A DNA stretch of 39,625 nucleotides from a virus. Lineage: Duplodnaviria > Caudoviricetes. The position numbers and the translations under genes are program-made. Numbering within the stretch: the first letter of the stretch is position 1; each line of letters begins with the position of its first letter. A model generated the notes under the pieces. It was given only the letters and a program-made list of their open reading frames with translations, did not search any database and was not told the DNA's origin. Location of the stretch: positions 1-39,625 of IMG/VR virus record IMGVR_UViG_3300033417_000029, one strand, 5' to 3'. This document shows positions 1-39,625 of the stretch, in pieces.

Positions 1-203
1 GAAATCGGTCGGTTGCAAGCTAGCTGTTAGTCCCACGCGTGAGGGCTTTAACGACCGCAAATTCTTTCTTGAGCGACATCCGCTAACAAGGAAGGACTAC
101 GGGCAGCGCCTTGACGTCGAAGCCAATATAAAACAAGAGCTGGGGGTCAGCGACAGCTTGGCCCGGCTGCTGGATACGTTAAGCAAATTCCAGAGCAGCA
201 GCG
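1..203. repeat. Terminal direct repeat, left copy (circular assembly overlap or terminal redundancy)
   Basis: 1-203 matches 39423-39625 except at positions 58 (C vs A) and 76 (A vs C). Confidence 0.95.
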
Positions 204-247
204 CGCCGCGCCAAGTAACTGTGTCAAAAGACTACGAAATTCTGTAA
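1..247 (+). CDS. terS: Terminase small subunit, C-terminal part (ORF begins at 39112 and crosses the junction)
   Basis: The frame continues from 39112 through the overlap and ends ...DRKFFLERHPLTRKDYGQR...KDYEIL, stop TAA at 245-247. Lies directly upstream of TerL. Confidence 0.7.
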   Translation, partial: KSVGCKLAVSPTREGFNDRKFFLERHPLTRKDYGQRLDVEANIKQELGVSDSLARLLDTLSKFQSSSAPRQVTVSKDYEIL

Positions 248-507
248 ACAAATTTAACAGGTTTACATAATGTTTTTTATAGGTGGATGGTGAAGGGAAG
301 AATTTGGTGTTAAAAGATTTAGCATCAAGCGCGTCAGGCCCGATTATATTACGCTCAAAAGTATTGTTGTCGGGGCCACACCAGATGTTAGGGAAATTGG
401 GTGTGTCATGCTCGACCCCGGGTGTGCCCAAAACGCGGCGGAGCAAGAGAGCTGGGGCCGGGTTAACGTTATGTCAGGGCCTGATTATTTTTTAGACAGG
501 TGAGTCG

Positions 508-2202
508 ATGTATTGGTACCTTGATCGTGAAGAGCCTTCAGAAGTATTAAAACGTTTGTCGCGTTTGGAGGAGACGGGTGCTCTTTACAAGTTGAAAGAT
601 GAAGAGAAGATAGAGCTGGCAACGCACGTAATGAATTTGGAGTCGGCGTCTGGGAAGAATTTTTACCAGCCGAATGAGAAAGAGCGTAAATTTTTTTTGG
701 CACCTTTTAGGGTAAAGGGGATAAGCGGTGGAAATAGGAGTGGTAAGACGGCGACCTTGGTATTGGATGCAGTAATGCAGTTGGAGGGTTGGCATCCTTT
801 ACAGAAGGCGAATTTGCTATTTTTATCTGAGAATGCGAAAGCCGTCTGGGTGAGAGACGTTTGCAAACGAATATTGGATGATGGTTATTGGATAAAGTCA
901 CCGCCGGTTTATGGGAGAGTGATAACGGAAGATTACCCGAACTATGTGAATAAAGTGGTTGGTCCTGAGATACATAAGTGGGCAACGAGTACAGATGTAA
1001 AGAAGATTGGTTTTGACGTAGAGCGTGATCGTGTAGATTTGTGGAAGAATGGCTCGAAGCTGGAGTATCTGACTTACTCACAGCCGACGGAAGCGCACGC
1101 GGGTTCAGCCCGAGACTTTATCTATGCGGATGAAGAACCACCGCGTGATATCTGGATCGAATCGGGTATGCGAACGATATCGACAAATGGAAGGCGAACG
1201 ATAGGAATGACGGCTGTAAATGGGGTGACGTGGACGGAAGAAGATATTTGGCAGCCTGGCTTAAAGAAGCAAGGAGGAGTCTATGCTATTGAGATGACAA
1301 GTTATGACAACCCGATGAATTCCTCGGAGATAATCGATGAGATAAAGAGTCATTGTTTTGATGCGGTAGAAATAGCGATCCGGATTTATGGCAAGCGTCA
1401 GGCCAGGGGTGGATTGGTATTGAAGACATTTTCGGTGAAAGACATGATTGAGCCTTTTGAATTACCTGAATCATGTGATTTAATAGTGGCAATCGATCCG
1501 CACCCTGTAACCCCGCATGCGGTATTATTCGCGTGGGTAGATTACGATGGGTTGTATCATAGCATAATCGATGAAAAACCAAACATATATTTTGTGAGTG
1601 GTTTTTTTAAGACTGGTCATATACCTGGGTTAGTTTCCTTGATCAGGGAACGCGAGAAATTACTTGGTCGTTCTCACGACATATGCTTATGTGACCCTTC
1701 TGCGTGGAATGAAAATCAGAAAGACAGGTACGAAAAATCAGTTGCCGACCAACTACTGGAGGAAGATTTGGTTCCGCTGAAGGGTTCGAAGGACTTGAGC
1801 GGAGGCATATTGAAAATGAATGAGATGTTTGCGGTGGAGATGTCTTATGACGGCGAACAGACGAAAACGCGTGAGCACCCACAGGCTTTTATTTTTCAAG
1901 ATGAATTTGTTTTACAACCCAGACGCGATGATTCGATACAGCGGTTGAAATGGGAATTTTTAAATTGGCGGTGGCCAAATCCCAATCAGAATATGAATAT
2001 GGGCAATAGAATCAGACGGCCCATAGACAGAGATGATCATATGGCTGAGTGCGCGAGAAGGATATGCGAATTTGTTTACGACAGCAGAGTTGAGCCGTTG
2101 CCCATGGACCCAGATTGGATGACAAAAAAAGTCAGGCTTGGGAATGGTGCTGTCGTAGATTTCAGTAATGCAGTTACGAATGAACTGGAAGTTGGTTTGT
2201 AA
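508..2202 (+). CDS. terL: Terminase large subunit
   Basis: Walker A-like GGNRSGKT, Walker B FIYADEEP, coupling motif MT, nuclease motifs VAIDPH and DDHMAEC; 564 aa; precedes the portal. Confidence 0.93.
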   Translation: MYWYLDREEPSEVLKRLSRLEETGALYKLKDEEKIELATHVMNLESASGKNFYQPNEKERKFFLAPFRVKGISGGNRSGKTATLVLDAVMQLEGWHPLQKANLLFLSENAKAVWVRDVCKRILDDGYWIKSPPVYGRVITEDYPNYVNKVVGPEIHKWATSTDVKKIGFDVERDRVDLWKNGSKLEYLTYSQPTEAHAGSARDFIYADEEPPRDIWIESGMRTISTNGRRTIGMTAVNGVTWTEEDIWQPGLKKQGGVYAIEMTSYDNPMNSSEIIDEIKSHCFDAVEIAIRIYGKRQARGGLVLKTFSVKDMIEPFELPESCDLIVAIDPHPVTPHAVLFAWVDYDGLYHSIIDEKPNIYFVSGFFKTGHIPGLVSLIREREKLLGRSHDICLCDPSAWNENQKDRYEKSVADQLLEEDLVPLKGSKDLSGGILKMNEMFAVEMSYDGEQTKTREHPQAFIFQDEFVLQPRRDDSIQRLKWEFLNWRWPNPNQNMNMGNRIRRPIDRDDHMAECARRICEFVYDSRVEPLPMDPDWMTKKVRLGNGAVVDFSNAVTNELEVGL

Positions 2203-2384
2203 TGGAAATTTATCCATTTGTGTATATAATTTTCACATTGAGCCTATGCTTTGCAAGCTTAATCGTTGGTGTCAGGATCGGACAAAAGGCTGGGTCAGGC
2301 GGAATGGTGTCTATGCCAGACCCGGTAGAGTTGGAAGCAGAAGAAGAAGCAGATATAAACCCGGAGTGGGCTGGTGACAGGTAG
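2202..2384 (+). CDS. Small membrane protein
   Basis: TAATG overlap with terL; N-terminal hydrophobic helix and acidic tail. Confidence 0.6.
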   Translation: MEIYPFVYIIFTLSLCFASLIVGVRIGQKAGSGGMVSMPDPVELEAEEEADINPEWAGDR

Positions 2385-4272
2385 AAGAATAGACGAAGAT
2401 TCACAATCCGGATTAGCGATAGGCATGAAATATCTCGAGGCCGGGCTAGATGGATTAAAGTCTGAAAAGATCGTAGCTAACGCCCGCAAATTTGATCGTT
2501 ATTATCGCGGCATTCACGCCATTAGCCAGCGCAACGTTTTGCTGGGGAACAAGCCCTACAACCGGCTTGCCGAGGGAATAGATCAGCTTTTGGCCCGCAT
2601 GACGAATACGCATATAAAGTTTTATTTTCATCCCCAGGAAGATTTGGACAGCTTTAGTGCGCAGGCTCTGAATGAGATAATTGGGGATGTCGTCTGGGAT
2701 TATATCAAATGGGATGATAAAAGCGAAGATTCTATTCTGGAAGCGTTCGCAGTAGGAAGCAGCCACATACGTGGTGAAGTAGATGACAATTTTTACCCAA
2801 ACTTTAGTGTTTGGCCTGCCGGGTCAACGATCCCTGACCCAGATGCAAAGTCGAAAGAAGATTGTAACTTCATTATCTGGGTTTCTGAATCTACTCCTCG
2901 TACTGTAAAAGAAAATTATGGAATAAAATTAAGTGCTGGTGCTGGTGTTGATTATGAATCCGACCCGAACGAAGTGATGAAAAGCTGGGAAGATGCCGGC
3001 AGAAGCAAGGCACCAGTATTCTCAGAACTGGAAACTGATAGCAGACGTAGCCCACATTTCCCAAAAGTAATAGTTTATGAAATATGGATGGAAGACGAGC
3101 GTATGGTTCCCATTGCCTTCGATCAAACAGAAATAGACGATGAGCACGCCGCCATCGCCCAGTTGAAGGGTGCCGATGTTTTTGATCAACAGAACCATCC
3201 TCGCCATATCAAAGAGCATAGGCTTTTTATCGAGACTCTGGATCAGGAAACAGACACGGATTTAATTGCAGAGATAGAAGCCCACATTGAAGCGCACAAT
3301 CAATTCCCGCCTGACCTTAAACGTCGGAAATATCCTTATGGCAGAATAATTACAATAGCCGAAGGAAAGCTTCTTAGAGACGAACCCTTCCCCGAGGAAC
3401 GGCATTGGCGGAATATGTATGTCAAATGGGACTGGTTGAAACAACGAAATAAATATTGGGGCAAACCCGGGGCAACTGATGCCTACCCAATTCAGGATGA
3501 TATAAACTTCAGGAAAAATGCAATTACCCAGAACATCAACCTGCTTTTGAATGGAGTACGTAAAATCGGGCCGTCACTGCATAAAAAATTGTCTCAATTT
3601 ACTAATTTAATCGGTTTAAATGTACCGGTACAACGGCCTGATGATTTTACAGTGGATATGGGGAAGCCCTTGCCTTCTACACATCATATCGATTTGGCGC
3701 ATTCAGAACAAAGTCTCGACAGGATACTGAAAAGAACGGACGTTCTATCCGGGAACCTGCCTGCTGCGGGCACGGCAAATGTAACAATCGAGACATTGAT
3801 TGAGCAAGCTTCGGTTGCCGGGTCTACACCACTGAAGCATTACTCTCAGGCTTTGAAGGAAATGGCAAGAATTGCTATTTACCTGATGCAGAGATACATG
3901 CCGCAAGCAACTGTATTCGACATTATCAATAACGAAGAAAAAACAGGAAATGTGTCATGGGCTGGCTTTGCCGATAATGCGGGATTAAAAGATATCAGGA
4001 TTTCGGTAAAAGCCTTTAGATTTTCAAGAGAAAAAGATTTCCAGTTTGCTTTGCAAATGTATCAGGCTGGGCTGTATGATCGGCAGGCTGTATATGACAC
4101 CATCGATGACCCCAACAAATATGCCATAGCAAAGCGCATGGATGAAATCGATAGACTCTCACAAATAGTAGAAATTCAAAATGAAAAAATCGAAGACCTC
4201 ACGAAAGCAATCAATACCCAGGCGAACAGAACCCAGGGGCAAGATGGTGCTGGTAATACCGCCATCGCCTGA
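2374..4272 (+). CDS. Portal protein (P22-like podovirus type)
   Basis: 632 aa between TerL and scaffold; motifs KYPYGRIITIAEGKLLRDEP, YWG..A...IQDDIN and a helical C-terminus typical of portals. Confidence 0.85.
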   Translation: MTGRRIDEDSQSGLAIGMKYLEAGLDGLKSEKIVANARKFDRYYRGIHAISQRNVLLGNKPYNRLAEGIDQLLARMTNTHIKFYFHPQEDLDSFSAQALNEIIGDVVWDYIKWDDKSEDSILEAFAVGSSHIRGEVDDNFYPNFSVWPAGSTIPDPDAKSKEDCNFIIWVSESTPRTVKENYGIKLSAGAGVDYESDPNEVMKSWEDAGRSKAPVFSELETDSRRSPHFPKVIVYEIWMEDERMVPIAFDQTEIDDEHAAIAQLKGADVFDQQNHPRHIKEHRLFIETLDQETDTDLIAEIEAHIEAHNQFPPDLKRRKYPYGRIITIAEGKLLRDEPFPEERHWRNMYVKWDWLKQRNKYWGKPGATDAYPIQDDINFRKNAITQNINLLLNGVRKIGPSLHKKLSQFTNLIGLNVPVQRPDDFTVDMGKPLPSTHHIDLAHSEQSLDRILKRTDVLSGNLPAAGTANVTIETLIEQASVAGSTPLKHYSQALKEMARIAIYLMQRYMPQATVFDIINNEEKTGNVSWAGFADNAGLKDIRISVKAFRFSREKDFQFALQMYQAGLYDRQAVYDTIDDPNKYAIAKRMDEIDRLSQIVEIQNEKIEDLTKAINTQANRTQGQDGAGNTAIA

Positions 4273-4534
4273 CAAAGCAACTACTACAGTACCTGTTATT
4301 ACTGACGTAGCATTGAAAACCAATGCTACGGAAGCGTCTACTCCACAACCTGTGGTTTTACCTGAAGTCAATACCAGAACCTTTTTGCTCTGGGCTGCGA
4401 GATTACGTACAGGGCACCTTGGCATGGCCCCGGTTGTATTCGCCTTACAAATGGTGTCCAATTCAATACATGAAAATGGTCAACCTGTGTCTCAATCACG
4501 GGCACAGGAATTAATGAGTTCAGTTTTGAAATAA
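4181..4534 (+). CDS. Hypothetical protein, start uncertain, overlapping the portal 3' end
   Basis: ORF fills the portal-scaffold gap. Confidence 0.5.
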   Translation: MKKSKTSRKQSIPRRTEPRGKMVLVIPPSPDKATTTVPVITDVALKTNATEASTPQPVVLPEVNTRTFLLWAARLRTGHLGMAPVVFALQMVSNSIHENGQPVSQSRAQELMSSVLK

Positions 4535-4547
4535 ACAGGAGTTACAA

Positions 4548-5282
4548 ATGAGCGAACCCGCTGAAACAAACAACCCTGATGGCGCTGCTACCGGCAACCC
4601 TGAGGGCGCTGTTCTGAAATTCAAGGTCGATGGTGAAGAAAAAGAATTTGATTTGAGCAATCCCGAACACAAGCAGGAACTGGTGAGGTTGGCCCAATAC
4701 GGTGGAGGCTTCAAACAACAAATGCAGGAACTGGGTGCCACTCGAAACGAAGCAAAACAGTACCGCGAAGCCGTCGAAACCTGGAACAAACTCATTGTCG
4801 ATGCACGAGCAGGTGACAAAGAAGCCCTGGCAAAGATCAATGAAAGCCTTGGTTTTGAATTGAAAAAGGAAGAAATCGATGCCGACCCCGCTTTACAGGA
4901 AATCAAATCGCTGAAACAACAAATCGCAGATATCCAGAAGGGCATCAGCACAAATGCTGAAGCCAAACAAATTCAGGAAATCAAAGCAGATTTGGCGGAC
5001 ATGGAAGCCAACAAGAAGAAATACCCTTTTTTCAATGCCGAACAAGTACTACAAAAAGCCACTGAACTTGGCATCAGGGATTTCGATGTTGCTTACAAAG
5101 CCCTTTACCATGACAAGCATTTGGAACTCGCGATAAAACAACTTAAAAATCCCAATCGCCCTTTTTACGAGGGAAAATCGAAGCCCATTGTATCTACACC
5201 TCACAAATACAAAAGTATGAAAGAAGTGCAGAAGAACTTGGGCAAGATTCTCGATGAAGGCGAATACCAATTCTTACAATAA
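4548..5282 (+). CDS. Capsid scaffolding protein
   Basis: AGGAG RBS; acidic N-terminus, KFKVDGEEKE motif and coiled coil; immediately upstream of the MCP. Confidence 0.75.
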   Translation: MSEPAETNNPDGAATGNPEGAVLKFKVDGEEKEFDLSNPEHKQELVRLAQYGGGFKQQMQELGATRNEAKQYREAVETWNKLIVDARAGDKEALAKINESLGFELKKEEIDADPALQEIKSLKQQIADIQKGISTNAEAKQIQEIKADLADMEANKKKYPFFNAEQVLQKATELGIRDFDVAYKALYHDKHLELAIKQLKNPNRPFYEGKSKPIVSTPHKYKSMKEVQKNLGKILDEGEYQFLQ

Positions 5283-5295
5283 TTGAAGGTGTAAT

Positions 5296-6318
5296 ATGCC
5301 TGTACCAAGTCAAACAATTAATTATGACAGCATCAGAACATTCGTACAAGATCAGTTGATGCCGTCGTTCCCCGACCAGATTTTCGAGGAGTCTGCCCTT
5401 TCGAAGATGATGATGATGGGCGATAAAATATCTCTGGACGGGAAGTACGTTGCTGGACAAAAAGGTGGGCAGTTTATTCAGCAACCGCTTGAATACGGAG
5501 AAACTGAAGCTGTCGGAACGTACGAAAATTATGAAACAGTCAGCATCCAGCCCGCCGATCCGTTCACGTCTGCTTTGTTCAAGACCATCAACTATTACGG
5601 CAGTGTGAGTATCAGCCACGATGAAATACTTGCCGTCAGTGGTGATCTTGCCATTGCAAACCTCGTGACCAAAAAGGTGGAAAATGTCCGCAAGAGTATG
5701 AAAAAGCAAATTGCGAAAGATTTGTACACCGGCACCGGAGTCAAATCAGTCGTGGGCCTGGATTTAGCAATTTCTGACACCGGTACTTATGGGAATATCC
5801 CGCGTACCAGTGACTATGAATGGTGGAAGGCCGGTGTCGATAGTGTTGCCCATACCACAGACAACATGAAAAATTCGCTGCACGCAAGTTATCTGTTGAC
5901 ATTACTCGCCAACGGGTTCGCGTTTACGAACCGGGCAAATGAACATTTCGACCTGTTATTGATGAGACAGGAAACCTGGGACACGTATGAGAATATCATA
6001 CAGACCCTGGGTTTGACTATCAATTCAAGTAGCAGTAAAATCGTGAAACAGATGGCTGATGCAGGTTTTCAAGCTTTCGAGTGGCGTGGTATTATGATGG
6101 TCGTCGATAATTTCATCGATTCCGTGGAGAAACCGATGTACGGCGTCAATACCAATTACCTGACACTGTACGTTCATCCACAAAACAATTTCATTATGAC
6201 CCCATTCAAAGAATCACAAGACCAGCCACATACAAAAGTAGCGCAGATCACAGCGAAGCTGGGCCTGGCGATCTCTAATCCGAGCCATTTCTATCGGTGG
6301 TCTAATTTGAACAATTAA
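5296..6318 (+). CDS. Major capsid protein (HK97 fold)
   Basis: 340 aa after the scaffold; GG..IQQPLEY, G.Y..YE, GF....WRGI.MVVD and YGVNT.YL motifs typical of podovirus MCPs. Confidence 0.88.
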   Translation: MPVPSQTINYDSIRTFVQDQLMPSFPDQIFEESALSKMMMMGDKISLDGKYVAGQKGGQFIQQPLEYGETEAVGTYENYETVSIQPADPFTSALFKTINYYGSVSISHDEILAVSGDLAIANLVTKKVENVRKSMKKQIAKDLYTGTGVKSVVGLDLAISDTGTYGNIPRTSDYEWWKAGVDSVAHTTDNMKNSLHASYLLTLLANGFAFTNRANEHFDLLLMRQETWDTYENIIQTLGLTINSSSSKIVKQMADAGFQAFEWRGIMMVVDNFIDSVEKPMYGVNTNYLTLYVHPQNNFIMTPFKESQDQPHTKVAQITAKLGLAISNPSHFYRWSNLNN

Positions 6319-6346
6319 GGTACAACAGGTACCAAAGGAGTAAATT

Positions 6347-7108
6347 ATGGATATGTTAAGTAAGGGCTATCCAGCCCCGGGATTCGGTTTGAAGAGCCAT
6401 GCCAAACGCATGCATGAATTGGGTACAAGGGTTGTCAGTATTCGTGGGAATCTCTATGAATACGTGAAAGCCAATGAAGCCCTGACTCATGGTGATGTTA
6501 TCACCGCCGTCGCTAAGGGCGCCTGGGACTCAGGCATCTTGGCGGATGGCGCTATAGCCGTTGCCGATAACGCAACAAAAATTCATGTCGATACGATAAC
6601 AACCGCAAAAGCTGACAGTTTCTATTCCGGTTCTTTTCTGTCTCAGGCAACTACGACAGCAAAAGGCAGAGAATATAAGATCCGTTCACACCAGGACTTT
6701 CTTGCTTCTGGCGAAGCAGATGTGTATCTGTATGACGTTATCGATGAAGTCTTTGCCGACAACGTTGCCCTTTTGATCTTCAACCCGCACATTGTTGAAC
6801 AGATCGATGGTGTAGCCGAAGTCGTTAAGGGTGTAGCTGCCCACGATATCACAAGTGGAGAATATGGCTGGGTTCAAGTAGGTGGCCATATTCCCAGGAT
6901 AAAAGCAGGACACAGTACTTCCGCGGCAATTGTCATCAACGAACCACTGGTTCCAATCGGTAGTGGTAACGCCGCTGCAGTGATGGGATTTGCGGCGTCA
7001 ACTCCGAACGAAGCAGAAATTCTCACAATGGGGGCAACTCCGTTGTGGTCACTGCAAGCAGTCGCAGCGAATACGACTGGATTTGTTTCCGGCTTTATGC
7101 GCATGTAA
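6347..7108 (+). CDS. Capsid cement/decoration protein (putative)
   Basis: AAGGAG RBS; follows the MCP; LGT...GN.YEYVKA and GVA...I.SGEYGWVQV.G motifs seen in post-MCP cement proteins. Confidence 0.6.
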   Translation: MDMLSKGYPAPGFGLKSHAKRMHELGTRVVSIRGNLYEYVKANEALTHGDVITAVAKGAWDSGILADGAIAVADNATKIHVDTITTAKADSFYSGSFLSQATTTAKGREYKIRSHQDFLASGEADVYLYDVIDEVFADNVALLIFNPHIVEQIDGVAEVVKGVAAHDITSGEYGWVQVGGHIPRIKAGHSTSAAIVINEPLVPIGSGNAAAVMGFAASTPNEAEILTMGATPLWSLQAVAANTTGFVSGFMRM

Positions 7109-7114
7109 TTTATT

Positions 7115-7158
7115 ATCGATCTCTTGCCCAATAAATTCAGGGTAAGAGATCGATTTTT
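7115..7158 (+). terminator. Intrinsic terminator after the capsid genes
   Basis: ATCGATCTCTTGCCC / GGGTAAGAGATCGAT stem followed by a T-run. Confidence 0.75.
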
Positions 7159-7177
7159 AATTAATTAATGAAGAACC

Positions 7178-7714
7178 ATGAAGAAAATATTTGTATTTGC
7201 TATTATTGCAGGATTACTTGCTATAGCACAATATCCATATTACTATTCGATTTTCGTCAAGACCAAAGCTTTTTTCATGGAAGATGCGGAAGCGAGTTTT
7301 CGCGATACCGGAATTTACCTCAAATCTTCTACTGATGGCCAGCTCGATATTGTCTCTGATAATGAAGTTGAACTTACAGCCACAACTTTTGATGTTCACG
7401 CAGCAGCTCAGATATATGGAGACGTGACAATTAGTGGAAACTTGATTGCAGAAAGCAATTTCACAGTAGTCGATTTTTTGAATGGAGGTTCATTGCTGCG
7501 TGGCACCGGTACGTTCACAACCACCGCAGAAGTCGATACGACATTGATCAGCAGTCTGCTTGCAACGGATATTGTCGTTGTCAGTGGTGTTTATGTTGCC
7601 GGAGTCGATCAGCAAGATGTCCTTCAGGCAGAAGTAAAGGCTGATACATTGATTGTTCACAGGCTGGCTGCCGGTGAATCCGCAGGGGCATATTCTTATA
7701 TTATTATTCGATGA
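7178..7714 (+). CDS. Virion-module protein with a predicted signal peptide
   Basis: N-terminus MKKIFVFAIIAGLLAIA|Q; beta-rich body (FRDTGIYLKSSTDGQLDI). Confidence 0.7.
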   Translation: MKKIFVFAIIAGLLAIAQYPYYYSIFVKTKAFFMEDAEASFRDTGIYLKSSTDGQLDIVSDNEVELTATTFDVHAAAQIYGDVTISGNLIAESNFTVVDFLNGGSLLRGTGTFTTTAEVDTTLISSLLATDIVVVSGVYVAGVDQQDVLQAEVKADTLIVHRLAAGESAGAYSYIIIR

Positions 7715-8304
7715 CACAAGCAGAATCCAGAACATTGGTCAGGCAGGCAATTGACCAGACGGACACGACAAATACAGAATTCAGCAACGACGCCATAGAC
7801 GATGCCGTTGACTTCAGCAGGCGTGCGCTTGCCCGTATCCTGCCTGCTGAGTTTATGCCAAACCTCGAGGCGGAAGGACTGGTTTTAGATGTCGTCAGCG
7901 GTCGCGCGGCTTATCCGGCGGATTACATGCGCAGAAAGGAAAATAAAGAAGTTCTTGTCGATGTAGTGGTAGCTACAGAAATCAAAAAAGGTGATGAATG
8001 GCTGCTCAGGCATTTACAATCAAATGAACACATAGACGATTCATTTGAAGTTTATTACCGTGAACTCGGTTCACAGGGTATACAGGTGTATCCGGCAGGA
8101 TCGGCTAAAGTAACTTCATTCCCATATATCAAGTATCCGGGTACTCTGGATGGATCAAACAATACTGACTTACCGAAAGATATCGAAGATATGTCGATCG
8201 ATCTGGCAGTCGAGAAGCTCATGCGTTATCCACAAGGCAATCTCGATATCGCTTTGAGATTGGCCCAAGATCGGGGATATCGTATTCGGGAGATGATGAA
8301 ATGA
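7711..8304 (+). CDS. Head-tail adaptor-like protein
   Basis: ATGA overlap; MT..E.RT.VR N-terminus; position after the head genes. Confidence 0.6.
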   Translation: MTQAESRTLVRQAIDQTDTTNTEFSNDAIDDAVDFSRRALARILPAEFMPNLEAEGLVLDVVSGRAAYPADYMRRKENKEVLVDVVVATEIKKGDEWLLRHLQSNEHIDDSFEVYYRELGSQGIQVYPAGSAKVTSFPYIKYPGTLDGSNNTDLPKDIEDMSIDLAVEKLMRYPQGNLDIALRLAQDRGYRIREMMK

Positions 8305-8975
8305 CATTCAAGGAAATGCAGAATTTTGTCCTCGATGAAATCAAGGAATTGAACCAATACCCGGATGTACACAGAACCCGAATCAAATACTTGCTGAATC
8401 TGACTCACAAGGAACTGGCCCAGGAAACAATGATTTTGGAGAAAAGCATTACCAAAACCACCGTTGCCGATACCCTGGAATATACAGACACGGCTTTTGA
8501 CAATATCCTGCAAATCATTAGGGTCAGATACAAGCAACCATTGAGTTCAGAAAATGGTTATCTCTTGAAACCATATCCGGGGGGCTTTAGCTCTATTACC
8601 AGGGACCGAAGTTTCAGCACCAGGCCAAGCTGGTACTGGGTACGAAATCCACACAACAACAGCACAATGGCCATTGGGACGTGGCCGATTATTTCAGAGG
8701 ACAGTGGCAGCATCGTCATCGATTGCAATTATATCCCTGCCGATATGAGTGCGGATAGTGACAAGTCTGATTTTAAAGCCACGGCTGCCGGTATAATCTG
8801 GCGAAGGGTGGCCCGGGATCTCTACAAAGAATACTTGGATAAAAACCCGAGAGTGTATTCGGTGAAAATTCAAATTCTCGAAAATGATATTCAACGGGTG
8901 CTTGCAGCCCTGCTGAATAATACTGTCCTTGACAATTATGATCAATTTCCACAAACGCTTAACGTCTATATTTAA
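8301..8975 (+). CDS. Second adaptor-like protein
   Basis: ATGA overlap; MTFKEM N-terminus, LLN....EL, and PS.YW..IGTWP motif. Confidence 0.6.
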   Translation: MTFKEMQNFVLDEIKELNQYPDVHRTRIKYLLNLTHKELAQETMILEKSITKTTVADTLEYTDTAFDNILQIIRVRYKQPLSSENGYLLKPYPGGFSSITRDRSFSTRPSWYWVRNPHNNSTMAIGTWPIISEDSGSIVIDCNYIPADMSADSDKSDFKATAAGIIWRRVARDLYKEYLDKNPRVYSVKIQILENDIQRVLAALLNNTVLDNYDQFPQTLNVYI

Positions 8976-8976
8976 T

Positions 8977-11772
8977 ATGGCACGAGACTCCGGCAAAAAT
9001 TTCAAAGAAATTATTCCAACACTGGGAATAAACACAGAAATCAGTGTCCGGGGTGATATGCGGTATTGTCAGGATGCGGAAAATGTCGATACCGGCGCAG
9101 AAGGTGCTGATATTGTAACCCGGGCTGGATATGTAGCGGCTGATGATGAATTTACACTTGATCTCGATATTGTCTATGAGTATCGTGACCCGGTATGGAA
9201 TAGAGATGTCTTACTGGTTTATCAGAAATCAACAGTTGTCGCAGACAGAAGGATTAGAGTTTTTACTAAAACACTCGGCAGTACCGGAGTTCTCACTCAT
9301 TATGGCGATTATGCGTTCGATAGCCTGGATGACAATCTTTTTTTCTTGCAGGTATTAAACACTGTCAGGATAGGAAATGGCACTGAAAACAATGCTTTGT
9401 TTGCCGGATACATCGACAGAACAGGTACTCAGGGCATGTTTGGCTTGGCTGATTTCGATACTGCCAATTTCCTAATTCTCAGACAGCAATGGGTACAGCA
9501 ACCACAACTATTTTCAGCCTGCTCTAAAATTATATGGGACAGTGTAAGATCGGTCTTTTATGTCCTCACACAAAGAGGACTGGAAATAAAGGACTCTGAT
9601 TTCTACACAATCAGGACTCTGGCAGACGTAGTTTTGACGCGCGGTTTTACTGCTGCCACCGATGCATCATTTAAATGCAATATTGCCTTTTCTGGCGATA
9701 ACCTATATGTCTGTGGCAAAGTAAAAGCGGCAGCATTAGGTACTACCAAGTTGGTTCAATATGATTGTGCAAATAATTACAAAGTACTGAACACAGTCGA
9801 CAAATCCGGAGGAGATTACATTCGTGCCGTCTGTACCGACGGTTCGTTTGTGTGGTTGATATGGACGGACGGTGGGACTTTTAACGGTCGCATCACGGAA
9901 TATGACGTGAATCTTGGCGGGGCCACTAACAGATACGCAAAAGCTACTGCTGAATTCATAGGCGCCGCTACTGACGGCACCAATGTTTTCACCGTGGATG
10001 AAGGCACCGGAGAAATAGTGGCCATGCTCGCTGCAAGCCCTTACACGGCTTCATTGTTCAGTCATGGAATTACTGTTAGCACTCAGTCCGGTGATATCGA
10101 TGTCGACGGCACTGACCTGTATTGGTGTGCTGATGACAACATTAGAAAGACAGATGTCAGTGATCCACACGGGACAGGAATGACCGGAACCGCAATCGTA
10201 CATACAGCGGATATTGGCAATATTAATGCCGTCAGTGTGACAAATGCCGTGCCTTACAGTAGTGAATATGGTAAAATCGTTTCTTTGAATAATACTACAT
10301 CATGGACAAAAACAGGTTACGTACCCGGTAAGGTTTATTTGAGACTGACAACCCCGGTTCAACCGACTGCAACGCCAGATTACACCTTATTTTACGGGGT
10401 GTCGTTTGTAGATATCGATGGCCAATTTTCCCATCTGATGCCGGGCCTGTCAATTGCAACCAATGATGCCAACCTTCCTGATTTTGAACTTATTCTATAT
10501 GCTGTGGCAGAGACATTTACGCTTGACAGCCCGTCTCAAGACCCTGCCACTGTCAATAGTATCTGGGGAATGTATAAACGCATAAAGACTGTGATTCTAT
10601 GGCGGGCTTATGCGGGCACTGATGATGCTCAGGAGCCGACAACAAACTATCGTTTCCATTCGAGTTATGATATCGATAGCAGCGACTGGGTAGTGAATAA
10701 TGTCTCAGGCTCCAATTATGATTATGCTTTCATAGCCGTTACAGAAACAACAACAGAATCAGAAATGGGTACGGTGAGCTTTGAGGAATTCACGGGACTA
10801 AAGGAGACACTCCGGCCATCATATACAAATTGGAAGTATGCTGTTTCACATCAGAACAGAACTTATTACGCGAACATAAGAACGACAGAGTTAAATACAT
10901 ACAAAGTCGTAAGGTCTGAAATAGATCAGCCTGATAGTTTCTGGGAAAGTTCAGGGAACTCTGTCATAATCATACCGGGAGATGGTGACGAAATAAAAGG
11001 TATTGCCAGCGTCTGGAACCGAGTGCTGGTAATGAAGTCCAGAAACTCGGTTTTATTGCTGGGGCTGATTGCCGAAAAGGAATATCAGGTTGGCTTGCAG
11101 GTTGCGCGTTCTCTCATTGTTGTTAATGACACAGTTTATTTTGTATTTGCTGATGGAATTTATGTCTTTGTTCCGCAAGGATTTCAGAGAATCTCACGTC
11201 CTGTCGATGCCAAATTGAAAACTTTTTCATTGACCGGTATGACGGCAGCCTGGTATCTTGAAAAAGATAAAATCATCTGGCACGTGCCTGAATCAAAGTC
11301 TTTTGTTTTCAATCGGGATCATGGCACATGGGATGTTTACAATTTTAACACCGGTACCCTGTTAATAAAACAGGTTGTCAGAGGTTTGAATCAAATTCTC
11401 CTGACTGAAACAACGAATAACAGGGTACATAAAATAAGTGGCAGTACTGATCTTTCTCAAAACATCCCGTTCTTTATCGAAACCAAAGAAGATACAACAA
11501 CAAGCCCGGCTATGGTGCATCAGTATCACAAGAACTATGTAACATATAAGTCTCCGGCTAGTTTGCAGTTGACTGCAACTGTGATAAATAGAAATGGTTC
11601 AAAGACAAATGCAGGAACATTGCCTGTAGCCAGTGCCTTGATTACTAATGAGACGTTTATGGCTGGGTTCTTTGGACATTCGATAAAGTACAGAATTGCA
11701 GGAACTGTTAATTCCGAAGCAAGAATAAGGTCGATTACATATAAATTCGGCGAGGGCAGAGATGAGTTATAA
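8977..11772 (+). CDS. Tail nozzle/hub (stabilization) protein
   Basis: About 930 aa; beta-propeller-like repeats; C-terminal GDGDEIKGI, VYFVFADGIY and RIS.PV motifs of podovirus nozzle proteins; ATG at 8977. Confidence 0.7.
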   Translation: MARDSGKNFKEIIPTLGINTEISVRGDMRYCQDAENVDTGAEGADIVTRAGYVAADDEFTLDLDIVYEYRDPVWNRDVLLVYQKSTVVADRRIRVFTKTLGSTGVLTHYGDYAFDSLDDNLFFLQVLNTVRIGNGTENNALFAGYIDRTGTQGMFGLADFDTANFLILRQQWVQQPQLFSACSKIIWDSVRSVFYVLTQRGLEIKDSDFYTIRTLADVVLTRGFTAATDASFKCNIAFSGDNLYVCGKVKAAALGTTKLVQYDCANNYKVLNTVDKSGGDYIRAVCTDGSFVWLIWTDGGTFNGRITEYDVNLGGATNRYAKATAEFIGAATDGTNVFTVDEGTGEIVAMLAASPYTASLFSHGITVSTQSGDIDVDGTDLYWCADDNIRKTDVSDPHGTGMTGTAIVHTADIGNINAVSVTNAVPYSSEYGKIVSLNNTTSWTKTGYVPGKVYLRLTTPVQPTATPDYTLFYGVSFVDIDGQFSHLMPGLSIATNDANLPDFELILYAVAETFTLDSPSQDPATVNSIWGMYKRIKTVILWRAYAGTDDAQEPTTNYRFHSSYDIDSSDWVVNNVSGSNYDYAFIAVTETTTESEMGTVSFEEFTGLKETLRPSYTNWKYAVSHQNRTYYANIRTTELNTYKVVRSEIDQPDSFWESSGNSVIIIPGDGDEIKGIASVWNRVLVMKSRNSVLLLGLIAEKEYQVGLQVARSLIVVNDTVYFVFADGIYVFVPQGFQRISRPVDAKLKTFSLTGMTAAWYLEKDKIIWHVPESKSFVFNRDHGTWDVYNFNTGTLLIKQVVRGLNQILLTETTNNRVHKISGSTDLSQNIPFFIETKEDTTTSPAMVHQYHKNYVTYKSPASLQLTATVINRNGSKTNAGTLPVASALITNETFMAGFFGHSIKYRIAGTVNSEARIRSITYKFGEGRDEL

Positions 11773-12007
11773 ATTTCTTGAAAAAGTTGACCTGCCAAAA
11801 GCTATAGCAGAAATTGAAGATAACTACGCTGACGCTGCTACTGTTAAGAAAAAACAGGATATGATCAGTGTCCTCTCGTCAAAAGCACCGTCTATAAAAG
11901 ATATGAAAAACGGTGAAGTCATCGAGTACGATGACGGCGCCAATACATGGACTTACAAAAAGATTGGTGGCAGGCTGTTCAAAACACAATGGACGGAGGT
12001 TTCATAA
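11762..12007 (+). CDS. Small tail-associated protein
   Basis: Overlaps both neighbours in the same operon. Confidence 0.6.
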   Translation: MSYKFLEKVDLPKAIAEIEDNYADAATVKKKQDMISVLSSKAPSIKDMKNGEVIEYDDGANTWTYKKIGGRLFKTQWTEVS

Positions 12008-12504
12008 TGGCATTCCCTATTGGTTTGGGATTAGCGGGTATTGGTTTTGCCGGATCATTGTTGAGTGGTAGAAGTGAAGGACGTTCTTCTGAAATCGATT
12101 CCCTGATCAAACAAATGATACAACGCAGTCGGGGGCTGACCCCGGAGCGCAGGGCCAAGATACTCGAACAATCCGAGAAAAGACTGACTCAGGACTTTAT
12201 GGCTCTGTCAGAACAGGGCCGGGCTGCAATCGAGCGCAGTGGCGGCGGCTCGGCAAGAGAAGTTGGGTTTATTGGAGACCTTGCTAGTAAGCGTTTCGGT
12301 GCTTTAGGGGATATTTCTCTGGGTATAGAGAATCTCGATCAACAATTCCGGGATCAATCACAGGAGCAACTGATAAGGTTATTGCTTCACCAGGATGAAG
12401 TTGAAAGAGGCCGAAATAAAGGCGCGGCATTTTCACAACTATTCGGGGCCGGGTTGAATTTGGCACTGACGCCGAGGGCAAAAGAGACACGGAGTTTTGA
12501 CTAA
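12007..12504 (+). CDS. Ejection/internal virion protein (putative)
   Basis: TAATG overlap; Gly-rich hydrophobic N-terminus followed by a helical body. Confidence 0.55.
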   Translation: MAFPIGLGLAGIGFAGSLLSGRSEGRSSEIDSLIKQMIQRSRGLTPERRAKILEQSEKRLTQDFMALSEQGRAAIERSGGGSAREVGFIGDLASKRFGALGDISLGIENLDQQFRDQSQEQLIRLLLHQDEVERGRNKGAAFSQLFGAGLNLALTPRAKETRSFD

Positions 12505-12505
12505 A

Positions 12506-13741
12506 ATGGCACTCGATGATTTGATTGGCGCACTTGCCCAAGTAACAAATAGGCAAGTTGCTTTGAGAGATCAGCAGAATCAAACGGCCCAGGCTTTGGA
12601 ACGAATACGCGAAGAGCGTGAATTTCAACAGCAACTTGCTGAAGATGAGCAATTTTTCAGAGCCGGGCTTCAAAAACAAAGGACAGATGCCGAAAAAGAA
12701 ATTCAGAAATTTGTACAGGGTGAAATAAGCCATCGTGAAGGGCAGAAATTATCTGAAGAAAAAAGACAAAACAATATCAGGCTCGAAGGAATAAGGGCAG
12801 ATAAGCAAAGATTCGACGAAAAAGAACGCGCTGAAAGAACCAGGATAAAAACAAAAAACACTGCTGAACAATGGTCTGCTTTATTACAACAATACCAGAA
12901 TAGCTTACTCGAAGGTGACGAACGTACACAGAAAGCCTTGCTCAACGCATTGAATGTTTTATCTGAAGAAGCCAGACGTGACCCAGAGATCAAATTTGAT
13001 GTCGATCCAATAACTTTGGAACCCGTAGAGCCGGAAGCTGAAGGCGATGCCGCAGCGGCTAAGGACCTGGCTGAATCACTGGCTAAAAAGAGTAGTAGCG
13101 GTTCGTTCTCTTTAAAAGAGTTCTTTGCTCCGGCTATAAAAAATATCACTACTGAATTTGATGAAGCAGTGCAAGGACTCAGTACTCCGTCAAAAGCCAC
13201 AGGATCAGCAATAGGTGCCGGTCTAAACACAAAAGGTATTACCGGACGCAAGGAAGCTACATTCGTGGAAAGATTCGAAGCCGGTGAAACTCCGGCTTCT
13301 GCACTGAATATCAAAGGTTTTGCAGGCACTGTTGTCGATACTATAGTTGATCCACTGAATTTATTAGGTATTGCCAAAGCTCCGAGAATAGCGGGCTTGC
13401 TAAAATCAGGCGAGAAAATTGTAGACGTAGAAAAGAAAATCAAGGGCTTGCTCGGGCCTGCTAAATCAGCATTAAATGAAGCCGTATCACAAAAGTTATT
13501 GCCTCCTGCATCCTTACAAGCGCGATCAGGCCAGTTACAAAACCTAATATCCGCTTTCGTAAAAGAACTGGCGGAACGAAGGAAGTCTATCAATATTGAC
13601 AATGTCGAAGATATTGTCAAAGAAATAAAACTTTTGCCTGCACCGACTATTCAGGCGAGTGCAAAGCAATTGCAAGAGCTTGTTCTTGATTTCATCAGAC
13701 AAAATACACACGGAAGTATCAGTAACCTGGGCGCTCGATGA
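12506..13741 (+). CDS. Ejection/internal virion protein (putative)
   Basis: Q/E/R-rich coiled coil; DPLNL motif; position after the nozzle. Confidence 0.55.
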   Translation: MALDDLIGALAQVTNRQVALRDQQNQTAQALERIREEREFQQQLAEDEQFFRAGLQKQRTDAEKEIQKFVQGEISHREGQKLSEEKRQNNIRLEGIRADKQRFDEKERAERTRIKTKNTAEQWSALLQQYQNSLLEGDERTQKALLNALNVLSEEARRDPEIKFDVDPITLEPVEPEAEGDAAAAKDLAESLAKKSSSGSFSLKEFFAPAIKNITTEFDEAVQGLSTPSKATGSAIGAGLNTKGITGRKEATFVERFEAGETPASALNIKGFAGTVVDTIVDPLNLLGIAKAPRIAGLLKSGEKIVDVEKKIKGLLGPAKSALNEAVSQKLLPPASLQARSGQLQNLISAFVKELAERRKSINIDNVEDIVKEIKLLPAPTIQASAKQLQELVLDFIRQNTHGSISNLGAR

Positions 13742-16320
13742 GTCTGTCAAATGAATTTCCACAAGCTCTTGATACAATAGAAGAGCTGAGACAGAAAGGG
13801 ATTAAAGACAATATCATTCGCAGGGCCTTGCTCGGTTCCGGATTTAAACCCAGAATTGGTAAGCAACAAGACCTTACCTTCACTCAGGCAGTAACAAAGA
13901 ATATTGTCGATGCTTCTACTCCTATCAGCGACGCCTTGGCCAAGGTACCTGTAATTGGTGGTGTACTCGAAGCATTTTCGCGTCCGCTAGGAATATTTAC
14001 CGAGGTATTGGACTTGCCGCAAGATCTCGCAACTGCTGCCATTTCTCCTGATGAAGGTGGGTTCAAACAAACTCTCGCACGCGGGAAGGACCCTTCTGAA
14101 GCGTTGGGAATAGAGAACCCAATCGGAGCTTTTGCTGCTGATGTAATTTTAGATCCGATCAACTTAATTACCGGAGCCAACATAGCGAAGGCTTCAAAGC
14201 TGATAAAAGGAATAGAACAAGCCCCAGCAGCGGGGAAACTGGCGAAGTTGAGTATTAGTACTCCAGAACAAGCTGCTGCAAAGCCGGCATCAAAGGTTTT
14301 TCAAATCGATGACTTTACAGAAGGAATTCCAGTAGTAAACACACCAACAGCAGAAAAAGTAGGTGCCGCCTTTACTGAGCTGGTGGCAAAAGGAAGAAGA
14401 GAATATTATAAACCAAAGGATGGAATACGCTTCTACACTCAAGTGATTGGCGCCATTAATGATGGACAGATATCTTTAAAAGACCTTGCAACTAAATCAG
14501 GTCTCAAGGAAGTCGATGTTATCGAAGATGTTGTCAGGGCTTTCGAGGGAGCGAGTGACATAGGACGTAAGCTCAATGAATTCAAGCAGCTTTCCGACCA
14601 GGTAAAAGTATTCGCCAGGAGCAAGGGCCTGCCTCCTGAAGCGGAGGCATTGCTGAGACAAACAAATGCCATCGAACCGGAAAGCTTATTTTCAAGATTT
14701 TACGGCTCGATCGTAAATACGCTGTGGCGGGGTTCTTTGACAAGCCAGTACTCGACAGCCGCCAGAAATGCTATTTCACAAGGCGGTAGAGTTGGGCTTG
14801 ATGTACTACAGAATGCTATGGACTCGATGATACAAAGCATTCCCGGCATTCAGAGAAAGGCACACTTTTCGGATTCCTTTAATACCGTGCTGAGGCTGTT
14901 CAGCAAAAATAAGGACGTAACTAATAAGATTCTGGATAAGTTTCCCGAGTACCAAAAAATTTTACAACAGAACCTTTTGTCTGATATCAATATTGCCAGC
15001 GGTGGCACTAAAGCAGAAAAAGGTGTGCAGGCCTGGACAAGGGCAATAAACACAGCAAATATATTTCAGGAGAATATTTTCAGAAGAGCCATATTTCAGG
15101 GCGAGTTACAGCGCCTTATTCCTGATCTTCAAAATATCATTGCTCAAAACAGGATTGGAGATATTTCCAAAGATGCTTTAAAGAAGGCAGCCGATAAAGC
15201 CCTGGAACTGACCTGGGCCAATTCACCAAAGTCAAAGATAGCACAATCCTTTATCAAGTTCGTCCACAGCGTTCCGGGTGGTACTATTGCAGTCCCGTTC
15301 CCCAGATTTATGATGAACTCGATGAAATTCTTCTGGGACTTCTCGCCTACAGGTGCACTCAAACTTTTTAAGCCTGGCTCTGCTGGAGAATGGGCAAAGA
15401 TTCTGAAGGGAGATACAGGGGTATTGTCAAGGGCTGTGTTGGGGTCGGGTATGCTCGGTGCGGGCTGGCAGTTACGCAATTCAGAACATGCTGGCGAAAA
15501 ATGGTATGAGATGAAAGCGGGTGGACGTGTTTTCGATATCAGACCGTTCAACCCGTTTGCCGCCTATGTGTTCATTGCTGATTTGGCTAAAAGGCAGAGA
15601 GATGGTACATTGACAAACCTAAAGACAAGTGATTTGCTGCAAGGCATTCTTTCGACGAATATGCGGGCCGGTACGGGCTTATTCATAGCAGATGAATTGA
15701 TGGGGGCCATTGCAGGCATAAAATCAGGAGAGAAGTTCGAGCAGAAAGCTCAAGAGTTTGTTGGACAATTCGGTCGTGGGTTTTTTCTGCCATTGCAACA
15801 AATAACAGATGTTATTGCAGAGTTCGATGAATCTTTACGCGTTCAACGAGACACCCGGACCGAGCCTTTGTTCGGGCCTATCAAATCCACAATTCCCGGA
15901 CTTGCACAAACATTGCCGGAAAGAGAATCACCAACAAGGGCAGCCACACCGGAAATAGTAAGCCCTCTATTTAAACAATTGACAGGCCTGCGCGCGATAC
16001 AGGAAAAGAATCCTGCTGAGAAAGAACTCGATCGATTGGGTTTTGAAAGTCGTGAGATATTATCATCGACAGGTAACCGTGAAGCTGACCGGCTCATGGC
16101 AAAGAACCTGGGGCCACTTATCGAAACCAGCCTTGTCAGATACATAAAAAGCGAACCATATCAAAGATTATCTGATGTACAAAAAGGAGCGCTGTTGAGG
16201 AGATACATGATCAAGCTCCGGGCTGTGGCCAAGCGCAGAAGTATTGGCGAGAATCCTGCACTTTTCAGGCAACTTGCCAAAGAACGTGCACCTTTAAGAG
16301 AACGATTAGCAAGAGAATGA
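13738..16320 (+). CDS. Large ejection (DNA transfer) protein (putative)
   Basis: 860 aa, helical; DPINL and VPFPRFM motifs typical of large podovirus internal proteins. Confidence 0.6.
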   Translation: MSLSNEFPQALDTIEELRQKGIKDNIIRRALLGSGFKPRIGKQQDLTFTQAVTKNIVDASTPISDALAKVPVIGGVLEAFSRPLGIFTEVLDLPQDLATAAISPDEGGFKQTLARGKDPSEALGIENPIGAFAADVILDPINLITGANIAKASKLIKGIEQAPAAGKLAKLSISTPEQAAAKPASKVFQIDDFTEGIPVVNTPTAEKVGAAFTELVAKGRREYYKPKDGIRFYTQVIGAINDGQISLKDLATKSGLKEVDVIEDVVRAFEGASDIGRKLNEFKQLSDQVKVFARSKGLPPEAEALLRQTNAIEPESLFSRFYGSIVNTLWRGSLTSQYSTAARNAISQGGRVGLDVLQNAMDSMIQSIPGIQRKAHFSDSFNTVLRLFSKNKDVTNKILDKFPEYQKILQQNLLSDINIASGGTKAEKGVQAWTRAINTANIFQENIFRRAIFQGELQRLIPDLQNIIAQNRIGDISKDALKKAADKALELTWANSPKSKIAQSFIKFVHSVPGGTIAVPFPRFMMNSMKFFWDFSPTGALKLFKPGSAGEWAKILKGDTGVLSRAVLGSGMLGAGWQLRNSEHAGEKWYEMKAGGRVFDIRPFNPFAAYVFIADLAKRQRDGTLTNLKTSDLLQGILSTNMRAGTGLFIADELMGAIAGIKSGEKFEQKAQEFVGQFGRGFFLPLQQITDVIAEFDESLRVQRDTRTEPLFGPIKSTIPGLAQTLPERESPTRAATPEIVSPLFKQLTGLRAIQEKNPAEKELDRLGFESREILSSTGNREADRLMAKNLGPLIETSLVRYIKSEPYQRLSDVQKGALLRRYMIKLRAVAKRRSIGENPALFRQLAKERAPLRERLARE

Positions 16321-16730
16321 AAATGCAAAAAGAAACAAAACCACTTTTCAATACCGACCTTACAAATTTTGACTGGGCGTGGTCGGACTCGAACTCTAAA
16401 GAAAGCGAACTTATTAAGAGTTATTCAGAATCGCATAATCAGGGTCTTGCCTCCGGTATTGTTTCCCTGACAACGGTTGCGGGGGCTGCGACTATAACGG
16501 TAAAATGTAAACTCGCATTTCGGCAAGGGACTGTATTTGCGTATTCGAAAGAATACACAGTTGAAGATGAGAATGGAGTTGATCTTACATTCAATAGCGG
16601 TGTAGCCGGAGCTGTTGATTTCAATCTGTACGATCAAGCTTGGTGGAAGCCAAACAACGGTTTTAAAATTCTCCTGTCAGGCAATACCGGATTAAGCCTT
16701 GCAGGTACAGCATCCATTATTTTACTCTAA
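16317..16730 (+). CDS. Small beta-rich virion protein (putative)
   Basis: ATGA overlap; located in the tail module. Confidence 0.55.
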   Translation: MKMQKETKPLFNTDLTNFDWAWSDSNSKESELIKSYSESHNQGLASGIVSLTTVAGAATITVKCKLAFRQGTVFAYSKEYTVEDENGVDLTFNSGVAGAVDFNLYDQAWWKPNNGFKILLSGNTGLSLAGTASIILL

Positions 16731-16740
16731 GGGAATTCAA

Positions 16741-17277
16741 ATGAAAAATTTCTTTATCCTTCTCCTGCTTTGGTATGGGGTAGCGCAGGCACAGCCTGGC
16801 GTTGTGCAAGGGCAAAAGTCAACAGAAGTCAAACTTTTAACTGATGTGGATTTGACCGGTCCTGCAACAATTACAACTCCGTTTGTCGTCTTTGATCACA
16901 GACAATACGGCACATTACTTTGGAAAATAGAAACAGATTCCACCTATTACATTGACGTTCTTGAAGCAGCAGATTCTCTTGACTGTACGATCAACGCCAT
17001 TCTTTTTACAGTAACAGAAGCAGGTACGAACCTGTTCTCCTGGGTACGCGATACCACAAATGGATATAAAAGGCAGGGGGGGGCCAATCTGACTACAATT
17101 ACAGTGACAGATACTTCAAATTTAGGTAGACAATGGTTTCCGTTACAGGGAATAGCAAACCCGATTTCTCCTACTTATGGTATCAAATTCGAAATCGTCA
17201 AAGGGGCAAATCATCTTACTGGTAGCCCGGCAAAGAGCTTGAAAATGAGTTTGATATTCAGATACCAGGCCGGATAA
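16741..17277 (+). CDS. Tail-module protein with a signal peptide
   Basis: MKNFFILLLLWYGVAQA|Q; ATG at 16741. Confidence 0.7.
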   Translation: MKNFFILLLLWYGVAQAQPGVVQGQKSTEVKLLTDVDLTGPATITTPFVVFDHRQYGTLLWKIETDSTYYIDVLEAADSLDCTINAILFTVTEAGTNLFSWVRDTTNGYKRQGGANLTTITVTDTSNLGRQWFPLQGIANPISPTYGIKFEIVKGANHLTGSPAKSLKMSLIFRYQAG

Positions 17278-18300
17278 ATGAGAAAAATACTTACAATTCT
17301 TCTGTGTTTGATTTCTGTGCAATGTTTTGCACAGAAGAAAGTACAGGAACGCGATTTAAGTCCTGACTTAAAAAGGCAATTGATAGATAGCGCACAAGAA
17401 GAGACTGGTTGGCAGGACGATGGTACATTAGTCAGACTCGTAGCTCTTACTGATAAAGTAGGTATTGGTATTGCGGTTCCCTTAACCAATCTCCATATTT
17501 ATAGTTCTATAGATGCTGAACCTGTATTTACAATTGAAAACGTAAATGCTTCAGATCTGGGCGGAATCCTTAAATTCTATCATAATTCAACTTCTCCTGA
17601 AAATGATGACCGGTTAGGAGAATTCATTTTTGATGGTAATGACGGTGCAGGAGTGGCAACAACTTATGCGGGTATGCGAGCTTACTCACAAGATACCAGC
17701 CGAACTGCTGAAGATGGAAAGTTGGAGTTTTATGTATTTCAAGATGCAGTACCTTCGAATATGTTACTTATTGAAGGTAAACCTGCGAGCGGTACCGCGA
17801 ATATTACACTCGGTGGAGCTACCGGAACGGTACATAAACCGAGTCGTCATGATTTTGATGCGCTAGCCTTTAAAAAACATACGAACATTACTGAAGTAGA
17901 GATTCATCCCTTTGAAGATGCTATTCTTTTTCCTGATGGAACAGATACAGTAAGTATAAAATTGAGACTTTCAGAATTTTTTACCGCTATAGATTCTATA
18001 GAAGTCTGGATATCCCCTACATCAACAACCAATGGTACTTTTGGCTTTGATTTACAGTACCAAATCCGAGGCTATAATGATGCATTCAGTGAAAGTTCTT
18101 TCGATTTTGCAACCGTTTCTGATACTGTCCAGTTACCAAATCCGCATGCGGCTAAAATATTTGAAAGATTGGTATTCACGAATTTTGTCTCTCTCAATCC
18201 GGGTGAATTTCTTGTACTGCTCTTGATAAGAGATAATACAGGTGAAGGAGATATTTCAGAAAGTGTTTACTTCAGGGAGATGTGCGTTTATGACAGGTAA
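17278..18300 (+). CDS. Tail fibre/spike-like protein with a signal peptide
   Basis: MRKILTILLCLISVQCFA|Q; fibre-type motif GWQDDGTLVRL...DKVGIG...P...LHI. Confidence 0.7.
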   Translation: MRKILTILLCLISVQCFAQKKVQERDLSPDLKRQLIDSAQEETGWQDDGTLVRLVALTDKVGIGIAVPLTNLHIYSSIDAEPVFTIENVNASDLGGILKFYHNSTSPENDDRLGEFIFDGNDGAGVATTYAGMRAYSQDTSRTAEDGKLEFYVFQDAVPSNMLLIEGKPASGTANITLGGATGTVHKPSRHDFDALAFKKHTNITEVEIHPFEDAILFPDGTDTVSIKLRLSEFFTAIDSIEVWISPTSTTNGTFGFDLQYQIRGYNDAFSESSFDFATVSDTVQLPNPHAAKIFERLVFTNFVSLNPGEFLVLLLIRDNTGEGDISESVYFREMCVYDR

Positions 18301-20005
18301 GAAATGGACTTGCCACTTTTATGTAAATTACATACAAGTGGCAAGTTGTATGCTTTTGGCTTCGAGTATCTTTGGACAGTCTGTCGGTCCAATTGATACT
18401 TTAATTACAGATAAAGTGGTGGACAAAATGAAGATATTTAAAGCCAGGGGGCCTTTTTATTTGTGCTTGATTGCGTTGGTTTTGTGCGTAGAAATGGGCT
18501 ATGCGCAGAGCATACGTCCAGACCAGGAGGCGGGGCTTCGTATGTGGGTGAAGGCTGATAGTCTGGGAAAAGCGTATAATCCAGATGCAGATATAGACAC
18601 AACGCATACGCACGGCACAATTTCAGGTGTTTTCAGTGCCGGCGGAACTGCAAGACCAAAATACAGGACAAACATAAGCCCAACTGGGCTGCCTGCCATC
18701 GATTTTGACGGCATCAATGATGCCCTGATTCATGATGACTGCCCTGCAGGAGCATATAACTTCATGCATGACGGCTCAGGATTTACTGCATTTATTGTCT
18801 TTCAGTTCAATGGCATAGACAAGCTTCAGACCTTCTTTGACACGAATTCAAAGACTACAAGCGCTAGCGGTGTTAGTCTTGATCCGCAGGTAACAAACAC
18901 GCTCAGAAACTTTATTTCTAAGGGGTCTGTTGGAAACTCAATCATTACGCACGAAACAATAAACACCTACGATGTCACTGAGAATCTTCAGTTTATTACT
19001 TATGTATATGGTGAAACCGCAGGCGCGGACGACACCATAAAAGTGCAGGGCATCTTCGACTCGGATGACATAAATGCAAATTTACCACATTCTTCAAGTG
19101 ATCACCCCATCGATCCACGAATAGGGTCAGAGCAGGACGGTGGTAGCTACTTCGACGGCTATATATTCGAGATTTTTATCTATGAAGGGAAAAAGAGTCC
19201 GGCGGTAATTGCTGCGGTAGAAGAGTATATCAAGGATAAATGGTACGGAGGTGCCATTGCTGGAGCAGTGACAGGTCTGGCAAGTACATCTGTGGGGAAA
19301 CACAACATTGCGATGCAGTGGAACGCAGACGCAAATGCGGATGGGTATAGACTATATCGCCAAACTATGCCCGATAATGGCGACGGATTCTTGCAAATTG
19401 CCGATATATCTACGCCGACAGTCACTTATGATGATCAGAACTTATTGCCTGATACTAATTACCTATATAAGGTTCGAAGCTACAATGGGATAAGTACAGG
19501 GGTTCATTCAAATGTCCTTGATGAGACAACCGATGCTTATATTCATGCTGATCCAGTTATCACAATGCTGGAAGAATATGAATCAACTCGGTGGTTCGGT
19601 GTAGGAGTTTCTAGTCTTATAGGTATTCCTGGGAATCTTCAGAATGGAACACCAGGCTTCACAACAGTTGGTTTAACATGGAATGCCGTTTCAGGAAAAA
19701 CTGGATATTATGTTTATAGAGAAATGGACCCGGTTATTGGGGGTACATGGGAACTGATTTCTGATGTAGGAACAGAAAGTTTTGATGATACAAATCTGTT
19801 CGTCAATACATCATATAAATACAAAGTGAGAGCGTACGACGCATTAAGCATCTCCGGCCATTCAAATATAGTCGACTTGACAACAGATGCTTATGTACAT
19901 AGTTTTCCTGAAATTTTGCTTTTGGAGAACTACATCGGCGAGAAGTGGCTGGGAGAAACCGTGGATAGGCGGCGATTGGGACTCCTCCGAAATGTCACTT
20001 ATTAA
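18290..20005 (+). CDS. LamG/concanavalin-like plus 2x fibronectin type III protein (alternative start 18428 with signal peptide)
   Basis: W.KADS, DFDG.ND.L and DGYIFEI.IY motifs, then two FN3 repeats (QWNA..GYRLYR..Y.D..L.PDT.Y.YKVR.Y..S). Confidence 0.75.
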   Translation: MTGKKWTCHFYVNYIQVASCMLLASSIFGQSVGPIDTLITDKVVDKMKIFKARGPFYLCLIALVLCVEMGYAQSIRPDQEAGLRMWVKADSLGKAYNPDADIDTTHTHGTISGVFSAGGTARPKYRTNISPTGLPAIDFDGINDALIHDDCPAGAYNFMHDGSGFTAFIVFQFNGIDKLQTFFDTNSKTTSASGVSLDPQVTNTLRNFISKGSVGNSIITHETINTYDVTENLQFITYVYGETAGADDTIKVQGIFDSDDINANLPHSSSDHPIDPRIGSEQDGGSYFDGYIFEIFIYEGKKSPAVIAAVEEYIKDKWYGGAIAGAVTGLASTSVGKHNIAMQWNADANADGYRLYRQTMPDNGDGFLQIADISTPTVTYDDQNLLPDTNYLYKVRSYNGISTGVHSNVLDETTDAYIHADPVITMLEEYESTRWFGVGVSSLIGIPGNLQNGTPGFTTVGLTWNAVSGKTGYYVYREMDPVIGGTWELISDVGTESFDDTNLFVNTSYKYKVRAYDALSISGHSNIVDLTTDAYVHSFPEILLLENYIGEKWLGETVDRRRLGLLRNVTY

Positions 20006-20093
20006 TCTCATTCAGCACTACTTTCTCCAAGTCGGACACCTGGCTGGACTTGGCTGCCGATGCAGCAGGACTTTTAACTTTATGGTGGATTAT

Positions 20094-20990
20094 ATGAAAA
20101 AGAAAATAATTGGCATAGCAATTGGCGTGGCAATTGGAATTATCCTCGCCTTCTCCCTGGGCTTTACTGGAGCTTACGAGGCTGTGTTCTGGAGTATTAA
20201 CTCCGCAGATGCATTGCAGCCTTTGAGAAATATCGCCTTAAACGGCAATTGGCTGTCGGGGGATGGCGATGATGAAGGTGTGGCAGTTAACTCGGATGGT
20301 GTAGTTAGCGCAAACTCTAACAACTCCACCATTGTTAGTTTTAAGCATGGGGGGGTTGAGGTATCAAGCATAAACCAATATGGTGTTGCCCTATTTCAGG
20401 GTAGTTTCGTCAGCGTGGGTAACGTTAATGGAAATCCAGGAATCACGACATATGCAAATAACTTTCGGATAAGTCCAGATAATAACGCGAATAAAGGAAT
20501 TTATATGGATAGCGTAACTGACTTAACAACTGCGCAAGGTGTGTTTAGTGTTGATAACATAGATAGTTCCAACCACGACATTTGGGTAGGTGGTGGTGAG
20601 GGAACAGTCCCCTGGAGTTACTATGATCGAGGCGACGTGGGCTGGACGATATCGTCCAGTCGGGATAACAAAGAAAATATTAAACCTATTCTTACGATTG
20701 CTGATTTTGATCTGCTTGTACCAAGCACTTTTAATTACAAAAAAGAAAGTGCTGGCTGGAAACAGATTGATCCGAACCTACCTGATTCTGTTAAAGCAGG
20801 ATTGGAAGAGATAAACCGAAGAGCTGAAAGGGTAACGCAGAAGAAAAGAGCAGGATTGATTGCAGATGATTGGCATGCGGCGCTTGAAAGACCAGATACA
20901 GGTTTTATTGACACTGGTGAAGTTCAAGCTCACTTAGTTTTAAAAATTAAACAGCTGGAGCAAAGAGTAAAGGCTTTAGAAGAAAAATAA
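20094..20990 (+). CDS. Tail spike/fibre protein with a C-terminal peptidase S74 intramolecular chaperone
   Basis: SSRDNKENI, PSTFNYK, GLIADD and IKQLEQRVKALE motifs; hydrophobic N-terminus MKKKIIGIAIGVAIGIILAF. Confidence 0.8.
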   Translation: MKKKIIGIAIGVAIGIILAFSLGFTGAYEAVFWSINSADALQPLRNIALNGNWLSGDGDDEGVAVNSDGVVSANSNNSTIVSFKHGGVEVSSINQYGVALFQGSFVSVGNVNGNPGITTYANNFRISPDNNANKGIYMDSVTDLTTAQGVFSVDNIDSSNHDIWVGGGEGTVPWSYYDRGDVGWTISSSRDNKENIKPILTIADFDLLVPSTFNYKKESAGWKQIDPNLPDSVKAGLEEINRRAERVTQKKRAGLIADDWHAALERPDTGFIDTGEVQAHLVLKIKQLEQRVKALEEK

Positions 20991-21004
20991 AATATGGGAA
21001 ATAA

Positions 21005-21325
21005 ATGGACTTAGCAAAAGCATACGCTGAATATCTCATCCTCGGGCCTGTTGTCGCTTTGCTTGTGGCAGGTCTCATTTACCTGTATAGGCACACTGAG
21101 AAAATCATTAAAGAAAAAGATCAGGACCTTCTCAAATTCGCAAATATGGTTCTGGTCGTAACTGAAAGTACGAAATGGACCTTGCAGAAGGTCGTCGAAG
21201 AACTAAAAGACAAGGATGTCGACTTCAAAGAGCTTGCAAAATCAATGACATCGATTGAATTGAAACTTGATCAATTGGCGGAAAGGATTAGAGATGAATT
21301 TGCAAGCCACAAAACAAAAAATTGA
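21005..21325 (+). CDS. Holin-like protein (BhlA-like architecture)
   Basis: Single N-terminal TM helix plus coiled coil, located after the tail genes. Confidence 0.5.
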   Translation: MDLAKAYAEYLILGPVVALLVAGLIYLYRHTEKIIKEKDQDLLKFANMVLVVTESTKWTLQKVVEELKDKDVDFKELAKSMTSIELKLDQLAERIRDEFASHKTKN

Positions 21326-21722
21326 AAAGAATGTTCAGGAAATAAATTTTCTCGGTAATGAATTCTCTAAGCTCATATTGAAACGAACGGCGCGCGAAGT
21401 TTTATTCGGAAACGATATGATTCAGGTCAGGGCCAACGGAGTATTCAGAGACGATGATGGCTTAGTCGCCTGCTGTCATGCCCGGATGTATGCTGGCCAG
21501 GTATTTCCTGTACACAGCCATAAAGAGAATGAAATTTTTATTATTTATTCTGGCTGTCTCGATGTTTTCACAGAAACAGAACCAGGTAAGTTCCAGCGCA
21601 ATCGCCTGCAGCCACCGCATGGACTTCTATTTGTGAATGCAGGGACAAATCATTATGGCGAATGTATTCACGACATGGCGGGCTTATTCGTGACAATGCC
21701 GGCAGCGATTGAATTCCCTTGA
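21294..21722 (+). CDS. Cupin-domain protein
   Basis: Cupin motifs FPVHSHKENE.F.IYSG and VNAGTNH. Confidence 0.75.
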   Translation: MNLQATKQKIEKNVQEINFLGNEFSKLILKRTAREVLFGNDMIQVRANGVFRDDDGLVACCHARMYAGQVFPVHSHKENEIFIIYSGCLDVFTETEPGKFQRNRLQPPHGLLFVNAGTNHYGECIHDMAGLFVTMPAAIEFP

Positions 21723-21780
21723 ATCTGGTGTTTAATTTCTACACATTGCTAATGTAGTGTTTTTCTCCTTGTTGAAGGTT

Positions 21781-21812
21781 GCCTGGGCAGAATCTCCTGC
21801 CCAGGTTTTTTT
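21781..21812 (+). terminator. Intrinsic terminator
   Basis: CCTGGGCAG-N6-CTGCCCAGG followed by T7. Confidence 0.8.
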
Positions 21813-21818
21813 GAACTT

Positions 21819-22103
21819 ATGGAAAGGTTTTGGATAATGTTAGACGGACTTATTGGCTTTTTGGATCAAGTCTTGATGTTTGGTTACGACAAATTGAAAC
21901 CATTGCAGCAACAAGAGATTCTCTTCGGATTGCCATCCCTTTACGTGGGCCTGAAAACGTTCGGAACGCGCATTGCGCAATCGACGACGACGCCATATGA
22001 CGATCAAGCAGTCAGGGAAGGTATTCAGTTTTGTGAAAACCTGGCCGAGCGCGAAGCTCGGCAAGCAGTTCTGCAAATGAAGGGTATTGACTTTTCTAAG
22101 TAA
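21819..22103 (+). CDS. Hypothetical protein
   Basis: 94-aa ORF in operon orientation. Confidence 0.55.
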   Translation: MERFWIMLDGLIGFLDQVLMFGYDKLKPLQQQEILFGLPSLYVGLKTFGTRIAQSTTTPYDDQAVREGIQFCENLAEREARQAVLQMKGIDFSK

Positions 22104-22252
22104 TACAAAAATGACACTTCACGTTGACCCGCCAGAGCCGCTACCTGAAATTGAAGAAGTTATCGAAGGATCGTGGTAATGACCGCAGAAGCCTGGGCAA
22201 TCTATTGTGTCTTTTTGATAAGCCTGAACGCATTTCAAGTTTGGGATGTGCA

Positions 22253-22597
22253 ATGACTGAAAAAATTCGACCAATGCTCGAGCAAGTGCATAGGATTCGT
22301 AAGCAGGCGCAAGTCGCGACTTCAAGCGCAATGGCTATAGTTGCCCTACCCGACAAAGCATTACACAAATCAACCACTGTGCAGGGCCTGGCACTGGCAT
22401 CGTTTGGGCCTGAATTGTTGGATTGGGCTGTAACCTTGGCGGGAATATTCAACGAAAGCTTTGAGCTACCAGGACTATTGTCTTTGGGGATTAGAGCGAT
22501 TGGCATCTTGTGGTCGATCAGGGGTAGGAAGAAGTCAGGTATTGCAGTAGAAATGGCAAAGCAACTTGCGAAGGAGTTGAAGTCAAAAAAAGTTTAA
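22253..22597 (+). CDS. Holin-like membrane protein
   Basis: K...KSTTVQG...GILWSIRGRKK pattern with two hydrophobic segments and a basic C-terminus. Confidence 0.5.
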   Translation: MTEKIRPMLEQVHRIRKQAQVATSSAMAIVALPDKALHKSTTVQGLALASFGPELLDWAVTLAGIFNESFELPGLLSLGIRAIGILWSIRGRKKSGIAVEMAKQLAKELKSKKV

Positions 22598-22650
22598 TCG
22601 AACTATTTCTTGGAATTGAAACATCCTCCTTTCTCTCATTCTCAAAGCAG

Positions 22651-22684
22651 AAAAGTCCGGGCTTATTTAGTCCGGGCTTTTTTT
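22651..22684. terminator. Terminator between convergent operons
   Basis: AAAAGTCCGGGCT-TATTT-AGTCCGGGCTTTTTT hairpin with G-U pairs, flanked by A and T runs. Confidence 0.65.
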
Positions 22685-22880
22685 ATTCTAAAATCTTGTG
22701 ATTGCGTTCATTTTGTGCAATGAAATCATCAATTGCTTGTCTTATGTTATCACCCGCACCATCCCGGGTTGTTTCATGTAACCGCCAACCACGCCCTAAA
22801 TCACTGTCACGACAAATGATAAAGTTGCCGCTTCTGTCACTGAGTTGTTGTAAATAATCGAGTCTTTCTGTGTCAGTCAT
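22683..22880 (-). CDS. Hypothetical phage protein
   Basis: GGAG RBS; DTERLD.L...IRQAID motif common in small phage proteins. Confidence 0.65.
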   Translation of the reverse strand: MTDTERLDYLQQLSDRSGNFIICRDSDLGRGWRLHETTRDGAGDNIRQAIDDFIAQNERNHKILE

Positions 22881-22889
22881 TACTTTCTC

Positions 22890-23105
22890 CTATGAGTTTT
22901 CGGTTAATGATTTTGATGGCTTATCGATGTCTTTATTTTCCCAGTCTCTATTGACTTCTATGGCGCAGGATACTTTGTTATTTATGTTTTTGAAAATAAT
23001 TTTTCCGTCACGGTGAACATGACGGTCGAGTTCCTTACGTATCCAGGCCATGTTTTCTTTCGATGTCTCAAGCCACGCTGTGATTCTAATCCGCATTCGT
23101 TTCAA
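22890..23105 (-). CDS. Hypothetical protein
   Basis: ORF in the - strand operon with a TTG start. Confidence 0.5.
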   Translation of the reverse strand: MKRMRIRITAWLETSKENMAWIRKELDRHVHRDGKIIFKNINNKVSCAIEVNRDWENKDIDKPSKSLTENS

Positions 23106-23111
23106 CCCTTC

Positions 23112-23519
23112 TCAGATTTCCTTCACTATTTTTTGAAAATGTTCAAATGACCGGCAAAGTATCACCGGCACTTTATTTGCGAAATGCTTCTGTCCTTGAC
23201 TTTGTTTGCCTTTCTTTGTCTTGAGTTCGATACAGACAGCTTTACAAAAAAAACTGTCATGTTTTTTTAGAAGTATTAAATCAGGCAAACCTTTCAGGTA
23301 TTTCGATATCAGCTTTTTGATATGTGCTGATACAAAGTTGTTTGCAAAGATCGCCCTGTAAACTGCATCAGGAATCCGGATGACGGCAATGTCAGGGAAA
23401 TACTGAAGGTATTCCTCGCATCGATCCTGCAGTGCCTTCTCATTTGCGTTGATGGATTTGAACTCTTCCGCTGTAATCGTCTTGTTGCCGGTCTGTTTGG
23501 ACTTTGGGTATGCTGGCAT
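23112..23519 (-). CDS. VRR-NUC family nuclease (putative junction resolvase)
   Basis: EKALQ..C..YL, KGLPDLI, IELKT..GK.S..Q motifs; likely start MPAYP at 23519. Confidence 0.8.
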   Translation of the reverse strand: MPAYPKSKQTGNKTITAEEFKSINANEKALQDRCEEYLQYFPDIAVIRIPDAVYRAIFANNFVSAHIKKLISKYLKGLPDLILLKKHDSFFCKAVCIELKTKKGKQSQGQKHFANKVPVILCRSFEHFQKIVKEI

Positions 23520-23520
23520 A

Positions 23521-23733
23521 TCATTTCCAGATATGAATTTCGCCCAGATCGATCTCGGATGCAATTTCAACTGCCTTCGCCTTCTCGCCTTCGTGGCAGA
23601 CGACGCCGATAAAGACAGCGAGAATGCATAGGATCACGAATACAATAATTTTCTTTTCCATTAGAATTACTCCATTAATTTTCATCATCTTCTGTGATCC
23701 CTTCTTCGCCGCCAACAGGATCGTCGTTTTCAC
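23521..23733 (-). CDS. Small membrane protein (start uncertain)
   Basis: TM segment IIVFVILCILAVFIGVV. Confidence 0.5.
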   Translation of the reverse strand: MKTTILLAAKKGSQKMMKINGVILMEKKIIVFVILCILAVFIGVVCHEGEKAKAVEIASEIDLGEIHIWK

Positions 23734-23824
23734 TCAATTCGCACGCTTCGAATTCATCCTTAGAGCACTCTGTCTTAAGCCATTCTGCATAACGCCAGGC
23801 TTGTTGCAAACATGGTATTTTCAT
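23675..23824 (-). CDS. Small acidic hypothetical protein
   Basis: ATGA overlap with the upstream ORF stop at 23821. Confidence 0.45.
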   Translation of the reverse strand: MKIPCLQQAWRYAEWLKTECSKDEFEACELSENDDPVGGEEGITEDDEN

Positions 23825-24171
23825 ACAGATGCCCTGATGACTCGTCCGGGTCGGATTTGGATCGTCTTTCTGGATGCTTGGGCGGCGCCACATCCTTGAT
23901 GAAGGTAACATCCGCGCCATGTATGACAAATTTTGAGTCGTTCACACCCGGGAGCGCGGACTTCTCTTCTCTCTTGATTGTCTTTCTCTTGCTCCACAGG
24001 GTGTCTTAGTTTATCAAGGGTACGGAATTCCCGAACAATTCGATTATTCAGCAATGTATACGTCGTTCCATAACGACGTGCTACCTGTTTAATCGAGTCG
24101 CCATTTTTGAGATCAGCAACGATTCTGTCCCAGGGCTGGGGCAGGGGTGCAAGTTTTCTTTTCTTTCTCAT
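23821..24171 (-). CDS. HTH DNA-binding protein with a Cys-rich C-terminus
   Basis: IVADLKNGDSIKQVARRYGTTYTLL helix-turn-helix pattern. Confidence 0.6.
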   Translation of the reverse strand: MRKKRKLAPLPQPWDRIVADLKNGDSIKQVARRYGTTYTLLNNRIVREFRTLDKLRHPVEQEKDNQERREVRAPGCERLKICHTWRGCYLHQGCGAAQASRKTIQIRPGRVIRASV

Positions 24172-24229
24172 AATTCTTTTTTAGGTAAAAGTGATACTAC
24201 TTCTTGCAGGATTAAACCCAACTCTTTGT

Positions 24230-24481
24230 TTATCCTTGCCAATCAGGCAAACCTTTCAGGTATTTCGATATCAGCTTTTTGATATGTGCTGATACAAAGT
24301 TGTTTGCAAAGATCGATTTTTCTTTTGCAATTGCCAGTTCTATGCAGGTTTTTGCACAGAATTCAACCAAATCTTTCTTCGTCCACTTCATCATCTCGGC
24401 CTTCCATTCTGGGCCGCACGGTTCATAAGACTCTTCGATCATTTGGTTTTTCTCCTTCTCTTTTTGTTGGTTCTCATTCAT
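24230..24481 (-). CDS. Hypothetical protein whose C-terminus is copied from the VRR-NUC gene
   Basis: ATGA overlap start; ends IFANNFVSAHIKKLISKYLKGLPD-WQG. Confidence 0.55.
   Translation of the reverse strand: MNENQQKEKEKNQMIEESYEPCGPEWKAEMMKWTKKDLVEFCAKTCIELAIAKEKSIFANNFVSAHIKKLISKYLKGLPDWQG
24241..24315. repeat. Exact 75-bp direct repeat of 23279-23353
   Basis: Direct sequence comparison; offset 962 bp. Confidence 0.92.
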
Positions 24482-24948
24482 ATCAAAGTCTCGATTATCA
24501 GAATCGCCAAAGCGCCCAGCACCAAGCCAGGCACAAATTGAATAAGCCTTATTATCCACCATGCCGGCTTATTCTCAGTTTCTTGTGTCAAGTTGTGCGT
24601 GATTTTGACAGGATTACCGGTATAGATTTTTAAGGAGATGTAGTCATTCTGACGCTTGCGGTCGCCCAAGACATAATAGACGTTATGGGCTACCCAAACC
24701 GCAATCGCCAGCCAGGCCACGCCGGGAATAAGCCAGAGTGTTTTATTCAGAAAATAATAGTCAACTACCACACCGACGGGAATGTAAAACCATTCTCTCT
24801 GACTTATCCAAAGCACATGACTTCGTAACCATTTAGCCCCGGGTACACGCCCGGAATAGCCATTCGAATATGCGCTTACTGAATGCCAGACCACGACAAA
24901 AGCGGAATAACAGAAGAAAATAATGAATGATTTAGTGCTCATATTCAC
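24478..24948 (-). CDS. Multi-pass membrane protein
   Basis: Three to four hydrophobic segments. Confidence 0.6.
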   Translation of the reverse strand: MNMSTKSFIIFFCYSAFVVVWHSVSAYSNGYSGRVPGAKWLRSHVLWISQREWFYIPVGVVVDYYFLNKTLWLIPGVAWLAIAVWVAHNVYYVLGDRKRQNDYISLKIYTGNPVKITHNLTQETENKPAWWIIRLIQFVPGLVLGALAILIIETLI

Positions 24949-25015
24949 TTTCCATTTCTCAACAGGATGTCACGGTTAAGGCTGTCGGCAACAACCTGCA
25001 GGTCTTCAGTTCTTG

Positions 25016-25555
25016 TCATTTCAGAGACGTGAGAAGGACATAATATTCAGCGACCGCTTTTAATTGCTCTTTGTCTTTAATTTCAAACTCCCAGTTATCT
25101 TTTGACACCTCTTTTTCAATGACATCTATAACAAAAGTTTTCGGCTCGAATGGGAATGCTTTTATGAATTGTCGGCTTTTAATTCCCTCTTTTGTTGTGC
25201 CGTGACAAGTTGTGCCTTCTTGCGTTTTCCAAGAAATTGCGTCCAAATAGTGTGCTTTGCCGTCTTCCTTGAAAACTGCCGAGCAACGATTATTTTGTAA
25301 TACTCCATTTGATACTTCATTCCATTCGCTATCTTCACCCGTAAGAGGAGCAATCGGCTGTTGAAGACATAATTCTTTTACTGCGTCTGCTAACGCTGCT
25401 GCCGTATAAGGGGCTGAAAAGCCAGACTGTCCTGAATTGCCAAACGCATCACATAAAGCAAGTATCTCTGGAACAAAATGTCGAATAATAGCGTCTGGCG
25501 TTGTCTTGATAAGAATATCTAATTCCTTTTTTGCGTGTGATTGTGTGTTTGTCAT
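25016..25555 (-). CDS. Conserved hypothetical phage protein
   Basis: F..SGQSGFSA.Y, PIAPLTGEDSEW and QN.RCS.VFK motifs, which I recall from many phage hypothetical proteins. Confidence 0.7.
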   Translation of the reverse strand: MTNTQSHAKKELDILIKTTPDAIIRHFVPEILALCDAFGNSGQSGFSAPYTAAALADAVKELCLQQPIAPLTGEDSEWNEVSNGVLQNNRCSAVFKEDGKAHYLDAISWKTQEGTTCHGTTKEGIKSRQFIKAFPFEPKTFVIDVIEKEVSKDNWEFEIKDKEQLKAVAEYYVLLTSLK

Positions 25556-25688
25556 ATTGTTTTTCCCTCTCTTAATTTATTAACTAACTCTTCCGCCGTA
25601 TCCATAATCTTCTGTAATTCTTTTATGGATATGACCTTTTCTAATGGCTCAAGAAAGTAAAGTTAAATGAAATAGATAATTAATTTCT

Positions 25689-25976
25689 TCATTCTTTTGG
25701 TTCCCCACATGTCATACATTTTTCGTATGCAAATTTCTCCGGGATGGTTTCCGATATCTTCCAAATATGATCACCGCCGTTCAGGCAATCTGCTTTAAAG
25801 GGTGCGTAGTTAAATGAAATAGATGTATAAAAAATAAAAATCTTGTTGCAGGTTTCACACTCCATTTGATCTTTACAACCGTCGCTGCAGCCGAACCCAT
25901 CATTTCGATTCACATCAATTTCTGCTTCACAGTAAGGACATTGCAAGTCAAACATAATCTTCCAGCCTTTTTTCAA
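25689..25976 (-). CDS. Zn-ribbon protein (start uncertain)
   Basis: CPYC...CETC...C..H...CMTC. Confidence 0.65.
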   Translation of the reverse strand: MKKGWKIMFDLQCPYCEAEIDVNRNDGFGCSDGCKDQMECETCNKIFIFYTSISFNYAPFKADCLNGGDHIWKISETIPEKFAYEKCMTCGEPKE

Positions 25977-26075
25977 ATAAAATTACAAATAAGAAAACCA
26001 CATAAAGCATAAAAACTTAAAGAAATAACGGTAACCAAAATCAGACTTTTTATTTTCATTTTTCTGATATCCTTT

Positions 26076-26110
26076 TAAAAAACATGAGCAAGGACTCATA
26101 TCCCTGCTCA
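26076..26110 (-). terminator. Intrinsic terminator downstream of recT
   Basis: TGAGCAGGGA-N6-TCCTTGCTCA followed by TGTTTTT on the - strand. Confidence 0.6.
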
Positions 26111-26203
26111 GGGCACCTTAACACAGGAGAAAAAAGGATCGTCTTTAATCCTTACGCAAAAGAAATTAGAGCTTGATTCCTGCAAGTTTTGCTGTCAGTG
26201 CTT

Positions 26204-27331
26204 TCATGGTTTCTTCGTTCCTTGCTGCGCGCGTTCCATCTGATTGAGAACCCACAAAATTTCAACCCGAAGTGGCGCGCTTATAATTTGACTGAATGGT
26301 TTCGTCTCTGCATTATGAGACTTCAGCCATGTTCGAAGCTGGAAACCATTGACGGTTTTCATGTATGCGTCATACAGTTTCATCTGCGCTTCGACGGGAT
26401 GCTCAAGCCATTCGTCAAAAAACTCATCTTTCGGCGAAGGCCCGGACTCCATATTTGCGATTTCCGGGCCTTTCTCTTTATCGGTGATGGTCTCGGTAGG
26501 CCCGGCGGCGGTTTCTTCTTTAGGGATTTGCTGGTGCCCTGTAGTCTTGTCTGGTTGGCCGATTGGTTTTGGGTCTTTTATTGGGTCTTTTATTGGGTCT
26601 GGCTCGATGGTTTCATAGTCGGTGAAATCAATCTGTCCGCCTTCTTCGAATGCAGCGTCGGCTTCTGGGCTTTTAAATTCAAGTTGAATCATTTTTCGCA
26701 GGCGCCTTATTACTGCTTTTTTTGCCATCTCTCCAGGATATAATTTCCAGGCTGGCCCAGTAGGAGTCTTTGACGCTTGCTTAATCAGTTCTATGTCATT
26801 GATTCCCATTGACTCATATATCATCGTACCGTCTTTGTAAAGACAGACGGCAAATACTCCAGCGATGAGTTCTTCGTTAAATGGTTGTGGTTTAAAGGTT
26901 ATCGATTGATGACCGTCAATAATGGATTCGTGGAAAATATCACCCTTCCGCACAATTTTCGCATAAATATCGGCGATGGGGTTGATACTGTACATTTTGG
27001 CGAGCTTGATCTCGCCCTTGTAATCCGTCTGAAATTGGATTTTCTTTACCCATTGAGGCTTTTCTTTCGTCCCTACGTTTTCATTGTATGGGATAGCGTA
27101 ACATTCCTTGTTGAAGAAATCAAGGCCGAGAAAAGCGCCTTGCAGCATCGTTCTGGTTACACTCGCAGGATCAATGGTTTCGATTCCCCTCGTATCGGCC
27201 AGAACTGTCATTGCGTTTTGCAGGAATCTTGTTTCGTTAAAGTTCGTGGGCAATGCTTTTTGTTTTGATTGCAATAATGATTTCAAGTTGTTGTGGATAG
27301 TTACAAGCTGAGTGTTCTGTTTTTGTGTCAT
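26204..27331 (-). CDS. recT: RecT/Red-beta single-strand annealing recombinase
   Basis: LGL....ECYAIPY, QFQTDYKG.IKLA and W..YPGEMAKKAVIRRL.K motifs; low-complexity linker with DPIK repeats. Confidence 0.92.
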   Translation of the reverse strand: MTQKQNTQLVTIHNNLKSLLQSKQKALPTNFNETRFLQNAMTVLADTRGIETIDPASVTRTMLQGAFLGLDFFNKECYAIPYNENVGTKEKPQWVKKIQFQTDYKGEIKLAKMYSINPIADIYAKIVRKGDIFHESIIDGHQSITFKPQPFNEELIAGVFAVCLYKDGTMIYESMGINDIELIKQASKTPTGPAWKLYPGEMAKKAVIRRLRKMIQLEFKSPEADAAFEEGGQIDFTDYETIEPDPIKDPIKDPKPIGQPDKTTGHQQIPKEETAAGPTETITDKEKGPEIANMESGPSPKDEFFDEWLEHPVEAQMKLYDAYMKTVNGFQLRTWLKSHNAETKPFSQIISAPLRVEILWVLNQMERAQQGTKKP

Positions 27332-28014
27332 TTTGTCCCCGCCGCTAAGGATTCTTCATGATAGAATACTACACCAGGATATTTGACTTCGCCCTTGGTG
27401 GCTTGGGCGATTTTGTTGAGCCGGCTTTCGTCAATGCTGATGAAGGCCATAAGATTCTCATTGTCCAGGGCAGCATTGACGAATTTATTTTTATTGTCAA
27501 CGCGCGCGCGCCAGAGCTTACGGGTAGAGATTCCTTGTATTTTAGGCGTCTCTGTTTGCAATGAGATAAGCGGCGCGTCTATTTCTTCGGCTTCAGCCAG
27601 GCGCTGCTCACGAAGTTCTGGCGTTTTCAATTTTCCCGCTTGTTTGCGTAAGCGTTCCCTTTCTTTGGCAGCTCGGGCATCGGCTTCTGCTTGCAGGCGT
27701 TGTTGTTCTTGCCTACGTTTTAATTCTTCTTGTCGCTGGTAGGAAAGCATTTTCTGCTTTACTGATGATTCCGCAAGATCTAGAGGACTGACCATTTCAG
27801 TCTCTCTTGCCACGATGCTTTTCCAAGCCTCATATGTTTTTTTCTTGATAGGTGCGAAGAAATCGAGAAATTTCTTTTTTGCAGCCTTTACTTCTTTTAG
27901 AAATTCCCCGGCATGATGATAATCCGTTGCGTTATTTATTTCTAGTCGTTGCGCAACTAACAGCACCGGTGAGACTTCTTTTGCAATTTCAATGAGTTGT
28001 TGTTGTTCATTCAT
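27328..28014 (-). CDS. Coiled-coil protein of the recombination module
   Basis: Long E/R/Q/A coiled coil; C-terminal GISTRK.W...YPGVVFY.E motif. Confidence 0.65.
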   Translation of the reverse strand: MNEQQQLIEIAKEVSPVLLVAQRLEINNATDYHHAGEFLKEVKAAKKKFLDFFAPIKKKTYEAWKSIVARETEMVSPLDLAESSVKQKMLSYQRQEELKRRQEQQRLQAEADARAAKERERLRKQAGKLKTPELREQRLAEAEEIDAPLISLQTETPKIQGISTRKLWRARVDNKNKFVNAALDNENLMAFISIDESRLNKIAQATKGEVKYPGVVFYHEESLAAGTK

Positions 28015-28223
28015 TCGTTTTTCTCCTTGTCTCTTTCAAGGCGGTTTGCTTCATCACGCAACTCTTGCGCAGGATGATCAAGCCAGCCATTATAAATGTC
28101 TTTCCCGTCAATGCGGATGTGTATGCCATCATCCTCTGATGTGTACCGGAGATCAACATTGTACTTTTCATACACATCTGCAAGAGCGCGAAGTGCTTCT
28201 ATTCTAAATTTACGTTTTGTCAT
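28011..28223 (-). CDS. Hypothetical protein
   Basis: Overlaps both neighbours. Confidence 0.55.
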   Translation of the reverse strand: MTKRKFRIEALRALADVYEKYNVDLRYTSEDDGIHIRIDGKDIYNGWLDHPAQELRDEANRLERDKEKNE

Positions 28224-28815
28224 AATGTAAGGTTTTGAAATTTGCTATCGTCAGACACGCAAGGAAAAGCCTCTGTGCCTGCTTTATGTTTTTGTACCAT
28301 TTTAGCGAATACGTGCCGTTATCCCCCAAAACGATAGCGCAAGCTTTTTTGATTTTACTATTGTATTTTTCTTCCCAAAGCAGGGAATAGCCGCCGAGTT
28401 GAATCTCGACATATGGCTCCAATGATGATTTGATATCACCAAGTATGAGATGATCATTATGCAAGATCAGATCAATGGTTCCGGCAAACTGGTATCTCTT
28501 GGAATGCAACATCAACTCTGAGTGCATCACCTCATAACCGGTTTCGGAGATAAACTTCACGAAAGCTTTCAGTTTACCTAAAATCCTTACATCTACTGTG
28601 CCCCAATCTAACACGCCTTCCAGGAGGTAATGGATAGCCTTATGTACGGCTGTTCCTTTCCCAGCATGCCATTCGGTCCAATAAAATCTTTCTCCAACAT
28701 GCCATTCGGTCAATCTTTCTCCAAAATTGGCTTGGATGGCCTGCGTCACGCTGGGAAGGCGTCTTGTGCCGAGACGATAGATATGGTTTTCATCAATGTT
28801 AATGTTATCATTCAT
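28210..28815 (-). CDS. PD-(D/E)XK exonuclease (RecB/Cas4-like fold)
   Basis: LPSVT, GTAVH, FAGTIDL, DIKS and QLGGY motifs; near recT. Confidence 0.85.
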   Translation of the reverse strand: MNDNINIDENHIYRLGTRRLPSVTQAIQANFGERLTEWHVGERFYWTEWHAGKGTAVHKAIHYLLEGVLDWGTVDVRILGKLKAFVKFISETGYEVMHSELMLHSKRYQFAGTIDLILHNDHLILGDIKSSLEPYVEIQLGGYSLLWEEKYNSKIKKACAIVLGDNGTYSLKWYKNIKQAQRLFLACLTIANFKTLHYDKT

Positions 28816-28830
28816 ACCATTTGTACTTCT

Positions 28831-29241
28831 TCATATTCTTTCCTTGTTCTTGTCTCTACTCCACGCTACGAGCATTGCTTCACCGTGCCTGTCGTCGATC
28901 CAGGCCTGAAGTATTTCCCTATAACGGGAAATAAATTCAATCGTCTCTTCTTTGTCTAATTCTGACAAGCCACGGTATCGTTTCCGGCACTCGCCGGTAC
29001 GAATACTGAAGTCATCGACAAAAAACAAATCTTCAAATTCAGGTGAAAGCCGCAATTCATTGTAAACGGCTTCCTTTGAGCAATACAGGAATTGTCCTGC
29101 AATAGAGAAGTCCCGCCAGATTGCGCTATTTTGGCTATGCGTCTTGGCATTTGGCAACGATACCAAGGCGTACCGCATGGGATTCGCGTTGAAGTATGCC
29201 TTCGCCATTGCTGATAGATTCCTGGAAAGTTTTGACTTCAC
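28831..29241 (-). CDS. NinB/Orf-like recombination accessory protein
   Basis: KT.SQN..IW and LSELDKEE..EFI patterns. Confidence 0.55.
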   Translation of the reverse strand: MKSKLSRNLSAMAKAYFNANPMRYALVSLPNAKTHSQNSAIWRDFSIAGQFLYCSKEAVYNELRLSPEFEDLFFVDDFSIRTGECRKRYRGLSELDKEETIEFISRYREILQAWIDDRHGEAMLVAWSRDKNKERI

Positions 29242-29536
29242 ACAGAAACTTCAATGCCTTTCCCTGTTCTTAAATTTTCTGCGATTTCGCAGGCTTTGTC
29301 AACAAGCGCGCGGAAAGCCGTGGTCGTCATACCTATTCCCGGCCAGATATTTACAAATAAAACCTTGCCATCAGGTTGAACGACGATATCGTTTCGTCTT
29401 TTATCCTATACCAGGGATCGGGGAAACCTAAGACCTTTTCGATAGTAAAATCGTCTCCGGGAGACCAGCCGCAGCGCTCGCATGGATATCCATTGGTATC
29501 CTGACCACATTTCTCGCAAGTCATATTTTCTTTCAT
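29238..29536 (-). pseudogene. Zn-finger-led hypothetical gene split by a -1 frame change near 29393
   Basis: Frame 0 (CEKC..CERC..WYRIKDE) and the -1 frame (NDIVVQPDGK...IEVSV, whose stop overlaps the NinB-like GTG) appear to form one gene. Confidence 0.45.
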
Positions 29537-29679
29537 CTCAGCGATTTCTTAATTTCATTAATTTTGTGCTTGATTGTTGCTTTCTCCATTAATTTTTCTG
29601 CTTCCCGGAGTTGTCTTTCCAACTCGGCTAGAAGCTTTTTAGCGGCTTCTTGTTCTTTCTTATCGCGCTCGTTTGTCAT
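29533..29679 (-). CDS. 48-aa charged helical protein (absent from the ORF track)
   Basis: GGAAGGA RBS; MTNERDKKEQ...KKSLR; ATGA overlap with the next gene. Confidence 0.6.
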   Translation of the reverse strand: MTNERDKKEQEAAKKLLAELERQLREAEKLMEKATIKHKINEIKKSLR

Positions 29680-29801
29680 ATCCATTCCTTCCCGCGTACA
29701 TTTTTTGTATTATTATTTAATAGCCCATCATTTCGAGCACGAACGCGATCAACGCGCACCCGCAAAGCAAAATCATTAATTCAATCATTTCATTTTACCC
29801 A

Positions 29802-29900
29802 TCAAATATTTCTATTTTTTGGCTCTACAAAAGACAGGCCAAGAAAATCGAAAACATCATTTTCTTCCTTGAAATATTCAACTCCTACTAACCTATTTTT
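29802..29900 (-). pseudogene. Fragment resembling the C-terminal thumb motif of family X DNA polymerases
   Basis: Reads KNRLVGVEYFKEENDVFDFLGLSFVEPKNRNI*, similar to the PolX E..IF..LGL.(Y/F)..P..R motif. Confidence 0.5.
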
Positions 29901-30115
29901 TTATCTTCTTCCAGAACTCGGAGACACTCCTCGCAGGCGTCTCCGGCAGACTCGACTTCATGATCGCAGGCGTCTCCGGCAGACTCGACTTCATGATCGC
30001 AGTCGTTGTAGCAGCAAGATGCTGCTTCTGTTTGATAGGATTCAGCTATTGCCTGTTGAAAGATCAGACTGTGCTGAACGGGCTTGGGCTTTATTGGATG
30101 GTGAAAGGCAGGCAT
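29888..30115 (-). CDS. Cys-rich hypothetical protein with an 11-aa tandem duplication
   Basis: CDHEVESAGDA occurs twice. Confidence 0.55.
   Translation of the reverse strand: MPAFHHPIKPKPVQHSLIFQQAIAESYQTEAASCCYNDCDHEVESAGDACDHEVESAGDACEECLRVLEEDKKIG
29931..30002. repeat. Perfect 33-bp tandem duplication
   Basis: TCGCAGGCGTCTCCGGCAGACTCGACTTCATGA x2 plus TCGCAG. Confidence 0.95.
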
Positions 30116-30303
30116 CTTTGTTCTTTCAAGTCAAGTAAATTAAAAATACTCTGGAATTTCCTACACTGACTACTACGCGAGGTCACCTTAAACCCACCAC
30201 CCTCAGAATTCCAGAGCCAGTTTTTTCATAAAAACCGGGAGTCTTGTTTCTCGTCACAATTGACAGGACTCCCGAACATTTTCTGTGCGTTGACTGTGCA
30301 TCT

Positions 30304-30331
30304 AAAATAGAGCATTAATTTTAAATGTCAA
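30304..30331 (-). promoter_or_regulatory. Leftward sigma70-like promoter
   Basis: TTGACA-N16-TATTTT on the - strand in the divergent intergenic gap. Confidence 0.55.
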
Positions 30332-30368
30332 GCGCTTTCTTATCTTTTTTTTGAAATTCAAAAAAAAC

Positions 30369-30396
30369 TTGAATATTTACTTGTATGTGCTATTTT
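30369..30396 (+). promoter_or_regulatory. Rightward sigma70-like promoter
   Basis: TTGAAT-N16-TATTTT with a TGn extension. Confidence 0.5.
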
Positions 30397-30435
30397 CATC
30401 AGAAAACAATCATTCAAACAGAAAGGGAAAAAATA

Positions 30436-30756
30436 ATGTCAATAGTTGTTTTTGAAAAAAGGAAATCGAGAAAAAATCCAGTCTTGCAGCCAAAAGTATC
30501 TCAAGAACTGGCCGATGAGGTAAAGGGAATTGCAAAGGCATCAGGCATTTCCGTGGCTGATGCCGGGAATCGGCTTCTTATTAAAGGTCTTGAACAAGCC
30601 AAAAGAGAAGCATCCCTCAAGCCTGAAATCGACTTGCTTGTTAAAAGTTTACGGGCTTCCGTGGATGGATCAATGCATGATTTTTTGTTTATTGAAGCTG
30701 CAGATGCCCTGGAAATGCTGATAGGCAATGACCGAATGAAAAGAGAACAAAAGTAA
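30436..30756 (+). CDS. Ribbon-helix-helix (Arc/CopG-like) regulator
   Basis: VLQPKVSQELADEVKGIAKASGISVADAGNRLLIKGL; first gene of the rightward operon. Confidence 0.65.
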   Translation: MSIVVFEKRKSRKNPVLQPKVSQELADEVKGIAKASGISVADAGNRLLIKGLEQAKREASLKPEIDLLVKSLRASVDGSMHDFLFIEAADALEMLIGNDRMKREQK

Positions 30757-31166
30757 ATGACAAGAAAAAAGCCTTGTCCTGCATGTAAAAAGGTGTATTT
30801 GGCATTCACGAATGTGATCTTTTGATCGTGACTAAAGCAGGCTATCTCTGGGAAGTGGAGATAAAGATCAGTTTAGGTGATTTAAAAAAAGACATGGCAA
30901 AGAAACATAGCCACAAACATTCGAAATTATCAAGGCTGTACTTTGCAATTCCGGAAAAATTGTTTAGCAAGGCTGAGTATATACCAAATAATGCCGGTAT
31001 AATTGTTGTGCATCCGAACGGTTACTGTGAACTCAAAAAAACGGCTGTTACAAAGCCGCGAGGTTACAAGATATGTGAATCCGAAAGATCACATATTTTA
31101 CATTTAGGCTGCATGAGAATATGGAGCTTAAAACGCAGGATACAGCGGATGAAAAATCATGTTTGA
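30757..31166 (+). CDS. PD-(D/E)XK (MmcB-like) nuclease, apparently needing a -1 shift at 30787-30792
   Basis: The -1 frame gives GIHECDLLIVTKAGYLWEVEIKIS..D..KD and LYFAIP; the nearest upstream ATG (30757) is in frame 0. Confidence 0.6.
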
Positions 31167-31533
31167 TTGCTCAAAGTGCCTGAGCAGATGCAAGGCCGAT
31201 TGCTGTCATGGACCGATCCCCATCCCGGCGGAAACATTACAAAAGCACAAAACCATTCGTCCTATTCTTCATCAGGAAGATGTCGGTGGTGGTTATGTTG
31301 CAGTGGTATCAACATATCAAGATGGCACACAAATTAAGTTGGTTTGTCCATTTCTTGGCCTGGACAACCGTTGTTCGATTTACGATGATCGACCTTTTGT
31401 TTGTAAAGATTTCGGCACTGAAATCGTGCCATTTATGCAATGCTCTTGGCAAGACAAAGTCGGGAATGTCAGGAGCCGGTCAGCTCGGCGGCGCATTAAG
31501 CGTGATCACATTAAAAGAAGGTATCAGAAATGA
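31159..31533 (+). CDS. YkgJ-family CxxCxxCC cysteine-cluster protein
   Basis: CSKC...C...CC and CPFL...RCSIY..RP.VC..F motifs. Confidence 0.88.
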   Translation: MFDCSKCLSRCKADCCHGPIPIPAETLQKHKTIRPILHQEDVGGGYVAVVSTYQDGTQIKLVCPFLGLDNRCSIYDDRPFVCKDFGTEIVPFMQCSWQDKVGNVRSRSARRRIKRDHIKRRYQK

Positions 31534-31928
31534 AACTTGCGATTGAGAACCTGCATCATGACATGACAATCGAAAGAATTAGTGAACTCCTGGACTCCAT
31601 GATGTTGCATGGCAACAATAGCGCCGAAGAAAAATTGTACTGGTTGTTATCGGAGTTGCAAAAGGCTGTCGACACCTGCGACGACATCCGGAAAACTTTA
31701 GCCTACAAAGGCTACAAGGGTTACTACCAATTTGATTCTGAATTTAAAATTTATTATGGAGAAGTCGTCGATATCATGGACATTATCACCTTTCAAGCGA
31801 CATATTCAGAAGAAATGGAGAAAGCTTTCCGGGACTCTGTTGATGATTACTTGGCTTTCCGGCTCACTGGTCGATTGCGAACCGCCGAAGAAAGAAAAAA
31901 GACCTTTATCGAATCAGGACGGTGTTGA
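31530..31928 (+). CDS. Protein containing a HicB antitoxin-like domain
   Basis: YKGY.G...FD.E..I.YG.V..I.DIITFQA....E.EKAFRDSVDDYL matches the HicB N-terminal domain consensus. Confidence 0.75.
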   Translation: MKLAIENLHHDMTIERISELLDSMMLHGNNSAEEKLYWLLSELQKAVDTCDDIRKTLAYKGYKGYYQFDSEFKIYYGEVVDIMDIITFQATYSEEMEKAFRDSVDDYLAFRLTGRLRTAEERKKTFIESGRC

Positions 31929-31959
31929 CGTGTGTGGGTGCCCGATCACGAAAAACACG

Positions 31960-32191
31960 GGCACGGTATCGCATCGAGTCGGTTGCAAAAAATCCGACCA
32001 AGCCGCGGCTGATTCGAGTGCAGGATTGTAACCCGGTGATTGATCCCACTGGCCCTTATGGAGGCAAGTACCGCGTGATTCGCGGCGGCAGTTGGCACTT
32101 CGACGCCCGCAGCGTGCGCGCTGCCTACCGCGGCAGGAGCTGGCCTGGCTACCGCATCGGCTATTTGGGTTTTCGTTGCGCCCTATTATAA
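31960..32191 (+). pseudogene. Fragment of an FGE-sulfatase/C-type-lectin domain with a DGR-type variable region
   Basis: VQDC..DPTGP..GKYRVIRGGSW...VRAAYR....GYLGFRCA; no intact N-terminal domain. Confidence 0.75.
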
Positions 32192-32227
32192 CGGTAAGCA
32201 ATGAGATCAGATTCTCGAAGAATTTCT

Positions 32228-32256
32228 TTGATTATTAATTTGAAGTTTGTTATCAT
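32228..32256 (+). promoter_or_regulatory. Sigma70-like promoter upstream of the replication genes
   Basis: TTGATT-N17-TATCAT with a TGn extension. Confidence 0.6.
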
Positions 32257-32312
32257 TCTTGCGCCGGGAGTATGGCACCCGACGTAACAATTACAAGCAA
32301 AAAGTTTAAATG

Positions 32313-32430
32313 AGGCTTATAGTTTTGAGCTTCGAGTACGTTACCGGTATGCCGTTTTATTTGCTTGGACGGTTTTATCGGCGCCACCGATCCGGTGACG
32401 TGCTCGTGGCTTTACTGTGAGCCTTTTTTA
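32313..32430 (+). ncRNA. Structured leader RNA (C4/P4 CI-like)
   Basis: Long G-U-containing stem 32313-32347/32392-32424 enclosing two hairpins, followed by a U-run. Confidence 0.55.
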
Positions 32431-32547
32431 TTTTATGCCTAAATGTTATGGCTGATGTGACGCATAAGACCAATCAAGATGTGACACATACCTCAGATGC
32501 GTCGTATGAGACCAATCAGAAACAAAACAAGAGCATGGAGTCATTTA

Positions 32548-33480
32548 ATGAGTGAAAAACTAAAGAGAGCATTCAAAGGGATATGGATACCGGCAAGACT
32601 TTATCTTGAAAAAGAATTGTCATGGACTGAAAAAATACTATTGATTGAAATAGACAGTCTGTCTACTGATAAACGGGGATGTTTTGCTTCAAACGCTCAT
32701 TTTGCCGAATTTATTGGCATTAAAGAAATGCCAGTGAAAAATATGTTAACGAGCCTTAAAAAAAGAGGATATATTGAATATTCGACGGCTGGAGGATGCA
32801 GGGGGGACATAAGGATAATTCAAGAAAAGTCGGCACAAAAATGTGCTGACTCGGCACAAAAATGTGCTGACTCGGCACAAAAATGTGCTGAGAATGGCAA
32901 ATTGCTTACGCTCAACGCAGGCAATAGCGAATTTCCCCCTAATAATACACTTAATAATACATTTAATAAATACAAAGAAGATCCGTCATTTCCAGAAAAC
33001 GGAAATGCCTTACACACAGCGAAAGATGAAAACAATCAGAAACAAAACAAGAGCATGGAGGGGAAAAAGGAAGAACATTTTTTTCCCTTAAAAGTAAAAA
33101 TCCCCCCCGAAAAGCGTTCCGCCGCGGCCCCCCCTTTACTGCAGAAAACAGAAATACATGAAACATTTAATGCGATCGAGCAAAAACTCCAAACCGGTAA
33201 GACGGCAAAAAGACCACTGTTCAGGTCAGAAAAGCGCCTTAAGGGCTTAGCGCGTGTGCTGAAGGAGTTCAAAAGTAATGGGCTATCGGCGGTTGATTTG
33301 TTGGCAGCGCTTGATAAGATGATGGCGAATGCGTGGCTGATGGGAGAGAATCCGGGAGGAGTCGTTTATTTGACTTTTGATTTTTTTGTGCGGCCTGGTA
33401 AGGCTGTTGAGTGGTTCGAGCGTGAAGATGGTAAGCAACAGAGTAAACAAAACGACTTTGTCCCACCTTATTTGAGATAG
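32548..33480 (+). CDS. Replication initiator (lambda O-like, N-terminal HTH)
   Basis: FKGIWIP..L, EKILL.EI.SL, GCFASNAHFAEF and LKKRGYI motifs; internal iterons; C-terminal TFDFF..P; upstream of dnaB. Confidence 0.85.
   Translation: MSEKLKRAFKGIWIPARLYLEKELSWTEKILLIEIDSLSTDKRGCFASNAHFAEFIGIKEMPVKNMLTSLKKRGYIEYSTAGGCRGDIRIIQEKSAQKCADSAQKCADSAQKCAENGKLLTLNAGNSEFPPNNTLNNTFNKYKEDPSFPENGNALHTAKDENNQKQNKSMEGKKEEHFFPLKVKIPPEKRSAAAPPLLQKTEIHETFNAIEQKLQTGKTAKRPLFRSEKRLKGLARVLKEFKSNGLSAVDLLAALDKMMANAWLMGENPGGVVYLTFDFFVRPGKAVEWFEREDGKQQSKQNDFVPPYLR
32830..32891. repeat. Three 21-bp iterons, the likely replication origin
   Basis: TCGGCACAAAAATGTGCTGA(C) x3, each with a GCACA-AAAA-TGTGC dyad; AT-rich TAATACA repeats follow at about 32940-32972. 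Confidence 0.8.
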
Positions 33481-33485
33481 AAAAA

Positions 33486-34811
33486 ATGGATTTAGATATT
33501 GATAGAAAACCGGCACGAGATGAACAACGAGAGCGACAGGTGCTTAGTTATTTATTGCAAGGCAAGCACAACCCGGCGTGGATTTTTGATAGACTTGGAG
33601 TATCTGATTTCTATCTGAAAAAAAACAGAATTCTTTTCGAGCATTGTTTTCGGGCTTATCAACAAAATCGAAATTTCTGTTTAATTGATGTTTATCAGAG
33701 CCTAAAAATGGCTGATTTGACTGTAGAAATCCCGTGGGGTTTTTTGGGACAATTGGAACCAGAGTGTTTTACTCCCAGCAATATTCTCGAATCAGTTGGG
33801 ATTTTGATCGATGCTTCTCAACTCAGAGAAGTAAATCGATTGGTGATTGAAATAGGGAATCGTAGTTATGATCCGTGTGAAAAAGCTACGACTTTACTGA
33901 ATGAGATGAAGGATCGATGTACAGATATTCTTGCCAGGCAGAGTTTTGACAGTTTTGAACATATTGCTAAAGTTCAAGATCGTGAAAATGGGATTATGTT
34001 GAAGGCTGCCGAACTGAAGGAAGTGCCGGGATTAGGCACGGGATTCAGGAAGCTCAATGAGTTTGTTATGTTTTCGCCTGGAGACTTGGTAATTTTGGCT
34101 GGTCGCCCGTCGATGGGGAAATCCGGATTTGCGAAAGCTATAGCAAGGAATATCGCCATCTCTGGGGTAGCAGTAGGTATTTTCTCGCTTGAGGATAGCT
34201 CAGGAGCTTTTTACCGGCGTTTGCTTGCTGACGAAGCAGAAATTAGAGCGAGTAAGTTACGCGATCCAAGATTGTTGAATTCAGAAGATTGGAGTAAAGT
34301 CGTTGAGCGTCAAGAAAAGATAAAAGATTTACCTATCTGGATTGACGACCGTCCGAAGGCAAGTCTGCGTTCTATCATTGCAAAGGCGGAGTCAGTAAAG
34401 GCTGAGCATGATATTAAGCTGTTTATAATTGATTATTTAGGCTTGGTGAAATCAGATAAACGAAAAGAAAATCGTAATGCGGAGGTTACACACATTTGCG
34501 GTGAATTGAAAGACTTGGCAAAGTTTTTAGAAATTCCAGTGCTGGTTCTTAGCCAGCTCAACCGTGAGTGTGAATCAAGGACGAATAAACGACCGATGCT
34601 TTCAGATTTACGCGAATCCGGTTCGATAGAACAGGATGCGGACACCGTGCTTTTCATTTATCGTGATTCATTTTATCATCAAGATGCTGATAAAACTGAA
34701 GTCGAGATAATTGTTGCGAAGCAGCGAAATGGTCCTATTGGGCGAGTTTTGTTGAAATATTATGAAGAATATCAACAGTTTAGAGACAAAGAAGATATCC
34801 CTATTTTCTGA
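33486..34811 (+). CDS. dnaB: Replicative DNA helicase
   Basis: AGRPSMGKS, FSLE, IIDYLGL, LSQLNR, DLRESGSIEQDAD and KQRNGP motifs. Confidence 0.96.
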   Translation: MDLDIDRKPARDEQRERQVLSYLLQGKHNPAWIFDRLGVSDFYLKKNRILFEHCFRAYQQNRNFCLIDVYQSLKMADLTVEIPWGFLGQLEPECFTPSNILESVGILIDASQLREVNRLVIEIGNRSYDPCEKATTLLNEMKDRCTDILARQSFDSFEHIAKVQDRENGIMLKAAELKEVPGLGTGFRKLNEFVMFSPGDLVILAGRPSMGKSGFAKAIARNIAISGVAVGIFSLEDSSGAFYRRLLADEAEIRASKLRDPRLLNSEDWSKVVERQEKIKDLPIWIDDRPKASLRSIIAKAESVKAEHDIKLFIIDYLGLVKSDKRKENRNAEVTHICGELKDLAKFLEIPVLVLSQLNRECESRTNKRPMLSDLRESGSIEQDADTVLFIYRDSFYHQDADKTEVEIIVAKQRNGPIGRVLLKYYEEYQQFRDKEDIPIF

Positions 34812-34866
34812 CAACTGTTCAGAAAAATTGAACAGTTGAACGCGTAAAATAAAAAGGAGTAAAGAA

Positions 34867-35019
34867 ATGAAAATGAGAAAAAGAGATGGGTATTTTATTG
34901 AAAACGGACTTCAAGCAGATTTTAGATTCATTCGCAAACATGAAGTAGAAGATCGATCGCTTGTCGAAACAGCGGCTGGTGAAATCTGGGTGGAGACGAG
35001 TATTCTCAGATATGATTGA
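34867..35019 (+). CDS. 50-aa hypothetical protein (absent from the ORF track)
   Basis: AAGGAG RBS; MKMRKRDGYF...ILRYD*. Confidence 0.5.
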   Translation: MKMRKRDGYFIENGLQADFRFIRKHEVEDRSLVETAAGEIWVETSILRYD

Positions 35020-35038
35020 CGCGGTAGAGATAAAGTGA

Positions 35039-35063
35039 GCCCGGCAGCACCTTGCCACCGGGC
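35039..35063 (-). repeat. Cassette hairpin copy 1
   Basis: Sense strand GCCCGGTGGCA-AGG-TGCTGCCGGGC then TCAC. Confidence 0.9.
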
Positions 35064-35072
35064 CGGGGGGGG

Positions 35073-35630
35073 TTAATCCCTGACACAGCGAACCGAAAAG
35101 CCGTGCTGCTTATAGTCGTCGTAGCGTCTGGCTCCTGAAGTATCGTAACCCAAGGCGTGGTACCACGCGTAGCCACGATCGTACTCCGTAGAAGACCAAA
35201 AGTGGGCGTTGGTACCGATGCTGTCGAACCTACCATTGTCGTTGCGGTAACCACCAGGCAACGCAGAAAAGCCGCTTTCGTTGGTGGCGCCGGTGTTTGG
35301 GCTATTCCAATGTACTGTTTCTTTCAGCTTGCCGCTGGCAACATTATCGCCACCAAGGTAATCAATCAATGTTTGCCACTCGGCATTACTGGGTATATGC
35401 CAGCCTTCTGGCGCCAGACCACGTGGGTCGGTTACAGCAAACCAGTTGTAAAGATACCCGTAAGTCCCGGCGCTGGTTAGATCATTCCCATAACTGCAGT
35501 AGGCGCCGCTGCTTAGATTCGCCCAGGCATTTTCGCCGGTAACACCGGCTATAGCATCGCCATTGCGATATCGCGTCACCTTCAGATTCTCAGCCATCCA
35601 CCATTGCTTACCAATTTTTATTTTGTTCAT
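35073..35630 (-). CDS. Stand-alone Fibrobacter succinogenes major paralogous domain (FISUMP, CLec fold) protein
   Basis: IG.Q.WMAENL, YGYLYNW.AV, LAPEGWHIPS..EW, GFSALPGG.R, FWSST and GFSVRCVRD motifs. Confidence 0.93.
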   Translation of the reverse strand: MNKIKIGKQWWMAENLKVTRYRNGDAIAGVTGENAWANLSSGAYCSYGNDLTSAGTYGYLYNWFAVTDPRGLAPEGWHIPSNAEWQTLIDYLGGDNVASGKLKETVHWNSPNTGATNESGFSALPGGYRNDNGRFDSIGTNAHFWSSTEYDRGYAWYHALGYDTSGARRYDDYKQHGFSVRCVRD

Positions 35631-35691
35631 GTTTTTCTCCTTGCCCCTTTCGGGGCAGTAAAGTTAGCCCGGCAACACTCTGTCGCCGGGC
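35631..35691 (-). repeat. Cassette hairpin copy 2 plus GAAA-tetraloop/RBS leader
   Basis: GCCCGGCGACA-GAG-TGTTGCCGGGC-TAACTTTACT-GCCCC-GAAA-GGGGC-AAGGAGAAAAAC-ATG. Confidence 0.92.
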
Positions 35692-35694
35692 GAA

Positions 35695-36387
35695 TCAGTC
35701 GTGCGCGGATAGGGAGGAAGCAAGAATTTTTGCATAGGGATGTTTAATCGCATCCAGGTTCTTTTGTGCAAAGTGATCGTTCCACAAATCTTCTGCTGGA
35801 ATATTCAGCAGGTTTATTGCTGCTTGATATTCAGCAATTGGGACGATTTTCGCGAAATCGTCCCATAGGTTTTCTGTGTTTGCAGGATATACAATCCTGG
35901 AGTGGATTTGTTTATCGGTACGCAATGCTTTATACAAGAAAAAAAGCATTGCGTTAATATTAAGCAGTGGTAATGGAATGTTTATTTGTTGATTTTGGCC
36001 ATTTTTTATAATGGCCAAATCATAGTATAGCTCACTATCCTGGAACTCGAGATTTTCAAATCTATCTGTTTCGACAAAAAACCTTGTATCTGCCGGAGGA
36101 CTTGATAAAATCGCCGCGAAGGCGACATTGGCGAGTTCAAAATCTCCAGCATTTTTTGCTTTGTTTGCTAAAAGAAGCAGCGGTTGGAGGTGTACACCTC
36201 TACCAAATTCTGGCATTTTGCCAAAATTGACCTCAAATGTAACTTCAGGCCAATTTTGGATCAAATTTGTGATCCATTCTTCAGCATATTTGAAGCTGAA
36301 TAAATGGATCACCGGAGTACTAATTTTTTCGAAATTAACAGCAATGTCGCCATCGCTGTCTTTGTAAATATAAATTTTTGTTTTCAT
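35695..36387 (-). CDS. Hypothetical protein (cassette cargo)
   Basis: 230 aa, AT-rich, bounded by near-identical leaders. Confidence 0.8.
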   Translation of the reverse strand: MKTKIYIYKDSDGDIAVNFEKISTPVIHLFSFKYAEEWITNLIQNWPEVTFEVNFGKMPEFGRGVHLQPLLLLANKAKNAGDFELANVAFAAILSSPPADTRFFVETDRFENLEFQDSELYYDLAIIKNGQNQQINIPLPLLNINAMLFFLYKALRTDKQIHSRIVYPANTENLWDDFAKIVPIAEYQAAINLLNIPAEDLWNDHFAQKNLDAIKHPYAKILASSLSAHD

Positions 36388-36449
36388 GTTTTTCTCCTTT
36401 GCCCCTTTCGGGGCGGTAAGGTTAGCCCGGCAACACTCTGTCGCCGGGC
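36388..36449 (-). repeat. Cassette hairpin copy 3 plus leader
   Basis: Near-identical to 35631-35691. Confidence 0.92.
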
Positions 36450-36459
36450 TGGTGGGAGT

Positions 36460-36711
36460 TTAATAAAATTGCTGCCTTGTTACAGTGTCTAGTGCGTATT
36501 CTTCTGCTTCAGCGCAGAGCGTACGCCCTGCGCGCAAGCAGGCTATTTTGTAAGCCTGCTGAGCAACTCGTCTGGCGCGATCCTGCTGGCTTAGCCAGTT
36601 CCAGTTATCAGGATCAGAATCAGACGGCAGGTTTAAATTTGCTTCTGATTGTGCGCGTTTCAGTGCGGGCTCAAGTGCCCGCTCAATTGCTAATTTTTCA
36701 TGTAATTTCAT
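36460..36711 (-). CDS. Hypothetical protein (cassette cargo)
   Basis: 83 aa, between hairpin copies 4 and 3. Confidence 0.7.
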   Translation of the reverse strand: MKLHEKLAIERALEPALKRAQSEANLNLPSDSDPDNWNWLSQQDRARRVAQQAYKIACLRAGRTLCAEAEEYALDTVTRQQFY

Positions 36712-36739
36712 GTAATTTCTTTTCTCTTTGGTTAGATTA

Positions 36740-36763
36740 GCCCGGCGGCAAGTGTCGCCGGGC
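36740..36763 (-). repeat. Cassette hairpin copy 4
   Basis: GCCCGGCGACACTTGCCGCCGGGC then TAATCTAAC. Confidence 0.88.
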
Positions 36764-36771
36764 TGGCCGAC

Positions 36772-37134
36772 CTATAGGTATACTTCTATCATATCCGCTA
36801 ACTGCTCAAATGTATATTTATAAGAATCATTTGCTTTTACTACATTAGAATTTTTTCCTGGAAAAGTTCCTACAGAGTCTATACCTGACCATTTTTGTAC
36901 TTCTTCTGGAAGAGTTCCCATAATGCGTTTGCAAGATCTAGTGGTCGAAATAGTATCACCGGAAGCGATGCTTCCGCAGTCCCATTTTAATTCGCCTATT
37001 TTATTTTTTATCGCTATGTCACATAGAACACCTAAAGGGCAAAATCCTTTGTCTGCCTTGAGACGACCATATGCTTGTACATATTCGCCTGATCTTAGAG
37101 CATCAAGCCATAGTTTTTTCACTTCACTGTTCAT
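36772..37134 (-). CDS. Conserved small phage protein
   Basis: W..ALRSG.Y.Q..G.L...FC.LGVLC...ND...TF..LAD.IE pattern; AAGGA RBS before the ATG at 37134. Confidence 0.8.
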   Translation of the reverse strand: MNSEVKKLWLDALRSGEYVQAYGRLKADKGFCPLGVLCDIAIKNKIGELKWDCGSIASGDTISTTRSCKRIMGTLPEEVQKWSGIDSVGTFPGKNSNVVKANDSYKYTFEQLADMIEVYL

Positions 37135-37309
37135 TTGTATTTCCTTTCTCGTAAAAGAAAGGACTATACGGACCGGGATGCAATTCGACTCGGATGCATT
37201 TCCCGAGTTCAAATTTTGCCGATACAACTGGCTTTGTGATCCCGTGTTTGTTTTTGAATGCGGCCACAAGTGTCCATTCTTTTGTTGTCATTTCTTCGAC
37301 TTTGGTCAT
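37124..37309 (-). CDS. Small protein, paralogue B
   Basis: GAGGTG RBS; MTKVEEMTTKEWTLVAAFKNKHGITKPV. Confidence 0.7.
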   Translation of the reverse strand: MTKVEEMTTKEWTLVAAFKNKHGITKPVVSAKFELGKCIRVELHPGPYSPFFYEKGNTNEQ

Positions 37310-37369
37310 TGTTTCACCTCGTGTTAGGCATTTGTTCACCGATACGACCGGCTTTGTGATCCCGTGTTA

Positions 37370-37395
37370 GCCCGGGCAGCACCTTGCCGCCGGGC
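37370..37395 (-). repeat. Cassette hairpin copy 5
   Basis: GCCCGGCGGCA-AGG-TGCTGCCCGGGC then TAAC. Confidence 0.88.
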
Positions 37396-37407
37396 CTGGG
37401 GATGGGA

Positions 37408-37584
37408 TTAACTGTTAAATGTAAATGGATTTGGTAGAACCAAAACTTCCGCTACCTGGAAACGCCATTCCTGGGCGTTCCAGATAAAATTTGCCGCGCC
37501 AACGGGATTTGTAATCTCATGCTCGAGTTTGAACTTGTTAACCAATTCAAATTCATCCTTTGTCATTTCTGCAATATTTTTCAT
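37408..37584 (-). CDS. 58-aa protein, paralogue A (absent from the ORF track)
   Basis: GAGGTG RBS; MKNIAEMTKDEFELVNKFKLEHEITNPV..., aligns with 37124-37309. Confidence 0.72.
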   Translation of the reverse strand: MKNIAEMTKDEFELVNKFKLEHEITNPVGAANFIWNAQEWRFQVAEVLVLPNPFTFNS

Positions 37585-37633
37585 TTTTCACCTCGTATTT
37601 TAAAGTTAGGCTCCTTATCGTTTCGACAAGCAC

Positions 37634-37662
37634 AAGATACACATTGTCAAGTGTTTTTGCAA
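37634..37662 (-). promoter_or_regulatory. Leftward array promoter
   Basis: TTGCAA-N17-TATCTT with a TGTG extension. Confidence 0.65.
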
Positions 37663-37774
37663 TTCTTTTTTGCGATTTTTATTTTAAAAGTTTTTTTGAT
37701 AGCATAAAGCATTATAAAACAACGATTTAAGACTTATAGTTGAAATAAAGTTGAAAAAAGAATTGAAAAAACAC

Positions 37775-37803
37775 TTGACAATAAAGATAACAATGTGTAT
37801 CTT
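37775..37803 (+). promoter_or_regulatory. Rightward array promoter, near consensus
   Basis: A-tract UP element, TTGACA-N17-TATCTT with a TGTG extension. Confidence 0.85.
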
Positions 37804-37825
37804 GTGCTTGTCAAAACGAAAATAA

Positions 37826-37864
37826 GCTAACAATAACTGCCCTGAAAGGGGCAAGGAGAAAACA
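37826..37864 (+). repeat. Cassette leader without the large hairpin
   Basis: GCTAACAATAACT-GCCCT-GAAA-GGGGC-AAGGAGAAAACA-ATG. Confidence 0.8.
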
Positions 37865-38227
37865 ATGAAAAATTTACAACAGCGTGCGCTCGAGGCTGCG
37901 CTCGAGAAATACGAGTTGGCCGGGCTGAATAAGAGAGATACGTGGATCGAGAGCCACGGAAGCCGCAGGTTGCAAATAGCCGCGGCAAACCTGCGGCTGG
38001 ACTACGAAGCAGAGCGAGCAGCCTCGGAGCTGCCTGATTTTTTCTTTGATTGGGATGGCTCGATCGAGCTCAGGCCCGGTTTCGAGCCATCCCTGAAGAA
38101 CAAAGAGCTGTTGGATTTGTACAGCTCCTTTAATCCGGAGCTGTACAGAGACAGCTCCGGAAACTATATTATCAGAGTTGTTCCAGGTTGGCTCAGATCG
38201 GGAACAACGTTGTTGATGTACGCTTAA
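37865..38227 (+). CDS. Hypothetical protein (cassette cargo)
   Basis: Strong RBS; 120 aa. Confidence 0.8.
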   Translation: MKNLQQRALEAALEKYELAGLNKRDTWIESHGSRRLQIAAANLRLDYEAERAASELPDFFFDWDGSIELRPGFEPSLKNKELLDLYSSFNPELYRDSSGNYIIRVVPGWLRSGTTLLMYA

Positions 38228-38240
38228 ACAATTTTCAGCA

Positions 38241-38289
38241 GGCCCGGCGACAGAGTGCTGCCGGGCCAACCTTTACAAGGAGAAAAGTA
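38241..38289 (+). repeat. Cassette hairpin copy 6 plus RBS
   Basis: GGCCCGGCGACA-GAG-TGCTGCCGGGCC-AACCTTTAC-AAGGAGAAAAGTA-ATG. Confidence 0.9.
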
Positions 38290-38577
38290 ATGAAAAAATC
38301 AATCACAGCAGCTGTCTTGGCTAAAATTCGTGGTACAATTTTACACCACGAAAAATTCTCAAAATCTTATTTTTGGCGCCCCCCACTGTCTGCAGCAGAA
38401 CGACGCAGGATGGAAGACAAAAATTCATTTCAAGTTGAATTTCAACTGGACGGTGATTCGTACATATACGACTCAAGCGTTAGATGTTCGTGCAGGCGTG
38501 TCCGTTACACAGGGAGTTTCAGAAAAAACTCTGTCCCTGGAACGGTTCGGCTATTCAAAAGTTTACTGGAAAATTAG
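38290..38577 (+). CDS. Hypothetical protein (cassette cargo)
   Basis: AAGGAG RBS; MKKSITAAV...SYFWRPP.SA..RR. Confidence 0.75.
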   Translation: MKKSITAAVLAKIRGTILHHEKFSKSYFWRPPLSAAERRRMEDKNSFQVEFQLDGDSYIYDSSVRCSCRRVRYTGSFRKNSVPGTVRLFKSLLEN

Positions 38578-38585
38578 CTTACTCA

Positions 38586-38620
38586 GGCCCGGACAACAAG
38601 GATGTTGCCGGGCCTTTTTT
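38586..38620 (+). terminator. Cassette hairpin copy 7 acting as a terminator
   Basis: GGCCCGG(A)CAACA-AGGA-TGTTGCCGGGCC followed by T6. Confidence 0.8.
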
Positions 38621-38691
38621 ATTCCCACCCCTATTTATCTACCCAAAAAAATCTCATTGTTTAATACTTCAAAAAATAGTATTTTAGGGGC

Positions 38692-38877
38692 ATGTCTAAG
38701 CCTAAAAATACATACATTGAGACGAATGAAGTAAACCAAGATGGTGCCGCCTTACCTAGGCTCGTGCACACCGATGCTCTTATTTACCATGCCCTTCAGG
38801 ATACGATTGAAAAAATAGAAGTAGTACAGGAAATGTTTAACATTCATCATCATATTGCCTGTAACCCGCATGGATAA
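38692..38877 (+). CDS. Hypothetical protein
   Basis: 61-aa ORF with an AGGGG RBS-like sequence. Confidence 0.4.
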   Translation: MSKPKNTYIETNEVNQDGAALPRLVHTDALIYHALQDTIEKIEVVQEMFNIHHHIACNPHG

Positions 38878-39058
38878 CGCAGTCGTAAATTACGCAAACG
38901 CTATTATTTTACATCTTTCTCAACTACAACAAGACATAGCTGCTATAAGAGTTATCACCTTCCGCACTCTACAACTCCTACAAGCCAAACAAGTACGCGC
39001 TTCCCAAATCCGCGCAATCGCGGAGCGCTGGGGCGTCACACTCCAAAGAGAAAAATAG
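38870..39058 (+). CDS. Hypothetical protein
   Basis: Overlaps the previous ORF; helical composition. Confidence 0.45.
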   Translation: MDNAVVNYANAIILHLSQLQQDIAAIRVITFRTLQLLQAKQVRASQIRAIAERWGVTLQREK

Positions 39059-39107
39059 TTGCATTTCTTGCTGTTAGCACCTATGTTAGTGTAAATAAAG
39101 TTTACAC
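39059..39107 (+). promoter_or_regulatory. Putative terS promoter and dyad
   Basis: TTGCAT-N17-TATGTT, then GTGTAAA-N5-TTTACAC just before the ATG at 39112. Confidence 0.4.
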
Positions 39108-39111
39108 CTAT

Positions 39112-39625
39112 ATGGCTAAGGTACACGTGGCAAGCGCAGACGAGATTAGGCAGAAGGCAATAGCGGACGCGGAAAACCAGGCAGTGCAGATTTATATCGC
39201 TGCCGTCGGCGCACCACATCCCCATCGCCTTACCCACCCAAGCACAAAATTTACGGTAAACAAACGCAAAGAGTTTTTACAGCACTACGCTAAAACTCTC
39301 AGTATTCCTAAATCCGCCGCCGCGGTTGGGGTTGCCTTTTCCGCTGCGTACGCTCTAAAAAAGCGCGATCCACAGTTTCGCGCTGCGATCGAATCGGTAG
39401 AAATGATTTATCTTGAAGAGATGAAATCGGTCGGTTGCAAGCTAGCTGTTAGTCCCACGCGTGAGGGCTTTAACGACCGAAAATTCTTTCTTGAGCGCCA
39501 TCCGCTAACAAGGAAGGACTACGGGCAGCGCCTTGACGTCGAAGCCAATATAAAACAAGAGCTGGGGGTCAGCGACAGCTTGGCCCGGCTGCTGGATACG
39601 TTAAGCAAATTCCAGAGCAGCAGCG
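39112..39625 (+). CDS. terS: Terminase small subunit, N-terminal part (continues at 204-247; missed by the ORF track)
   Basis: MAKVHV...KFTVNKRKEFLQHYAKTLSIPKSAAAVGVAFSAAYALKKRDPQFRAA (HTH) ...FFLER...DYG; upstream of terL on the circle. Confidence 0.75.
   Translation, partial: MAKVHVASADEIRQKAIADAENQAVQIYIAAVGAPHPHRLTHPSTKFTVNKRKEFLQHYAKTLSIPKSAAAVGVAFSAAYALKKRDPQFRAAIESVEMIYLEEMKSVGCKLAVSPTREGFNDRKFFLERHPLTRKDYGQRLDVEANIKQELGVSDSLARLLDTLSKFQSSS
39423..39625. repeat. Terminal direct repeat, right copy
   Basis: Matches 1-203 with two mismatches. Confidence 0.95.

Follow-up and report, generated by a model that had tools for sequence, protein, structure and literature searches.

A repeated hairpin and leader unit between small genes of an uncultured sediment phage resembles PeSL cassettes

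Introduction

Promoter-early stem-loop (PeSL) cassettes are known from T4-type phages (Arbiol 2010, PMC2839356; Comeau 2014, PMC4122927). According to the accessible text of these papers, a unit reaching from a stop codon to the next ribosome site and containing a GC-rich stem-loop is repeated between small genes of unknown function, and genes are gained, lost and swapped at it with no dedicated recombinase. Cluster K mycobacteriophages carry SAS/ESAS elements, described as being of unknown function, in which a repeated start-associated leader is in some cases preceded by an inverted repeat at a variable spacing; ESAS arms are 17 bp long, genome-wide and tied to a gene family (Pope 2011, PMC3203893, as far as its available text goes). 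Linker-mediated modular exchange has been attributed to Rad52-like recombinases (De Paepe 2014, PMC3945230), and the available part of that paper gives short, diverged homology as enough, with a minimum exact segment of 23-27 bp for Red-beta.

Here we describe an array of small genes in an uncultured sediment phage of 40 kb that encodes RecT. Among other known systems, integron attC arrays and CALINs carry one gene per unit, with the stop codon near a palindrome and a shared upstream promoter; the attC consensus has RYYYAAC ahead of the palindrome and GTTRRRY after it. REP/RAYT elements combine a GTAG tag with a Y1 HUH transposase, and the REP hairpin lies shortly after a stop codon. RNase III cuts T7 early RNA, and hairpins lie between the T7 early genes, while the nut/N system of lambda comprises boxA, boxB and the arginine-rich N protein.

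Seven hairpins in one block of small genes

In the window, that is the whole stretch of 39,625 nucleotides that was analysed, a pattern search verified all seven GC-rich hairpin copies reported in an earlier note made from the sequence alone, each right after a small gene. The pattern had no match in 100 shuffles (expected by chance, 0). A loose pattern applied to the whole genome returned the seven array copies and nothing else, and a still looser script pattern added one weaker site within recT. The hairpins are restricted to one divergent block of small genes. The left arm, on the minus strand, holds copy 1 (35039..35063, tail TCACTTTA) at its end, where it converges with the dnaB operon; copy 2 (35667..35691, tail TAACTTTAC); copy 3 (36425..36449, tail TAACCTTAC); copy 4 (36740..36763), with a 2-nt loop, a sense-strand A-C mismatch and the tail TAATCTAAC; and copy 5 (37370..37395), with a 1-nt bulge and the tail TAAC. 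The right arm, on the plus strand, holds copy 6 (38242..38266, tail CAACCTTTAC) and copy 7 with its U-run (38587..38621, hairpin to 38613). The starts of the first five copies agree with those reported before, while copies 6 and 7 begin 1 nt later; the proposed consensus is exact in four of the seven copies and is broken by the loop of copy 4 and by bulges in copies 5 and 7. All hairpins begin 3-14 nt after a stop codon (9, 3, 10, 8, 12, 14 and 9 nt for copies 1 to 7), in agreement with the roughly 15 nt claimed. Only copies 2 and 3 are identical over 29 nt, every other pair sharing at most 19 exact nt, and flank, loop and tail types assort differently among the copies. Rfam gave five sub-threshold matches, none at gathering score and none on a hairpin copy.

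Each arm is thus laid out as candidate promoter, leader, gene, stop codon, a spacer of 3-14 nt, an 11-bp GC hairpin, a YAAC tail and the next leader. As in the available description of SAS/ESAS, a leader associated with gene starts is repeated, with an inverted repeat ahead of some copies at a variable spacing, but here the arms are 11 bp, the repeat sits at the upstream stop codon and it is confined to one block.

Genes of the array

The left arm begins with L1 (37408..37584, minus strand as for all L genes, 58 aa) and L2 (37124..37309, 61 aa), which are paralogues (48% over 33 aa, E 2e-8). L3 (36772..37134, 120 aa, phrog_18067) overlaps the L2 stop codon and has no CYAAC leader; relatives at 30-39% occur in unrelated cultured phages, and in three of these the hairpin was not seen in the flanks examined. 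There follow L4 (36460..36711, 83 aa, no family), L5 (35695..36387, 230 aa), with no family and no homologue beyond its own cluster, and L6 (35073..35630, 185 aa), with a Fib_succ_major (FISUMP) domain (PF09603, E 9e-50; TIGR02145). On the plus strand, R1 (37865..38227, 120 aa) bears a weak likeness to the C-terminal part of unnamed proteins of 285-307 aa, and no homologue was found for R2 (38290..38577, 95 aa). The description of the cargo as mostly unrelated small genes needs qualifying, as L1 and L2 are paralogous and one interval holds two genes. In the leader right after copy 5 (37339..37368, minus strand) lies a 30-nt copy of L2 coding DNA (37219-37248, 93%), which starts at an AAC core and is likely a duplication scar.

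Searches of Pfam, PHROGs, PADLOC, PDB and Atlas matched only FISUMP in L6 and phrog_18067 in L3. PADLOC matched none of nine proteins (those of the eight array genes and of the ORF that follows copy 7), PHROG none of L1, L2, L4, R1 and R2, and PDB gave no match for L4 at E 10 and two weak, unrelated ones for R2. In a cluster look-up of ten proteins the clusters had one to four members, and the members examined were fragments or one-residue variants. The only recognisable anti-defence gene (Tad3-like) sits 10 kb outside the array. A role of the cargo in host takeover or anti-defence, as had been suggested, is therefore unsupported.

Leaders and transcription signals

A CYAAC core precedes seven of the eight array genes and none of 30 other genes; with automatic start calls the figures are 7/8 and 1/39, one of these eight being a spurious opposite-strand ORF that stands in for L1. 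The earlier note had missed that the core also occurs in both promoter-proximal leaders, and that copy 1 retains its tail with no gene after it. The left promoter-proximal leader has a CTAAC core (37605..37609, minus strand) with no large hairpin ahead, and the right one a CTAAC core with a GAAA-loop hairpin (37827..37852, plus strand), and a 19-nt stretch that recurs unchanged in the leader following copy 2. Two more GAAA-loop hairpins lie on the minus strand immediately ahead of the L6 ribosome site (35643..35656) and ahead of that of L5 (36401..36414). Such a hairpin is indeed present in three leaders as had been claimed, but the large hairpin precedes only two of them, the third following the right promoter.

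Between the arms lies a divergent control region (37610..37827) with a 62-nt inverted repeat (37610-37671 and 37766-37827, 79%) and two candidate promoters that share a TATCTT -10 element. The right one reads TTGACA-17-TATCTT (37775..37803, plus strand, 10/12); the left one, TTGCAA-17-TATCTT (37634..37662, minus strand), scores 8/12, under the scan threshold, and was found by eye. A sigma-70-type scan of 34500-39625 returned seven promoter-like sites against 8.5 expected by chance, and no site in an internal unit was directed into the following gene. Both arms are likely early operons. Copy 7, which separates the right arm from the terS-terL-portal operon, is predicted to be an intrinsic terminator ahead of the packaging genes. 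The T-run noted at this copy was confirmed as the only true U-run, and a U-tract is missing from all five internal copies.

These signals bear on what the hairpins do to RNA. They could be ordinary terminators or attenuators that were locally duplicated and grade expression along the arms, with no special role in exchange. The U-run of copy 7 and the flagging of copy 1 as terminator-like fit this explanation; the missing U-tract of the internal copies and the presence of the YAAC tail in the promoter-proximal leaders do not. Weak tails of this kind may yet cause termination, since one of them, that of copy 1, closes the left arm. Together with the evidence from other phages given below, we hold this explanation to be unlikely.

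Alternatively, the hairpin foot might be an endonuclease site at which a polycistron is cut into single-gene RNAs with a 3′ hairpin, three of them also with a 5′ GAAA hairpin. The order of hairpin, short single-stranded A/U/C tail and second hairpin ahead of the ribosome site would suit such processing, as would the conserved tail sequence. The stems, however, are just 11 bp and GC-rich, which is short for RNase III in comparison with the T7 sites, and the same core occurs near the predicted start of each operon, at a distance of about 20 nt, so that a cut there would release nothing. We consider cleavage quite improbable. Lambda-like antitermination, in which the GAAA hairpin would play the part of boxB and a small phage protein would take polymerase through the hairpins including copy 7, appears very doubtful. 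One GCCC-GAAA-GGGC hairpin, which we take to resemble boxB, does lie just past the right promoter, with terS-terL downstream on the same strand, but the other two lie far down the left arm, with none at the left promoter. No boxA match was seen by eye, and the searches given above revealed no N-like protein (PDB for L4 and R2; PHROG for L1, L2, L4, R1 and R2), though short peptides escape such searches.

The hairpin in other phages

No close relative of this phage was found by pattern, capsid and RecT searches. In 47 of 64 parts of the viral contigs the exact tailed pattern had no locus and the loose one at least 119, nearly all single matches, while the leader pattern had just two single matches. 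A metagenome scan gave six loci, three in the window's own record and three single matches, two of them intragenic. The capsid protein had no relative among viral contigs and one at 50% among proteins; RecT had 70 loci, all at 58% or less and none with an array gene in common. The exact tailed pattern had three single matches in genome contigs, with no host genome seen to carry many copies, and copy 1 had 23 partial matches among cultured phages, which is chance level. The literature, searched mostly as open-access main texts, yielded the PeSL papers and none describing this hairpin.

A search of viral contigs for the stem alone recovered 74 loci against 8 for the reversed control, and phages with the hairpin range from 44% to 64% GC. 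Six contigs that are related to one another but come from an unrelated phage (family D: contigs L129, L156, L167, L175, L190 and L192) carry a near-identical unit (26/29 nt). As the earlier note had proposed, we compared the cargo next to the hairpin, and gene content does shift at it in this family. Contig L190 reads F6-hairpin-F1-hairpin-F12 and contig L175 F6-hairpin-F12; the hairpin after F1 leads into five different sequences, and F1 is succeeded by F14 in contig L167 and by F7 in contig L190. Breakpoints fell at 11 of 11 hairpin junctions and at 13 of 28 other junctions (Fisher p 0.002, the counts not being independent). Against exchange at the hairpin, 98 of 116 alignment ends lie away from hairpins, and alignments tend to stop at repeats by construction. 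This concentration of breakpoints at a near-identical unit speaks against plain terminators; the many stem copies in unrelated phages that have T-runs speak for them. In nine further contigs (family E: L130, L133, L147, L152, L154, L155, L163, L179 and L185) the stem with T-runs lies between tandem paralogues, and these were set aside as terminators.

Across 14 copies the stem is preserved and the loop variable, with changes on both sides at 2 of 11 pairs. G-U pairing had been said to favour the sense strand, which holds for copies 1, 2, 3 and 5; copy 4 shows the opposite and copy 6 is mixed (6 G-U and 2 A-C on the sense strand). By whole-unit folding energy, sense is favoured in three of the seven copies and antisense in three, with one tie. 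In the 40 of 60 distinct viral stem matches with a callable gene direction, the sense strand has 31 G-U and 3 A-C.

Recombination genes and signs of exchange

The phage encodes a RecT-family annealing protein (26204..27331, minus strand), a candidate trans-acting recombinase that might act on the array, and an exonuclease within the recT operon (28210..28815, minus strand). In this it resembles the Rad52-like linker exchange introduced above, from which it differs in that one copy pair alone is long enough, repeated hairpin joints not being covered in the available part of PMC3945230. Only copies 2 and 3 reach the Red-beta minimum of that paper, an observation that counts against exchange. The contigs of eight runs (13 listed), which drop rare variants, contained no excision joints or mini-circles; this, and the fact that most copy pairs share fewer than 20 exact nt, agrees with ordinary terminators. 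One contig of run X9 departs from the window at 38249, inside the 5′ arm of copy 6, and continues with 132 unlike letters that had no match among viral contigs. It is suggestive of exchange, from a single contig less than 90% alike over about 50 aligned nt in a run that contains a related strain.

The array might also consist of site-specific cassettes, with a host or helper recombinase cutting the single-stranded hairpin at YAAC in an attC- or REP-like manner and the promoter leaders serving as hairpin-less entry sites. The promoter-core-gene-hairpin-core layout resembles attI/attC arrays, as do the mostly single genes per unit, the stop codon near the palindrome and the shared promoter; the stem enrichment over the reversed control and the start of the scar at AAC would also fit, and the accessible text of PMC2839356 cites T4 deletions at GGGC/GCCC motifs. 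Against this, all four recombinase families sought are absent from the genome: the absence of an integrase noted earlier was borne out (PF00589 0/1, control 14/14), and no HUH transposase (PF01797), resolvase or reverse transcriptase (PF00078) is encoded. The unit is shorter than attC and, as had been stated, its motif order is not that of attC, with YAAC after the hairpin, no flanking GTT and no upstream partner for an R box. On the antisense strand the foot reads GTTAG, GTTGG or GTGAG, without the GTAG of REP. The family D crossovers fall in the 3′ arm in contig L175 and in the 5′ arm in contig L192, so that there is no fixed cut site; the recombinases of that family do not match the integron-integrase-specific model, and excisionase-like genes lie next to them. 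The three single matches in genome contigs show no host genome with many copies. Site-specific cassettes are therefore very improbable. A diversity-generating retroelement was rejected, as PF00078 is absent and the 3′ end of L6 has no long repeat among the repeat families listed.

A proposed promoterless variant of PeSL cassettes

We give a little better than an even chance to the reading that the unit is a read-through, terminator-derived RNA hairpin with a CYAAC leader that also provides short homology at which genes are exchanged; it would be a PeSL-like variant lacking the promoter. Confinement to one block, the CYAAC leaders, stem conservation, the G-U excess on the sense strand of the viral matches, the family D breakpoints, the L1/L2 paralogues, the scar, the differing assortment of flank, loop and tail types, the X9 contig, and RecT in the absence of the four recombinase families would all argue for it at the level of sequence. 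Since unrelated phages change gene content at a near-identical hairpin, it is likely to protect RNA and to act as a joint for gene swaps; exchange at the unit is demonstrated only in family D, which is unrelated to this phage, and we infer both RNA role and mobility here. The earlier idea of a modular array thus stands with the repeat as a likely RNA element and possible homology, given the family D swaps, RecT and the missing integrase, and is unsupported with regard to host-takeover or anti-defence cargo.

Without a U-tract, the internal copies would mostly be read through or partly attenuate, leaving each RNA with a stable 3′ hairpin against exonucleases, and copy 7 would terminate ahead of the packaging genes. 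The A/C-rich CYAAC stretch, in three leaders together with the small GAAA hairpin, might hold the ribosome site accessible. Since a common stretch of 25-60 nt lies between the genes, one gene could be added, dropped or replaced by RecT-type annealing or by slippage of replication at the palindrome, and expression signals would remain intact.

As in the accessible PeSL descriptions, a repeated stop-to-ribosome-site unit with a GC-rich stem-loop separates small genes of unknown function, genes change at it (here in family D) and a dedicated recombinase is missing. The differences are that the internal units have no promoter, two shared promoters serving two divergent arms, that their tails have no U-tract, that mini-circles were not seen in the contigs of eight runs, and that the carrier is a 40-kb RecT phage and not a T4-type myovirus. 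The principle is already published, PeSL cassettes working alike, and this is not a new kind of system. A broader view, in which CCCGG-YRRCA...TGYYG-CCGGG with a YAAC/TCAC foot is one protein-recognised joint of unrelated phages, at which genes would pass as plug-in units from one distant lineage to another in an integrase-free, integron-like pool of early genes, seems to us a long shot.

With a known principle, a putative RNA role and cargo without known function, the value of the finding is moderate. The accessory genes of phages are replaced rapidly, and it has long been asked how an incoming gene comes to have functional signals, a question to which the linker model of modular evolution belongs. 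A promoterless hairpin and leader joint that recurs in unrelated phages would extend the PeSL idea beyond T4-type phages, and searches with the hairpin sequence may help to locate hotspots of accessory genes in phages that have not been cultured.

Phage genome and hairpin array

The window is a whole or near-whole tailed phage genome, with a terminal overlap of 203 nt, a completeness rating of 95% and genes for terminase, P22-like portal, capsid, RecT, exonuclease and DnaB among those identified by family searches. Its 34.8-38.8 kb stretch was present, in whole or in part, in 13 sediment or soil metagenome runs, seven of which held at least half of its words. Elsewhere in the genome, a short ORF (31922-32191, plus strand) matched the FGE-sulfatase domain over its C-terminal part only (E 6e-6), three tandem, iteron-like 21-nt repeats (32830-32892) lie within an HTH replication-initiator gene, a 35-nt repeat occurs at 32506 and 33026, and an exact 75-nt duplicate (23279-23353 and 24241-24315) is spaced 962 nt apart.

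Seven GC-rich hairpins were found at 35039, 35667, 36425, 36740 and 37370 (copies 1-5, genes on the minus strand) and at 38242 and 38587 (copies 6 and 7, genes on the plus strand). The array reported in an earlier note is real: its pattern gave no match in 100 shuffles, and a loose version of it occurs nowhere else in the genome. The hairpins start 3-14 nt after stop codons, in line with the earlier description, and all seven stood up, although the proposed consensus fits only four of them exactly. The 11-pair stem is kept across 14 copies (seven in the window, seven from other phages), with both-sided changes at two pairs.

A preference for structure on the sense strand had also been claimed. 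The window copies carry six G-U against two A-C pairs on that strand, but whole-unit energies favour sense in only three of seven copies, and the strand argument is therefore weak inside the window. In other viruses, a tail-free stem pattern found 74 loci (60-61 distinct sites) versus eight for the same pattern read backwards, which is a single control, terminator stems having biases of their own. Direction could be called for 40 of 60 sites, and these showed 31 G-U versus 3 A-C on the sense strand, an excess that points to a role in RNA. A U-run follows only copy 7, positioned upstream of terS, and copy 1, at the end of the left arm, has a tail resembling those of the internal copies; tails at the viral sites range from T-runs to A/C-rich leaders.

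Related arrangements were seen in several viral contigs. In one family (L143/L144, L135/L148, L171), eight copies of a 75-nt unit, or of its hairpin part, occur in 15 kb; the unit holds the same stem, a T-run and a ribosome site, and two genes shared by L143 and L171 enclose four unit-bounded intervals in L143 and one in L171. A prophage family (L130, L133, L147, L152, L154, L155, L163, L179, L185) carries the stem and a T-run between tandem paralogues, two or three of them, whose number and length differ. Contig L056 (1107-4412) has several GCCCGG hairpins, at least two of them followed by leader-like sequence.

Control region, leaders and cargo

Between the divergent arms lies a 62-nt inverted repeat that carries candidate promoters on the right (TTGACA-17-TATCTT) and on the left (TTGCAA-17-TATCTT, read by eye). 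The internal units held no promoter-like sites, and the region total was 7 versus 8.5 expected. The leader core CYAAC lies at most 45 nt upstream of seven of eight array genes, both first genes included, and of none of 30 other genes; with an automatic start caller, which called a spurious ORF instead of the first left-arm gene (L1), the counts were 7/8 versus 1/39. The unit therefore comprises a hairpin together with a leader, whose core is also found where there is no hairpin. A 12-nt segment with ACAAT repeats at either end distinguishes the two control-region arms (37610-37827), and as a result the TTGACA hexamer is correctly spaced on the right arm only.

The last left-arm gene (L6) encodes a FISUMP domain protein (Pfam), and L3 has relatives (30-39%) in Synechococcus, Ralstonia, Bradyrhizobium and Alteromonas phages; the other array cargo searched matched no family. 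Host takeover or anti-defence, as proposed earlier for the cargo, is a guess from position: PADLOC, which models defence systems, matched none of nine proteins, and a Tad3-like anti-Thoeris gene (25016-25555, minus strand; PF25185, E 1.8e-26, above cut-off) lies outside the array. The first right-arm gene, R1 (37865-38227, plus strand), aligns with unnamed proteins of 285-307 aa over their C-terminal part alone (E about 1e-4), and its likeness to L4 across the first 14 residues (7/14) is not significant; R1 is possibly a truncated or grafted gene.

Possible traces of exchange

Genes L1 and L2 are paralogous, a 30-nt piece of L2 coding DNA directly follows copy 5, and copy 6 combines the 5′ flank of copies 5 and 7 with the loop of copies 2 and 3. 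These few sites may be signs of past rearrangement. Searches of viral, metagenome and genome collections gave no close relative, and contigs from eight of the 13 runs showed no joints or indels, contigs being prone to lose rare forms. Run X9 contains a related strain with five differences in 151 nt of R1. One X9 contig, less than 90% alike, follows the window as far as 38249, a position within the 5′ arm of copy 6; its 132 letters beyond fit nowhere in 34700-39000, and the 30 letters seen start with GCAAT as the continued arm would, hold a GAAA-loop hairpin and end in ATTG. This single contig, with about 50 nt matched to the window by arithmetic from bin depths, is a candidate for an arrangement in which R1 is followed by a variant hairpin and then by other cargo.

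A natural test of exchange is offered by six contigs of an unrelated phage, grouped by shared DNA (family D: L129, L156, L167, L175, L190, L192). Their unit shares 26 of 29 nt with copy 1, including eight of nine positions outside the fixed ones of the search pattern, and may be homologous or convergent. Gene order is F6-hairpin-F1-hairpin-F12 in L190 versus F6-hairpin-F12 in L175; the hairpin after F1 leads into any of five different sequences, and F14 follows F1 in L167 and F7 in L190. Alignments end at 11/11 hairpin-bearing gene junctions versus 13/28 others (p 0.002; counts not independent), and 18 of 116 alignment ends fall at hairpins versus 3.07 expected by length, with 98 elsewhere. 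Judged by loop and flank types, the L175 crossover lies in the 3′ arm and that of L192 in the 5′ arm, which fits homology rather than a fixed cut site. A tyrosine recombinase lies between the two hairpin clusters in all five family D records searched. The two scanned matched only generic Xer-type models, below cut-offs, and excisionase-like genes flank the one in L190, so we read the recombinase as an ordinary integration module. Two family D contigs also code for RecT (L175) and a Sak4-like protein (L167). The window itself encodes RecT and an exonuclease, and a profile search found no match to PF00589, PF01797, PF00078 (reverse transcriptase) or PF00239, which bore out the earlier remark that it has no integrase.

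We propose a terminator-derived hairpin, with the leader core in place of the U-tract, that would be read through by transcription and would shield the transcript of each gene at its 3′ end. The unit would give a ready ribosome site to any gene that follows, and the same short repeat would guide RecT-type annealing or slippage. Copies 2 and 3 are the only pair sharing 29 exact nt, which exceeds the 23-27 bp cited for Red-beta (PMC3945230), so present-day exchange may be limited to this pair or need relaxed pairing. Among the rival readings, plain attenuators are unlikely, processing sites improbable, and nut-like antitermination and a site-specific system very improbable.

The array would work like PeSL cassettes (PMC2839356, PMC4122927), but its internal units showed no promoter-like site such as defines those cassettes, and it is therefore not classed as one; the unit also resembles ESAS leaders (PMC3203893). 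The hairpin itself is not described in the literature searched. The array would represent a variant of the PeSL-like principle already known.
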